Positions 1-64,000 of a stretch of DNA of 64,000 bases are shown here, piece by piece. Where the stretch lies: contig CBDAOB010000003.1 in the NCBI GenBank assembly GCA_965197905.1, positions 320,001 to 384,000 of the forward strand. The letters run 5' to 3'. Source of the DNA: Candidatus Latescibacterota bacterium (GTDB lineage Bacteria > Latescibacterota > UBA2968 > UBA8231). Every line of letters starts with the position of its first letter. Within the stretch, counting starts at the first letter, position 1. The translations under genes and the position numbers were made by a program. The notes under the pieces are model-generated. The model was not told the DNA's origin and did not search any database. It saw only the letters and a list, made by a program, of their open reading frames with translations.

Positions 1-56
1 CACGAGACAGTCCTGTCAATATTCGCACGCGGAGTCTCCATGGTGCCACCCGGGAC

Positions 57-773
57 TTGGCCTTAACCCGGCGTTCCGAGTGGAAACAGAAACCGTGGAC
101 CCAGACTCCAAGTTTCGAGTTCAAGGATCTACCGGATGGGATCGTCTATGTCGCGATTCGCACCTTTGGATCGGAAAGCGTTGTCAAGCAGTTTGACGAG
201 ATTTTCGAGCAGGTGTTAAAGGCAAAGGGACTTATCATCGATGTAAGGGAGAACGGAGGTGGAAGTACGGACAATGCAAACAGCATCATCCGCTATCTAA
301 CCGATAGACCTCTCAAGGGATCTCATTGGAGAACACGGCAGTACATGCCGAGCTTTCGAGCGTGGGGCCAGGAAGAGAAATGGTATAAGGGCGAGCACGA
401 TCACGTCCAGCCAAGAGAAGAAGACCCCTTTCTCGGTCCAGTCGTGGTGTTGATCGGCCCCGGCACCGTAAGTGCCTCGGAGGACTTCCTGATCCCGTTG
501 CATCATAGCGGACGTGCGACACTGGTGGGAGAGCGTACGGCAGGAACGACAGGTCAACCCCTTGTCGTCCACCTTCCAGCGGGCACGGCCAGAATTTGCA
601 CCAAGCGCGACACCTATCCTGACGGGACGGAGTTCGTCGGAATCGGCGCTATCCCAGATGTGGAGGTACATCCCACTCGGGAGGACATTGCCGCCGGTCG
701 CGACGCAATTCTTGAAATCCTCCGAACTGGCTCATCTCCCGGATGGCTACCTGAGAAAAGCGCCGATTTCTGA
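57..773 (+). CDS. S41 family (C-terminal processing) peptidase, C-terminal part only
   Basis: IIDVRENGGG, TVSASEDF, GERTAG and G-x-x-PD motifs; N-terminal part missing. Confidence 0.8.
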   Translation: MALTRRSEWKQKPWTQTPSFEFKDLPDGIVYVAIRTFGSESVVKQFDEIFEQVLKAKGLIIDVRENGGGSTDNANSIIRYLTDRPLKGSHWRTRQYMPSFRAWGQEEKWYKGEHDHVQPREEDPFLGPVVVLIGPGTVSASEDFLIPLHHSGRATLVGERTAGTTGQPLVVHLPAGTARICTKRDTYPDGTEFVGIGAIPDVEVHPTREDIAAGRDAILEILRTGSSPGWLPEKSADF

Positions 774-774
774 T

Positions 775-831
775 ACACGCCGGCATCCGAACGCCTCAGC
801 CCAGCGACAGGGCCAATGGGACGTGTTATAT
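775..831. repeat. attC-like repeat, family C (partial)
   Basis: GGCATCCGAACGCCTC..CCCAGCGACAGGG core shared with ~18680, ~23030, ~24770, ~39360; ends in GTTATAT core box at 825-831. Confidence 0.6.
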
Positions 832-1077
832 CTTCGGCGAGATCCCTAGTATACTACGAGAGTATGTGAGCGCCTCACAGGGTAGCCCAACTTCCTGGCG
901 GGGGAATGGCACATGATCAGGGGCGCAACTCATTTTGGATGACTCTTGGGATCTGGGCCCGCCTGATCACTTGATCAGCATTGGCAGTATTTTCTGGGGA
1001 GGCCGTTTTCCGACTGAGGCTATGACCTCGTACGTTAGGTAGGCCCTCCGTGGTTGATACCGGGGAAGACGCTGGTC

Positions 1078-1112
1078 AAAAAGAGACCCCAAGAGCAGTC
1101 ACCCTTGAGGTC
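1078..1112 (-). terminator. Rho-independent terminator
   Basis: Minus strand GACCTCAAGGG-loop-CTCTTGGGGTC stem (two GU pairs) followed by TCTTTTT. Confidence 0.55.
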
Positions 1113-1285
1113 CCCATGTCCAACGTAACGCCCTAGCCAATTAAACGTTACGAAGACAATTCTATGCTACATGAACATTCTTCCAAATTCAAGAGTTATT
1201 ACATCCTCATCGAGTGCCTGTGAGTTCATCATTCTACCTACCTGCGGTACCATTTCGTCGCTCGCGCTGCCACCGAACATAGGGC

Positions 1286-1322
1286 GTTTCAATGCCGTTC
1301 TCGCGACAGATTTTGGCGAAAG
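1286..1322 (-). CRISPR. solitary CRISPR-like repeat, copy 1
   Basis: 37 nt CTTTCGCCAAAATCTGTCGCGAGAACGGCATTGAAAC; ATTGAAAC 3' handle preceded by a TGTCG/CGGCA hairpin; one mismatch to copy 2. Confidence 0.55.
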
Positions 1323-1462
1323 TAGGCGGACTGATTCCAAGCGCAGCGGCGGCTTCCTTATTCGTGACCTACATCCTGGCAGCACGACGCACAGACTCCA
1401 CAGATTTGGGTTGTATCATAGGCGAAAAAAGTGCCAAGTATGTGAGATAGTTTCAATTAGGG
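1323..1462 (-). promoter_or_regulatory. leader-like region with putative sigma70 promoter, copy 1
   Basis: Closely similar to 17671-17811; TTGGCA (1437-1432) and TG-a-TACAAC (~1418-1410) point toward the repeat. Confidence 0.45.
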
Positions 1463-1582
1463 AATTGCCGTCCCAGCAAGGCGTTGCCAAAGGCCCAGCG
1501 CCGATCGGCGCGCAGGTCATCTTAAACTGCGCGTCCGATTAGAATCCTACAGTCGGGGTATCGGACTTGCTACATTTCGCCC

Positions 1583-2983
1583 CTACATTCCCATTTCCAA
1601 ATAGGCCTTAGCGATCTTCTCGATAGCAACCACATAGGCTGCCATGCGCAAATCTGGCACTGCGTCCCGAGAGAGATAAAGCTCGCGAATTTGGTTGTAT
1701 GCCTCCCGCATGGTATCGTCCAGCCCCGAGCGGACCAGATCTAATTCGCTCGCGCCGTGGTCCAAATGTGAACGTAGCGATTGGGGGATGGGTTTACCAA
1801 TCATCTTTTCGATAATTTCCAAAATCATGTGGCCGCGGAACTCGTCCAGACGGCGATGGAGACGACCAAAGCGAATGTGGGAGATATTTTTTATCCATTC
1901 GAAGTACGAAACTGTCACGCCTCCGGCATTCAAGTATGCGTCTGGGATGGTTACCGTTCCCCGTTGCCGTAGCAGTTCGTCGGCCGCAAACGTCACCGGT
2001 CCATTAGCCGCTTCGGCGATGAGGGGAGCGCGAATACGATCTGCGTTGCGGGCTGTGATCTGGGCCTCGAGAGCAGCTGGTATGAGAATATCGCAATCCG
2101 CCTCAAGCAGGGAGGGGCCGTCCTCGATGTACTGCACGCCGGGGAAATCAACAAGATGCGTATGCTCCATGCGGTGAGAGGATACGGCTTCGACGTCAAT
2201 TCCCTTATTGGAAAACACGGCGCCATCCCTTTCTATGATGCCAACAATGAGTGCCCCGTCCTCCTCGGAGAGATATTTGGCCGCGTGGTATCCCACGTTT
2301 CCCAGACCTTGAATGATGATGCGTTTGCCTTCCAGGTTCCCGTCAAGTTGGGCTCGTTTCACGTCATCTGGATGCCGAAAATACTCCCGGAGACCGTATT
2401 GTACCCCACGGCCGACAATGCCACCCTGAGAGACGGGTTTCCCGGTTATACAGGCGATCGCATTTATGTCCTCCGGGTGCAAGATTTTGTAGGCATCGGC
2501 CATCCACGCCATCTCCCGAGCACCTGTACCCATGTCAGGTGCGGGCACATTCTGGCTGGGACTGAAGTAATCTTTCTTCGCCAACTCCACTGCGAAACGC
2601 TTTGTAATCCGTTCCAAGTCCTCCGCATCATGTTTTCTAGGATCTATGAGCAGGCCTCCCTTCGATCCACCAAATGGCACATCAACGATGGCGCACTTGT
2701 ACGACATGAGCGCTGCCAGGGCTTCGACCTCATCCTGATTAACTACATTTGCAAAGCGAATACCACCCTTGGTCGGTAGGCGATGTTCGCTGTGAACGGC
2801 TCGCCAACCAGTGAAGATGTGGTATCCGTCGCGGAATTTGACAGGAAAGCGAACCTGGTAAACCGAGTTGCATGCCTTGATTTGGTCACCTAAGCCCGGC
2901 GGCAGATCAAGGGTGGCTGCGGCCCGGTCGAACATCAGATCAACGCTTTCTCTGAACGAAACCTCCGGGTGGTTGCTCCTCAT
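1583..2983 (-). CDS. gdhA: Glu/Leu/Phe/Val dehydrogenase (glutamate dehydrogenase), with a short internal deletion
   Basis: KGGIRF, PFGGSKGG, VPAPDMGT, ITGKP, QGLGNVG, EAANGP, NAGGVTVSYFEW; the usual GRxEATGRG motif is collapsed to GRG. Confidence 0.9.
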   Translation of the reverse strand: MRSNHPEVSFRESVDLMFDRAAATLDLPPGLGDQIKACNSVYQVRFPVKFRDGYHIFTGWRAVHSEHRLPTKGGIRFANVVNQDEVEALAALMSYKCAIVDVPFGGSKGGLLIDPRKHDAEDLERITKRFAVELAKKDYFSPSQNVPAPDMGTGAREMAWMADAYKILHPEDINAIACITGKPVSQGGIVGRGVQYGLREYFRHPDDVKRAQLDGNLEGKRIIIQGLGNVGYHAAKYLSEEDGALIVGIIERDGAVFSNKGIDVEAVSSHRMEHTHLVDFPGVQYIEDGPSLLEADCDILIPAALEAQITARNADRIRAPLIAEAANGPVTFAADELLRQRGTVTIPDAYLNAGGVTVSYFEWIKNISHIRFGRLHRRLDEFRGHMILEIIEKMIGKPIPQSLRSHLDHGASELDLVRSGLDDTMREAYNQIRELYLSRDAVPDLRMAAYVVAIEKIAKAYLEMGM

Positions 2984-3199
2984 TTGAAGCTCCTATATCG
3001 GCCGAATGGCTTGATGCGTACTGGGGAGAGATACAATTTTATCCGTCGCGGCCGCAGACCTTCGCCCTTGTGTTCGAAAACCCGGGCCATGATCACTGCC
3101 CTCGTGCTGCGCACATTTTTCGTAGGGAATCGACACGCCCGATGAATATCAGGCAGAAGAGTAATCTGAACATGAGTTCGCTGACGTCGGCTTGGCAGC

Positions 3200-3691
3200 C
3201 ATTGGCTCCCCCACTCCGACAGTCCTGGTAGATTCCGGTACAAGATCCAGTGATAAAGCCGCCGCGGCAGGAAGCGGCGCAGCATGTCGAAGAGGTAGGC
3301 GTCGGGAGTGTCTGGGACCCGTAGAGGCGGGTTTCGACGCTCCATAGTCTTCACCCCACGGTTTGACCTCGTAGTAGAGTGATTCCGTAGCTCCCTCTAG
3401 CGCGAACTTGGAGGCGCTGTACACGGCCATCGTCGGCATGGCCATCATCCCACCCATGGAGGACACGTTTATGATGCGACCGGCGCGCCGAGAGCGCATG
3501 TACGGCAGGACGAGCCGAGTCAGTTCCATCGGGGCACGGAAGTTGATGCCCATCTGCTGCAGTCGCTCTCGCTCGCTGACGTGCTCGACTACGGACCGGT
3601 AGGCGACTCCGGCGTTGTTGATTAGCACGTCGACGCCGCCGAGCGCCAGGCCCACTCCGGTCGTGGCCCCAGTCAGTAAGATAGTAGACAA
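3200..3691 (-). pseudogene. short-chain dehydrogenase/reductase, internally deleted
   Basis: TGATTGVG joined directly to DVLINNAG; YSASKFA catalytic motif; C-terminus continues in another frame. Confidence 0.8.
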
Positions 3692-3946
3692 GTGGCACCT
3701 CGCCCCTTGCTGGTGAGGTTACGGAGTCAACCAAGACCCGTCACTCAAAACAACAAGGAGCGGCTCTCGTGACACGCACGACCAAGTATGTGGGACTCGA
3801 CGTAAACCCAACCGGGTGCCTAGAACCAGCAAAACCGCTCGCTCTTCACTGAAATCCAGATATTTAGTACTATATCCGCATGTGAATGAGAAGTAGTCAA
3901 TTACTGGTAGAAATTCAACTAGCTCAAACCAGAATCCCTGCTTACA

Positions 3947-4290
3947 ATGCATCTTAAATATATGTTAATTAAAGCTCTTACAGTTCTTGTCGGTATCACC
4001 TCCGCTTGGACTCATCCTGCAGATTCAACCGGTGGTTTCGTTCACGCTGACTTCTCCAGTGCGCCAAATTACCAGGTATCCCGTGTGATCGATGGTGACA
4101 CCGTTGAGCTCATGATCAACGGATGCCGACGAAGGTGCGATTGATTGGGGTGGACACTCCTGAAACTGTTCACCCCAGCCAGTAGAATACTACGGACTGA
4201 GGCAAGCACATTTACAAGGAATCTACTGCGGGGAGAATCAGTTTACATCCAGTTTGAAAGCGAAGAACGTGACCAGGACCGGAAAGAAAT
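3947..4290 (+). pseudogene. thermonuclease (SNase-like), frameshifted and truncated
   Basis: VSRVIDGDTV, then VRLIGVDTPETVHP and YGxEAS in shifted frames. Confidence 0.75.
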
Positions 4291-4434
4291 ATCACTCAGC
4301 AGGTTGTAGGTATTTGTCAAAAAGCAAGAGAGATATCGATTTGGGTGAGTCGAAGAAAAGATACACCGCATGCAGTGTGTGCAGTCCACCAAGGTGATAG
4401 GCCCTTACGGTTTATTCGGTAGGAGGAGGAAAAG

Positions 4435-4887
4435 ATGAAACAGACGATAGTCATGGTCACACTGCTTGCACTGACAATCGCCCCTTCGATTGGGGAAGAA
4501 ACTCAGCAGGATCCCAAGAAGTACTTCTCGCAGCCGTTCCAGATCAATCTTGGCCAGGTAGTCGCCATGTCTTTGTGGAACACCCTGTATGCTCAGATGC
4601 ACAAAACGCGAGCAGATTACCGTTTAAAGAAGTGGGATGCTCCGGTAATTGTTGGGTACAACAAGGAAATCGGCAAGGTTGAAATAGCAATATATGGCGA
4701 CCGCAGTTCGATTGATGACGCAAAGAAATCAGTAGATAGGTTCAGATCAGACATTCTCCAAAAGGGCCTGGAAGTCGTCAATGCGCTTTACAACGCTAGC
4801 GTAACAGAAAATCATATTTCGATTGGCTACTACCACGAAGGAAGGAAACTGCTAACATTCACCCATGGAGCATACGTGATCGACTGA
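4435..4887 (+). CDS. exported hypothetical protein
   Basis: Strong AGGAGG RBS and signal-peptide-like N-terminus. Confidence 0.7.
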   Translation: MKQTIVMVTLLALTIAPSIGEETQQDPKKYFSQPFQINLGQVVAMSLWNTLYAQMHKTRADYRLKKWDAPVIVGYNKEIGKVEIAIYGDRSSIDDAKKSVDRFRSDILQKGLEVVNALYNASVTENHISIGYYHEGRKLLTFTHGAYVID

Positions 4888-4934
4888 TCCGCAGCAATTA
4901 ATTTCGCACACTTCGCGCATCGGGATAGCACCTG

Positions 4935-5207
4935 ATGAGTCTAACGGCATTTGTAAAACAACCAGAAGTAGTGGCGAAGTTGAAGCCCCTTCGCCCCAAA
5001 GGTCCGCGCACACTTAAGATTGAGCAGAAGGTGCCGCCGCGGACTAAGAAATATATGCTTGTTGGTGTCGCCTTTGACTACTTCTTTCGATTCGAGCTGA
5101 AGCGATTGAAACCGAACGTGATCGAACGACAATGGGTAGCAGAGCGGGCTTTGGAGCTAATTCGATATGAAACGAGTGATGGTGGGGTTATACGAGGCGA
5201 CTGGTGA
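4935..5207 (+). pseudogene. hypothetical protein fragment
   Basis: Protein-like 90 aa that ends abruptly. Confidence 0.4.
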
Positions 5208-5406
5208 CCAACAACATGCTATGGATGTATAGCATTTGGTGGAGCTGGAACGGACCAACGATGGTCTTGGCCACAGATGCTGTGTCCGCTTCCCCATTAG
5301 GCAGTTTGGGGCGGTGGATGATGGCCTCTGAAGCTCAGCACCGTTTAGAAATAGGTGTGGCGAATGCGAAAGCCAGTTAACAATAGGCCTTGCTGCAATA
5401 GGTAGT

Positions 5407-6591
5407 TTGGTGGTATCGAACGCCTTCATCGTCATGCAGATTGGCGACCCGGATTTGGATCACGTCTGTGAATCGGCAATTGTGCCCGCGATCGAGCAGA
5501 ATGGACTCTCACCGAAACGCGTCGATAAGCACAACCAAGGGGGATTGCTTAAGAGCGAGATCGTCCAATTCCTCACAGAGTCCACGATAATCGTTGCGGA
5601 TCTGACAAATGAGAGGCCCAACTGTTACCTAGAAATAGGATATGCGATGGGTCTCAATCGATTCCGACACGTGATTCTGACTGTCCGAGAGGATCATATG
5701 CCTGACAGTACCAACTATAAGAAAGAAGGGCCAAAGGTTCATTTCGATCTCATCGGATACGAGATCCTCCAGTGGGCGGCGAACGATCTAGATGGATTCC
5801 GCGAGGAATTGTCAAAGCGAATTTCCCGAAGGATGGCATCCATTCCAAACGTTCAGGATGGTTCAGTGACCGCGCCGCCAGTAATCGACCACGATTGGGT
5901 CGACGAGAACCGTGAGATCGCACTACTCTCTTCGACAGACACCGGTGTGACGGGCTTTCTTGAGGTAACAGCGGGAATCGCTTGGCCAAAAATCAATCGT
6001 ACGCAGGTTGAGTTACATAGCGCCGCAACACGGGCTCCTCTAAGATTGACGGGATGGCCCATCGGCGTGGTCCTGAATAATGTCGATGACGCTCGGCCGA
6101 AGGCAGTGGGCGACGCCATTGTGGCAAACGTCCACACGGAAGACAAGATGTACGACTATTGGTCGGTGCGACGTAACGGCGACTTCTACTTTCTGGGGTC
6201 TTTTTGGGAAGACGAAAGGGATTCATCATCCCTGGCGTTCGACTTGCGAATACTCCGTGTTACGGAAGCCTTTCTTTACCTAGCTCGTTTGTATACTGGT
6301 CTCCAAGTGGATCCGACAACAAGCCTCGAGTTGGGGTTTAGCCATACAGGTTTAAAGGGGCGAAAGCTTTCCTCGTCCAATGTCCAACGTCGTGTCGGTG
6401 CGCACGGTCCCGCAATCGAGGACAGTTGCGTGACCCGAGTGGAGTCCTCAATAGATCGCATTGAGGTGGAGCTTGTTGCTCTCGTCAAGCAAGTTCTCTC
6501 CGAATTGTTCGTATTGTTTGACTTCTTCCAGCTGGACGACGTGGTGTACGAAGAAATCGTCGATGGGATTGTTGAGGGAAGGACGCCCTAG
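5407..6591 (+). CDS. nucleoside 2-deoxyribosyltransferase/TIR-like N-terminal domain plus unknown C-terminal domain
   Basis: AFIVMQ..RVD..IIVADLTNERPNCYLEIGYAMG motif. Confidence 0.7.
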   Translation: MVVSNAFIVMQIGDPDLDHVCESAIVPAIEQNGLSPKRVDKHNQGGLLKSEIVQFLTESTIIVADLTNERPNCYLEIGYAMGLNRFRHVILTVREDHMPDSTNYKKEGPKVHFDLIGYEILQWAANDLDGFREELSKRISRRMASIPNVQDGSVTAPPVIDHDWVDENREIALLSSTDTGVTGFLEVTAGIAWPKINRTQVELHSAATRAPLRLTGWPIGVVLNNVDDARPKAVGDAIVANVHTEDKMYDYWSVRRNGDFYFLGSFWEDERDSSSLAFDLRILRVTEAFLYLARLYTGLQVDPTTSLELGFSHTGLKGRKLSSSNVQRRVGAHGPAIEDSCVTRVESSIDRIEVELVALVKQVLSELFVLFDFFQLDDVVYEEIVDGIVEGRTP

Positions 6592-6658
6592 GATCTCTGA
6601 CGTGGGATCGGCCACACCTTGATAGCGACGAAGACATCTGACCGCAGATCATCCTGTG

Positions 6659-8192
6659 CTAGTGTTGCGTCGCAGCGATTCCTTCACAAAGTCGTTTGAT
6701 CTTTGCGAGGATGGAATCTGCCGTTGCGGTCCAGGCGAACGGGGCCGCGTTGGCGTTCCAGTGGTCGGTGAAGCGCTCGATTCGGCGGATCAACTCCTTC
6801 ACCTTACGGAAGGAGCCGCGTCGAATGGCGCGCTGGGTGATGATGTTGAACCAGATCTCGACCTGGTTGAGCCAGGAAGCGTAGGTCGGCGTGAAGTGGA
6901 TGTGGAAACGTGGATGTTTGGCCAACCACACTTTGACCTTGGCGTGCTTGTGGGTCCCGTAGTTGTCGACGACGATGTGGAGGTCCAGGTCTTCGGGGAC
7001 GTTGCCGTCAATGTGGCGTAAGAACTGCAGGAATTCCTGATGACGATGCCGTGGTTTGCACTGCGTCAGGACTTCCCCGGTTTCGATATCCAGCGCGGCG
7101 AACAGCGTCGTGGTGCCGTGTCGCTTGTAGTCGTGGGTCACGCCCTCGACGTATCCCAGGCCGAGAGGCAACATCGGTTGGGACCGTTCCAACGCCTGGA
7201 TCTGGCTCTTCTCGTCGACGCACAACACCATGGATCAACTCCTTCACCTTACGGAAGGAGCCGCGTCGAATGGCGCGCTGGGTGATGATGTTGAACCAGA
7301 TCTCGACCTGGTTGAGCCAGGAAGCGTAGGTCGGCGTGAAGTGGATGTGGAAACGTGGATGTTTGGCCAACCACACTTTGACCTTGGCGTGCTTGTGGGT
7401 CCCGTAGTTGTCGACGACGATGTGGAGGTCCAGGTCTTCGGGGACGTTGCCGTCAATGTGGCGTAAGAACTGCAGGAATTCCTGATGACGATGCCGTGGT
7501 TTGCACTGCGTCAGGACTTCCCCGGTTTCGATATCCAGCGCGGCGAACAGCGTCGTGGTGCCGTGTCGCTTGTAGTCGTGGGTCACGCCCTCGACGTATC
7601 CCAGGCCGAGAGGCAACATCGGTTGGGACCGTTCCAACGCCTGGATCTGGCTCTTCTCGTCGACGCACAACACCATGGCGCGCTCGGGGGGATGCAGGTA
7701 CAGACCGACGATGTCGCGTACCTTTTCTACGAAGAACGGATCTGTGGAGAGTTTGAAGTGCGTCCGACGGTGGGGTTGCAAACCAAAAGCACGCCAGATG
7801 CGATGGACTGTGTCCTTCGACAACCTGGTCTCGTCTGCCATCGAGCGTACCGACCACTGGGTCTGTTCCGGTGGCTTGGTATTGAAGGTTTTGTATACGA
7901 CTTCGGCCACCTGCTCATCCTCAATCGTCCGCGGTCCACCTGGGCGGACTTCGTCGTACAGGCCGCTCAGACCTCGATCCAGAAACCGCCGGCGCCACTT
8001 GCCCACCGTCGCTCGCGATACGCTCAGTGCCTGCGCGATATCCTGGTTGGGCCATCCGTCAGCGGCCAACAGCACGATCTCCGAGCGGCGCACGAGCCCA
8101 TGCGAAAGGCTGCGTGACCTGGTCATGGATTCCAACTGCTCTCGGGTCTGCTCACTCAACTCCACCGGTGCCATCGGTCGGCCGATTGCCAT
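6659..8192 (-). pseudogene. IS630 transposase disrupted by a 445-bp tandem duplication
   Basis: 6787-7233 is repeated at 7232-7678; ORFs 7008..8192 and 6659..7231. Confidence 0.9.
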
Positions 8193-8276
8193 ATAGGTCT
8201 CTCCCGCGAAAAGGGGTCAAGAGAAACCTACACTCACGCAGAAACTTTGTCTAGCTAATCCTGAGACGAAACATTA
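6660..8276 (-). mobile_element. IS630-family insertion sequence
   Basis: Transposase motifs [38 protein letters not shown]; imperfect terminal IRs TAGTGTTGCGTCGCAG / TAATGTTTCGTCTCAG with TA at both ends. Confidence 0.92.
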
Positions 8277-8355
8277 GGCATAGGTAGGAGATGATGATTC
8301 GAGATTTGTCTGCGCCACTCTAAGTCCGTGAATACGGAAGGAACAGAGAGAGTCC

Positions 8356-8565
8356 GTGAACGCGGTGCTGAAGCCTGATAGGAAAATTTACGAACTTGCT
8401 TGCGATCGGCTCCGAATAGAGCCAAGCGAGGCAGTTTTTGTCGGCGATGGTGGGTCGAATGAGTTGTGGGGTGCTACCGAGGCCGGAATCGAAGCGCTAT
8501 GGTGTACATGGTTCTTGGACGACTGGCCAGAAGGTAGACGGCCCAGCAAAGTTCCTTGGAGGTGA
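8356..8565 (+). pseudogene. HAD-family hydrolase C-terminal fragment
   Basis: KPDRKIY..VFVGDGGSNELWGA. Confidence 0.7.
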
Positions 8566-9165
8566 TTGGCGGCAGTTAGGACTCTCATCTGACTGGATTC
8601 TTAGGAAACGACTGTCGATACATTGAAAGAGAGAAGGCAAAAGGAACTCGACTCGATGACAGACAAGGAGCAATGGAGACTGCGATGAGGTTCGACGAAT
8701 CGGCCACCCCTGACACCGTCGCATCTGTCTTCAGGTCCTGCCTCCCGCTAGCTTCCGTCTGCCGTCGGCCATTGGAGATCGCCCTCGCGTCTGCAAGGAA
8801 GGATCTTTTCAAAGACGCTTCCGACCCTGACACGATGACGATGATCTGTGTGTAACTTACGATTCTAAGCGCGCCCGGTCTCACGAAGCTCCCTGAGATC
8901 GGTTTGCGTTTCTATGGATTTACCCGCTTTGGCTCTCGAGATATTGATATGTCCGAGGGGTGGCGCAAAGTTATCCACTGAGTAGCCGATTATTCCACCA
9001 TAGTTATCTCCCATGTAATTGACATTTCCTCAGATTTTATCTGCCTGTTCTCTTGGTTGTATCTTTTTCTTCACCAAAGCTTGCACGGCAAGGCATTGTT
9101 TCATTATTATATGAGCTACCTACCCCCTAAAAACTTCATTATTTTGGAATCAAGTTGCTTGCCAA

Positions 9166-9701
9166 TTGGCCAAGAGAAAAGTAGCAAAAACAGGTACTTA
9201 CGTTAAGTCAAATCTCACGAAAAAGCAGGCTGAAACATTAGCCGTCGTTGTGGCCCACTCGAAAGGGGATGTTCCTCCTTCAATCGAAACCTTGGCCCGC
9301 CTTTTGAAAGTCAAGAAGCCCACAGCGAAGAAGCGTTTCGAGATATCATGCACGAAACGTTATGTTATCGACGATTCAGTGGGCCACAAGCTCAATGCGT
9401 CGCATTTTTGCACGATGGAGCGAACTGCCCGATTACTACTGGCAATAAACGATCACCTTGTACGGTCGGGTACAAGTTCTGCCACTTATGAAGACATCGT
9501 TGCTACCCTAGTCGAAGGCGGATTTCGAGAAGATGACGTTGTGGCAATTTTAAGCCTCGTGTGACCCGACCGGGTGGATACATCGAAAATGCGCACCAGG
9601 AGGACGTTCTCAAGCTAGGCAGACTTTTTGGCCAACACGTGACATATTTAGAATTGCTAATCAATGAGTTCAAAAAGAGGCAGGTAGCCAGGTCCACTTG
9701 A
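9166..9701 (+). CDS. putative HTH DNA-binding protein, probably frameshifted near 9560
   Basis: LTKKQAETL..PPSIETLARLLKVKKPTA resembles a LexA-like wHTH; protein-like reading continues in another frame after 9564. Confidence 0.45.
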
Positions 9702-9739
9702 ACTAGGCTTTTTCTTTTCCTGCGTAGAGGCGTCGGTCC

Positions 9740-10573
9740 ATGACAATCACATCGTACAAAGTAGCGAAGGTGCTCTTGTATGCAATTGCCGTACTTGTTT
9801 TTTTGTTGGCAATCCACATGCTCACGCTAAAATCGAAACTACCGGTGTGGGCACTGCCCCTCCTAGTCGTAGCCATACTCGCTTTTCACAGTGCAAGAGC
9901 TGACTTTATTCCAAAAGAAGTCGGCATAGGAATAAAGAATAAGAAGACCAGGATAGACTACTTTCGAACGCTCTGCCTCAATAGTATGCGGACAATGAGG
10001 ATTGTCACCGGAGAGTTTGATGTGCCTTTCTTCGGCTCTGAATTGGTGCTTTCAGCAATGCGCAATGCGCTTGTGCGAGGAGTATCGATTGAAATCATTG
10101 TTGGGAACAGAATTGAGAAGGACCTCTCTACAGACGACAATTCTCAAGAAACTGCGAAGACCAATCGGGATGCTGGTCCACAAAATGGGCAAGATTCGTT
10201 AAACGAAGAAGACTTCCTGACGATTGATAGTCCGGAAGACTACGCTGAGAGGTTCCTAGAGAGCCACAGCGTGATTGTTGAGGAACTGGCGGAGTTCATC
10301 GTCGGGGATCAACTCAGATTCTACTTCGGCGAAAGGGAAACTGAACACTTCTATCTTTCGGATCATGACATGTTGATGCAAGAAATCCATCCGCTCGGCC
10401 CGCTGGAAGTGCCTCGGTTTGTGCACATGCAGACATGCCGACTCGGTAGAACATACGACAAAAAGTTCACAGAGCTCTTAAAGAGACGGAAGCAAGTGGA
10501 TTTCAATGGGAAGTTAAATGAAATGGTCGCAAATCAGCTAGAGCGTGGACCAGGTGCTACAGACATTAATTGA
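9740..10573 (+). CDS. membrane-anchored protein with a PLD-like fold
   Basis: Two N-terminal TM segments; RIVTGE..ALVRGVSIEIIVG..HFYLSD pattern. Confidence 0.5.
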   Translation: MTITSYKVAKVLLYAIAVLVFLLAIHMLTLKSKLPVWALPLLVVAILAFHSARADFIPKEVGIGIKNKKTRIDYFRTLCLNSMRTMRIVTGEFDVPFFGSELVLSAMRNALVRGVSIEIIVGNRIEKDLSTDDNSQETAKTNRDAGPQNGQDSLNEEDFLTIDSPEDYAERFLESHSVIVEELAEFIVGDQLRFYFGERETEHFYLSDHDMLMQEIHPLGPLEVPRFVHMQTCRLGRTYDKKFTELLKRRKQVDFNGKLNEMVANQLERGPGATDIN

Positions 10574-10934
10574 GGCAGTGGGGCATGGCAACCTGATTTC
10601 ATTTTCAGGTGTCGCAGCCTCGATCGTGCTCTCAAGCGGTGCACTGGTTGTAGGCCTACCTTACTTGGACCAACCCCTTTGGCAACACCTCTCTCGACTA
10701 CTACAGATGATGATTTTTGCCGGTTTGTTTTATTGCATAACAGCCGTGCTTACTCTGGTGCATAGTTCACGAATACTATTTGGACTCCTAAACATACCCA
10801 TTCTAACGCATCAACACTTGATTGCGGCCGCAGTGATCTGTTGGCTCTTCGCTACGGGGCTTTTAATGTTGTCCTTTGCTTGGCCTCTCTGGCGTTTAAT
10901 GAAGCAGAAAAGATCTTCGATACACTCCCCCTAA
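10545..10934 (+). CDS. small membrane protein
   Basis: About three hydrophobic segments; overlaps the upstream stop. Confidence 0.55.
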   Translation: MDQVLQTLIEAVGHGNLISFSGVAASIVLSSGALVVGLPYLDQPLWQHLSRLLQMMIFAGLFYCITAVLTLVHSSRILFGLLNIPILTHQHLIAAAVICWLFATGLLMLSFAWPLWRLMKQKRSSIHSP

Positions 10935-10946
10935 AAGCTCAAGGAG

Positions 10947-11348
10947 TTATCCAGTAGCCCTCTCAATTTCAAACGCCTGAGCATAAGGACCGCTATCTTC
11001 GTCAACTCGCTCGGTATAATACACCTTGTATTTCTTCGAACGCAGATCGAACACACCCTCGTATTCCAGTCTGACAGGATGTTCTGGCCCTAGGTTGAAG
11101 ATCCCGCTACGGCCATATATGGTTCGTTCCTCGCCACTAAAGTTAATAGTTTCACCGTCGTTATATTTGCCGAGGATTTCTTCAAGCATCGTACCGCGTA
11201 CGTCCTTTGTCGGGATCTTGAGTACACTCCTGGTTCCATCAATCGCCTCGATTGTTAGTTTCACGTAGTGAACCGGGCCATATGCCACGCTTACCTCACT
11301 GACTGAGGCAAGTCGGCCCTCGATTGGTGTCGCCCCGCTGTTTTTCAT
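10947..11348 (-). CDS. hypothetical protein
   Basis: GGAG-rich RBS region upstream; protein-like composition. Confidence 0.55.
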   Translation of the reverse strand: MKNSGATPIEGRLASVSEVSVAYGPVHYVKLTIEAIDGTRSVLKIPTKDVRGTMLEEILGKYNDGETINFSGEERTIYGRSGIFNLGPEHPVRLEYEGVFDLRSKKYKVYYTERVDEDSGPYAQAFEIERATG

Positions 11349-11793
11349 TTTCCTAACTCCCTCCTCCCTTCCGTAAACACAGCAAAGCCTGTACCTCCTT
11401 AGATTGCTGAGGCAAAATCATAGACACGCGTAATGGTTCTTGCGCGTATCAGACGGATTTAAGTATCTGTTATTTATATAACTTACCCCAGATCAGACGA
11501 AATATCAGATCGGGGATATGCGCGGAGATTCCAGGGGAAGGCAGGAAAGTGCCATCAGTAGGGGTTTCTCGAGGATACCCACGATGTTGACATACCGCAA
11601 GCGAAATATGCCATATGTGGTAGCCGCACTCGCTCGACCATGCATGATGGGGTGAGGAAAATGACCCGTGTTGGGGCAAATGCCCCAGGTCCTATACGCG
11701 GTAATAATCACCGACCCAAAGAATGGAGAGCTATAATCAGAAGGTGTTGAAATAGACAGACGGTGATCCTACCCTTCCTTTGTAATTAGCCAT

Positions 11794-12590
11794 GGCGTTG
11801 GTGCATGGCTCCCTCGCTTGACATCTCCAATGGGTCCGGGCGATCCTGTTCCTTTGTGGATCGATACTCGAGGAGGATCGCTGATGGCTGCCCGGACGAA
11901 GACCAAGGTGCCGCCGAAGTACCAGGCGAACTACCGAGTGAAGAACTGGGCGGCGTACGATGTCGCTCTCAGAGAACGCTGCGACATCACGGTCTGGTTC
12001 GACGACGCGGCGATTTGCACATGGAATGCGCCTGCGAGCGGCCGTCCAGGGGGTCAGCGCAGGTATTCTGACCTGGCGATCGTAACCACATTGACCTTGA
12101 GAACGGTGTTCCATCTGCCGCTGCGGCAGACCGAAGGCTTCGTCGCTTCCCTGATTGGCTTGATGGGCCTTGCCCTCCAGACGCCCGACCATACGACGCT
12201 CTCACGACGTCATCGTAGTGTTGAGGTCCCGCACCTGCTCAGAGGTCACGAAGGCCCGCTCCATCTCGTCATCGACTCGACCGGCCTGCAGATATTGGGC
12301 GACGGGGAGTGGCAGGCTCACAAGCACAAGACCTCGAGCCGCCGCAGCTGGCGCAAGCTACACCTGGGCATTGATGGGGACGGGTACATTATCGCCGCAG
12401 CGCTCAGCGACAGAGGTGTGGACGATGCGACCGTTGCGATCTCGACACTCAAGCAAGTCGATGGCACGGTCGCGCGGTTCACTGCAGACGGAGCCTACGA
12501 TACACGATCGATGTACGAGGCGCTGGCCGCATCGGGAGGCGCCAACATGAAGTCGTGATCCCGCCGAAGAAGACAGCCACAGTGGATTCG
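11794..12590 (+). mobile_element. IS5-family (IS903 group) element, 3' truncated
   Basis: YRVKNWAAYDVALRERCDITVWF, IDSTGL, WRKLH, ADGAYD; likely left end GGCGTTGGTGCAT at 11794. Confidence 0.85.
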
Positions 12591-12723
12591 TTACGGTCGA
12601 CGTCAATGGCGGAAGGAGTCGGGCGCTCACCGCCAGGCTCGCGCTGTGTCTGGTAGACGTTCCAACGTTCCGATTCGAGGTATGGGGAACGTCGGAGCGT
12701 TTGCGCCGCGAGCGCGAAAGACA

Positions 12724-12951
12724 TCAGGCTACAAAGCGGCCGTTCGGGTGGTTGTCCAACACTTCTCGAATGAAGCGCCCTTTGGACACCGCCGGTATTG
12801 TGAACTGCTCCCGGATGTGCGGTAGACACGAGCCGTACCACCATTCCACTTCGTCCTTCTTGAAGCGCACGAAGATAGTTTCCTGCGCTTGGTCATAGGC
12901 GACTGCGACGACCCGCTCAGAGTCGGTGACATCAATCCAGTTGATCGTCAT
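12724..12951 (-). CDS. KTSC domain protein
   Basis: SERVVAVAYD..IFVRFK..Y..SKGRFI pattern; GGAGGAG RBS. Confidence 0.75.
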   Translation of the reverse strand: MTINWIDVTDSERVVAVAYDQAQETIFVRFKKDEVEWWYGSCLPHIREQFTIPAVSKGRFIREVLDNHPNGRFVA

Positions 12952-13586
12952 GCTATTCTCCTCCGGGGGCTGCGAACCTGTCAATGGGGAGTTTCGCCAG
13001 GCTCAGGCACCGGTGTCGTTAAAAGATCGTTAGTCAGGGCGTCTTTGGATAATTCCAGCGCTCTTGCCTTCAGGGGCATCGTCTAGTTCCCCGGCCACAA
13101 TCAGATGTTTCCTGGCAAGATCCAGCGCGTGCTGTTTGAAGCCGGCGTCGGCGCCTAGCTGGAGAATCTGCTGTGACGCTGCGCATCTGCCGCTAGGTTC
13201 TTGATGAACTCCTGGGCTTGGTGCAGCGCTGCCTCCGGCAGGCTCTTGGCCGCGGTGGCATAGCGCACCACCGTGGCGTCCGCGGCCACGTCCACGAGCT
13301 GGACGGTAAACGGTGTTAGGGGCTGCCCGTAGCGGGATCGGGCGTGTTCGACGGTGAAGGCGTGCTGGTTTTATCTCGCGTAGTTCGAGGTGGGCATCAA
13401 CCAAGGCGTTGAGCGCCGAAGGGCCCCGGTAGCGGTGCGCCGCGTCGGCTTCCCGTTCACCCGTTTTGCGGCAGAAGACGAAAGCGCAGCCGTAGGTGTT
13501 CATCCAGCTCTTGAAGTTCTCCAACAAGGGCGCCAGCTCACCCGTATCGCTCTCGTGGATGGGATCCACGGTTTGGTGGCATAAAT

Positions 13587-13704
13587 GGCTTTGTTTGGAA
13601 ATCCGTAGGGTGTTGAAATCCCTGTATATTCATAAGTCTTTAATAATTAATTAGTTATACTAACAAAGAGGGGGTTTACATCCGGCCTATTTCCAAACAA
13701 AGCC
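13587..13704. mobile_element. MITE-like element
   Basis: Perfect inverted repeats (AAT)GGCTTTGTTTGGAAAT / ATTTCCAAACAAAGCC(ATT) around an AT-rich core. Confidence 0.7.
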
Positions 13705-13719
13705 ATTCTCGGAACGCCA

Positions 13720-13912
13720 GCTCAGGTTCACGTCCCGCAAACATCTCGATCGCACGCAGCTCACTATCTTGGCACTCGTCCCGTGCAACGATGATCAGGT
13801 CGATATCGCTCCGGCCTGGCGTATAGTTCCCTGCGGCCAGCGATCCTACAACTACAACGGCGAGCGTGTTGGGCAGGAGGGTCTCCTGCCGGCTCGAGTA
13901 TTCAGCCAGCAC
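13720..13912 (-). pseudogene. nucleotidyltransferase domain fragment
   Basis: VVVGSLAAGNYTPGRSDIDL. Confidence 0.65.
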
Positions 13913-14917
13913 CGAGAGGCCTACCGAATCGGTTGTGCCAAAGGCGAGTTGACCGCATCCGTACCGGCCTGGTTTCGCGACAACGCCGAGTCGCCTGTCG
14001 ACTTTCCCACTGTGGGAGACTGGGTTGCCGCCAAGATCCCGGGTGCCACCGACCCCGCCTCGATCTGCGCGGTGCTGCCCCGGCGCAGCAAGTTCGCCCG
14101 CAGAGCAGCCGGAGATTACGATGTCGAGCAGCTCATCGCCGTCAACATCGACCTGCTCTTCCTGGTCAGCGGCCTGGATGGCGACTTCAATCTCCGGCGC
14201 ATCGAACGCTACCTGGCCTTGGCCTATGAGAGTGGCGCCAATCCCGTCGTTCTACTCAATAAGGCCGATCTTTGCGATGACGTGGGGGCGCGCACCGCGG
14301 AGGTCGAATCAATCGCCGTCGGCCTGTCTGTCCTGCCCGTCAGCGCCGAAACCGGTGACGGCCTGGAAGAGTTGAGGGGATACCTGCCTGTGGGAACGAC
14401 TGCAGCCCTGGTGGGATCGTCGGGTGTGGGGAAATCGACCATCGTCAACCGTCTCTTGGGCAGCCAGCACCTGGCCGTGAACGCTGTGCGGGCGGGCGAT
14501 CAACGTGGACGCCACACCACTTCGCATCGCCAGTTGCTGGTGCTGCCCGACGGTGGACTCATCATCGACACGCCGGGCATGCGCGAGCTGCGCATGTGGG
14601 GCGACGATACCGGCTTCCAGGAGCTCTTCAAAGACGTGGAGGAGCTCGCCATCAACTGTCGTTTCAGCGATTGTACCCACCAGCACGAAACCGGGTGCTC
14701 GGTGCGGGCAGCGGTGGAGAGGGGTGCGCTGGATCCCGGCAGACTGCGGAGCTACCTCGCCATGAAACGCGAGTTCACCCGTATTGCCCTCAGGCGCAAG
14801 CCCACGGAAGGGAAAATGGACAAGGAGGAGAAACGGCAGGACAAGCGGCGCTCGCGTCACGCCGCCCGGAGACGGCTGGGGCCGGAAGGCGACGAGCGTA
14901 TCGAAGATCCTAGATAA
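13769..14917 (+). CDS. rsgA: ribosome small subunit-dependent GTPase A (N-terminus probably replaced)
   Basis: PTVGDWV, LNKADL, GSSGVGKST, GRHTT, IDTPGMR, CRFSDCTHQHETGC. Confidence 0.85.
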   Translation: MALVPCNDDQVDIAPAWRIVPCGQRSYNYNGERVGQEGLLPARVFSQHREAYRIGCAKGELTASVPAWFRDNAESPVDFPTVGDWVAAKIPGATDPASICAVLPRRSKFARRAAGDYDVEQLIAVNIDLLFLVSGLDGDFNLRRIERYLALAYESGANPVVLLNKADLCDDVGARTAEVESIAVGLSVLPVSAETGDGLEELRGYLPVGTTAALVGSSGVGKSTIVNRLLGSQHLAVNAVRAGDQRGRHTTSHRQLLVLPDGGLIIDTPGMRELRMWGDDTGFQELFKDVEELAINCRFSDCTHQHETGCSVRAAVERGALDPGRLRSYLAMKREFTRIALRRKPTEGKMDKEEKRQDKRRSRHAARRRLGPEGDERIEDPR

Positions 14918-14955
14918 AATAGAAGGCTTGTGAGGTTGACAATGGAAAATGGTCA

Positions 14956-15738
14956 ATGATCGAGATTCCTCCATCGCAACGAAAGACAATAGCGGGCTTG
15001 TTCGCCGGCCATATCGGTCTGCGCACTGTCGTAAACGGCATGCTGCAAGGCCGTTTCGGCGAGGCTTGGGCGGATGCGGCAGAGGGTGCCGAAGTCGCAT
15101 GCCTGTCGATCGGACCGTTCACCTGCGTGGGCGGTGATTGGGCGCACCCGGCGGCTGATGACCTTATCGGGCAGTGGTCGGACACTCGCGTCGTCCTGGT
15201 GGCGGATGACGGTTGGCAGCGAAAGGTCACGACGTGGGAAGGCTCGCAAACGACTGTCGTAGAGCGCTCCGCCTTTTCAAATGAACACCTGGAGAAGGAC
15301 CACCTGGAATCTCTCGCGGCGAAGGTGCCTGACGGCTTTGCGATCCGGGCGATCGACTGCGAGTTGGCTGAAAGAATTACAACAGAAGTGCACAAAAATC
15401 TCATCCCCGACCTGTTCTGGACGTCAGCGGAGGATTTTATCCGGCAGGGCTTCGGCTACTGCGCGGTGGCCAACGAGCGCATCGAAGCCGGAGTCACCTC
15501 GGCACTCTTATCCAACGATGCCGCGGGCATCCAGATCAATACCAACCAGGCCAACCGCGGCAAAGGCCTGGCCACCTCTTTGGGGGCGACGTTTTTGCTG
15601 GACTGCCTCGAACGGGACTTGGCGCCGCACTGGGATAGCGGAGACCCGACGTCGTGTCATATCGCCGAAAAGCTAGGTTATGAACTGGTTGGCGTGTATC
15701 CGGTATTGGAGTGGAAGCCGGGGAGTGAGGTAGGGTAG
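14956..15738 (+). CDS. GNAT family acetyltransferase
   Basis: FIRQGFGYC..NRGKGLATSLG..PHWD..AEKLGY. Confidence 0.8.
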   Translation: MIEIPPSQRKTIAGLFAGHIGLRTVVNGMLQGRFGEAWADAAEGAEVACLSIGPFTCVGGDWAHPAADDLIGQWSDTRVVLVADDGWQRKVTTWEGSQTTVVERSAFSNEHLEKDHLESLAAKVPDGFAIRAIDCELAERITTEVHKNLIPDLFWTSAEDFIRQGFGYCAVANERIEAGVTSALLSNDAAGIQINTNQANRGKGLATSLGATFLLDCLERDLAPHWDSGDPTSCHIAEKLGYELVGVYPVLEWKPGSEVG

Positions 15739-15885
15739 ATCGGACGAAGAGGCAGCGCGTGCCTGTTGAGGACAAGCGGTAAGATCGATTAGGTAGAAAA
15801 ACGTTTCGCCGCGTCATATTCCCACAGAAGGCCAGGTTTTTAGCCAAAGCGCAACACCGCAATCGACAGACGCGATGCAAAGTCC

Positions 15886-16047
15886 TTGACAAGCCCCAGC
15901 TCCCACGTTTGCTTGATGGGTAGCGCTCATAAGGGAGCCTCTATGTCCGCAGAAAGGGCTTAGCCCACCTTACAAAAACCACATATCAACCTTCTTTCTG
16001 CCTGCAAATGCGGACGCCAGGCGTTTAACGAGAAAGAGGGTCCGCAT
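15886..16047 (+). promoter_or_regulatory. structured 5' leader with alternative pairings
   Basis: TTGACA at 15886; GTCCGCA (15945-15951) and GTCCGCAT (16040-16047, covering the ATG) are both complementary to ATGCGGAC (16008-16015). Confidence 0.55.
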
Positions 16048-16603
16048 GGCGAAATCCCTTCCTTCTACACCCAACCTCGAGCACCTTAAGAAGCAGGCCA
16101 AGCAGTTGGTGCAAGGTCACCAGGCCGGCGAAGTCGAGGCGTTCAACCGCATCAAGGCGTCCTTCCCTAAACTGATGTCAGCCTCGGTGCAAGACATTCT
16201 TGCCGCCGAGTTCTCGCTCTGCAACGCCCAGCTGGTCGTCGCACGCGAGTATGGCTTCAGCACATGGACAGATTTACTCACGGCGGTTAAGACGCCAGGG
16301 GGGGCCTGGTTCAAGCACACCTTTATCGGTGAGCATCCCAGCATCGAAAAGCTTGGGGCACAGATCGCGCGGATCGCGCCGAGCAGGCTGGCGGTGTTGG
16401 TGTTTGGCGAGTCGGGCACTGGCAAGGCGTTGGTCGCCCGCGCGCTACATCATGCGAGCGGGCGCAAAGGTTCCTTCGTCCAGGTCGATTGCAGCATCGA
16501 GCCCGGGATCCTGGTCGACAGCGAGTTGTTCGGCCACGAAGTCGGCGCCTTCACCGGGGCCAACCGCGCAAGGACTGTGCCATCAAGCGCGGAATGCACC
16601 TAA
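16046..16603 (+). pseudogene. LP-x-x-PNLEHLKKQAK N-terminal domain fused to a truncated sigma54-activator AAA+ domain
   Basis: AQLVVAREYGFSTW; GESGTGK; SELFGHEVGAFTGA followed by an abrupt end. Confidence 0.75.
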
Positions 16604-16917
16604 TTCGCTGTGGTGCAAGGTCTACAGAGGATTTGCTGAACGCCTTGGAATTACTGCACTGTCCACTATGTCGGACAGGATTCCGAAGCTGATGAGGATG
16701 TGAATCGGTCGAGGTCTGGCTCAGCGGTTTTAGATACCAGGTAAGTGGTAGGCGAGGGCAGGGCGGTCAGGTGAGTACACGGGGCCATGCGTTGCGTCCG
16801 GTCCCTTTGGGTGGACAGTGTCAAGAAAAAATCGGGACTCTCCATCGATGAAAACCCACAAATATGCATCCCCACCGGAGTAATATAAGACGGACTTCAG
16901 ATTTCAAAGGGGGCACC

Positions 16918-17592
16918 GTGTACGATGATTTGCAGTTGTTTGCAATTGAGGTCGACGCGACATACCGGCTGGACAACGGTGGGCGTTTCGCATGTGACGA
17001 AGCGACCCGCTTCTTCATAGGACAGACCATATGTGGAAACCTTAGCAGATTCCGTATCGACCAGCCGAGCGAGCTGATTACGGAGCTGAACGCGATTGTC
17101 GAGAAAGAGCCGGTCGTATCTGATCTGCGGGCTGGGCTTACATACCTCGAGGAATACAAGCGGATATTGTCCAAATGGGCGCCAGTGATGCGCGTGAAGA
17201 ATGGGCTAGGGTACCGATATCCTCAGAACCTACAGCATTTCCCTGATGTCGTTAGAGTTAGGCAAGACAACGTTCATCTTGCCGCCGAGAGTTTTCGTGG
17301 CTCTTGGAGGAAGTCAACGATTGTCAGCCCTGTGTGGCTGTGGAGGAAGAGGGTAAGTTCATCTCTGTATGCCACACCGTAAGAATATCTCCGGAGGCCC
17401 ATGTAGCGGGAGTCACTTCAGGGTTACAGGAGAAAGGGTTACGCTACGGCCGTTGCTGTAGAATGGGGAATTGCTGTTCGCGAGCTCGGCTTACTTCCCA
17501 TATACAGCACGGCATTAGACAACATTGCATCGCAAGGCGTCGCGGCCAAGGCAGGGCTGGTGCTCTACAATGCTGATCACCATTTCATGTAG
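16918..17592 (+). pseudogene. GNAT family acetyltransferase, frameshifted
   Basis: Three consecutive frames; SVCHTVR..AGV, YSTALDNIASQGVA. Confidence 0.7.
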
Positions 17593-17633
17593 AGTTATGG
17601 TGTCTCCGGGTCTAGCCCGAGTCCCCTTTCGGC

Positions 17634-17670
17634 GTTTCAATGCCGTTCTCGCGGCAGATTTTGGCGAAAG
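17634..17670 (-). CRISPR. solitary CRISPR-like repeat, copy 2
   Basis: CTTTCGCCAAAATCTGCCGCGAGAACGGCATTGAAAC with a perfect TGCCG/CGGCA hairpin; followed by 33 nt and then CCATAAC. Confidence 0.55.
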
Positions 17671-17811
17671 TAGGCGGACTGATTCCAAGCGCAGCGGCGG
17701 CTTCCCTATTTGTGACGTACATCCTGGCAGCACGACGCACACACTCTACAGATTTGGCTTGTATCATAGGAAAATCAAAGTACCAAGTCTGTGAGATAGG
17801 TTCAATTAGGG
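17671..17811 (-). promoter_or_regulatory. leader-like region, copy 2
   Basis: Homologous to 1323-1462; TTGGTA-17 nt-TACAAG with upstream TG. Confidence 0.45.
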
Positions 17812-17870
17812 ACCTACCGCCCCGGGTAGGCGTTTCCGAAGGTCCAGCGCCGAATGGCGCCAGTAAGTCC

Positions 17871-18437
17871 TCAGCTACCGGACGATGGTAGGCCGCCTTT
17901 TAATTCGGATCCCAATCCGCTCTCATTTGGCGGAAACAGTGAATCGACAATTTTGTGAACAGCCGACGATACCTTTAGTTTTCCTTCTCTTTCAGATCTA
18001 AAAAACTCTCGCAGAGACATGAATTTGACTTCAGAAATTTCATTTGGGTCAAAATCGAACGGTCCATTAGAATGTGCCCTGAAAATCGCAGAAAACTCCG
18101 ACTCGTTTTTGTACCTGTATAAAAACTTGCCCAGGAACTCTACTATAATATCAACGCCCAATTCTTCCTTAACTTCGCGGATGGCCGTCTGCTCGTAGCT
18201 CTCACCATAGTTCACATGCCCACCTGCAGATGTTATCCATGCACCTGGATTCACATCTTTTTTCAGGCTTCGTTTCTGCCATAGAATTTGATTTGTGTCA
18301 TTGAATATCAACACGAAAGTTGCTCGATGAATAAGAATTGGAACTGAGTTACATTTCTTGCGCGTGGCACGTCCAATGACTGTATCATTGATATCCACGA
18401 CATCGAAGATTTCATTGAGATCATCTGTGTTACGCAA
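17871..18437 (-). CDS. NUDIX hydrolase (IDI-like)
   Basis: IHRA..QKRS..GGHVNYGESYEQTAIREVKEELG. Confidence 0.85.
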   Translation of the reverse strand: MRNTDDLNEIFDVVDINDTVIGRATRKKCNSVPILIHRATFVLIFNDTNQILWQKRSLKKDVNPGAWITSAGGHVNYGESYEQTAIREVKEELGVDIIVEFLGKFLYRYKNESEFSAIFRAHSNGPFDFDPNEISEVKFMSLREFFRSEREGKLKVSSAVHKIVDSLFPPNESGLGSELKGGLPSSGS

Positions 18438-18559
18438 CGAGGGACCTCACTACGGAATCACTGGTGAATCAGTCCAAAGCCGGCAGTATCCTACTCGAAC
18501 GGTCTCGGAGTAGGCCATTTCCACGGTTCGTCTCTCTTCACCGGCATCCTCACACCAAG

Positions 18560-18732
18560 CGAACAGCAAACATCCACGCCGTGTCTCGATCCTGTCTTCG
18601 GACAAGTCGTGGGCGACACGAATGGCGAAGAATACGGTGCGGAATCGCGTGCACAGTGGCAAGCAATATCGTGCATCCGAACGCCTCCTCCCAGCGACAG
18701 GGCCAAGGAGCGACGCTTGTCTGGTGAAGTGA
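18560..18732. repeat. attC-like repeat, family C (long)
   Basis: GGTGCGGAATCG..CAGTGGC..GCATCCGAACGCCTCCTCCCAGCGACAGGG; an inverted homolog lies at 35290-35370. Confidence 0.6.
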
Positions 18733-18737
18733 TCACC

Positions 18738-19175
18738 CTACTCACTGCGGGCGTCGGGGGCCAACAGTCGCTTTTGGAAGAATATTTGCCGTTGGCCCGG
18801 TGGTAGGTCTTCAATTTCGCCCCAAGTTGAATAACCTCGCGTGTGGTAAAATTCATGCTCGTGAAAACTCATTGAATCCAGAAACGCTCCAATACAGCCG
18901 CGCTTAGTCGCTTCCTCTTCAGCAAGAAGGAGAAGTCGCGTGCCGATTCCTTGTCCTCGATCGCTCTCATGAACCCAAACAATGCTGATGTGAAGCCAAT
19001 GCCAGAACGTCTCCCCTAACAGGCCGCCGCGTATCGTACCTCCCTCGTCGCGGACGAAAATAGATAGTGGTTTGAAGTGATCGGGTCCAACGATGGCTTC
19101 ATCATGCTCATTAAGGCGATCACGAACAAAGTCGCAATCCTCGGGGCTCGGATCGGCTTCAATCAGAATTTGCAT
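18738..19175 (-). CDS. GNAT family acetyltransferase
   Basis: WLHISIVWVHESDRGQGIG..AFLDSMSF..FY. Confidence 0.85.
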   Translation of the reverse strand: MQILIEADPSPEDCDFVRDRLNEHDEAIVGPDHFKPLSIFVRDEGGTIRGGLLGETFWHWLHISIVWVHESDRGQGIGTRLLLLAEEEATKRGCIGAFLDSMSFHEHEFYHTRGYSTWGEIEDLPPGQRQIFFQKRLLAPDARSE

Positions 19176-19210
19176 GATCTTTTTTGGTGGGCAACCTGAG
19201 CCTTTTCACG

Positions 19211-19298
19211 ACCTAATGTTACGCGGCTTGCGAACCGCGAATGCGGCTTGTCAAAAGCCCAGGTCCGATCGGCGCGCGGCGTAATTGCTACGATATCT
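19211..19298. repeat. attC-like site, family A
   Basis: ACCTAAT..GAACCGCGAATGCGG..GATATCT. Confidence 0.6.
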
Positions 19299-19346
19299 GA
19301 TACATCGTCCTCAACGAACCCGATTCGATTGCTGTCTCTGGTAGCC

Positions 19347-19817
19347 TTACACCAACTGTTCAGTCTGCACTTCGAATGGATCGTTGTTGTAGGACAGATA
19401 TAAGACGCGTCCATCAAACTCCTGAAATTGCTGGAACCTTCGGCTGTAAACAGGATGCTCAATCATAACGCTGGCAGCCTTTTTCGTGACCCAGCGAACA
19501 TCAATCATTTCGTCGCCGACTTCGGCATTACCAGCAATCCATGAGCCGACAAAGTCAAAGATCACGCGGCTGTTGCTGAGGTTGGAATAAACCCCGACAA
19601 GTTGACCCACCGAAGCAACTATGTTGGACTCCTCTTTGACTTCATTGATAACTCCATCAAGAATGGACTCACCTTGCTCTATTTGACCACCGGGGAATTC
19701 CCATCCTCTCCGGTCCGTTCGAACCAGCAGAACCTCATCCTCCCGTTCTACGAGACTTCCAGCAGCGACAATATGCTCTGGCGATTTATTCGGGTCAGGC
19801 TTCAACAGAACGGCCAA
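19347..19817 (-). CDS. NUDIX hydrolase
   Basis: WEFPGGQIEQGESILDGVINEVKEES. Confidence 0.85.
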   Translation of the reverse strand: MAVLLKPDPNKSPEHIVAAGSLVEREDEVLLVRTDRRGWEFPGGQIEQGESILDGVINEVKEESNIVASVGQLVGVYSNLSNSRVIFDFVGSWIAGNAEVGDEMIDVRWVTKKAASVMIEHPVYSRRFQQFQEFDGRVLYLSYNNDPFEVQTEQLV

Positions 19818-19877
19818 CTCCCCTTAGATCATGCCAGAAATGGCGGTGTGTTGGATCTCACGCGACGAGGGAATGGC

Positions 19878-19938
19878 GCCTAACTGTTGCCCATCAGCTG
19901 CACCGCGAGGTGGTGTCTTGGGCAGGCGTTTGTTATGC
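19878..19938. repeat. canonical short attC site
   Basis: GCCTAAC..TGCCCA / TGGGCA..GTTATGC; the upstream gene's stop TAA lies inside the GCATAAC box. Confidence 0.8.
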
Positions 19939-20471
19939 GTGGACACTGTAGCACCATCCTGGCTGCCAGTTTCCCTCATTCCGCCAATCGTTCATGATTG
20001 CTTCCTCCCACGATACTTTGTTACAGATCACTTCCAACGCCAACTGAGGATACTTGTGTGATACGATGGCAATATTGCCACCAAAGAAAGCCACGATATG
20101 TTCCTCAAGGAATGTCCGGACTCGTCTCTCTACATCGAGGCAGTTCTCACCCAACTTGTAACGGGTTTGGATGCACTCCAGTTCATCGCTGGGAAACTCT
20201 CCACTTGCACGACCGTTCAGCGCTCCATAATTCATTTCTCTGAGTCTGGAATCAAGCACGACCTCGCGGCCGGGAAAACGATTTCAGTGGTTTCTGCCGC
20301 TCTTTTCAAATCCGAGCAGAATATGGCATCAAAGAACATGCCGGCGCATTGACGACAAAGTGACTGTGCCTGTTCTATCCCCTGTTCGGAAAGCGACACA
20401 TCGCTCCAACCAGAACGAATCCCCGCCTCGTTGTCTTTGGACGTGCTATGAACGAAGTATGTCACTTCCAT
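19933..20471 (-). pseudogene. histidine phosphatase family protein, frameshifted
   Basis: YFVHSTSKDNE, SDLKRA, DSRLREMNYG, IVSH split across two frames. Confidence 0.8.
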
Positions 20472-20473
20472 CT

Positions 20474-20546
20474 TTTTAGCGTTCTCGCCGTGCCCGCGTA
20501 GCGGTTGCGCGAAGGGCGCATGACCGAAGCCGGGCACGTGTTATGC
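20474..20546. repeat. attC-like site, family A
   Basis: CGTGCCCG..CGGGCACG arms; ends GTTATGC. Confidence 0.75.
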
Positions 20547-20586
20547 GCCGGTAGCGAAACTCATCGAAGACTTCGCCATTTGGTAT

Positions 20587-21132
20587 TCAGTTTCCGTTGA
20601 GGGCAGCTCGCACATACGCCAGTTCCGCCTCCCCGATGCCCATTTCAGTGAGGTTGCCAATTTGGACAAAATTGGCTTCCTCCTCGTAATCGTTGCCAAG
20701 CATCGACTCCGGCACGTGTCTAGAGGCGTGCGAATGATAAACGACTTGGAGAAAGTGTGGGTAAAGAAACTCGTACCCAGACGGCTTCGGGCCTAGATGC
20801 TCCAAGTGCATGAATCCCAGGAGTGAAATGTTGTCGACCAGCCAACCTGTTTCCTCACACACCTCGCGTCGTAGCGTTTGCTCGAGAGTCTCTTCGTCCT
20901 GCCGCCTTCCACCGGGCAAAACGTGTACGCCATCGCGGTTCCTTAGCGCGAGCACCGACTCGTTTTGCTGAACCAGGCACCGAACGGATGTCACCAACTC
21001 TTCCGGCGCTTGGTAGTTGCTCAGGAAATATCGTACCCGGAGGGGAAGAGTTCCATCAGTCCAAAGTGCTTGGGTCCCGTGAAATGGGTTCTTGCCTTGC
21101 AAGAACGATTGCAGAACGCCGTCACTCCTCAT
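20587..21132 (-). CDS. NUDIX hydrolase
   Basis: LPGGRRQDEETLEQTLRREVCEETG. Confidence 0.85.
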   Translation of the reverse strand: MRSDGVLQSFLQGKNPFHGTQALWTDGTLPLRVRYFLSNYQAPEELVTSVRCLVQQNESVLALRNRDGVHVLPGGRRQDEETLEQTLRREVCEETGWLVDNISLLGFMHLEHLGPKPSGYEFLYPHFLQVVYHSHASRHVPESMLGNDYEEEANFVQIGNLTEMGIGEAELAYVRAALNGN

Positions 21133-21192
21133 TCTTACCTGCTAATGAAGCACTCACCTGAAGATCCGGGGAGTCCCTTCAAATCTACTGGC

Positions 21193-21270
21193 GCATAACG
21201 CTCAAGAGTGTCCGAACCGGCGCAGTCGGTTTCTCCGAAGCAAAGCGCAGGCGGACACTCGATGATAGAC
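21193..21270. repeat. attC-like site
   Basis: GCATAAC..GAGTGTCCG / CGGACACTC..GATAGAC. Confidence 0.75.
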
Positions 21271-21292
21271 GACGTGAAAACGATATTGCCCT

Positions 21293-21808
21293 CTAGTTTG
21301 GCTGAAAAGACGATACCTTCTCAAGGTCCTCGTGTGTTAGTCCAGTACGTGGATCAACGTCGACAAGCAAAGTTGCGCCGCTCCTGGTCCTCGCCCACTC
21401 TTTGGCCACCTCGGTTAGCTCATCATCGAGCCATACGACAGAGGTCGACGACGGAATCTTCGAAACAGTAACCAACTTCACGAAGATCCCATCTTCGTCA
21501 CGTGGAAATTCGATAACTGGTAGCTCTGGCAAGCCTAAGATTGGGGCGAGTACCCGGTTTGCTTCATGCTCCCAGCCGGTTGCCCACACGAGTTTGAATC
21601 TCTCTCCAAGGAGTGAAAGTCTGGTCCCAAGACTTGGCGACAACAAACCCCTCTCCTTTGTATCCGTACCTCCAACGCGATGCTGCAACTCGAACCGTTG
21701 ATAGTTCGTCGGAGCCGTCTTCGCCTGCCACGGGATCAGGACACCATCAACGTCCAGAAGTAACAATGGTTTGTCGAACGACAGGGATTCTGGGTACACT
21801 CTCATCAT
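21293..21808 (-). CDS. HAD domain protein
   Basis: LLLDVDGVL, LVWATGW, VWLDD. Confidence 0.8.
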   Translation of the reverse strand: MMRVYPESLSFDKPLLLLDVDGVLIPWQAKTAPTNYQRFELQHRVGGTDTKERGLLSPSLGTRLSLLGERFKLVWATGWEHEANRVLAPILGLPELPVIEFPRDEDGIFVKLVTVSKIPSSTSVVWLDDELTEVAKEWARTRSGATLLVDVDPRTGLTHEDLEKVSSFQPN

Positions 21809-21822
21809 GCCATTCTTATGTC

Positions 21823-21911
21823 GTCTATCGTTTCGCAGTTACCGAACCTGCGAAGCAGGTTGCCAAAGGGCCAAGCCGCGTATGCGGCGCAGCGGTAAGT
21901 CTTTGTTAAAT
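21823..21911. repeat. attC-like site, family A
   Basis: TTACCG / CGGTAA arms, AACCTGCGAAGCAGGTT hairpin, GTTAAAT. Confidence 0.7.
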
Positions 21912-21990
21912 GACGTGCGGTACGAGTGGCCCAGAGCAGAGTGCCAGAGCGGCTCCTTGACACCGCCCATACCCTCTCGCCAGCATCAAC

Positions 21991-22926
21991 TCATTTAGAA
22001 GATGTGACTGCCCCCAACACGGCTCCGAGTTGTTTCGTGAGGTATGGCGATTCTTTCCTCATCTCACTTACTGACTCCATCAATGGGAAAGCAGGCGCGT
22101 GCCAGTCTCCGTGCCTGTCGTTCACCCGTCTCCCGGTCACGACTTGCGAGTCCTGAGTGTAGCTCTTGAGTCGGTCAATCCCTTCCGCAATGACGACCTT
22201 AGGAAGGGGTTTTCGTCTTCGCCGGGACCACTCCACGAGGTAATAGAGACCTCGCAGGATGTCATATTCGAAAAAGCGGGGGGAAAACGGCTTCAGCCAC
22301 TCGGGATTTACGACACTTCCATTTCCCTTCGAACAAACCAACCGGTGCTCAATCAGGTATCGCGCTCCATTGTCGAGGAATCTTGCCTCCGCATCCGTGT
22401 ACTCACGATCCGTGAAGAATAACACGGCTTCTAAGGGCGGCAGACTGGAAACGATCGAACTCTTACCCGACTTCAGATAGGAGCCCGGGTCACAGTTCAG
22501 TCCTCCATCCGAAAGTTGATGCTTCAGAAACCAATTTCTAATCCACGGCAGATCAGCCTCTACATTGCATCCACAGGCCGACAGGGTCATATAGAATACG
22601 CCCAACTCACAGTGGCAGCAGTCCATTTTTGCTTTGTCTGCTTCTGTCTGCGGAGCATCATCTTCGGTAATGACGAACTTCTGCCAAGCTCCATGCTTGA
22701 GCTGCTCCAACGCGCTGTTCACAGCTAACCGGGGAATCCGTGTCATTTCCCCCATTTCGCACAGAATTGCCAGCTGCCACCATGCCCCGTCCCATTTCCT
22801 TCTGCTCCCTTGGTCCGGTACCGAGAATGCGCCTTCGGACGAAATTACCTCAATTGCTGACTCGACTGCTTTGTCCATGTTGGTGCCTCCATTAGCGAGT
22901 ATGTTGTCGCCCTCCACCCATGTCAT
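21991..22926 (-). CDS. hypothetical protein, prenyltransferase/terpene-cyclase-like repeat fold
   Basis: WFLKHQLSDGGLNC, PRFFEYDILRGL. Confidence 0.6.
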   Translation of the reverse strand: MTWVEGDNILANGGTNMDKAVESAIEVISSEGAFSVPDQGSRRKWDGAWWQLAILCEMGEMTRIPRLAVNSALEQLKHGAWQKFVITEDDAPQTEADKAKMDCCHCELGVFYMTLSACGCNVEADLPWIRNWFLKHQLSDGGLNCDPGSYLKSGKSSIVSSLPPLEAVLFFTDREYTDAEARFLDNGARYLIEHRLVCSKGNGSVVNPEWLKPFSPRFFEYDILRGLYYLVEWSRRRRKPLPKVVIAEGIDRLKSYTQDSQVVTGRRVNDRHGDWHAPAFPLMESVSEMRKESPYLTKQLGAVLGAVTSSK

Positions 22927-23084
22927 TTAACTTCCTCCAGACGAACCATCCGTCCTGGCACGAATCCCAGATTGGTTCCATAGACGCATCAAACGTGCGG
23001 AAATTGGCGCACTGTCACAAGCGGCATCCGAACGCCTCATCCCAGCGACAGGGCCAAGGGAGATGCAGCGGCAACCGGTTACAG
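22925..23084. repeat. attC-like site, family C
   Basis: ATTTAAC TTCCTC..GACGAACC..TCCTGGCAC; homologous to ~24705 and 39261; ends GTTACAG. Confidence 0.7.
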
Positions 23085-23096
23085 GAAGAGAGACTC

Positions 23097-23462
23097 TCAA
23101 CCGTCGTTTCGGAGGAACAACGGGCGTCGAATGAACGCTGCGACACCAAAAAGAACAACCAGTACCAAATGACCCACGACGGCACCCCAACCAGCATCGT
23201 GCATCAAGTGAGTCGTGGTTGCCCCAACCATAATCGCTGCAGCCAGCAGTCCAGCGTAACCCATGGCAGGTCGAATCAAGAGGCCGATCCCAACAATGAC
23301 CTCGAGCACCCCAATGACATAGACGATATTGTCTGAGTACCCCCACGTTGCGAACATTTCAGCCCATCTTGGCTGCAAGAGCTTCTGAACGCCAGGTCCA
23401 CCAATAATCAAAGCTAGTAGCCCTTGCAGCACCCACGCTGCAATTCTCATCGGCTTATTCAT
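23097..23462 (-). CDS. DoxX family membrane protein
   Basis: WVLQGLLA..KL..F..WGY..IGVLEV..GLLI..MVGA..TH. Confidence 0.85.
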   Translation of the reverse strand: MNKPMRIAAWVLQGLLALIIGGPGVQKLLQPRWAEMFATWGYSDNIVYVIGVLEVIVGIGLLIRPAMGYAGLLAAAIMVGATTTHLMHDAGWGAVVGHLVLVVLFGVAAFIRRPLFLRNDG

Positions 23463-23522
23463 AGATCCCCTCTTTAGATAGAGCAACGATAACCGCGTCT
23501 GAATTTGGCCTTCTCTTTTCCT

Positions 23523-23610
23523 GTGTCGTTATGCCGGTTTGCGAACCACGAAGCAGCCTGCCGAAGGCCCAGCGCCGAATGGCGCGCAGCGTGAATCGCT
23601 GTAATATCTG
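23523..23610. repeat. degenerate attC-like site, family A
   Basis: CCGAAGGCCCAGCGCCGAATGGCGCGCAGC shared with ~1490, ~17840, ~25680. Confidence 0.55.
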
Positions 23611-23676
23611 ATATGGGACCAACCTCCTCATTTTTAAGGAAATCCCATATCTATCTGTCAATGATCACAGTCGGCC

Positions 23677-24525
23677 TCATTCAGCCAGCAGTTCGTCGAT
23701 GTGGTTTGACAAGGCGACTACCAAGTCCTCTGCTCCATCACGGCCAACGTGTCGCAGGCGCAATCCGCCGCTCTTTCCGATGAGGATGGATTGAGGAAGT
23801 GGACTTGCCTGAAATAGACCGCTCAGGTGACCCGATGTATCTATACCTACCCGGAATGCGTATGGATGTCGCCTGACGAAACGCTGAACTGTCTCGATGT
23901 CCTCGCCGCGATTTATGGCGACGAGAACAAAGTCATCTCTGTCCTTGTACTTCTCCTGGATCGTCACGATATCGGGCATTTGGGCAATGCATGGCACGCA
24001 CCAACTAGTCCAAAAATCTAGCAGGACGACACGACCGTTCAGGTCCTCGGAACTCAGCACAGTGCCATCCAGCAGCGAAACGTTGAACGTTCCAATCGTG
24101 GAATTGCCTTCCTCCGTTGAGATCCGAGAGACGTAGCTCGGCGCCACGAAGAGGTACACCAGAAGAAGAAACACGGCCCAGGCCCCTAGCGGAAACCGGA
24201 TGCGCTCAATCAAAAACGGCCCGGTTCGAAGCCAGAGGCCAAGCACTGTGCTCGGCAGGGCAACGCTGAGAAAGAGCAGATAGTGCTCCTGGTGTTCATC
24301 CCACATGAAAAGAGAGAGTATCAACAGGGGTAGGCAGAGTTCGGTGGCCCGTCTGTAGACTTGGCTGGGCGGCCCAGAGCCAAGAACGATACCGGCTGCC
24401 ATGGCAACTGCGGCGGTCAGGACACAAGCTAGATCCGTGCTTCCAAGAAAGCCGAACGCAACACTAACGACGATGGCGAGTAGGCACCCCAGAACCAGGG
24501 TGATGACATCTTTGAGAATGCTCAT
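23677..24525 (-). CDS. membrane-anchored TlpA-family thiol-disulfide oxidoreductase
   Basis: LLDFWTSWCVPC; N-terminal TM helices. Confidence 0.85.
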   Translation of the reverse strand: MSILKDVITLVLGCLLAIVVSVAFGFLGSTDLACVLTAAVAMAAGIVLGSGPPSQVYRRATELCLPLLILSLFMWDEHQEHYLLFLSVALPSTVLGLWLRTGPFLIERIRFPLGAWAVFLLLVYLFVAPSYVSRISTEEGNSTIGTFNVSLLDGTVLSSEDLNGRVVLLDFWTSWCVPCIAQMPDIVTIQEKYKDRDDFVLVAINRGEDIETVQRFVRRHPYAFRVGIDTSGHLSGLFQASPLPQSILIGKSGGLRLRHVGRDGAEDLVVALSNHIDELLAE

Positions 24526-24609
24526 GTAAGCGACCTCGATCTTCGGCCTGGCGGGTGGCCTTCAACCAGGGAATGTGGCGACAGCCTCGGGCTCACCGAT
24601 TCGTCGTCT

Positions 24610-24808
24610 CGCTAACTGGCAATTAAGCGGCGAAAATTCGGTATATCTCCCTTCATGCTGGAGATATACCGCGTAGATTCCGGTTTTTCTTATCCCATGT
24701 CATATATCTTCCTCAAGACGAACCGTCGGTCCTGGCACGAATCTCAGATCGTTTCCATAGATCCGAACGCCTCGTCCCAGCGACAGGCCAGGGAGCGGTG
24801 CATTATAT
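24610..24808. repeat. two tandem attC-like sites (family B then C) with no gene between them
   Basis: CGCTAAC..GGTATATCTCC / GGAGATATACC..GTCATAT followed directly by a family C repeat. Confidence 0.65.
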
Positions 24809-24847
24809 GACGTGGGACGCTTTGCGTCCAACTGAGCAAACTGTACC

Positions 24848-25609
24848 CTATTGCTTGTCGTTGCGTATCCATTTCGCAACATAATCCAACTCGTCGCTTG
24901 GTACGACGTGCCCCCCGGGAAAAAGGCGAAGAGTCGCCTCGAATCCTTCGCCGGTAAGATGATCGCGGGCTCGTTCTGAAGTAGCGACGGCGGCCCACTC
25001 GTCCTGCTCTCCGTGCAAAAATAGAAGAGAAATACGGTGGGCCGATTTCAGTGCGGATGTGTCGAACCACGCAGGCTCATATTCCGACAATCCGAAAGTA
25101 ATTGCACCTTCGAACAACTCGCTGGCGTATATGCAGGTCTGCACGGCGACGCGAGCACCCTGGGAGAATCCCAGCACGTACACATCATCGATCTCGTATC
25201 GCTGTTGTACCGCGCTCACGGCTCCCGGCAGGGATTCGGTAACCATCAATCGCCTGGCTTTTTCCTGCAAAGCGGCATCCCCTTTGTTGTAGAGAGTCCA
25301 GTCATATCCAAGCCCCCACTCTGACACAAACGCATACGGCGACTCCGGTAGTGCCACCAGGAAACCAGCCTCGGCCAACTGCTCCGCGGGCTCCTGAAAC
25401 TTCTCTACCGAGTTGGCGTAACCATGGAGCACCAGCGTCCGAGGCTTTTCTGGGACATAATTAGGCGGGAGTATCATTTGAATCGGCACGAGAGCCTTCG
25501 TCTCCTGCCAAAATGTCTCTGTTGCTGTCGTTGACATTACATCCTCCGCCCGGATAGCAAGTGGGATGAGCAACATCACCACAACTGCGGTGACACCCAG
25601 TTTATTCAT
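24848..25609 (-). CDS. alpha/beta hydrolase (esterase), exported
   Basis: LHG, GFSQG, HGEQD, GGH; signal peptide. Confidence 0.85.
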   Translation of the reverse strand: MNKLGVTAVVVMLLIPLAIRAEDVMSTTATETFWQETKALVPIQMILPPNYVPEKPRTLVLHGYANSVEKFQEPAEQLAEAGFLVALPESPYAFVSEWGLGYDWTLYNKGDAALQEKARRLMVTESLPGAVSAVQQRYEIDDVYVLGFSQGARVAVQTCIYASELFEGAITFGLSEYEPAWFDTSALKSAHRISLLFLHGEQDEWAAVATSERARDHLTGEGFEATLRLFPGGHVVPSDELDYVAKWIRNDKQ

Positions 25610-25635
25610 GATTCAAGCCTCTCGGTTCTTTTCCC

Positions 25636-25968
25636 ATGTCAAGTATCGCCGGTGTGCGAAGCGCGCGGCGGCTTGCCGAAAGCCCAGCGCCGAACGGCGC
25701 GCTGCGTCGAATTCCGTGATATATGAAGTGGAACATTCAGCTCTCGGAGGCGTCCAGTACTCCGTCTTGTCGAGCAGAAGAACAATATTCACCGAGTATA
25801 GACGAACCGATCCGGGCCTGAACATGGTATATCTCCGTTTACGCTGGAGATATGCCGGATGGGATCTGATTCTTCTACCTCCAGTTCATGTATCGGCTCG
25901 CGGCCACATGAACCGGCGAAGCCGGTTTGGCGAAGGAGAATGCCGAAGCCATGTGGCCGCTGTTACAC
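25636..25968. repeat. three tandem attC-like sites (A, B, A)
   Basis: Family A tail ~25670-25722; GGTATATCTCC / GGAGATATGCC at ~25825-25856; GCGGCCACATG / CATGTGGCCGC arms ending GTTACAC. Confidence 0.65.
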
Positions 25969-26007
25969 GACGTCAGTATCGCATGGATTCGACAAAGTCA
26001 TCTGTTG

Positions 26008-26574
26008 TCATCGTCTTGCTATCGAATAGAGCAACAGATCGATAACTCGTCCATGTATTGTATCCGCGTTTTCGAGCAACTGTTCCTGTGCAAACCCAAG
26101 GCGTTGGAGCAATCGGGCGCTGGGTGTGTTACCAACAGCTGAACAAGCCACCACCCGATCTCTATCTAGAACATCGAATGCATAAGCGATCAAGCGACGA
26201 CCGCAGATAGCCGCGACCCACTTGCCCTGATACTGTGCGCCAACCCAGCATTCGAGTTCGATGGCGTTCGGCTGCTCCGCGACGCTAAGGAAGGAAACCC
26301 AACCAGCAACCTTCCCTTCATAGAGCATACAGAAGGCAGGGCCCTTGCCGCTTTTGCCTTTGTCGCGGTCCTCGATGATGGTTTCCATCTCGTTCATCGA
26401 ACGAATCGCGCCAACCCAGGGTATCCACTCGTTGAGAAAATTCCGGTCAGCTTCAATCAGCGCGAAAAGCCCGACTGCGTCCTTCGGCTGCGCCGAACGT
26501 AAGCCTATCCGAGGTGTCAACTGCTCATCCAGTCGGACAGGAAATCCCATTTTAGGCTCGTGATCGACAACCAC
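26008..26574 (-). CDS. RimJ/RimL-family N-acetyltransferase
   Basis: LIEADRNFLNEWIPW..WVGAQYQGK..N..SARLLQRLGF. Confidence 0.85.
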   Translation of the reverse strand: MVVDHEPKMGFPVRLDEQLTPRIGLRSAQPKDAVGLFALIEADRNFLNEWIPWVGAIRSMNEMETIIEDRDKGKSGKGPAFCMLYEGKVAGWVSFLSVAEQPNAIELECWVGAQYQGKWVAAICGRRLIAYAFDVLDRDRVVACSAVGNTPSARLLQRLGFAQEQLLENADTIHGRVIDLLLYSIARR

Positions 26575-26594
26575 AACTCGTAACTCTTCTCTAT

Positions 26595-26667
26595 CTGGTC
26601 ATGAGTGCCCGAAACCTGCGCAGAATTTTTCTCGAAGCGAAGCGGAGGCGGGCACTCGGGGTGAGAC
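26595..26667. repeat. degenerate attC-like site
   Basis: GAGTGCCCG / CGGGCACTC arms; GTGAGAC end. Confidence 0.6.
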
Positions 26668-26676
26668 GAATGGCTT

Positions 26677-27744
26677 TCAATCACAATAGATATTGGTAAG
26701 GCTTCGTGATCGATGTGCGTTGCTCAGGACGTCCGTACTATCTGCAAACTGATCGACGCTGCCTACCAGAGGCTGCCGCTTCAACCACTCGTCGCGGATA
26801 CATGCCAAGCATGCGTCCGCAAAGCGATCGCCCCCAAGAACGCGAAAAGGGCGTTCGTGGAACAAGCGGACATCAGGATCGACGGGAGTGGTGAGGTGCA
26901 GTTCATTGTAACAACGTGCGACATATGCATATGCAGAACAAAGCGCCTCTTCGCGAGCGGCGTGGTCAATGGCCACGAGTGCCGTGTCGAGGTGCGGAGC
27001 GAGGCCAGAAGCTATACGGAGGCTTCTGAATGCGCTGCCCAGCCACTTGCTATACGGGGTATATCGCTTCTCTATAAGGAAGCAGAGCCTTATGAGATCG
27101 CGTACGATTCGAGCCGTTAGGATTTGCGAGCCTAGTTCATCACCTACTTCGGCTGTCCGGCCAACAAACGCCTCTTCCTGAGCGATCCGGCGCCACTGGC
27201 AGGCCAAGAGCCAAAGCCAGATGTCGTTTGGATACCACTTCAGTTTACTGCGAACGCGTTTCAAATCTCCCTCAGGATCGTAAAAGACCGCACCTTCTGT
27301 CACTTCCAGCAATAGCTGTTGTGGCGCAGTAAGCCAGTTTTGGGAAGTAATATCCCCTTGCGGATTGAATCCTAGATGAGATTCAAGCCATTCCTCGAGG
27401 GGTGCGACATTCACATGGTGTTGGACGGCGACCTCGTCCCAGCCAAAGCGAACAGGCCACCCATGGAACTCACTTGGCAAGCCGGAATCGATAGCTGCGC
27501 GAGTGGCGACTACCTCTGAAGCGGCGACAAAAACATGCAGCTGTGGTCCCCAGCCATGATCCGTTGACCGAGAGGTATCAAAACCTAGAACATCCGACCC
27601 TGAACCTAACCTGGCTGCGCTGTGAACTCGCTCTCCCATGAGAGGACGAACAGCTTCGATGTAGAACATCCGAGCTAAATCGACACCACTCACAAAGTCG
27701 GTGCCATCGGTGGGTGTATTGCTGGATTCAGGTCTCGAAGTCAC
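26677..27744 (-). CDS. DUF4037-type nucleotidyltransferase-like protein
   Basis: GSGSDVLGFD..STDHGWGP, PYSKWLG. Confidence 0.8.
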   Translation of the reverse strand: MTSRPESSNTPTDGTDFVSGVDLARMFYIEAVRPLMGERVHSAARLGSGSDVLGFDTSRSTDHGWGPQLHVFVAASEVVATRAAIDSGLPSEFHGWPVRFGWDEVAVQHHVNVAPLEEWLESHLGFNPQGDITSQNWLTAPQQLLLEVTEGAVFYDPEGDLKRVRSKLKWYPNDIWLWLLACQWRRIAQEEAFVGRTAEVGDELGSQILTARIVRDLIRLCFLIEKRYTPYSKWLGSAFRSLRIASGLAPHLDTALVAIDHAAREEALCSAYAYVARCYNELHLTTPVDPDVRLFHERPFRVLGGDRFADACLACIRDEWLKRQPLVGSVDQFADSTDVLSNAHRSRSLTNIYCD

Positions 27745-27761
27745 TTCTTATAGCGCCGTTC

Positions 27762-27898
27762 GTCTAACGTTCTCTGTGACCCGAACCGCGAACGCGGTTG
27801 CGCGAAGGGCCCGAAGTCGGGCAACGGACGTGTCAATGACGAGGGGTTGCCCGAAGGACCAAGGAGCGTCAGCGTAGCGCAACACCGCGGTGTTATGT
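27762..27898. repeat. attC-like site, family A (possibly composite)
   Basis: GTCTAAC..GAACCGCGAACGCGGTTGCGCGAAGGG..GTTATGT. Confidence 0.75.
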
Positions 27899-27942
27899 GG
27901 ACTCACACGAGCAGAAAAGCATGTATGTGCTGAATCTTCCGC

Positions 27943-28494
27943 TCATGCCGAAATACTTTGCCGCTTCGATTCAATTGCTGGTTTGGTGGCCTCGTACGCG
28001 GAATCCGTCAACTGGTTTCTGGATCGTTCGACTTTTCGCTCGAAGACATCGAGCTCGTCATGCGTAAATTCAAGCCTCGGCATAAACTCGAGGTAGTTTG
28101 CCACCTCCATTTCAATGAGGTCGCGCAGTTCAGCTTGGGTAACTGGAATCTCCTCGTTAGTTGCCCGGTTACTAAGTTTCGCATCACCATCTCCCAGAGC
28201 CTCAAAGAAGCCTGCGCGAATGGTCATGCTGAACAGGAACGCTAAACGCTCTGCTCGTTCCCCAATCACCTCGCGGATACGTTGACGATCATCGAGTGAA
28301 GCCGATTCCGTCTCGTAGGATTGCGTGCCATAGATGCTGTGAAACAGCCCACTCACGCAAACGGCCTTATCATTGCCCCAGGTCTTGAGGTAGCCATGAG
28401 TTCCTTGTAGATGATCCAATAAGGCCCCGCCGCTGTGCGGGTTCTTCTCAGTATTCAGCTCATGTAGCAGCTGCAAGTGACTCTGATCAATCAT
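27943..28494 (-). CDS. HD-like hypothetical protein (DUF6817-like)
   Basis: HSGG.LLDHL.GT..GLFHSIYGT..IGERAERL. Confidence 0.7.
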   Translation of the reverse strand: MIDQSHLQLLHELNTEKNPHSGGALLDHLQGTHGYLKTWGNDKAVCVSGLFHSIYGTQSYETESASLDDRQRIREVIGERAERLAFLFSMTIRAGFFEALGDGDAKLSNRATNEEIPVTQAELRDLIEMEVANYLEFMPRLEFTHDELDVFERKVERSRNQLTDSAYEATKPAIESKRQSISA

Positions 28495-28536
28495 GATTCG
28501 CCCTTCCCGATTCGTGGAAGACTATATCCATGGGAG

Positions 28537-29446
28537 TCATAACGTTGCCACCGTTCCCCAACCGCGAATGCGGTTGCGCGAAGGGTGCATGGCCGAAGCC
28601 GGGTAGGGTCGAGGACTGGCGCGCCAGCATTAGGGTCCGGTGGGTACTCCATCACTTTCGCAATGGCCCTCAGTCCGGCTCCCATCGTCACGTTTCCAGC
28701 CCCCGCCGCTTCAAACCGTACGTGAGGTTCTCCCTCATACGGCTTACCGACAACCTTCAGCTTGTAGCATGCGAGACTTGGATTGTTCGGCCCATCACGA
28801 CCGACCACATGCGACCAGGGCCGAATAATCTACCTCTCTTGGCAGTCAAGCATAGCCTGCGCAGGAGTTATCGTGATTTGTGAAGTGGTGTGGTTGGCCC
28901 TCTCGGGCATGCACCGTCACTTACCTCCTCGCTGGGCATGGTTGAAGCAGGGATCCTTCCCTCCGACCGAGTTATGTTGTCTCGATCATCCACGGTAGTA
29001 TGACCCCCTCCGACTTCTCATGGGACATCTTCCCGGATTTCACCTTCCGGCTTATACCAGAAATTACAGCGGATGTGGGCCGCTGATCCCATGAGATCTC
29101 CCTTGTTCCACCACTGACTGTCCCCACATTCCACTCCCTCTACGCCGGAGAGTCCTTCGAGGTTGCACGTCCAGATTCTTCACCTCTTCCGTGGCCTTCG
29201 CCCTCCGTGCCCTGGGCTCGGCTCTCTCTGGTCCCTTTCGGGTTAACATTACGACGCGGCAGGATTCCCTTGATGGTACGGACTATGGGGTTGCACCTCG
29301 TTCACAGAGGGATACACCGCTTCAGCACCTCCAGTCACCCGGAAGCACTGGGCGCCTGCTATGGGGCTCTCTGGTGATTACCCCAACCGGACTTTCACCG
29401 GTAAGTCAATGGCAGCTTGCAAGGCACACGCACGGTCGTGTTAGCC
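28537..29446. repeat. attC-like site split by a group II intron
   Basis: Removing 28603-29429 restores GGCTAACACGACCGTGC|CCGGCTTCGG..GTTATGA, matching intact family A sites. Confidence 0.8.
28603..29429 (-). ncRNA. ORF-less group II intron (~827 nt)
   Basis: 5' GTGTG; domain V AAGCCGTATGAGGGAGAACCTCACGTACGGTTT (28745-28713); long domain VI; 3' end CCCTAC; no RT ORF. Confidence 0.85.
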
Positions 29447-29475
29447 GAAGGCAAAATTGCAATTCATAGGCGCCG

Positions 29476-30507
29476 TCATGACAGCGCATCCTGGATTACG
29501 GTCGCTTCGTTAAGCCAAAAGCGCATGAAACGAACGACCCGGTCGCACTCCGCCATCTCCTCCTCACTTGCTGGCACTTGAGCCCCGCCAGCTGTTGGCC
29601 ACATAGCAGCACAAATGTATGGAAACAGCTCTATCTCCCTTTGGCTCAGTGGGGGTCCTTCCTGGAGATAGCAGTTAACCCAGTGCGCAACGTCGCTTAC
29701 AACTGGTATTTCAGTGCGTTGCCACGTGAAGCCGTCGTAATCCTCAACGAGAGGACCCCATCCAAGCCCAATGTCGATGGCACGAGCGACGTCCTGTATC
29801 CTTGGCGCTAACCTGGCCGTGTCCCAGTCGATCACGCCAACGACGGCATCACCGTCATAGCGACAGTGGTACTGACAGAACTCGCCGTGCACTGGCACGT
29901 GGGGTAACGTGAACCAGTCCTCCAGAATCAGAAATGACCTGATATTGAAAAGGATCTCACGCATCTCATCTATGCACTCGAGTACAATCTGCCGGCTTGA
30001 GGTCGAAATCTGACTGTCTCTCAGATACCCCCGCCCATTGTGGTTGAAGGCCTGGGAATACTCGAATCCCTCGTCGCAGTCCCAGTAACATTTGCCTAGG
30101 CCGCAAGCGACACTCGCCTCGCGATGAAACCACCCTTAAGCGGCGGCACAGGTATCGCATTGTTTCGGTCTTCTTCGTGGGTCAAAGGGCTCCCCAACCC
30201 ACTCCACCACAAAAGCGCCAAGATCGTTTCGATCCCAGACCACATCACCCTCGACAGTACGTAACACGGCAGGGATTGGATACCCGATCTCGTGGAGATA
30301 CCACTGAAGGTCAAATTTGAAACTCGTATCCGAGTCGAACACACCGGTCCATCCGGTCTTCGCAATGTAACGCTGAGAGCCTACAGAAAAACCGATCACA
30401 TGCTCGTGGCGTGGTCTGAACACATGAATGTCGTGAGGTTCGCCTTGCAGACCATAGGCGGCGACGAGTGTGTCCACTATTTCGGCCGCAGCCGAATCCG
30501 TTGTCAT
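29476..30507 (-). pseudogene. aminoglycoside phosphotransferase/homoserine kinase-like protein, frameshifted
   Basis: VHGEF..GVIDWD; N-terminal half in a separate ORF. Confidence 0.75.
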
Positions 30508-30552
30508 GCCAACGCTACTTTTGTGGCGATGTCCCTAACAAAAATTGCTCTC

Positions 30553-30645
30553 GGCTAACGTTCTCGCCGTGCCCGAACCGCGAAGCGGTTGCGCGAAGGG
30601 CGAGCCCCGAATCGCTAACAATAAGCGAGTTGCGGACTAACTGAA
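30553..30645. repeat. attC-like site, family A
   Basis: GGCTAACGTTCTCGCCGTGCCCGAACCGCGAAGCGGTTGCGCGAAGGG. Confidence 0.7.
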
Positions 30646-30658
30646 TCCGGGTCAGGGA

Positions 30659-33223
30659 TCAGATGCCTGAGTCGTCGAGTCCCGCTTTCTCGAGCATGGC
30701 GCGCACTTCCTCGACCGACTTTCCCGTCAGCGGTATGTCCCACCCCAAATTGTCGCCATTGGGTGTGAACCCTCCTCCATCCACGTCGACCCAGATCGGG
30801 TTGGTGTACGCCAGGGGATTCATCTTCGCCTGCCAGCTGCTGCCGTATCCGGTCGAGAGATCGTGGTTCTCTCCGGTGACCACAACGATGAGATGACTGT
30901 CCTGGCTCAACGACACGTAGATCGTCTGATTGAATTTCTCGATCCCGTCGCCAAACCACTCCGCATGCGATTCTCTGGTGAAGTTCAGATCGGTTCGCTG
31001 TCGGCCGTTCACCAGAATCTGCACCCGGTCGATATCGATCCAGTCGGTGCTCTGCACTCTGATGCGGAGCGGTATGGATCCTTGGGCCCTTGCGCTCCCG
31101 CCGGGTAACGTACCGTCACCGGCTTCCACGCTCAGGAACGGTCCGTTGGTCACGAACACCCGACCCGCCTTGGCGTTGAGCACGATCTCCTCCCATTCGA
31201 TCTCGGCCGGCCGGTCGGTGCTGCTGGCTACGTAGGACCGCCAGCCACCGACCCCGTTTCCATGTACGGAGTGGGCGTCCGATACCGCGATCAACGTGTA
31301 GCGATGGCCGCAATTGAGCATCTGCAGCCAGATGAATTCGCGATAATTCCCAACCCTCTCCTCGTCTCTTCGCTCGTAGATGCGCCACGGCGAACGGGCA
31401 AGAATTCGTTGTCCCCATGCCTCGATGCCATCGATCAGGAAGGCTAGCCCCTTGTATCCGCCGTCTTGGCGACCGTCACCATCTCGATCGACGAAATCGA
31501 GCGACATGTTCGGGTGATTCAGGTGGACCCATCGCTCCGGCATGCGGTCGTTCCACGGCCGTTGAAAGTCGCGCAGCACGATCGCATTGATGCGCGGATC
31601 GACCTGCCATTCTGGCCCTCCGCCGTCCTGGACATACGGGTCGGGTTCGTACGGAAAGGCGTTGAAGTGAGCGCCTGAGCCGGTGAGCTCGATTCCCGGA
31701 ATCGTAGCCAGCTCTTCCGACAGCCCAAGCTCATCTATGAACGGCTGCCAGTCGTAGAGCCGGTTGTGCTCGGTCGTCGGGGCAAACTCGATATGCTCTG
31801 CCGCCAGGTTGATCACCCGATCTCGGGAACTGGTCACGTTGTCGCCACTAGGTGTGGAGTGGTTGTGAAAGTCGGTGCTGACCCAACCCGGTGTGTTGAC
31901 CAACCGGCGCAGCTTGCCCTTCACCCGCTCGGTTCGGCCCGGCCGCAGATGAATCTCGGCGGCGATATGGCTGAATTCAATTCCATGAGTCACTACCACG
32001 CGGTAGTCGCCGGGTGGAACCTGCACGCTGAACCGGCCGCTTTCCGAGTGATACTGGTCGAGACATCCGTGCGCGCGCGTTCGCGGCCCCAGATTCGGAG
32101 ACTCGGTGTCATGGATGCCGATGAACTGCACTTTGCAGGGGGTGTTGCCATCCTCGTCGCGAATGTCGAAGGCGATGCTGGAAGCGCGAGCCATTTCCAG
32201 ACTGAGCGACTGCGAACCACCGGCATCCACCTGGACCGATTGGTGGATCACCGGGCGTCCGGGATCGGTGACCTCGAGGTCGTACGAACCGGGAAGCAAG
32301 GCCATCTCGAATCGTCCGGTGTCGTCGGGGTAGGCGATCAACGTGTCCAGACCGCTGCTGAGCAGGATGCGGGCAGTGGTTACCGGGCCGCCGTTCAGAC
32401 TGGACACGACCCCCGACAAGATGCCCGTCTCTCCCTGTCGCATCGCTACTAGGCCGAAGGCCTCAGCCGGCGAAGTGCCGACAGCTAGAAATCGCCGCAA
32501 CGTGACCTCGTCACCCGGTTCTAGTTCGAGGGTGTCTGTCGGCGCGTTGCCGATCCAACCAAAAGCGTAACCGGTCTTGTCCGCCGGATCGATGGCATCT
32601 CCCACCATGTTGTAACCCACCTTTCGCAGATCCGACAACCACCGGATCTGGTCTCCGGTCGCGACCTGATGAGTTGAATCAGCCTCGTTGCGCATAGTCG
32701 TGTCGATGAGCAGACCTTGCACATCATCCTCGAGGCTGTAGACATGCCGTTTGTAGAGGCCGTTGTTGTTGGCGGCGGAGATAACCGATTCGATGCTCGC
32801 CTCTCCCGATTCGCCATTATCCAAGATCTGAACGTGGGTGACGTCCCCCCTCTGATCGAGAGGGGCAAACAGGGTCAGCTGGTCGTTGCCGTCGCCGCGC
32901 AGGGAGAGGTCGTACACGCATCCGGGTGTGATATCCGCCCAATGGGTTAGCATGTTTGCTTTGCGTCGGGGCAGATCGCCAGAGATGGTCGCCTCGATCA
33001 GGTCGTTTCGTATCACGAAATCACCGAGGATGCCATCTGCCTCCTTGCCGGAGGGTAATTCCCGCTTGTTGGCCTCACCGACCTCGAACGCTTCTACCGC
33101 GAGGACCGAGGAAGCGGCCAAAAGCAGGGCAATCGATATCTGAATTGCGAGCGACGCAATTGATACTGCTGGGAAAACACCTGATCCATCACCGCGTCCG
33201 CGTTGAGAGTTCGTGGCGACCAT
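30659..33223 (-). CDS. CehA/McbA-like PHP-family metallohydrolase with carboxypeptidase-regulatory-like domains
   Basis: DFHNHS..SGD, TEHN, GIE, LNHP, SDAH, FVTNGP; signal-like hydrophobic stretch. Confidence 0.8.
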   Translation of the reverse strand: MVATNSQRGRGDGSGVFPAVSIASLAIQISIALLLAASSVLAVEAFEVGEANKRELPSGKEADGILGDFVIRNDLIEATISGDLPRRKANMLTHWADITPGCVYDLSLRGDGNDQLTLFAPLDQRGDVTHVQILDNGESGEASIESVISAANNNGLYKRHVYSLEDDVQGLLIDTTMRNEADSTHQVATGDQIRWLSDLRKVGYNMVGDAIDPADKTGYAFGWIGNAPTDTLELEPGDEVTLRRFLAVGTSPAEAFGLVAMRQGETGILSGVVSSLNGGPVTTARILLSSGLDTLIAYPDDTGRFEMALLPGSYDLEVTDPGRPVIHQSVQVDAGGSQSLSLEMARASSIAFDIRDEDGNTPCKVQFIGIHDTESPNLGPRTRAHGCLDQYHSESGRFSVQVPPGDYRVVVTHGIEFSHIAAEIHLRPGRTERVKGKLRRLVNTPGWVSTDFHNHSTPSGDNVTSSRDRVINLAAEHIEFAPTTEHNRLYDWQPFIDELGLSEELATIPGIELTGSGAHFNAFPYEPDPYVQDGGGPEWQVDPRINAIVLRDFQRPWNDRMPERWVHLNHPNMSLDFVDRDGDGRQDGGYKGLAFLIDGIEAWGQRILARSPWRIYERRDEERVGNYREFIWLQMLNCGHRYTLIAVSDAHSVHGNGVGGWRSYVASSTDRPAEIEWEEIVLNAKAGRVFVTNGPFLSVEAGDGTLPGGSARAQGSIPLRIRVQSTDWIDIDRVQILVNGRQRTDLNFTRESHAEWFGDGIEKFNQTIYVSLSQDSHLIVVVTGENHDLSTGYGSSWQAKMNPLAYTNPIWVDVDGGGFTPNGDNLGWDIPLTGKSVEEVRAMLEKAGLDDSGI

Positions 33224-33292
33224 GACATTTCTCCGGGTTTGATTCGAAGGTTACTCGAAAACTCTCGTCATCGGGATAAACAATGGCAAGCT

Positions 33293-33376
33293 GAAATGCT
33301 AGCTGGCCGTGCCCGAACCGCGAAGCGGTTGCGCGAAGGCGCGCCAGCGCCGAAGCCGGACACGGACGTGTTACGC
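33293..33376. repeat. attC-like site, family A
   Basis: CCGTGCCCG / CGGACACGG arms; ends GTTACGC. Confidence 0.7.
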
Positions 33377-33469
33377 GCTGGCGGACAACTCTCCTCAAGT
33401 AGCGACTAACTAACGATAAGTCCGATTAACCTCGTATGCGAGTGTCGGATTCCAGCTGCGATTGCCACC

Positions 33470-33877
33470 TCAGTAGTAACAACCCAATACTCTCTTCGTC
33501 GACCGCTCGTAGAGCCACAGTCTCCTGAAAGGCCGTCGGCTTCCTCCACTCAGGAGTAGATCGACTTCCAACTGCTTCAAGCTATCGACTGCGCCTGGAG
33601 CTGGCTCAGGCTGTGGATAGCTCTCACAGTGGAGGAGCAAATCCACCGGCATCTCCGAACCTGGGAGTTCCATGTATTCATTGTACACCGGTGGAAGACC
33701 GCCTCCGGGAGGCACTTCGGCGATTTCGATCGCTACGATTTCATCGTCGTTCCAGCGAGCCCTGAATGCCGGCCTAGCAGAGGGGTGTTCCTCAATCGAG
33801 GCGAGATCGAACTCGACCCGCTCCGCGTCGCAGAACTCGAGGAGTATCTGACGTAGGACATCGAGGTCTTCAGTCAC
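33470..33877 (-). CDS. hypothetical protein
   Basis: GAGG RBS; protein-like ORF in cassette position. Confidence 0.55.
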   Translation of the reverse strand: MTEDLDVLRQILLEFCDAERVEFDLASIEEHPSARPAFRARWNDDEIVAIEIAEVPPGGGLPPVYNEYMELPGSEMPVDLLLHCESYPQPEPAPGAVDSLKQLEVDLLLSGGSRRPFRRLWLYERSTKRVLGCYY

Positions 33878-34013
33878 TCTTGCCTCTTGATCTTAGAGAA
33901 AGTGCCCTGCGGACTAAACAGACGCAGTGCAGTTGCCACGGACGCAGTACTCACTGACTTCGTGACTCTCACACTCAGCCTCCGGAGAAACCCCGGCGAA
34001 TCAGCTTGCGAGT

Positions 34014-34640
34014 AAGACTTCTATGTAAAGAAGAAAATGTAATACGTCTATGCGGCCACGCACTCACGAGCTGTCGGCACTCGATAAGGGCTTCCGCTCC
34101 TCCACACAGCATAGACGATATCGACCATTCGCCGTTTCAGACATCTGAATGCGTGCTTCGATGTTTTGCCTTCGGCTTTCTTTTTCACCAGATACGCCTG
34201 AGCGAGCGGAGTGTATCGGCTCTGTACCTGGGCAATCATGTGGAATATTGAATTCAGGCGACGATCTCCTTTCGGATTGACGCGATGATAGTAGTTGCCT
34301 GCAGTGCCCGCACGCAGTGGTGCCAGCCCCGCATGATGCGCCAACGATGCCGACGATGCGGTCCACTCAATGTGGCGGACACGAGCAATGAGCTGGCCCG
34401 CCCGTAGGATGCCAATGCCCTGTATGGAGAGTAATGAGGGGGCTAAACGCTCGACCAACGGAGTTAACTGTCCCTCCAGCTGTTGGATCTGCTCGCGCAA
34501 GGATCCAATGAGGCCGGCCAGTTGGCGCACGATCGTTACGCGCGTGGCCCGAATCGGGTCGCGCTTGGGTGACTCCAGGTACACCTGCTCATGAGTTGTC
34601 ATCACCGCCGAGCAGAACGGGGACAACATCTCGACGTTCG
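34014..34640 (-). mobile_element. IS110-family transposase C-terminal half and right end
   Basis: LLSIQGIG..AGLAP..GDRRLN..EGK..AFRCLKRR; TTTACATAGAAGTCTT after the stop; DEDD N-terminal domain absent. Confidence 0.8.
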
Positions 34641-34955
34641 CCTTCCGCCTCTTGTGACGCAACCTCATAAGCACCAGAGAAGCGAATGTATCCTGCCGCC
34701 ACAACTAGTCGAATGGGTTTGTTTCGAAGAATGAGGTCGAGAACCTGTAGTATAATGCAGATTTCGCGCGAAATTCTTTATTATAATACAGTTTGCCAAC
34801 CTTGCGTCAGACATGGCGAGACCGTCTGGAAGGTTCAGGACCGAAGGACCAGTTGGATTCCCCGCTAACCGACTCTGGCGTCCCTCCGTGCGGTTGATTA
34901 TCCCATTGCCTTGTATCATGCCTTTGCCATCACCTTAATTCATAAGGAGTCCCCC

Positions 34956-35258
34956 ATGTCCAGACCACACGACCGGGGCGGCATGGCTGCCGGCTCCATC
35001 GATACCAGCGAACACGACCTGGCTCAGTGGGAGAAAAATACGCACGCCCTGATGGGCATTCTCTCCGGTGACCTCAAGCTGATCGGCGGCAGTCGTGCCG
35101 CGATCGAAAGTATCCCGCCCGATACTGCCGATATGCGCTATCTCGTCGTCCCGCAGCGTCCATCAGGTACGGAAAATCTCACAGAAGAAGAACTGGCCGA
35201 CCTCGTTACCCGTGACAGCATGATTGGCGTTGCCAAAGCCCTCTCGCCAGGAGAATAA
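34956..35258 (+). pseudogene. nitrile hydratase beta-like N-terminus fused to alpha-subunit C-terminus
   Basis: [17 protein letters not shown] joined to [26 protein letters not shown]. Confidence 0.75.
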
Positions 35259-35372
35259 TCTTGCTTTCCCGCCTCTCCTTCGCGCTATTGGTGGGACGAG
35301 GCGTTCGGATGCCGGCGTGCACGGATAGTGCTCGCCACTGTATATCCGATTCCGCACCCTTTTGTGTCGTAA
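35253..35372. repeat. inverted attC-like repeat, family C
   Basis: Reverse complement matches 18628-18695; begins at the stop codon of the plus-strand gene. Confidence 0.6.
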
Positions 35373-35676
35373 CTAACGCGCCTCGATTCCGAGCCTGGGT
35401 TTCGCACATTTGCGTCATGGTAAATTGCCAGCGTTCCCGAGACGAAAAGACGCCTGTATTCCAGCTAGTCGCCCAAATGGGGAGCACTGATACCTACTCG
35501 ATCAATAAGGAGGCGAGCGCTGCCGACACGAACCATCTGCAAAACCGTGCGTGCCATGAACACGTAATACACGACCAGGATCAACGCGCCCAACCCCGTC
35601 GTCCAAATGACCGCCGGCGTAATCAAATCCACAGTGATGCTACCTTGCCTTCACAATTCACGAAGCCGAAGAATCA

Positions 35677-36555
35677 TTAGGTGTTTACATATTTTTCGAT
35701 GTTCTGTTTTAACCCTTCATTGCAATCATACTTTTCGTCATAGCCCAAGGTACTACGGATATTTGCCGTATCGACGTACCACGCTTGATCGTAGTCACAT
35801 TTATCTTCAATAGACGGATCAAGAATAATCTCACCTTCCCAATTCAAATGCGATCCTATTTTTCGACACCACTCTTCTTCCGTGTAATGAACGGGTTCAG
35901 CAACGTTGAATATTTGCTTACCGTTCTGGTTGATGCCAAGTGAAACGGCGTATCCACAATTTGTATTTAGGGCACGTGAAAATCTCCACTTTGCATCCTT
36001 AGGATGCATTCTTACAACATTGTCCTGTTGAATTTGATCTACGTATCCTTTGATTCTAAAGGTATCAGGCCATCCGTAAATGGCCGGGAGTCTAAATACT
36101 GTGACGTCCGTGTTTAGGGATAAATATTGCTTCTCAACATTCAGCTTGTCATAACGCTTGCCATCAGCTGTTAGTACTGTTCGAAGTTCATCTACTTCTC
36201 TGATTGGACACTGCTGATAAGGCGGGGACTCGATACGATGAAGAATATTGTGGGCCTTGTAGATATCGATGCTTGAGCACGCGATCAACGGCTTTCTTAT
36301 TTCTTCAATGATTTCACCCAATGCAATTGCTGCTTCTTCGGTCATTGGTATCATATCGATGATAATATCAGGATTAACTTCTATGATTTTTTCGCGTAAT
36401 ATCTTATTGTCGCGCCTGTCACATTGTATTCCTTCGCCACCGGATGGATTAACCCCTCTTCTATTGAGGCAAATTGTTTCATGACCTGCGGCTCCAAGCT
36501 CTTCTGTGACATAGGGTCCGACCAAGCCAGTGGCACCAATAATAAGAATTCTCAT
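35677..36555 (-). CDS. NAD-dependent epimerase/dehydratase
   Basis: IIGATGLVG, SSIDIY, YDK, RLPAIYG; AT-rich. Confidence 0.85.
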   Translation of the reverse strand: MRILIIGATGLVGPYVTEELGAAGHETICLNRRGVNPSGGEGIQCDRRDNKILREKIIEVNPDIIIDMIPMTEEAAIALGEIIEEIRKPLIACSSIDIYKAHNILHRIESPPYQQCPIREVDELRTVLTADGKRYDKLNVEKQYLSLNTDVTVFRLPAIYGWPDTFRIKGYVDQIQQDNVVRMHPKDAKWRFSRALNTNCGYAVSLGINQNGKQIFNVAEPVHYTEEEWCRKIGSHLNWEGEIILDPSIEDKCDYDQAWYVDTANIRSTLGYDEKYDCNEGLKQNIEKYVNT

Positions 36556-37237
36556 TTTGAGCCTGCCTCATTGAGTTTCGAATTTGTACATTTCTTGCGA
36601 AGTGGTGACGCGAATGCCATCGATCGAAAGGTCCGGGGCCGCCTCGATACTCCGTGAATCCGATGGCCAACCAGATCGGTACCCCGGGGGCGAACTGTAG
36701 GCCGGCACACATCACCGCGTCCAAACTTCGGTGCAGTCGCCGTCGGGAAGAGTACAGCCGGCTCTTGACGGTTTGGACCGGCACTCCGATGGCGTCCGCG
36801 ACCTGCTGTTGTGAGTAACCTTCGATGTAATACAGGCGAGTGGCTTCGCGCTCGCGGTCCGGAAGCGCCGCAATTCGCTCGGCTATTTGGCGCCGGAGGT
36901 CGCTGTCGATCAGCTGTCGTTCGGGGTCCGGCTCGTCTGAAGGCTGATTCTCGATCACTGCCAGCGGGACCGTTATCGGACTCTTTCGACGCCGCATACG
37001 ACTGCAGTGAGTGCCGACCAGGCGGAGCAGCCAGGCCGGAAACGCGCCCGGGTCCCGCAGTTGATCCATCTTTTGATAAGCTGTCGCGAACGCCTCCTGA
37101 GTGGCATCGTGGGCGAGGTGCGGGTCGTTCAATAGCGCGCACGCGCGTCTGTAAGCCAAACTGTAGTACTGCCCAACGAGCGCGTCGAACGACTTCCTGG
37201 ACAGTCCCTCTGTATCTGAATATGTCTCGCTGCTCAT
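36479..37237 (-). CDS. ECF RNA polymerase sigma factor (C-terminal tail probably non-native)
   Basis: AHDATQEAF..FPAWL..LPDRERE..GYSQQQVADAIGVPVQTVKSRL. Confidence 0.85.
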   Translation of the reverse strand: MSSETYSDTEGLSRKSFDALVGQYYSLAYRRACALLNDPHLAHDATQEAFATAYQKMDQLRDPGAFPAWLLRLVGTHCSRMRRRKSPITVPLAVIENQPSDEPDPERQLIDSDLRRQIAERIAALPDREREATRLYYIEGYSQQQVADAIGVPVQTVKSRLYSSRRRLHRSLDAVMCAGLQFAPGVPIWLAIGFTEYRGGPGPFDRWHSRHHFARNVQIRNSMRQAQNENSYYWCHWLGRTLCHRRAWSRRS

Positions 37238-37489
37238 CGAGAACTCCTTTGGAATGAGTATAGATCCCTACATATATAGAACCGGTGATGGCGCCAATGG
37301 TTGGAATAGAATTCGTGGCGATCCCGGAAAATGGTGGCTGTCCGCCGCCGATAATTTCATGTCGCGTCATGCCGAGTGCGGATGCCGACCCCGAACACGA
37401 CCTAGATTACCACATGTTAGCTGCTACAGCCTGTACACTTGACTCATGGGCAGAAACGGTCGATCTGCATCATTCGAAATGTTGCTTAC

Positions 37490-37577
37490 CTGCGCCGACA
37501 TCCGAGCGCCTCGTCCCAGCGAAGCGGGCGCCGGAGTCCCGCGCCGATCGACGCGCAGTGGAATTGGTGTGATATAT
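37490..37577. repeat. degenerate attC-like site (C/A hybrid)
   Basis: CATCCGAGCGCCTCGTCCCAGCGAAGC..GCGCCGATCGACGCGCAG..GATATAT. Confidence 0.5.
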
Positions 37578-37615
37578 GCCGTGTTTTGGGTTCTCACCAA
37601 AGTTTGGGTGCCGAG

Positions 37616-38367
37616 TCAACGCAGACCGATGTACAATGCAAAAGCACTGAGCTTCCACAGAACATCGGTTTTCCTAAACCCAGCTTGTTTCAACAGATTC
37701 ATATGCTCGAATAACGGTAACGGATTGTCTTCGATAACCGCACCACGTAGGATGCCTGTTGCTGCCTCTTCACCAAAGGCCTGCTCCAAATGGCCACCCC
37801 AGTCTTGGAATGCAAGCATCGTAAGATCCAGGTCTGCGCCATATACGTGGTCGAGGCACACGAAAATACCGGCAGGTTTTAGCGAGCATGGATCTTCTGA
37901 TAGAGATCATGATAGCTCGATATCGATCGACCATGACAGATAGAGAAGGTTGAAAGAACGCAATCATATGTAGATCGAGCTAGCCGGAGTTTTGGATCAA
38001 ACATATCCCCCACGACAGTCTCGAATCTTCCATCATTCGCCGCCAGAACTTCCTGAGCGACATCCAGCTGACGTTCGGACACATCGAGCAGAGTGATATG
38101 CGCCTCGGGGAATGCCTCAAGGATACGGGCAGACAGACGGCCAGCCCCCGCCCCCATGTCCAGGAACTTACGCGAGCCTTGGAGGTGTTGAATCGATCGA
38201 ATTAGTAGGGTGTGCGCGTAGGCTGCCTGCGGACATATTTTGTCGAGTGCCGATGCGTCATAAACGTCTCTCTTTCGGAAGTGGGCATTGACTTCCTCCT
38301 GAGTCTCTTTCGCGTCTAGCCCCTGGGCAAGCATAGAGCGTAACTGTTCAACGTCTTCTTCCCGCAT
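37616..38367 (-). pseudogene. class I SAM methyltransferase, frameshifted
   Basis: FLDMGAGAG, LLDVS; LKPAG region in a shifted frame. Confidence 0.75.
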
Positions 38368-38393
38368 CAGTCTACAGTCCTGTCGGACTCATG

Positions 38394-38496
38394 GTCTAAC
38401 TCGATCCATGTCATATATCGATTTGCCTTGCGCGAACCTGCGAAGCAGGTTGGGCCAAAGCCCGTCAGGGCTGAGCCGCGCAAGGTCCAGTTAAGC
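38394..38496. repeat. attC-like site, family A
   Basis: CCTTGCGCG / CGCGCAAGG arms, AACCTGCGAAGCAGGTT hairpin, GTTAAGC. Confidence 0.7.
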
Positions 38497-38545
38497 GCCG
38501 TGCCTCTGACTTGATTGTGTTTCACGGCCAAGTGTCTTGGTTAGG

Positions 38546-39211
38546 TCAAGCGTACCGAAATGCCTCGAGTCTTCGGGACCAGTTCTGCAATGCCACTTGA
38601 CTCTCGGATAGTTCGTTCCAGCGTTGATAGGTCAGATTTCCGATGATCCCGTAAAGGGCGAAATCTATGTAAACGGGAACTTCTCCCAGGAGAAAGGGAG
38701 AGTGGCGCAATGTCTGTTCGAACCGATGCAAGAGTCGGTCCACTTCAACTCGCAACTGTGTCCTCTCCCGACGCCAGGTGTCCACGCATCCCCGGCCGAA
38801 TCGACATTCCTTGTGTCGAATCACCTGACTGCGGGCCACTAGGTCATCAATCATGTCAACGTAGGGAGGATCGACCAACTTGAATGTCACATCCTCCAGT
38901 TTCTCTTCAATATGTTCGAGCAAGATCTCTTGGATCCCTCTTGTTGCCTCCGGGAAAAGTCGTCCTTTGCCCCACTTTTCTTCTATGTATTGAGCAATGT
39001 CCTGGCTGTTTGCGGTTGATTCCCAGACTGATTCTCCACCGTCTCGCAGTAACGGGACTTGATAGTATTCGCCGTCGGTCAACTCCATGATAGCGGAGCG
39101 GTCCCAGTTCGGAACTTCGACGCGTTCGTAGTCGACCTTTAAACTGTCAAGGGCCCGAGTAACGGGGATGCAGAAAGGGCTGTGGGCCATCTCATAGATT
39201 ACCAGATTCAT
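38546..39211 (-). CDS. glutathione S-transferase family protein
   Basis: SPFC, QVPLL, S.DI..YI, FLLG....IDFALYG. Confidence 0.85.
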   Translation of the reverse strand: MNLVIYEMAHSPFCIPVTRALDSLKVDYERVEVPNWDRSAIMELTDGEYYQVPLLRDGGESVWESTANSQDIAQYIEEKWGKGRLFPEATRGIQEILLEHIEEKLEDVTFKLVDPPYVDMIDDLVARSQVIRHKECRFGRGCVDTWRRERTQLRVEVDRLLHRFEQTLRHSPFLLGEVPVYIDFALYGIIGNLTYQRWNELSESQVALQNWSRRLEAFRYA

Positions 39212-39260
39212 GCATCTCTCCTATCTGAGTATTCCGCTACGCATGCTTACATGGAATGGC

Positions 39261-39410
39261 GCTTAACTTCCTCAAGACGAACCGTCGGTCCTGGCACCAT
39301 GCCGAAACGGTTCCATAGACGCACCAAACGTGCGGATACTAGTGGACAGTCACAAGCGGCATCCGAACGCTTCGTCCCAGCGACAGGGAAGCGATTTCTG
39401 TGGTAGTTTT
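39261..39410. repeat. attC-like site, family C
   Basis: GCTTAACTTCCTCAAGACGAACCGTCGGTCCTGGCAC, homologous to 22925. Confidence 0.7.
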
Positions 39411-39463
39411 GCGATCAGAAAAGCGATGCAGAGGCGACCATCACGCTTCTGTTCTTCGTTTTT

Positions 39464-39757
39464 TCAGGGTTTGACGGCCTGAGCAAAGAACAGACTCTGA
39501 GAATAATCGTCATACACCTTCCACTTGTGGATTTCGAAACCTGCTGTCTCGACTTCCTGAATCAAACTCTCTGGCAAGCCCCAATAACGTGTCGCAATGC
39601 CATCCTCTATCTTGCATCGGGTCACAGAATCAAACGGATAATCTGCATTCTTCGGCTCACCACACTTTGTCATCACGATGAATAAACCCTGAGACTTCAA
39701 CACACGATACACATTCTCCAAGAAAGTAATGCGATCTTCGCCGATGATACAATGCAA
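39464..39757 (-). pseudogene. SAM methyltransferase C-terminal fragment
   Basis: LHCIIGEDR..FLENVYRVLKSQG. Confidence 0.65.
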
Positions 39758-39764
39758 GCAAAGC

Positions 39765-40466
39765 GTTGGCTTTCGCCATAGCCCTCAGTCCGACTCCCAT
39801 CGCTACGTTTCCAGTTCCCGCCGCCTCAAACCGGACGTGCGGATCTCCCGCATCCGGCTTCCCGACGAACGTCACATCCAGGCACACGCCACAAGGACTT
39901 CACCTGGTAGTCAAGCTGCTTCCGATGCATACTAGTCTTACTGCTGGAGGCAATAGGCTCACGCCACTCTCCAACCCTCTGCACTTCCGCAGCATGTCCG
40001 AAGTCAGGCCCCTTCCCTCCACCGGAGTTACCCGGCTTCCTCGGTACTACGCGCCTGTCCGCCACCTCATCCAGCCCAGTCTGGCCCTCGCGGGTTACCG
40101 GTTGGAGGCACTCGCTGCTTCCACCGGATGAGGCTTCCCGTGTTGCGCCACATCTCCTCTTACACACATGCTGTCGCCACTACCCCGGCGGAACAGCTGG
40201 GTGCGCTTGTCGCTCGACTTCCCCAGCTGCAGCGGCCTTCCCTGGTTTACGGGCAGGTCGGCTTCCGCATTACACTTTTCGAGGCCTGCTCAGCGTTTAC
40301 TCACGTTACGGCCTGTGTGCTCGCCAAGTCGCCCAAGGCGACCCTCTACACCGGAGGCTTCAGCGGCTTCGTCGCCTCCACCACTGCTCCGATTGCTACC
40401 GGCTGGAGCGACCCTTGCCGGGTGGGATTCGCACCCACTGAAGATGTGCGCCTTAGCACGGCGCAC
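39765..40466 (-). ncRNA. ORF-less group II intron, 3' end truncated within domain VI
   Basis: 5' GTGCG 12 nt after a GGGTAAC box; domain V AAGCCGGATGCGGGAGATCCGCACGTCCGGTTT (39860-39828). Confidence 0.85.
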
Positions 40467-40526
40467 CGCAAACGGGTTGTTACCCGAAGTATACCCCGTT
40501 CAAGAAGTAGCCCGACATTCCAGGCA

Positions 40527-40883
40527 TTACTTTGTCCGCTCTCGAGGAATGATACGAATTGCGTCATCTAGCCGCTTTGACAGGGGTGCTAAATTTGATC
40601 CTGACCTTGGATCAACTACGAGGATCTTGTAGTCAACTGTAGTATCGGGATAAACTTGAACGATCTTGTAGTCGATGGAGGAATCCGGCTTAACGACGCT
40701 TATAGAATACGCAACGCCCGATTCAGGCACATGTAGTCGAGGCAGTTGTTTCAAAGCATGCTCAACCCTTTCTACTGAGGCGGAGTCACCTTGAACGACG
40801 AGGGGTAACGGAGCTTCAGTTGGCTCGCCACAGCCACTGACGGAAATTGCCCCTATAGTTAGCATCCGAATTGCTCTTCTCAT
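40527..40883 (-). CDS. putative lipoprotein
   Basis: Lipobox-like VSGC; internal PDxxxDYKI repeat. Confidence 0.6.
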   Translation of the reverse strand: MRRAIRMLTIGAISVSGCGEPTEAPLPLVVQGDSASVERVEHALKQLPRLHVPESGVAYSISVVKPDSSIDYKIVQVYPDTTVDYKILVVDPRSGSNLAPLSKRLDDAIRIIPRERTK

Positions 40884-40911
40884 TGTCGTTTCAATCTTCT
40901 CATATTTCGGG

Positions 40912-41081
40912 ATCACGGTAGGACGACCGGTTACCCGACCGCCCCCGCACAGATCCCGGCGAGCGGAATTACCGCACCGGGCTCTTCGAAGGTATTCGCT
41001 TGCGCACCCACACACCATCAGGAGGCGAGCTCAGTAATGCGTGGTGACACTAGGTGAAAGTGGTCCAATACCTGCACGCAC
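40912..41081 (-). ncRNA. group II intron remnant (~170 nt: 5' end plus domains V-VI)
   Basis: GAGCCCGGTGCGGTAATTCCGCTCGCCGGGATCT and GGGGCGGTCGGGTAACCGGTCGTCCTACCGTGAT; GTGCG at 41081. Confidence 0.75.
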
Positions 41082-41598
41082 CGAAATTTGGCTCGTCGGG
41101 GTCAAATTTTCGACTTGTAGGTAAAGCAAGTCGCAGCTCAGTGTGCCTATAGCCCGTAACCTCTGGCGATCGCGATTTCACGATTTCCATTCCGTGCTTC
41201 CGATATAGGTTGATTGCCGGGTCGTTACCAAGTCGGGCGAGTGTCCATGCGTCCGGGCCGAGGGCATTCATGGCCTCGGTCATCATTCGGTTGCCAATGC
41301 CACGCCGGTGATATTCCGGATCGACGTAAAGCCAGGACAAGTAGCCGCTGCCGCGCCACTCACCGCGATCCCGCCAGGCGACGAATCCGACGATCCGACC
41401 ATCAACGCATGCAACCAAGGTAGAATTAAGATTCAAAAACTTGTCTATGTCCTCTTCGTCCGGCAATGGTCGAAAGGTATTGGGCTCGTCATCACTCAAA
41501 AGAAGTTCCTGAATTGCGGCCAGTCTATAGACTTCACAGACCGCTCCCCAATCTTCAGGTTCAATTGCGCGAATATTGACATCGGTTCGCGTCATCAT
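41050..41598 (-). CDS. GNAT family acetyltransferase
   Basis: LSWLYVDPEYHRRGIG..N.PAINLYRKHG. Confidence 0.85.
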   Translation of the reverse strand: MMTRTDVNIRAIEPEDWGAVCEVYRLAAIQELLLSDDEPNTFRPLPDEEDIDKFLNLNSTLVACVDGRIVGFVAWRDRGEWRGSGYLSWLYVDPEYHRRGIGNRMMTEAMNALGPDAWTLARLGNDPAINLYRKHGMEIVKSRSPEVTGYRHTELRLALPTSRKFDPDEPNFGACRYWTTFT

Positions 41599-41617
41599 GA
41601 TTTAGAATTATTCTGCT

Positions 41618-41675
41618 GAAAGCTACAGCTCAGCCGCGGTGCTTGTCACCGTCGGCTGCAGTGCCTGGTGGCCGT
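41618..41675. repeat. degenerate canonical-type attC read through by the upstream ORF
   Basis: Minus strand GGCACTGCAGCCGACGG..CCGCGGCTGAGCT, a typical L-box pattern. Confidence 0.55.
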
Positions 41676-42144
41676 TTATTCCTTTGTCCAGGTCCACTCT
41701 GTACCGGCATGTCGGCCCGAATTCTCCTGGCTCCCGTTCGGTTTCGATAGTGTCGACATATGTCGCCTCGATCAACTCACAGGTCCTCCTGGATGCGTCG
41801 TTATCGGAACGGCAAGTGATCAACAGCGAGTCCAGTCCATGGCTAAGAGCAAGGGGGAACAGGAGGCGGCAACTGCGGGCAGCATATCTGTTCCCACGGT
41901 ATTCCTCCTGAACATCGTAGCTCAGGTTGCCTCCATACTGTTCGAGTCTTTCCGTGCACCGGGTCCTGAGGCAGATGCTGCCGATCGTCGCGCCGCTGCC
42001 AATAAGCCGCATCTCGAAACGGTACTCGGGCACCCGTCCCTTCTCAGAATCGAGCGGAAGCGTCTCGGTCAGGACAAGCTCAAGATCTCCGTCGACCAAG
42101 TGTCCTGGATCGTGGAATTCGCATTCGGAATTCTTTCGGGTCAT
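41623..42144 (-). CDS. GNAT family acetyltransferase
   Basis: GGNLSYDVQEEYRGNRYA..LITC..DN.ASRRTCE. Confidence 0.85.
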   Translation of the reverse strand: MTRKNSECEFHDPGHLVDGDLELVLTETLPLDSEKGRVPEYRFEMRLIGSGATIGSICLRTRCTERLEQYGGNLSYDVQEEYRGNRYAARSCRLLFPLALSHGLDSLLITCRSDNDASRRTCELIEATYVDTIETEREPGEFGPTCRYRVDLDKGINGHQALQPTVTSTAAEL

Positions 42145-42158
42145 CCGGTATTCTCTGC

Positions 42159-42330
42159 GGCCAACTTGTGATTGAACAGCGAATATGCAGTATGTCTCCA
42201 GAATATCGGGAGATACACTGCAAGCCCGACTTTACTTTTCCCATTTCATCTGACGTTTCCGCCGTGCCCGAACCGCGAACGCGGTTGCGCGAAGGGCGCA
42301 TGCCCGAAGCCCGGTACGGACGTGTAAAGC
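42159..42330. repeat. two tandem attC-like sites (B then A)
   Basis: GGCCAAC..GCAGTATGTCTCC / GGAGATACACTGC, then GTGCCCGAACCGCGAACGCGG..GTAAAGC. Confidence 0.65.
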
Positions 42331-42334
42331 GTTG

Positions 42335-42947
42335 GTGCAGCCTTGGGGAGATCCTATCAATGTTTCACCGTGGCTTGATCGCAATTGTGATCATCTGCTC
42401 ACTACTTCGATGAAAAGGCTCACCGGAGATTGATCCGTATATGTTCTCAACTCTCAGCCCAACTTGCTCAACGAGTCTCTTCATTTCGCGAGGTGTATAC
42501 CATTTCTAAGAGGATCGGTTTCGTGGATCATCGATACCGTTCAGGATCCTCCGTAAGTGCATCCTACCCGAGCGATGGTCCCACCTGGACTTGAACAAGA
42601 TCTCACCAATCTCGTGCTGCTTTCGAAGGTTTCGGAGAATCCGCTCGCGATTCAACTGATCGACGAGAAGCCGTCCGCCAGGGCGCAGTCCTCTGGCATA
42701 GCGATCCATCAAGTCGAGATTTTGTTGGTCGGCTGTCGACGAAGGTTCTTCGAATATCCATTCCTACGACATCGATGCCGCTACGGGCGAGTGGTAGCGA
42801 AACGCGACCCGCTCCGCAAGGAGCATATAGTGCGCGCTGATTCGTGCGAAGTCGTAGTGCGCGCTTTACGAATGCAGCCTCCTTCTCCCCGCCTTTGTCG
42901 GGTCGAAGCCACATCCTGTCGTCCATTGTTTCAAACCACTCAGGCAT
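42335..42947 (-). pseudogene. SAM methyltransferase, internally deleted
   Basis: APCGAGR..GMDI; LRPGGRLLVD. Confidence 0.7.
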
Positions 42948-42986
42948 ATACGAGCCTCGAATCTCGAGGGATTGAGCAGCACTTAC

Positions 42987-43076
42987 GCTTAACGTTTCTC
43001 CGGTTACCGAACTCGCGAAGCGAGTTGTCGGAGACCAAGGCAGCGTAGCTGACCCGGCGGCAATCGGTTGTTACCG
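42987..43076. repeat. attC-like site, family A
   Basis: GCTTAAC..AACTCGCGAAGCGAGTT..GTTACCG. Confidence 0.7.
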
Positions 43077-43481
43077 GATGTGAGATTTCGATTACCCAAA
43101 TACGCCGAGCTTGTCGAGGCCTTGCCCCCAAAGGGGCCAAGGCGTGTCAGCGCCGCAGCGCAAACTGTGTTCTTATGGGATTTGCCACCTAATGAATCCG
43201 CCAATCCGACCAGGCGACTTCGTCTGGCACATTTGGGCAATTCACAAATAAACCCAAAATCTTCCACTCGCCCTCAATCTTACCGATAATCCAGGTGCTC
43301 TTTCGCTTGACCCAGGTTACGGGCCCTCGTCTTCCTGTTTCCTCGGTGACGATATTCTGCAAGCCCGTACCGCTTCCAAGCTTTCGGAAGGTCACGTGAT
43401 TGTCATAGGGAAACAAAGCCCAGCCGAAGTACAGGGCCGTTCCCAAGAGCAGCCATATTTGCATGCGCCTGACTGACGTTC

Positions 43482-44963
43482 TCATTGGAAGACCATTACC
43501 CCGTACCGGCCCGGGCGCCTAAGAAGCCCATAGGTGGGAGCCCACAACAGGCTCTCTCCCCCGTGAGCGACACGCACCCTGCCAACGTTCAACCCCCAGA
43601 TATCGCCTTCTTTGACTTCGTAATCGAGCAGGCTCTCGAAACTGATCTCCATCTCCGCGATCCAGTAATTGGGTTTGATCTGAACGCCAAGCCGCATGTC
43701 AGGGTCCCAGCTATAGTCTATGGAAGCCTCCTTCGACAGGTCCGCCCCGATATGTCGGTCCATCGTGGCGCCGATACTATTGATATAGATCTGGTAGTAC
43801 ACCCGCTGATCGAAGTTGGTATCGAGGAACAGCGCCACACTGTCGTCATCCCGCCAGATAGCGCCATCCCGCTTGGTGTATTTGGCGGCAAGCGTACTGG
43901 TATCTTCTTCGTATCCCTTCACGGCAAAGCAAAAGGTGTTGTCGGTGTAACCGATCCAGGCTTCGGTGCGTCCCGAACTGGGTACTGGGCGCATGAGATG
44001 AGCAAGACGGTAGAAACTGTCGACCCTTGCAGCCTGAGCCCAAACGGGGTCGTCCAACAGACCATCGATCTTCGGACTCTCTTTGAAGCGCGGCGCGCGC
44101 ACTAGCATCCCGTGTGCCGATAGAATATCGAGCCCCCGCTCGGTCTTCCCGTTCTGCAGGTAGAACTTGCCCAATCTCATGAGCGCGTTCTTGCTGCGAG
44201 GGCTGTATGCTGCGGCCCGCAGGTAGTGTTCCTCGGCGCCGGCAAGATCAGCCTTCAACGCAAGCTTATCGCCTTCTTGAGCAACCTGCGCAACTAGCTT
44301 CTCGAGTAGTTCCTGAGCCTGCTGACGAAGGCTGTCCGAACCCGCCCGTTCGTACGCGGCGCGGGTCCTCTCGAGCAGCAATTCTCTCTCATCGGCCGAC
44401 AGTTCGTTGCCGCCCGAGATTCTGAAAGCTCCGGTATTTCCCAGATAGTCCTCGCGCCACTTTCCAAGCATCTCCACCGACACGAAAATCTGCAGTAGCA
44501 CCTCCTCTTGCTCCTCCACCTTCAATCGTTGCAGCAGTGGATGAATCAGCTCGGAGCGTTCCCAGTGTCCGAAGGACCGCGCCACGGCGGCCCGTACCTT
44601 GGCCGCCGGATCATCGATCAATTCCTGGAACAGTTCCATTATGCGGGGATCGCTGTCGCGCAGGAACAGTTTGCGGCCAACCTCCACCAGGGCAACCCGA
44701 CCACTCGTCGGATGGGTCGCGTTCTCCAGCGCCGGAACCAATGCCGGAACCACGTCCGCCTTCGAAAGCACCAGATCCATGGCCGCTTCCCGATGATCGC
44801 CGCCCGATGTCACGACCTCCTCCACCAGACTTTCGGAGCGGTCACCGCATGCCAAAAGCGTCAACGTGGTTCCTATAGTCACGAGCACCGGAAGATAGGG
44901 CATCAGTGGATCCGTGATCGCAGAAAGGCAAAGTACCCCAGCATGAAGAACACCACGTTCCAC
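43482..44963 (-). CDS. lipoprotein with HEAT/TPR repeats and a C-terminal CBM9-like domain
   Basis: LLAC lipobox; PKIDGLLDDPVW..DDSVALFLD..WGLNVGR; true start probably ~44903. Confidence 0.75.
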   Translation of the reverse strand: MERGVLHAGVLCLSAITDPLMPYLPVLVTIGTTLTLLACGDRSESLVEEVVTSGGDHREAAMDLVLSKADVVPALVPALENATHPTSGRVALVEVGRKLFLRDSDPRIMELFQELIDDPAAKVRAAVARSFGHWERSELIHPLLQRLKVEEQEEVLLQIFVSVEMLGKWREDYLGNTGAFRISGGNELSADERELLLERTRAAYERAGSDSLRQQAQELLEKLVAQVAQEGDKLALKADLAGAEEHYLRAAAYSPRSKNALMRLGKFYLQNGKTERGLDILSAHGMLVRAPRFKESPKIDGLLDDPVWAQAARVDSFYRLAHLMRPVPSSGRTEAWIGYTDNTFCFAVKGYEEDTSTLAAKYTKRDGAIWRDDDSVALFLDTNFDQRVYYQIYINSIGATMDRHIGADLSKEASIDYSWDPDMRLGVQIKPNYWIAEMEISFESLLDYEVKEGDIWGLNVGRVRVAHGGESLLWAPTYGLLRRPGRYGVMVFQ

Positions 44964-46324
44964 AGAACTAACAGCAGAAGATCTGGATACACCAGATTCA
45001 GTCGCTCTTTGAAACTCATGAACTTGAAATCGAACCGTGGGTAGTCAGTCATGTCGATGTTGTCGAACCGGGCCATATCTTCTGCCGTAAAGCGCATAGT
45101 TCCCGATTTTGACTGCTCGAGCATGAATGCGTCGTACTCCGTCCTTTTCTCCGCGATGAATTTCTGCCACGTGCTTCCATGGCTCTCAAGGGCTTCGACG
45201 AACCGGCTTTCCTGCGCTACCCCGGCAGCCGCCAGATCAAACGCCGCCAGGTTGAATGCGGTCACCGGCGAGAGCCGTGCGAAAACGCCAGACCAACGCG
45301 CTCGGTCCTCGAACCGAACCCGGTAGTCTTCCTCGACCCGTGCCGTCTGCTCTTCATACGTTTGCCACATCGAACGGGATTTCTCCTGGAACTGTTCATC
45401 GCCCCAGAAGTTGGCAATTCCGGTACGTTCCTTCTCTTCTTTCGCAAGCTCTTGCATGGCCTGCTGACCTTCGCGCTGAATCTCCTGCTTTTCACGATTC
45501 ACGCTGACACGCGAGGGAACATCGATCAGATGCCGCACTAGGTAGGGTGCCGTGTTGGGAACCGCCAGCACGAACCCTACCCAGAGGAGAAGCAGCGTCG
45601 TTATCGCAGTTGTGGGGCTCTGGGACATGGAAGAGACGAAGATGCCAACGGAAAACAGGGCGCCGATGAAGAGCAATGCGGCAACCAGAATGGCGAAAAC
45701 GGACAGGGAGGTTTCAAGAGAAGGAACCACCCGGGGCGAGAGAGTGGCTATCAACAAGGCTGCCAATACTGCCAACACGAAGGGCGCGATGAGAGCGACG
45801 TACCCGCCGATCCATTTGGCCAGAATCAGCTTATCCCGTGGAACGCTGTACGACATGACCAGCTTTAGCAGCCCGCTTTCCCGCTCGCCAGCGACACAAT
45901 CGTAGCTGAAAGCGAACGCCAGCAGGCTCATGATCACTCCGACGATGAAAACCAGATCCAGGCGAGGAAAGAGCAGAACGACGGGATTTTGCTCGGACCG
46001 TTCGGGAAAATCGATGCTGTGTCCTCGCGTGAATCGCACCGTTTCCGTGAGCTCGGGCGTGATACCGCGCACCAGCACATTCATCACGTTTGCGGGGCGA
46101 TCCAGCGCAATGCCTTTCCACAGATCTTGAATTTTAGTTCGGGCAACGATTTCGCCGTGATGACGAGCCACGTTGACGTTGTATTCAGAGGCCGCCTCGC
46201 TGAAATCGCGCGACGCCACCCCTGAGCTCAACAACAACACGACGAGGCAGAGAATGCTGGCGATAGCAAAACGCAAGGACAGCAGGTGATCGAGAAGCTC
46301 TCGACGAACCAGATGCAGCAGCAT
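44903..46324 (-). CDS. ABC transporter permease
   Basis: YDCVAGERESGLLKL..RDKLILAKW. Confidence 0.85.
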   Translation of the reverse strand: MLLHLVRRELLDHLLSLRFAIASILCLVVLLLSSGVASRDFSEAASEYNVNVARHHGEIVARTKIQDLWKGIALDRPANVMNVLVRGITPELTETVRFTRGHSIDFPERSEQNPVVLLFPRLDLVFIVGVIMSLLAFAFSYDCVAGERESGLLKLVMSYSVPRDKLILAKWIGGYVALIAPFVLAVLAALLIATLSPRVVPSLETSLSVFAILVAALLFIGALFSVGIFVSSMSQSPTTAITTLLLLWVGFVLAVPNTAPYLVRHLIDVPSRVSVNREKQEIQREGQQAMQELAKEEKERTGIANFWGDEQFQEKSRSMWQTYEEQTARVEEDYRVRFEDRARWSGVFARLSPVTAFNLAAFDLAAAGVAQESRFVEALESHGSTWQKFIAEKRTEYDAFMLEQSKSGTMRFTAEDMARFDNIDMTDYPRFDFKFMSFKERLNLVYPDLLLLVLWNVVFFMLGYFAFLRSRIH

Positions 46325-46421
46325 AGATTATGCCCGCCGGGCTGGCACCAAAGAGCGGTGCTGTAGCGATAACCCGGATCGACCGACCGCTCGGATCTTG
46401 GATCGTACCGGAAGCCAGTTG

Positions 46422-47816
46422 CTAGGTGATGTCATAGCGTAGAAAGAAGAGATAGGATCCCATAAAAAAGACCACGTTGAACACGACCAGAAGTAAGCCG
46501 TCGAACATGACCGCGTTCAGGCTGTTGTTCAGACTCTCCCGAAAGAGTTCGAACCTGGGAAGATCACCAGGATTAAACCAGTCCGGATTCGTCGCCACAA
46601 CACCTCCTTGACTCCAGTCGAAATTGTCGCGGTTGTACAACACGTTTCGCCGATAGTCTTCCATGCCTTTTTGAAAACGGTCCCGAGCGATGTTGAACTG
46701 CTCGGATAGTAACAAGCCCGTGCCGGCAAGACGCGTGACCGCAAACAGATAGCTGGAAGCGGGCGATATGCGAGCAAGATTCTGGCTGAGCGAAACCTGT
46801 CCAGCCATCTTCCGTTGGTAGAACTCTTCCACGACCCGTTGATTGCGCTCACCCTCCGCTTTGATCTTCTCTATCCCTTCGTCGTTGAGATAGATCCGGC
46901 TTCGCCAGTGCCGGCGCTCGAGTAATCGCTGTTCCTGTTGCAGCGCCCGTTTTTCCGCCTCAACGACAAGACGGTCGGGCACCACCACCACCAGACGGGC
47001 GACTACGGGTGCCAGGTTCGGGATTACCAGAACCCAACCGATCCAGATCAGTAGTGCCACCAGCAATGCGGTGGCGCTTCGGTGTGTAAGGGTCGAGATC
47101 AACAATCCCAATGTGAAGAAGGTGGAGATGTAGAGAAGGGAGAGCGCTATGATCGTGAGGAAACGAGTCGAGTCCTCCGATGTGAGTTGCACGGCACCGT
47201 CGATTCTTACGTATACGAAGCCGGCGAATGCGGCCACAACGAACGGCAGAGCTGTCGTCACATAACCTCCAATCCACTTCCCCAGAAGAACGGTATCCCT
47301 GGGCACCGAGTTGGAGAGCAGCAGTTTGAGCGTCCCACGCTCTTTCTCGCCGCAGACCGAGTCGAAAACGAAGAGCAATGCGAGCAGGCTAAGCACGACA
47401 TGAACTACGAAGGCAAAATCAGGCGTCTGAATCAGTTCAAACAGCAGCTGACGGCTGTCGCGCTCCTCACTGGTGGACACGAACTGATGTCCGGTGCTCA
47501 CGTGGATGGGAAGCTTGCCATCCAGTCCTGTGGCAAGAATACTCAGGGCCATTGGCCGTCGCGTTCCGTTTACCCCTCCTTGGAGTGCCTGAAATTGATG
47601 ATTGGCATCTTCCATCCGGGTGAAACCCTCGACGCGCTCCTCTTCCTTGCGGATTTCCGTCGCCGCCACCTGCCGGCGCTCCAGAAAATCGCTGGTCATG
47701 AGGTACATCGCCATGAGAATCAGGCCGCACAGCATCATATACGCTGCAACGAACCTGAAACTCAGAATGTTGTTGACGATTTCTTTCCGAATGATGTGGA
47801 GGAGGGTCATACGCAC
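46422..47816 (-). CDS. ABC transporter permease (paralog of the downstream gene)
   Basis: FDSVCGEKERGTLKL..LLGKW; C-terminal FLRYDI. Confidence 0.85.
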   Translation of the reverse strand: MRMTLLHIIRKEIVNNILSFRFVAAYMMLCGLILMAMYLMTSDFLERRQVAATEIRKEEERVEGFTRMEDANHQFQALQGGVNGTRRPMALSILATGLDGKLPIHVSTGHQFVSTSEERDSRQLLFELIQTPDFAFVVHVVLSLLALLFVFDSVCGEKERGTLKLLLSNSVPRDTVLLGKWIGGYVTTALPFVVAAFAGFVYVRIDGAVQLTSEDSTRFLTIIALSLLYISTFFTLGLLISTLTHRSATALLVALLIWIGWVLVIPNLAPVVARLVVVVPDRLVVEAEKRALQQEQRLLERRHWRSRIYLNDEGIEKIKAEGERNQRVVEEFYQRKMAGQVSLSQNLARISPASSYLFAVTRLAGTGLLLSEQFNIARDRFQKGMEDYRRNVLYNRDNFDWSQGGVVATNPDWFNPGDLPRFELFRESLNNSLNAVMFDGLLLVVFNVVFFMGSYLFFLRYDIT

Positions 47817-47967
47817 GGAGGGAGGCTCAGGCAGACCAAAGGCGCGTTGATTGAGAGAAGAGTGTTCCGTAGGGATCCGCCTGCCTGCGTGGACCGCTCT
47901 TGAAAGTTTATGAAAATGCTGCTAACGATCAGACGGATCCTCATGGGACAATCTTCTTGGTCACGAT

Positions 47968-48774
47968 CTAAACCGCTTGCTCCTGCCGGCGCGCCTCATG
48001 CACCATGGCGACCAATGCTGCGCGGGTCTGTTCGCTGTTGCGCACCTCATTCTCAAATGGGATGCGCACACTCTTCATACCCTCCCCGGTGGTCAACCGC
48101 AGCTGGAATCCGAGTCGGTCGATGGAAGTCATCCTGGCTTCACTCGCTTCGACGCCGGCAAAGACCTGAGCCAGCAGCAGACCGGCGTCGGCGTGATCGG
48201 TGTTCATGTGCTCCAGAATGGACGGCCCCTGGTTGGCCAGTGGATCGACCTCGGCAGCAGAGTAATCGGCCGCCGAAACCCAGCCCATGGCGCCGAAACC
48301 CCCGACGAAATAGAGGTCCTCGATCACCATCCGATAGAATGCGAAATCGTCGAAGTCGACCCAGTAACTGGCGTTTTCATAGCGCGCCAGATAACGCTCC
48401 CGGATCGAGTCCAGCTGCGCCTCGGGCACCCTGGTGGCTCGGCCCATCAAGGTCACTCGGCCAGCGCCCAGGGGGTCACCTTCGGTCTCCGTCTGGGTGA
48501 CCAGCAGACTGGTCCGCGGCTCGTCGGTCAAGTTCTGAGTGTGCATGGCCATTGTGCTGATCAGAAAGCAGGGGCTGCCTTCCTCATCCAGCCCATAGGG
48601 CATCACCGAGCCGAAGGGCCAGCCGGGATGCTTACGCGAGATAGTAGACAGGCTGCCGACACGGCCCAGATGGACGAGGGTGCGAGCCCGCTCAGCATGG
48701 CTGGGCTCGGGCAGGGGCTGCTGCTCTTGTTCCACTCTATTTCCGCCATGCTGGCGGGGCGGCTTGCTGGCCAT
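47968..48774 (-). CDS. HugZ-family pyridoxamine 5'-phosphate oxidase-like protein with DUF2470
   Basis: PFGS..HTQNL..RVTLMG..VGGFG..HMNTDH. Confidence 0.85.
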   Translation of the reverse strand: MASKPPRQHGGNRVEQEQQPLPEPSHAERARTLVHLGRVGSLSTISRKHPGWPFGSVMPYGLDEEGSPCFLISTMAMHTQNLTDEPRTSLLVTQTETEGDPLGAGRVTLMGRATRVPEAQLDSIRERYLARYENASYWVDFDDFAFYRMVIEDLYFVGGFGAMGWVSAADYSAAEVDPLANQGPSILEHMNTDHADAGLLLAQVFAGVEASEARMTSIDRLGFQLRLTTGEGMKSVRIPFENEVRNSEQTRAALVAMVHEARRQEQAV

Positions 48775-49244
48775 CTATGGAGCACCGGTGAGGGCGAGCA
48801 CGCAGTCTTCCTCAGTGGTCTGGTGTAGGAGATCCGCAATCCTGGCAACACTCGCGCTCAGCAGGTCGTCAAACAGCCGATATGTAGCCATGGTGCCTCC
48901 TTTGGTTGGTGTCCATTATCGGGTTGAAGATGAGGCAAATTCTGCTACGATTGCAAGGAAGAACGCCTCCGTAATCATTTCATCGCAGCGATCATCTTGT
49001 AGTGGAAGATAAACAGTTGGTGGCTCATAGGGCCGGAGGCGGGCGCCACATGTTACCTGAAGTTAGCACGGCCACATTCACGGCGAAGCCCTTCAGGAAG
49101 AGTATAGCGCACACCATTACCAAAGATCTTATTTTGATTTTGTTGCGGTTAGGAGATACGTGCCGGGAAGCGACTTTGTTTCTTCGAGGTTATCACCGAA
49201 TCGCCAACGAGCCCCGCTGGAATATTCAGAAAGATGGTCAATGC

Positions 49245-49585
49245 TCAGACCCGATGACACCAGAGCTGTGATGACGTCGCCCAGCGGCCAGATGAATTGA
49301 TACTTGGTTTCCTGCGCGTTCTTCCCGCCTTCGAAGTGCCTCCAACCTGATCCGATGTGGGCGTTCTCCGGCTGAAATAATCACGTTCTATCGTCAATCC
49401 GTCATCGCGTAAGATAAGACATCCTGCAATGGGGTGTTCCTCCAGCAGCAGCAGCCTTCCGCCATCACGTAAGGCGGACGAAACGCTACTTGCCCAAGCC
49501 TCGACATCTGGAATCCACATCAAGGAGCCACCGCCAGTATGCACCAAGTCGAATCCACCTGCCGTGAGTTCAAATCTTTCAAGCT
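49245..49585 (-). pseudogene. SAM methyltransferase fragment
   Basis: FDLVHTGGGSLMWIPD..LRDGGRLLLLEEHP. Confidence 0.65.
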
Positions 49586-49616
49586 CTCGGTTCGAGAAGA
49601 CGGTGGTTCTGGTCGC

Positions 49617-50438
49617 TCAGTCTAAGATGGGGCCACCCGCAATCAGATCATCGCACCTTCCACAAGGGATCTTAGCGCAATGGGTCACATAGGGATCCTG
49701 GGTGATGGCCTGTGTTGTGGCTTCCAGTACGCCTGAAGCTGGATAGACCTTCCAGTCGCTCTTTCCAACCATTCCAGCCCTTACCAGTGGTGACAATGCC
49801 GATTCGAAGTTAAGGAACCCATCAGAACACCCTCCAGCCTCCACTGCCACCGGCTGGCCATCAGGGCCATTTGCCCATCTCCTGTATAGGACCCGCCCAG
49901 CCTTCTTCTCCGCCAGATGTATCAGAGTCATTTTCGTCAGATCGACTCCCGCAAGAACCACACTGCCGCCTTCTTCAGCTAAGGCGTCCAAAGGAGCGTA
50001 GACGTCATTCGCCTGCTGTCCTTTCAACAACTGATCAGACAATGGTCCTACCGCAGCAAAGGAACAGATCGGATGGTTTCCCCTTACGCTTCCCGGCCAT
50101 CTCATAACGGCAACAGAGATGGTTCCCATATCCTGATCTATCTCCGAACTCGTTTCGGGATCGAAAACACTGTTCACGTCTGTTCGAGTTCGAGACAGGT
50201 ACTCGTAATCGGCGGCATTTCGACGAAACTACAAATGTGCTGGGGGAGAAACGGCGTACCCCCAGCTGAATGCTGGCACAAGCAATGTGCACTCCTCAGA
50301 AAGAAACGCTTCGACAACTGTCGGCGCCCGCCCCTCAACCCTACCGAATGACCGCAGTGATGAATGCAGGCATACAGGTTTGAGTTCAAGTCGTAGCTCG
50401 CGAATCGCGAATCGGAGCTCATCAGAGGTGACCATCAC
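49617..50438 (-). pseudogene. AAC(3)-family N-acetyltransferase, frameshifted
   Basis: LHSSLRSFG..TLLVPAF; MG....HP..SF..TLIHLAE. Confidence 0.8.
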
Positions 50439-50654
50439 GCGTTCCGTCTAGAGGTGTCATGGTCGTCCGCCTCTCGTCGCTCTAATGGTCAAATCCTATC
50501 TATCGTGTGTAAACTACGCGTAAACCGTTCACAGACCAGAGGCATCGTCTTGTCCACCGACCGGGATCGGCAATTGGTTCTGTAACTTGAAGGATGAGAA
50601 CTCAAATGGTGTCCGACCCCACAACCACACTACCATCTTCTTCGAATCGAGAAC

Positions 50655-50787
50655 TTGAAAATCCCGTTTCCGGGCTTGAGCGCCCCAGGCGTCCATCCGT
50701 GTCTCTCAGGCCGCGCACGAGCCCGTCGGCGACATGTGTCTTTCCCACGCAGGTATCGGTGCCCAGAATCACGAGGCCGGAGCTCAT
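50655..50787 (-). pseudogene. bioD: dethiobiotin synthase N-terminal fragment
   Basis: ILGTDTCVGKTHVA followed by ALKP in a shifted frame. Confidence 0.6.
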
Positions 50788-51758
50788 GCGCAGACCTCGA
50801 GGAGCGTGGCACTCGCGTTGAGTCCCGCTCCAACGGAGGCGAGGAGGAGTCTGTCGCCGAACTCGAAGGAGTTTCGCTCTTCATCCAACAGGATTGGAAT
50901 GCTGGCGGCCGACGTGTTGCCGTAGCGGTCGAGATGATTGCTCACACGCTCCGCCGGAATGGTGAGTCGTTCCGCGATCATCTCGATGATCCGCGCGTTT
51001 GCCTGGTGCGGCAGGAAATGGTCGATGGTGGGATTGTCGGCCAGCAGTTCCGTCGCCACCTCGCACAACAGGTCCACGGCGCGTCGAAACGGTACCGGCC
51101 CCTTCTCGAAGCGCATGAGATGGGCCCCGGCCTCCAGAAGCGCGTGGTCCAACGGAGTCCGCGATCCACCGGCGGGAATCCAGACGGCGTCGCGATAAGC
51201 ACCGTCGCTTCGGCTCCGGTGAGCACCGAGGCGAAAGCGACCCTTTGACGATCCCGAAACGACCACTGCGCCCGCGCCATCGCCGAAGAGTGCCGCGGTG
51301 GATGGATCGTTCCAGGCCACGCGACGCGAGAGGATATTGGACGCCGCGACCAGAACGGGCGCTCCGCCTGTTAGGCACAATGCGCGCGCCTGCTCGAGCG
51401 CCAGCAGGAAGCCACAGCAGGCACCGGCAAGATCGAATGCGGGGGCATTGCTGCCGAGTCTATGCGCCAGTTCGAACGCGCTGGGGGGCAGCAGGTGATC
51501 GGGGGTACTCGTCGCGAGAATCACATGTCCAAGCTCCGCGGCATTCGTGCCCGCGTCTTCGAGCGCGGCGATGGACGCCCGCAACGCGAGGTCTACGCAT
51601 GCCTCGCCCTCCGCGGCCAGGCGCCTTGCCATGACTCCGGTGCGCCGCTCGATCCAGCCGGCCTCGAGTCGAAGCCGCTCCTCGAGTTCGCTGCTGAGAA
51701 GCTCTTTGGCGGGGAGAGCGCATCCCGTGCCGAGTATGTGAACGCTGGATTCAGGCAT
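50784..51758 (-). CDS. beta-ketoacyl-ACP synthase III family protein (FabH/BioZ-like)
   Basis: WIERRTG, AGACCGF, LFGDGAGA, PHQAN, GNTSAASIP. Confidence 0.85.
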   Translation of the reverse strand: MPESSVHILGTGCALPAKELLSSELEERLRLEAGWIERRTGVMARRLAAEGEACVDLALRASIAALEDAGTNAAELGHVILATSTPDHLLPPSAFELAHRLGSNAPAFDLAGACCGFLLALEQARALCLTGGAPVLVAASNILSRRVAWNDPSTAALFGDGAGAVVVSGSSKGRFRLGAHRSRSDGAYRDAVWIPAGGSRTPLDHALLEAGAHLMRFEKGPVPFRRAVDLLCEVATELLADNPTIDHFLPHQANARIIEMIAERLTIPAERVSNHLDRYGNTSAASIPILLDEERNSFEFGDRLLLASVGAGLNASATLLEVCA

Positions 51759-51828
51759 GGCTCGTTTCGGCGCGCCGCGATGACTTAGTGTACGGGTGTG
51801 GATATCGCCGATCGCCCGACGGGCTCAC

Positions 51829-52233
51829 TCATTGCTGGCCAGTATTTCTTGGTAGATTTCCATGTTTCGATCTCGTGGCGACAAACCAGTACAGCAAACC
51901 GTTTCCCACCAACGCTGCCGTCCCTAAAGCCAGCTGTATTTCCCGCGTCAAACCAGAGGGATACAACAGAGGGAAGATGTAGTTGCCGACGAAATCGCCC
52001 GAGTACGCACTTGCTCCTGCCATTGTGCGGTATTCGATTTCCAGGGGCGTGAGCGGACAGTTCCAACCCGCAATCTCGACGATGCCCGCCCACAAGACGG
52101 CTGGGATATGCAGCCAGGCGACACGGTGCCAACGCAAGACCAACAAGGCACCTAACGCGACGAAGAGCACAAAGGCGAAATGAACGGAGGCAACCGTGAC
52201 GAAGGCAAGTTGATTGATACAGGCCGCAATCAC
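51829..52233 (-). CDS. DUF2784-type membrane protein
   Basis: VHFAFVLF..LH..W..CPLT.LE..LYP. Confidence 0.8.
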   Translation of the reverse strand: MIAACINQLAFVTVASVHFAFVLFVALGALLVLRWHRVAWLHIPAVLWAGIVEIAGWNCPLTPLEIEYRTMAGASAYSGDFVGNYIFPLLYPSGLTREIQLALGTAALVGNGLLYWFVATRSKHGNLPRNTGQQ

Positions 52234-52318
52234 GGTACAAAAGCCCCTGAAGGTTAGGCGCTATCCCTATGCTGCCCGAATATCCATCGTACTCTGAATT
52301 CACAGCGCCAGGTAGTGC

Positions 52319-53186
52319 TCATGCTCTGCCACCCGGCTCTGGCTCTTCTCCGATATCGGCCAACAGGGCTTTGGCCCGACTATAGACATCTGCCGGCAGA
52401 GGTCCCGCCTTAGCCGCTTCCACGTTTGCCTGCAGGTGATCGAGGTCCGTCGTACCAACTATCGTGGTGTGGCAGGCTGGGTGGGTCAGAGTGAACCGCA
52501 GGACGAATTCATAGCGATCCATTCCCTCCGCAATTCCGTCTAGTTGAGCGCGATCCCACTTGGCCCAGCACTCTTCGCTCCCGCGCCTTCCTTGGGCGAC
52601 CCCCCCCGCGAATCACAACACCCGCTCCATTAACAGCTGCTTGCTGGATCATCTGTTCGTGTGCGCGTTCGAGGGCGGAATAAGGTACCTGAAACGAGTC
52701 GAATGCCCGCGTCTCCGCAAACGTCAAAAGATCCGGGGCCGTGGAAGAGACGCCGATGAAGCGCGTCTTCCCCGCTTGCCGAATTTCCTCGAGGACCTCC
52801 ACCAGCCCGCCTTGTTCAACCTCTTCCACGGAAGGATTGTGCATTTGTAATACATCCACATGATCGGTCATCATCCGGCTGAGGCTCTGGTCGATGTTTT
52901 GACGCAAGCGATCCGCTGTCCACAGATGTCCGGGGTCTAGTCTATCACCGTGTGAGTCGATGTTGCAGCCGCACTTGGTTGCAAGAAAAAATTCGTCGCG
53001 CCGGTGACTGATATACTTACCGATCCGCTCCTCGCTCCGATCGTAATCCGGCGCTGTGTCGATGAAGTTGATCCCGGCGTCTAGAACGGCATTCAGCACT
53101 CGTTCCGCTTGATCGTCACCAACCTCGCCACTGTAGGCCGTACCGAAGCCCAACTGGGTCACCTCGAGCCCCGTCAGACCAAGCAT
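52319..53186 (-). pseudogene. aldo/keto reductase, frameshifted near 52590
   Basis: GINFIDTAPDY..SE..ATKCG..LQMH; frameshift at the C7 run. Confidence 0.8.
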
Positions 53187-53367
53187 TCGTCGCTTCAGAT
53201 TTTCCGGCGTGTTAGCTCTGTCCGTTAAATTTGGCGAGTTAGAGCTGAGCAGTCATGTTCTTGGGAGGGCTTCCACGATCGAAGGGGGGCATTTGCGGGC
53301 TGACATTGGACAAACGAAACCCTCTCCAAAACACCCTCCTAGCGGGGATTAGATCGAGCTGGGATTC

Positions 53368-53970
53368 CTATGACTCATTGTGTACAACCGACTCAGGCAC
53401 CACCGCTTGAAGAGGGCCACTCGCATCCACGATCTGCTGCTCCGGTACTCCATCATCAAGCCGCAAAGAGCTGCCGTGGAACAAGGCTCCTTCGGCAACG
53501 GATAGAGTACGGGTGTGGATATCCCCGAAAAAACGCGCTTGATCATCCAGATGCACTTTGTCTGCACGTAGAGTGCCGTGAACGGTGCCCTGAACAACGA
53601 CAACGGTGCCTTCGAGATCTGCCTGGACCGCACCGGACAGACTTATCGTCAGCGTACCGCTACAAGAAAGTTCACCTCTAAAAACACCATCGATACGGGC
53701 GTTGTTTTCTACCTTCATGACGCCTTCGAGGTGGGTGCCGCGCCCGACGATGGTGTCGAGCGGCTTAGCTTCCAGAGTCACGTCGCGGCCATTTGACCAG
53801 AGGCGAATCCAACGCTGTGGCCCCGCCAAACGGGAGATATTCTGCATAGATAAACTGATCTTCTGAATCTCCGCGGTAGTAACCGGCCCCTGCGTCGCCA
53901 GTTGCTTGTAGAGATTGAGCACCCAGACACCACGGCTTTGAACCGCCCCTCCAAGTCGCGTTGACCTCAA
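53368..53970 (-). CDS. bactofilin (polymer-forming cytoskeletal protein); real start probably ~53781
   Basis: TIVGRGTHLEG..RIDG..G.V.G..LSVAEGALFHG. Confidence 0.75.
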   Translation of the reverse strand: MRSTRLGGAVQSRGVWVLNLYKQLATQGPVTTAEIQKISLSMQNISRLAGPQRWIRLWSNGRDVTLEAKPLDTIVGRGTHLEGVMKVENNARIDGVFRGELSCSGTLTISLSGAVQADLEGTVVVVQGTVHGTLRADKVHLDDQARFFGDIHTRTLSVAEGALFHGSSLRLDDGVPEQQIVDASGPLQAVVPESVVHNES

Positions 53971-54400
53971 GCTACGTTAAAATCTAGCGTCCAACCAATG
54001 AAGTGTCTTTTATGATAATTGTCGCCGACGAGCGGGAGCCCAGCAGAAAAACAAACCCCCGAGCGAGCGCAGCGGAGCGTGCACAGTCAGCAGTTCACTT
54101 CAGTTTCCGTGTGTTCGCTTCCGTTCCAATTAGAGGATAACTAGATAAAAGCGAATTCGGTTTGGCAGGATATTCTATATCCTGAATATTAATAACGTAT
54201 TAGAGCGCCCGGCCCTCTCAGTCGAACCAGTAGGAGGCTCTAGCGCCGGTCCAACGCTTGCCGGAACCTTCGCGAGCGGTCCCTCGAGAACGAAAAAACG
54301 GGTGCCGTCACTACTGACGATCCCCGTCTTTTGCACCGCGTTTTCGAACCTAACTAGCTCCTACGCACTATTCCTGTCAATATGGACATTTCGCGCAGCA

Positions 54401-54760
54401 TTAGGGTGCCTGTAGCATAGCCTTGAATCTCTTTCGCTGCTCTGCAACCTCCTGACCCACCAGGTACCTCAAACGGGGCTCCGTGAGACGGGAGATCCTC
54501 CCGTCGTCATCTTCGAGGGCAAGGGCTGCCGACTGGACCTCGGCGTCGAGAGCCAGCAACCGGAGGTAGGCGGTAATGGTGGTGCGGGGAATGCCCAAGC
54601 GGCGGGACAGGTCTCCCTGGGAGTCTGCCTGCCCGGAGTCCAATAGCTCCTGGAAACAGTGGGCCCGCTTGATAGGGTTGGGGTGCTTGGCTATCTTCAA
54701 ACAGTGCGGTTTCCGCCCTTTCTGGCCGATTCGGATGTAGGGCGTGTTGGCCATATGTCC
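54401..54760 (-). CDS. small HTH protein adjacent to a recombinase remnant
   Basis: SQGDLSRRLGIPRTTITAYLRLL. Confidence 0.55.
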   Translation of the reverse strand, partial: GHMANTPYIRIGQKGRKPHCLKIAKHPNPIKRAHCFQELLDSGQADSQGDLSRRLGIPRTTITAYLRLLALDAEVQSAALALEDDDGRISRLTEPRLRYLVGQEVAEQRKRFKAMLQAP

Positions 54761-55110
54761 TTGATAAATATGGAACTTGTCCCAGACTAGGCCAATGTTC
54801 GATGAATCCGACGTCTGGGCTACCAGTTGATGCAACCCGCTGAACCTTGGATACTGCCTCCTGCCGTTCATCAAAGAGAGCGAGCTTGATCTCGTCGGGG
54901 GTCCAGACGAGCTGATTGATGCGGAGCCGAAGTTGCTCCCTGCGCTCTTCTGGCGTCGCCACGACGTAGAGATCGCGAAAGGTCGTGAGCGATTCGCACA
55001 GCGAGTCAGTGCTCACGACCTTCTTTTTTGCCGTCCCGGGGTCAACATCATAACCCAGGTTTTGACCACCGTTGTTCAGTTTCTCGCTCCGCTCTGCCAT
55101 TGCATTTTCT
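54760..55110 (-). pseudogene. large serine recombinase fragments
   Basis: NGGQNLGYDVD and coiled-coil/C-terminal ATPEERREQLRLRINQLVW; low certainty. Confidence 0.45.
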
Positions 55111-55127
55111 GGAAATCGAGGAAGCCC

Positions 55128-55345
55128 AAATCCGCCGCCGATTTCGCTGGGGATCACCTTGACCTTCGACACCGGCACTTGCAGTACCGCCGAAACCTGA
55201 GCGCGGATATCGAAGGAGCCCTGATTACTGACCCAGACGGAGACGGAGCCTTCATCGCGCCCGTGAACGTGGTGTTGTGAGGTTCGATGTAGCCTTGGTG
55301 GATTGTCGCGGTGCGAAATTCGCGCTCCACCACTACATCTGCCCA
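55128..55345 (-). pseudogene. xanthine dehydrogenase-family molybdopterin subunit fragment
   Basis: ADVVVEREFRT..HQGYIEPH; KVKVIPSEIGGGFG. Confidence 0.8.
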
Positions 55346-55552
55346 AGGCAACGCCAGCAGCCTTTGGGCAAACCAGTCAACATGAATCTAAAGCAGCAAG
55401 AAAAGACCAGCTGTTCTACCCCCCGCAAATGGCCAGTGACGCCAGCACGGAAATGGTCCGCGAGATCGGTTCGAAAATTTGTGTAAGGGAGAGGAATTGT
55501 TGACGGCGTAGCTTACATCAGGCGGTACTGCCCCCACTGAGAATGCGGACGA

Positions 55553-56287
55553 TCATGGCCCGCCTCCTGGGGCTGGTGGTGTTTGGTCTCGCTCTAACTC
55601 CCGCTTCACGGCCTCCAGCTTATCCTCAATAGCCTGGCCGGCTCCGAGCTCGTCTAGTCCTCGCTGTACAGCATCGGTCCTAGGCTGGCTCAGATCCTCC
55701 AGGGTACCGGCCTCTACCAACTCGTCAATGGCAGATGCCCGGGCATGCATCTCTTCCGTCTTCTGCCGCGTGCGCTCCAGGCTCAGGCTCAGATCACTTA
55801 GCTCCCCGGACAAACCGCTGAGAGCTTCGCTGATGAGAACCTGCGCCTCGCTAGCCGCGTAACGTGCAGAGATAGTTTCCTGGCGGCTGCGGAGGGTCTC
55901 CATCTTCGCGGCTAGGCGTTGCTCCCCCACGGTGAGCACCTTCTCCTCCTGCTCCAAACCCGTGATCTGCCGGTCTAGGGCCTGGCACTCCAGATGGATA
56001 GTCTGGAAGGACCATAGGACTTGGCGAGCCAGATCTTCCCGTCCCTCCAATAGGTGGCGGCGAGCCTGGTCGTCCCACTCGGTAAGCTTCCCCTGCATCT
56101 GCTGGGCCTGGAGCTGGAGCCGCTGCTTGGACATCTCTATTTGCACGATCCCCTGCCTCATTCTCGCTAGAAGCTCTGCCTCCCGCTCTAGGGGAGAAAC
56201 CCGTCTCTGCCGAGGGTCTTCAGCCGGCGCGAGAAGAGCCTTGGTCAGGCTCCTGATTAAGCTCGCAAGCCGTCGAAGCAGGCTCAC
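55553..56287 (-). CDS. pspA: PspA/IM30 family protein
   Basis: Amphipathic N-terminus, AEDP, GREDLAR, ARASAIDEL. Confidence 0.85.
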   Translation of the reverse strand: MSLLRRLASLIRSLTKALLAPAEDPRQRRVSPLEREAELLARMRQGIVQIEMSKQRLQLQAQQMQGKLTEWDDQARRHLLEGREDLARQVLWSFQTIHLECQALDRQITGLEQEEKVLTVGEQRLAAKMETLRSRQETISARYAASEAQVLISEALSGLSGELSDLSLSLERTRQKTEEMHARASAIDELVEAGTLEDLSQPRTDAVQRGLDELGAGQAIEDKLEAVKRELERDQTPPAPGGGP

Positions 56288-56323
56288 AATCCACTCTCCC
56301 TGTTTCAGCCCGGGGGTCCTAGG

Positions 56324-56947
56324 CTAACCGCCAGAGCTTGATTCCCCTAGCTCGTTCAGCAGCGCTCCCTGCGCCTCCTGCGCGCCGCGCCGCGCTTCGC
56401 GCTGGATGCGCCAGTACATGGTTCCCACCATCCCAGTAGCAACAAGAGTCACTAGACGGATCACGACGGTGGGGGCTCCACCCTCCGCTCCGAGACCCGC
56501 GAAAAGGCAAATCCCAACATAGACGATACAGGTCAAGGAGATTCCTATGGCAGTAATCGACCTGGCGAACACCAGCGCGAAGGCCAGCAAAACCGGGTAG
56601 TAAAAGATGTAGAAAGGATTGTCTAATCCGAACTGTCCCCGTGGCAGACCAAGAGAGATTACCACCGAAATAACTAGCAAATCCAAGACACTGGAAAACC
56701 AGATTAACGCCCTCCCTGCCGGCCGCTCCATCATGTAGCGACCGTGGAGGTAAAAGTTCAGGGCTATTAAAGCTATGATGGGGAGAATCTTGAGTTGGAT
56801 GTCTCTCACGTCCTGAGCCCCCCACAGAGTCAGCAGCAGCACACCCGCGATAAGGAACCAACGCGCCCCGATAATGTTGATTTGACCGTAAAAGATGTCC
56901 TCGATTTGCTCGTCGGCAGAGGTGCGCACGTCCAATCGATACGACAT
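56324..56947 (-). CDS. multi-pass membrane protein
   Basis: ARW..NFYLH..DLLVIS..FYYP..FALVF; paralog of 57084..57641. Confidence 0.75.
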   Translation of the reverse strand: MSYRLDVRTSADEQIEDIFYGQINIIGARWFLIAGVLLLTLWGAQDVRDIQLKILPIIALIALNFYLHGRYMMERPAGRALIWFSSVLDLLVISVVISLGLPRGQFGLDNPFYIFYYPVLLAFALVFARSITAIGISLTCIVYVGICLFAGLGAEGGAPTVVIRLVTLVATGMVGTMYWRIQREARRGAQEAQGALLNELGESSSGG

Positions 56948-57083
56948 TGCTCACTCTCCTTTCGATGGACAGTCAGTAGGCCGTGCGCGCGGATGTTCAG
57001 GAGAAGTGCTAATGGAGCAGCTCCATTCCGCCGCTGCGCCGGTTCCTGCAAGAGGGACGGGGCACATCGTTTCAGTTCCTCCA

Positions 57084-57641
57084 TTAAGGCTTTGACGGGA
57101 AGAGTGCTTCAAGGCGTCGCCTTTCGACAACTCGATACCAGTATCCCAAATATGAAACGGCGACAATCACGAGCAACCGCGTGACGAGGATTTGCTGATT
57201 TAACTCGCTGTTGATAAGCTCGGGCATGGAAATAAGGCCGTATACTGCTATGAGCCCGGCCGTAAGAAGCAGGCCTATTGGGGCCGGGAACACCAGCGAA
57301 TAGGCCAGAACAGCGGGATAATAGAAGACGAAAGTATCTGCAGTAAAGCCCGCCCCTTCCCCTGTGATAACAATCAGCGAGATCACCACAAGGTCTGCGA
57401 GACTCATCCCGTAAGCCAATCTGCGGGCAATGGGCCGGTCTCTGAGGATCTGTACGTGCAAGAAAAAGTTCACTACTGCTAGGGCTAGCACCACCAAGAT
57501 GCCAATCGTGAACCCCCGCAAGTCACCCGGACGCCATATCAGCAGCAAGAGCCCCATTAGGACCAGCGCCCATCGGGCAGTCACGATGACAATCTGGCCG
57601 TACCGCAGTTCCTCAGCCCTCGTCTCCTCTTCTTCTTTCAT
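57084..57641 (-). CDS. multi-pass membrane protein
   Basis: ARW..NFFLH..DLVVIS..FYYP..YSLVF. Confidence 0.75.
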   Translation of the reverse strand: MKEEEETRAEELRYGQIVIVTARWALVLMGLLLLIWRPGDLRGFTIGILVVLALAVVNFFLHVQILRDRPIARRLAYGMSLADLVVISLIVITGEGAGFTADTFVFYYPAVLAYSLVFPAPIGLLLTAGLIAVYGLISMPELINSELNQQILVTRLLVIVAVSYLGYWYRVVERRRLEALFPSKP

Positions 57642-57776
57642 TCTCTGAGGATGCCCCCGCCCATGTTCCTATTCCCTCCGAGTAAGAAATCGTGACAGAT
57701 CGTCCGAACGTCGTCAAGATCTATTAGAGACGGCGTTCCTCCAACAAGGTGAAAGCGACCAAGCGCTGTTTCTCTA

Positions 57777-59114
57777 TCAGGTTTCCGCCGCCAGGTAGCG
57801 TTCTTTGAGCACGTCGAGCTCTTTTATGATGTCAGAGCGCTCATCAGCAAGTCGCCTCATGTGGTGCCGGCGTCTGCGGTCACCCCAAAGGGCACCCTCC
57901 CAAAGCGACAATCTCTGCAGGATCTGTTCATCGTACGCGAGGGTAAGAAGACCGCTTAACGGCAGTGAAACACCGTAATACACCGCACTCATGGCACCGA
58001 CGAGCGCCCCCGCCGCTCCCGCGAGAATGATGTACCACAGCGCGAACAAGCCAGCCCCGGTCGTCATCTTGACCGTCGCGATCATCTCCGGCTCCTGTCG
58101 ATACGGGCGCGAGAGAAGGCGTGGAATATAGTACGGCAGAGCGTTGTGGATGAACCCGTAAAGAGCCAATGGCGACAGCAGCACAGCGAGCAACAGGCGC
58201 AGCGGCTGCAAGGGCGCTCTCGGCGTCGACAAGGAATCACGGCGCAGGCCCAAGCGTCTGAGCTTGCGGTGGTGCGCGCGCAGCATTCTGGCAAACGACC
58301 GCACCAGTTCGGGTTCGGTCTCCGAGAAATGCTCCACACCGCGGATGATTTCCTGTTCCGCACGTAATCTTCTGCTCAACTCCTCTGATTCGGGCAGCTG
58401 CGCCATCACCTCGTCGGCATAGATGGCAGACAGATCTCTGATGGTCGTTTCGAGGTCGGTGTGCTCGACGTGTGGCGTGAGGACAGACAGGCGCTCGTGA
58501 ATGAGCCTGGTCAACTCCTGCTCGGAGGCGCGACGGCTCTCCTGGGTCGTCTTCATGAACGGATGCACCGCGATCGCATCGCCGAAATGGACGTCGACGT
58601 CACTGCGAAAAACACCGGGGTCCGAGTAGGTCAGGCCGATCGGGATGATTTGCACGCCGGCCCCACCCTCCAGCTCCGATTGAGCCCTGAGGGCGATGCG
58701 GGCGAGACCCGGTTCCAGTTCGTGGACGCGCATCTGCGCATGGCTCAAGCCCTCGGGGAAGATCGCCAGTGCCCCGCCCCCGCGCAGCACCTGATGGGCG
58801 GAGCGCAGCATGTCACGATTGGCGGACATCCGAGAGCCCCCATCTCGAGCGCGGGCGACGGCGATCACTCCGAGCTGGCGCAGAAACCAGGCGAACAGGG
58901 GGTACTTGAAAAGCGTACCCTTGCCGAGAAAGTGGGGGACCTTGCCAGGAGTTTTGAAGCCGACAATGAGGGGATCCATCATCACGTTGGGGTGATTGGC
59001 CACGAAGATCAGGGGTACGCCCGCCGGGACTTTATCCCGACCTCTGACGTCGATGTCCCGGAAGAACACCCACAGGGCCAAGCGGATGACAGGATGCACT
59101 ATATGCGCCAGCAT
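57777..59114 (-). CDS. phospholipid/glycerol acyltransferase family protein
   Basis: ANHPNVMMD, FLGKGTLF, IFPEG. Confidence 0.85.
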   Translation of the reverse strand: MLAHIVHPVIRLALWVFFRDIDVRGRDKVPAGVPLIFVANHPNVMMDPLIVGFKTPGKVPHFLGKGTLFKYPLFAWFLRQLGVIAVARARDGGSRMSANRDMLRSAHQVLRGGGALAIFPEGLSHAQMRVHELEPGLARIALRAQSELEGGAGVQIIPIGLTYSDPGVFRSDVDVHFGDAIAVHPFMKTTQESRRASEQELTRLIHERLSVLTPHVEHTDLETTIRDLSAIYADEVMAQLPESEELSRRLRAEQEIIRGVEHFSETEPELVRSFARMLRAHHRKLRRLGLRRDSLSTPRAPLQPLRLLLAVLLSPLALYGFIHNALPYYIPRLLSRPYRQEPEMIATVKMTTGAGLFALWYIILAGAAGALVGAMSAVYYGVSLPLSGLLTLAYDEQILQRLSLWEGALWGDRRRRHHMRRLADERSDIIKELDVLKERYLAAET

Positions 59115-59175
59115 GTGTCAATCCCGCGCGTGAGCCTGGTGATTCGCTCTGAGCACCGAGTCATGTTAAACTCGC

Positions 59176-60534
59176 TCATCCTTCGGGGTTCTCAAAACTC
59201 CAGCGCAGCCGCGATGCCCGGGCTTCTTCCACATTCACCCTGGCCAGCAGCCCAGCACCCGCGACGAGGAGGATGACGATGGACAGAATGGCGTATCGGC
59301 CCGAGCCCGTAGCGACGCTGACGATTCCGTAAATGAAAGGCCCCCAGATTGCGGAAAATTTGGAGAAAACGGAGTAGAAGCCGTAGAACTCGGCGGAAGC
59401 CGCCTCCGGTATCATCGAGCCGTACAGACTGCGGCTCAACGACTGAGTGCCTCCCAGTACCAAGCCCACGAAGGCTCCCAGAGCAAGAAACCGGATGGCG
59501 GCTCCTTCCGGCAGGAAGAAGGCATTGACGATGGTCAGGCTCCACAAGCCGAGTGACACCAACACCGCCCGCTGGGTGCCGACGCGTTCTGCCAAAGCGC
59601 CAAAGACGAACGCGCCCACGAAGGCGACGATCTGGATTACCAGCATGGCCGCCATGATGACCCACAACTTGAGCTTCAAGGTGTCGGTGGCGAAGGATGC
59701 GGACATCGCGATCACCGTCTGCACACCGTCGTTGTAGATCATGTAGGCGAGCAGAAACAGGGTCAGCTGCCGGAAGCCCACGAGCTTGCGCGCCGTATCC
59801 CAAGTGCGGCCAAAACCCATACGGACGTAGGCGATGAGCCGTAGCCGGGTGCGGTAGGCCGCCTGCAATGCCTGGCGGTCCCCCGTTTCCCGCAGCCGCG
59901 TGAACGCGACCGTGGAGAACGCGAACCACCACACGCCGACCATGGCGAGGGACAGCTGGACGGCGGATTCCTCCGAGATTCCGAAGTGAGCGTGCAGTTG
60001 GACCAAGATCAGGGACAGGGCGAACTGCAGCCCACCGCCGAGATAGCCGAAGGCATACCCTCTTGCGGAGACGCGGTCGATCGTGTCGGGAGTGGAGATG
60101 TCGGGGAGGAAACCGTCGTAGAAGACGTTGGCACCGACAAACCCCATCTGCGAGATCAGAAAAAGCACCATGGTCAGTATGACGTCGCCGCTGCCCACGA
60201 AACACAGCAACGTCGCGAACAGCGACCCGCCGTAGGCGAAGACGCGCAGGAAGCGTTTCTTGGAAGCCGTGAAATCGGCGATCGCGCCGAGCATCGGCGT
60301 TAGCAAGAACACGAAAAAAGCGGCGAAACTCACCAGAAAAGCCCAAAGTTCCTGCCCCTCCCAGAAACGGCCCCAGAGTGGGTAACCTCCCTCCGGGACG
60401 ATCGAACCGGAGAACACGGCGGGCAAAACAGCGGCCACGGTGGTCGTGGCGTACGCCGAGTTGGCCCAGTCGTACATCCCCCACCCAAAAATGGTCCGCC
60501 GGTCGTTTTTCAGTTTCGGCTTCGAATCGATCAC
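59176..60534 (-). CDS. MFS transporter (UMF1/Atg22-like)
   Basis: YDWANSAY, GYAFGYLGG, QSLSRSLY. Confidence 0.85.
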   Translation of the reverse strand: MIDSKPKLKNDRRTIFGWGMYDWANSAYATTTVAAVLPAVFSGSIVPEGGYPLWGRFWEGQELWAFLVSFAAFFVFLLTPMLGAIADFTASKKRFLRVFAYGGSLFATLLCFVGSGDVILTMVLFLISQMGFVGANVFYDGFLPDISTPDTIDRVSARGYAFGYLGGGLQFALSLILVQLHAHFGISEESAVQLSLAMVGVWWFAFSTVAFTRLRETGDRQALQAAYRTRLRLIAYVRMGFGRTWDTARKLVGFRQLTLFLLAYMIYNDGVQTVIAMSASFATDTLKLKLWVIMAAMLVIQIVAFVGAFVFGALAERVGTQRAVLVSLGLWSLTIVNAFFLPEGAAIRFLALGAFVGLVLGGTQSLSRSLYGSMIPEAASAEFYGFYSVFSKFSAIWGPFIYGIVSVATGSGRYAILSIVILLVAGAGLLARVNVEEARASRLRWSFENPEG

Positions 60535-62116
60535 AATACACCATTCTGATCAGCGACCAGCTCTTCAGCAAGCTGTTCCAGCTTTTTCAGATCGCGTTTG
60601 CCCGTGCCGAGAATTGGGAGCTCGTTCACCTTGTAGGCATCGCGCTCTTTGGGTTTGAACAGCGCTGGAAGATCCCTGGCTCGGTTAAAAAGCTCACGCG
60701 GAGCACATGGAAGGCTTGTGTAGATCAGTAGAAGCCTTTCTCCCTTTGCCTTGTCGGAGACCTTGGCGACCGCCAATTCATGGTCGTGATCTGCTCCAGC
60801 GATCTCCTGAAGTGCCTCCATGAGTTTTTCCTCGACCAAATCCATCGGCACCATTTCTCCACCAATCTTGGCGAAACGAGCCAGTCGTCCGGTGATGAAG
60901 ATGAAGCCGTCGTTGTCCACATGTCCGATATCACCGGTGTTGTAGCCACCGTGCAGGAAAATTTCATCGGTCAGATCATCTCGCCCGAGATATCCGAGCA
61001 TTCTGGCTGGTGAGCGTACCAGGAGCAGACCGGTCTCTCCCGGAGGGAGAATGTCTTCGGTGTCCGGGTCAATGGTCACGACTTCGATGCCTGGGAGGGG
61101 TCGACCTACAGAGCCAGGCTTGCTCCCCGTCTTGGGTAGCCGTCAACACGATAGTCCGGCCGGTTCCCAGAGATTGCAGGAGCGAGTTCGGTGCAGCCAT
61201 AGGCCTCGAAAAGCTCGGTATCGTATTTCTCTCTGAAGGATGTGCGAAGGTCCTCCGGACACTTCTCCGCGCCAACAACGATAAAACGAAGTGAAGCGAA
61301 TTGCTCTTTACTAACTCGCCGCATGTAACTGCGGACGAATGTGGGCGTCCCGATGAGTAGGGTGGGTTTGTGTTGATCGGCAAGCCTGCCGATGGCTCCT
61401 CCGTCGAACGGATCCGGATGTGCCGCCAGGCCGAGCCCGCAAACCAGGGGCAGCCACATGCCGGCCGAGACACCGAACGAGTGGAAGAGGGGGAGGGGAG
61501 AAAGAAGCCCGTCGACGTTCTCTTCCAATTCAAAATGCGCCCGGACGCCGGTGAGATTGGCCAGGATTTGTCGATGGGTCAGCTGCACACCCTTTGGGTC
61601 ACCGGTAGATCCGGAACTGAAGACCAAGCAGGCGACGTCATCTGGATTGGCATCTGCCAAACTTGTAGCCGGCACGAGCAAGACCTTGAGCATGTTGAGG
61701 ACCACGCTGAACTTCGAGATCCTCGGGATCAATTCCTGCACATCCACCCAGCGGACACCTAGCTCAGGTTTGCCGATTTTGGCCGTGTATTTCTCGGCGG
61801 TAATTATCGTCTGCACGTCTGCCAATTTACACATGCGTTTGAGGCCACTGTCTCCGACGGTATGATTCAAGTTGACCGCCGTGCGTCCCATAAGAGCAAG
61901 TGTGAGGTTGACGATGGAACCACCTTTTCCAGGCGGCAACAAAATGCCGACGTTCTTCTCATTCTCAGCAAGCCCGAGATGACGGCGCAACGCCAAGGCG
62001 GCACCTGCTAACTTGATGCGACTCATGTTTCCTGATATATCGCAGACCGCAGTGGCGCCAGGATGTCTGCGCGCCATCTGCAAGGTTGCACTTGCAAGGT
62101 TACGCCGGTCATTCAT
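60531..62116 (-). pseudogene. Aas-like acyl-ACP synthetase (AMP-binding), frameshifted near 61130
   Basis: FSSGSTGDPKGV, YGCTE, TGD, GRLARFAKIGGEMV, GTGK. Confidence 0.85.
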
Positions 62117-62213
62117 GGTGTTTTCAGCACGATTCGATAACTAGGTTGGAGCATCATTTCCATCTTTGTTTTCGTGAACTTCGAACAAATCACGGGCTCG
62201 CTATGGTAATTCC

Positions 62214-62570
62214 TTACAGTGCGTAATGTCCGAGCCCCGCCATGATGGGAGCTGTGACTCGAGCTACGATCCCGCTCAGGCAGTAGAGGGCGATGGCGGT
62301 GAAACCTCCCACCGCCGCGCAGTAGACGAGGGAGCTCCCATCCCGCGAGCGCAGCCATTCGCCAATCCCGAAGCCCGTCATCGCCTGTCCCGAGATTCGC
62401 AGGTGACGGTTTGCGCGAAACCCCCTGGTAGCGACGATCCCGGTGCCGATCAGCACCGCCAACGGTCCCGGGTAGTGGAAAGGGACGACGAAATAGGCCA
62501 TACCGAGAAAGAGTGTGGCTCCCCCGAGGAGTACCACCCATCTGAACTGAGCAAGCGTCTGGCGGTCCAT
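62214..62570 (-). CDS. small membrane protein
   Basis: AAGGAG RBS; hydrophobic segments. Confidence 0.6.
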   Translation of the reverse strand: MDRQTLAQFRWVVLLGGATLFLGMAYFVVPFHYPGPLAVLIGTGIVATRGFRANRHLRISGQAMTGFGIGEWLRSRDGSSLVYCAAVGGFTAIALYCLSGIVARVTAPIMAGLGHYAL

Positions 62571-62686
62571 CGCGAATCTCCTTGTTTTGGGTGCTGGCGT
62601 TCGATTTCAGGTCATGTAGTGGTGAGAGCCGGTGGGTTGGTAAGACGATCGCCTGCCAGCGCCTCAACCACTTGCAATGCTCCCAT

Positions 62687-62702
62687 TGCAACCTCGGTGC
62701 CA
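62687..62702 (-). promoter_or_regulatory. sigma54 -24/-12 promoter
   Basis: TGGCACCGAGGTTGCA (GG-N10-GC). Confidence 0.75.
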
Positions 62703-62818
62703 TGAAACAAAAAAGCCACGTGAACTATGTAGTCCAAGTGGCTGTTCGTAAAAGCTTTATGTGTATTTTCGAACCCGAGTACGAGCCGTGGATCGCGGCA
62801 GGATCAATCAGCGTCGAA

Positions 62819-62922
62819 TCGATATATCGACGTCTCACATCCTCATTTTTGTCATAACATAGTGATATTTTTAAGTTTAAGTTAGCCCGTCGATATACCG
62901 ACGTACGTTCAGTATATGGATG
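62819..62922. promoter_or_regulatory. putative activator binding sites (UAS)
   Basis: Palindromes TCGATATATCGA (62819-62830) and CGTCGATATACCGACG (62888-62903) about 120-200 bp upstream of the sigma54 promoter. Confidence 0.55.
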
Positions 62923-64000
62923 TCACTGGCGCTCGATGCCGAGCTTCTTCATACGGCTGTAGAGAGTCGATGGTTTCATTCCCAGTATCTCAGCCGCACC
63001 GCGGTCGCCGCGAATCACCCAATTCGTCTGGTCCAAAATCAATTGTATGTACTGCCTTTCGTGCTCCTCCAGGGTGTGAATTGGTTGGTTCGCTGTGGCG
63101 CTGCCCTCTTCTTCAAAATGCAGGTGACGCGGCTCCACATCGGCGCCACGACTCTCGATGAGGGCTCGCCGGATGATATTCATCAACTCGCGCACATTGC
63201 CCGGAAATGAGTAGCCCATCAGACTGGCGACGGCTTGCGGGCTGAGCTCGGGGGGCTCGTGACCCATCTCCTCCGCAGAGAGTTGCAGGAAGTGCTGCGC
63301 CAGGAGTGGGATGTCCTCCCGCCGGTCCCGGTCGCGCAACGGCGCAATCGTCACTGTGAAGCGGGCGATGCGGAAATACAGATCGGCGCGAAAGCGCTCC
63401 TCCTGGATGCGCCGCTGCAGATCGACATTGGTCGCTGCCACGGCGCGCACGTCTACCTTCCGTCCCTCGCGAGCGCCAACGCGCCAAACCAGACCGTCCT
63501 CGAGGACGCGCAGCAGCTTGGGTTGCAGCTCCACCGGCATTTCGCCCAACTCGTCCAGGAAGAGTGTGCCCTCGTGGGCCATCTCGAAGTAGCCCACCCG
63601 GTCGGAGTCAGCCCCGGTAAAGGCCCCTTTGAGGTGGCCGAAAAGCAGCGATTCGGCAAGTTCGCGAGGAATGGAGGCGCAGTTCACGGGCACGAAAGGC
63701 CCTTCCCGCCGCTCCGAACCATAGTGGATGGCGCGGGCGATGAGTTCCTTGCCCGTTCCGTTCTCACCGGAAATCAGCACAGAAGTGGCGGGGTTCTCCT
63801 GCAACAGGCGAATGTCATCGAAAATCCGCTGAACCGTCGCACTCCTGCCGACGAAACCCTCCAAGCCCCAATGCTCGGCCTCGCGTTCGGACAGCATCGA
63901 CAGCTGCCCTTTGAGCGCTTTGCGCAACGCGGCTTCTTCCTCAAAGGCCCGGTTTTTTTCCTCCAACTCCTCATTGCTAGCTTCAAGCTCCCGGGTTCGT
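62923..64000 (-). CDS. sigma54-dependent Fis-family transcriptional activator (5' end outside the window)
   Basis: [33 protein letters not shown]-terminal HTH. Confidence 0.92.

Follow-up and report, generated by a model that had tools for sequence, protein, structure and literature searches.

An ORF-less IIF-like group II intron inside the top strand of an integron attC site in a Latescibacterota genome

The window analyzed here, a stretch of 64,000 nucleotides from a Candidatus Latescibacterota genome, carries an integron cassette array in which one attC site is split by a group II intron, designated intron A. The locus is composed of the following features:

29476..29964, minus strand: upstream cassette ORF, the C-terminal part of an APH-family phosphotransferase, with its stop 30 nt before R''
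29440..29446, minus strand: attC R'' box GGCTAAC; TAACA (29443-29439) is IBS2
28603..29429, minus strand: ORF-less IIF-like group II intron A, domains I-VI, 827 nt (Rfam matches and consensus fold)
29374-29370, minus strand: alpha (CCAGA) of intron A, from the fold
29175-29171, minus strand: alpha' (TCTGG) of intron A, in a terminal loop of the fold
28748..28945, minus strand: domain IV (DIV), with an RBS, DIVa and frameshifted N- and C-terminal RT remnants
28712..28745, minus strand: domain V (DV), 34 nt, with an AGC triad and a 5-nt GAGAA loop
28605..28709, minus strand: long domain VI (DVI), ~105 nt, with the branch A at 28609
28537..28602, minus strand: attC 3' part, comprising the L'' remainder, terminal structure, L' and R' (GTTATGA at 28543-28537)
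27943..28494, minus strand: downstream cassette gene, coding for a DUF6817 protein

The intron runs from GTGTG at 29429 to CCCTAC at 28603 on the minus strand and is found once in the 6.69-Mb genome assembly, which is 91% complete. A first-pass annotation made from the letters alone had described it as an 827-nt ORF-less group II intron with an AGC triad and an unusually long DVI. This description holds in full: all six domains were found, and the two pertinent Rfam models both score above their cut-offs, namely group-II-D1D4-4 over domain I (69 bits; cut-off 49) and Intron_gpII over domain V/VI (42.4 bits; cut-off 40). Domains I to III (DI-DIII) are complete, with compensatory changes in 64 of the 135 pairs predicted by a consensus fold of 13 related sequences. 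The sequence hallmarks of group II introns are present: GUGYG...AY ends, the DV triad, a bulged A in DVI (7 nt before the intron end) and covarying DI-DIII. DV is 97% identical to that of its A-lineage relatives L153 and L159.

What intron A lacks is a reverse transcriptase (RT). The longest stop-free stretch on its sense strand is 75 codons, and its DIV is ~1.15 kb shorter than in the RT-bearing relatives, whose proteins of ~430 aa comprise only the RVT_1 and GIIM domains. That only frameshifted remnants persist in DIV agrees with the earlier designation of the element as non-autonomous. An RT dropped in assembly, the circumstance singled out earlier as fatal to this view, was rejected on the basis of sequencing runs, four of 19 of which were compared, as contigs (runs with a share <0.2 were left out). 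In run X3, which stems from a different study than X1 and X2, a 756-nt contig corresponds to 28674-29429 with 0 differences, and hence the ORF loss is real; contigs from X5 and X7 likewise span the shortened DIV.

Joining the two exons regenerates an 83-bp attC of the main family of the genome (family A), with a score of 65.8 bits on a profile made from nine empty sites of that family; this profile has 31 matches in the genome. The insertion lies in the top strand, 10 nt after GGCTAAC and after the fifth base of L'', exactly as the first-pass annotation had placed it. The rebuilt site displays the order R''-spacer-L''...L'-spacer-R' with conserved AAC/GTT, and its repeats stand between co-oriented ORFs. 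Its L' has a few mismatches to the family consensus, and the predicted bottom-strand fold falls short of an ideal hairpin. The cassette genes to either side share the strand of the intron, which bears out the co-orientation noted before; the upstream phosphotransferase ORF (window 29476-30560, minus strand) is broken up over different frames. The array is CALIN-like, given that ~85 kb separate it from the nearest intact intI (C3:204281-205219; above the curated cut-off). Elsewhere, the window contains a 300-nt exact direct repeat at 6787-7531 with a 445-nt spacing, and its further repeat families D2, D7, D9 and D13 may be other attC types.

The placement of the intron within the attC is matched by complementarity between intron and exons at three positions:

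29430..29435, minus strand: IBS1 (CCGTGC), the last spacer base and the first 5 nt of L''
29205..29210, minus strand: EBS1 (GCACGG), within the terminal loop that caps the ID3 hairpin
29244..29248, minus strand: EBS2 (UGUUA), single-stranded in the consensus fold, pairing with TAACA of R''
29140..29140, minus strand: EBS3 (G), pairing with the first 3' exon base, C

The EBS1 complementary to the 5' exon end that had been anticipated thus exists (GCACGG with CCGTGC). EBS3 and IBS3 are paired in nine of ten relatives (G-C in seven and U-A in two; the EBS3 of L163 was taken from the sequence alignment), and the 5-pair EBS2/IBS2 helix is 80% paired across a 17-sequence alignment versus 12-42% when slid. 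We then drew on metagenomes scanned with a pattern that places no constraint on EBS1 or EBS2; this yielded at least 124 matches, with 72 BLAST-related to A among the matches listed. The 5' ends were placed by hand in 54 loci among the matches listed, giving 51 distinct exons once loci without a 5' end and duplicates were left out; these were grouped by the first 10 nt of the intron into an A group (n=28) and others (n=23). Among these matches, a YAAC motif at -16 to -9 from the cut is found in 25 of 28 exons of the A group and in 0 of 23 from the sister clades, and an EBS2 with GTTA in 25 of 28 as against 1 of 23.

Over the 51 exons from the matches listed, and with relatedness ignored, the mean EBS2/IBS2 duplex is 4.76 bp versus 3.36 bp when permuted, and the mean EBS1/IBS1 duplex 4.53 versus 3.10 bp, with 0 of 2000 permutations reaching the observed value in either case. 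Inside the A group (same matches, relatedness again ignored) EBS2 is nearly constant, its observed value being reached by 34 of 2000 permutations, and EBS1 covaries with the exon (0 of 2000); L205 and L218 show compensatory EBS2/IBS2 changes. Among the matches listed, six of the eight complete A-lineage members (A, L165, L166, L190, L261 and L153) rebuild an R''...R' site, although that of L153 has a poor predicted hairpin; of the other two, L163 is without R' and L159 lies outside an attC. RT-bearing members of the lineage rebuild textbook attC sites. These counts sustain the earlier proposal of top-strand attC targeting. A scan of the short metagenome flanks for neighboring attCs found them in 2 of 18 versus 0 of 14; having missed those next to A itself, it tells nothing either way. 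Given that the EBS2-IBS2 pairing is dispensable for self-splicing in the IIE/IIF introns tested in PMC3753933, a role for EBS2 in homing is something that we infer. An A-like ORF-less intron is also seen after a TAAC box at L108:1138-2700, with a second ORF-less intron nested at its DV end.

As to class, a 5-nt DV loop and an alpha' in a terminal loop are described as IIE/IIF traits and a long DVI as a tendency of IIF (PMC3753933), and intron A displays all three; we assign it as IIF-like and not IIC. Class C was rejected on the AGC triad, the covarying EBS2 and an RT clade apart from the IIC-like RTs, of which the tree has three, labeled from their RNA and not from a named reference; the call of a non-IIC element made at the outset is upheld by the same features. 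The bottom-strand antisense insertion at TTGT/T that characterizes IIC-attC introns is likewise not what is seen here, A being inserted in the top strand inside L''.

In a quick tree of 50 rows the A-lineage RTs form a clade (SH-aLRT 99) apart from the IIC-like RTs. Their sister clade (97) consists of introns in which an EBS2 of AAAAAGG is paired to the T-tract of a terminator. In this tree, which uses g1, g2, g3 and Rh.sp.I1 references from the table of PMC3552965, the A-lineage clade groups with none of these four. We therefore speak of the lineage as IIF-like and, as judged against these references, unclassified. The best 120 matches to the L190 RT are at least 74% identical to it. A member of the same RT clade at ~60% identity is common on Leptospira plasmids (L265, L266), where its 5' end is altered and its target is not an attC.

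Relatives beyond the A lineage show other targets. The non-IIC introns L181, L192, L196, L229, L198, L157 and L213 lie directly after intrinsic terminators and pair the T-tract with EBS2 (AAAAAGG) or EBS1, which we read as convergence on the IIC niche via base pairing. In a sister group with a longer 5' end (L164, L195, L199, L211, L222, L235, L252) an EBS2 with GGCUA pairs with CTAGC-containing exons, possibly reflecting stop-codon targeting. The unclassified U1/U2 and g6 introns reported after terminators in PMC8919778 may include the terminator sister clade of the A lineage.

With such relatives, one might argue that the A lineage itself really targets stop codons or gene ends through the TAA, and that the attC is incidental. 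The R'' box often overlaps the stop codon of its cassette, and the sister clades pair their EBS2 with TAG-containing exons or terminator T-tracts. Moreover, a stop-codon-specialized IIB1 family exists (PMC12584367). However, the gene at A ends 30 nt earlier, EBS1 matches L''-type sequence, the complete sites rebuild attC hairpins, and the stop-less variants CCAAC and CCATC still covary with EBS2. This makes stop-codon homing quite improbable as an account of the lineage.

If intron A is to move, its RT has to come from elsewhere. The 13 RT matches in the genome comprise 11 copies of a g1 intron, whose targets are other than those of A, one lone RT that we take from its motifs to be class E-like, and one g3-type intron, C. 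The RT-encoding relative that the first-pass annotation had expected in the genome did not materialize: no RT of A's lineage was found in the 91%-complete assembly, the best genome RT being 39-42% identical to A-lineage RTs. Neither the g1 intron with its 11 copies nor the class E-like RT was retained as a cognate driver of A (35-42% identity to A-lineage RTs; other targets). A single query across 168 genomes of the phylum returned no cognate RT above 46% identity, and the genome G116 (97% complete) has an ORF-less relative and no RT at all.

Other samples show intron A in different surroundings. In X3 its contig has a depth of 20.6 versus 4.4-6.7 for the flanks (contig depths, which are not copy numbers), and on short contigs another 5' exon, similar to the first, likewise adjoins its 5' end; in X5 it is present without these flanking genes. 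The metatranscriptomes X6 and X7, labeled sponge metagenome, yield intron pieces only, with the flanks uncovered and DNA carry-over possible; the contigs of these RNA runs list no joined exon, and as the exon flanks are outside their coverage they are no evidence either way. Near-identical A at different sites hence amounts to one copy in this genome, and to the second 5' exon and the flank-less presence on short contigs of other runs. Mobilization of A in trans is, for this genome, a conjecture: the assembly offers no A-lineage RT and the perfect targets are empty, although A occurs at other sites in other samples.

The same data allow intron A to be viewed as an immobile relic, inserted when a cognate RT existed and now moving only inside fused cassette blocks. 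Consistent with this are the single copy alongside nine empty perfect family-A attC targets (intron B, discussed below, leaves one perfect target empty for 13 copies), the lack of a cognate RT in the assembly or the 168 genomes of the phylum, the drifted L' arm and the RT-free genome G116 with its relative. Against it stand the identical intron pieces that are joined to a different 5' exon in X3 and lack the flanks seen here in X5, X6 and X7, as well as the intact structure and the DIV of similar length, at ~80% identity, kept by five or more ORF-less relatives (A, L153, L163, L208, L261); on balance, we regard this view as unlikely. Because these ORF-less forms are scattered among RT-bearing ones in the DI-DIII tree, either repeated deletion or domain exchange appears to have produced them.

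A second ORF-less intron, B (749 nt; g3-type), is present in the genome in 12 near-identical copies that are complete and in one that is truncated, the latter in the window:

39770..40466, minus strand: intron B copy, 3'-truncated, in the top strand after an R'' box

Judged by eye, as was its EBS2 pairing, eight of the 13 B copies lie after the R'' box in the top strand of a second attC family and five elsewhere; some sit in non-attC genes. The RT-bearing g3-type intron C stands head-to-tail behind an ORF-less B copy (G000 C3:1186425-1189158) and is 91% identical to B over the first 467 nt. Thus, a close RT-encoding relative within one genome, as typifies TeI3, was found for B and not for A, and B with C fits the TeI3/TeI4 model of trans-mobilization directly. 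Tandem ORF-less g3-type introns like B-C are also seen in a Paracoccaceae MAG (L082, L083). A cassette with a B copy recurs in two arrays at 99.6% identity (window 39770-40911 and G000 C2:6776-7922); the window copy has lost the attC 3' arm together with the final 52 nt of B. Next to it, window 40912-41040 (minus strand) contains a DV-DVI 3' remnant of another group II intron, presumably class E-like from its motifs, which directly abuts the sequence found after GTTA of R' in the C2 copy of the cassette, which is intact, and suggests a third kind of top-strand insertion, at R'. A lone DV-DVI match at G000 C5:668275-668349 (55.6 bits; no RT ORF upstream) is probably yet another intron remnant.

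A comparison of A with the g3-type introns points to domain exchange. The DI-DIII of A is 86-88% identical to that of L153/L159 versus 59-60% to that of B and C; its DVI, in contrast, shows 83-93% identity to g3 introns (92.6% to the one in G006 and 87% to B) and 62% to L153/L159. As the switch falls at the end of DV, we consider intron A a mosaic with a DVI of the g3 type. The DVI insert (window 28633-28683) forms a conserved, covarying hairpin module found at ~60 loci among L037-L138. The module, at times present in duplicate, recurs in DVI across several intron types that are unrelated, and also in IIC-like introns, there in domain II; no Rfam family matches it at E<=1. The same module is carried by L261 in a genome without any RT.

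A sub-case of mobilization in trans would accordingly have the unrelated g3-type RT of intron C drive A, aided by the DVI gained through recombination. The A-lineage DI-DIII joined at the end of DV to a g3-like DVI fits this, as does C being the only intact RT in the genome with a g3-type DVI and the one driving the 13 near-identical B copies; further, the unbroken X3 contig speaks against a near-identical RT-bearing A in that sample. Yet, the DIVa of A is of the A-lineage type, and DIVa is the main protein-binding site in studied introns, where known drivers act on introns 85-100% alike (PMC2882425). Likewise, A is unspread in this genome despite C, and L261 has the DVI module without an RT. 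We hold C to be a doubtful driver of A.

All 14 A and B copies are on the locally G-rich strand versus 4 of the 11 g1 copies, where the 14 copies amount to ~8 separate regions and the GC skew is weak and patchy. This placement fits reverse splicing of En-less introns with the lagging-strand template as target (PMC8914252), and also the way in which chromosomal arrays are usually oriented, the bottom strand being on the leading template in 25 of 30 (PMC5371416). It is also conceivable that the host has domesticated the intron as a lock that fixes cassette order while splicing preserves the array transcript, given that ORF-less forms persist in several genomes, one of them without any RT. With the upstream gene in pieces, insertion sites that differ between samples and B copies that also sit in non-attC genes, such a role is highly improbable.

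Taken together, we consider it probable that intron A is a selfish, non-autonomous deletion derivative of an En-less, IIF-like lineage specialized on attC top strands. At the level of sequence, the ORF loss, the intact fold, the EBS1-3 complementarity and the lineage-wide insertion register are established; the lineage itself appears to be widespread, barely described and to find attC by RNA-DNA base pairing. Under this proposal, A would be transcribed together with the cassettes, its EBS2 would read the one conserved attC motif (the R'' core), its EBS1 would drift to fit the L'' sequence of the local attC family, and the RT would be supplied in trans. The integrase needs paired R and L boxes (PMC5371416); because L'' is split, the bottom-strand hairpin should no longer form, and it is sound to expect blocked cassette recombination, with the two cassettes beside A fused as far as the integrase is concerned. 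Lying outside coding sequence, the insertion would come at little cost. As the cognate RT is missing from the assembly, A may be at most weakly active, or stranded, in this genome.

Going further, we tentatively entertain a wider scenario, which we think unlikely to hold as a whole: two unrelated En-less lineages would have independently evolved RNA-guided homing to attC top strands, each taking one of the two attC families in a shared array, and would have exchanged DVI, such that A is mobilized by the RT of the other class. The A lineage would then belong to a radiation whose branches have adapted EBS2 to different signals at gene ends (attC R'', terminator T-tract, TAG stop).

Sequence is hardly conserved among attC sites, which are recognized by their structure, and the known invading introns read the bottom-strand structure. 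In contrast, the A lineage appears to read the few conserved attC bases by RNA-DNA pairing on the sense strand. An intron in this orientation, transcribed with the array, could fuse cassettes without blocking their message; if so, this would be a second route for retroelements to remodel cassette arrays. The lineage also offers a clean test of the role of EBS2 in class F introns, in which it is conserved yet not required for in vitro splicing. In the literature covered, which takes in older papers and supplementary figures incompletely, no class F-like lineage that homes inside attC through pairing of EBS2 with R'' is described; the covered parts of PMC3753933 make no mention of attC or integron targeting by IIF introns, and those of PMC8919778 leave attC unmentioned.

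Top-strand introns in arrays, which the first-pass annotation passed over, are already known from scattered reports. Isolated cases that are top-strand or non-IIC comprise an Enterobacter IIC intron, UHB.I2 and class E fragments (PMC7923331), to which Shewanella arrays add CL1, E and one co-oriented intron (PMC9229058). The present locus contributes the EBS/IBS covariation evidence, the sharing of one array by two lineages and the DVI exchange. The IIC-attC introns, such as S.ma.I2, are like A En-less group II retroelements inside the attC of cassette arrays, but they are of class C with a CGC triad and no EBS2 (PMC3001079, PMC7923331), whereas A has an AGC triad and EBS1, EBS2 and EBS3. They insert antisense into the bottom strand (PMC3001079, PMC4424553), at TTGT/T, and read a DNA hairpin (PMC3001079, PMC7923331), whereas A lies sense-wise in the top-strand L''.

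UHB.I2 (IIB1/CL1) and the class E fragments H.ha.F1/F2 resemble A as non-IIC elements in cassette arrays (PMC7923331), and UHB.I2 is likewise co-oriented with the cassettes (Sonbol and Siam 2021, PMC7923331). However, UHB.I2 is just downstream of an attC, with exons reported as unconserved and an upstream hairpin suggested (PMC7923331), whereas A is inside the attC; further, A belongs to a different RT lineage, and its EBS2 would read R'' with covariation. The class IIF ribozymes Ge.ur.I1, Pe.th.I2 and D.a.I1 share with A the 5-nt DV loop, the alpha' terminal loop and a long, structured DVI (PMC3753933), and unclassified En-less varieties share with its lineage an RT-X protein without En (PMC3552965, PMC4244168, PMC8919778). 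Like A, the ORF-less TeI3 introns, which are mobile in trans with TeI4 driver proteins, arose by ORF deletion that left N- and C-terminal remnants (PMC2882425); unlike TeI3, A has no closely related driver in the assembly. Finally, the Avi.groEL/EcKTE56.groEL lineage is, like that of A, specialized on a genetic signal and not on a single homing site, though it differs in being IIB1, with start/stop codon targets and a large 5' insertion (PMC12584367).
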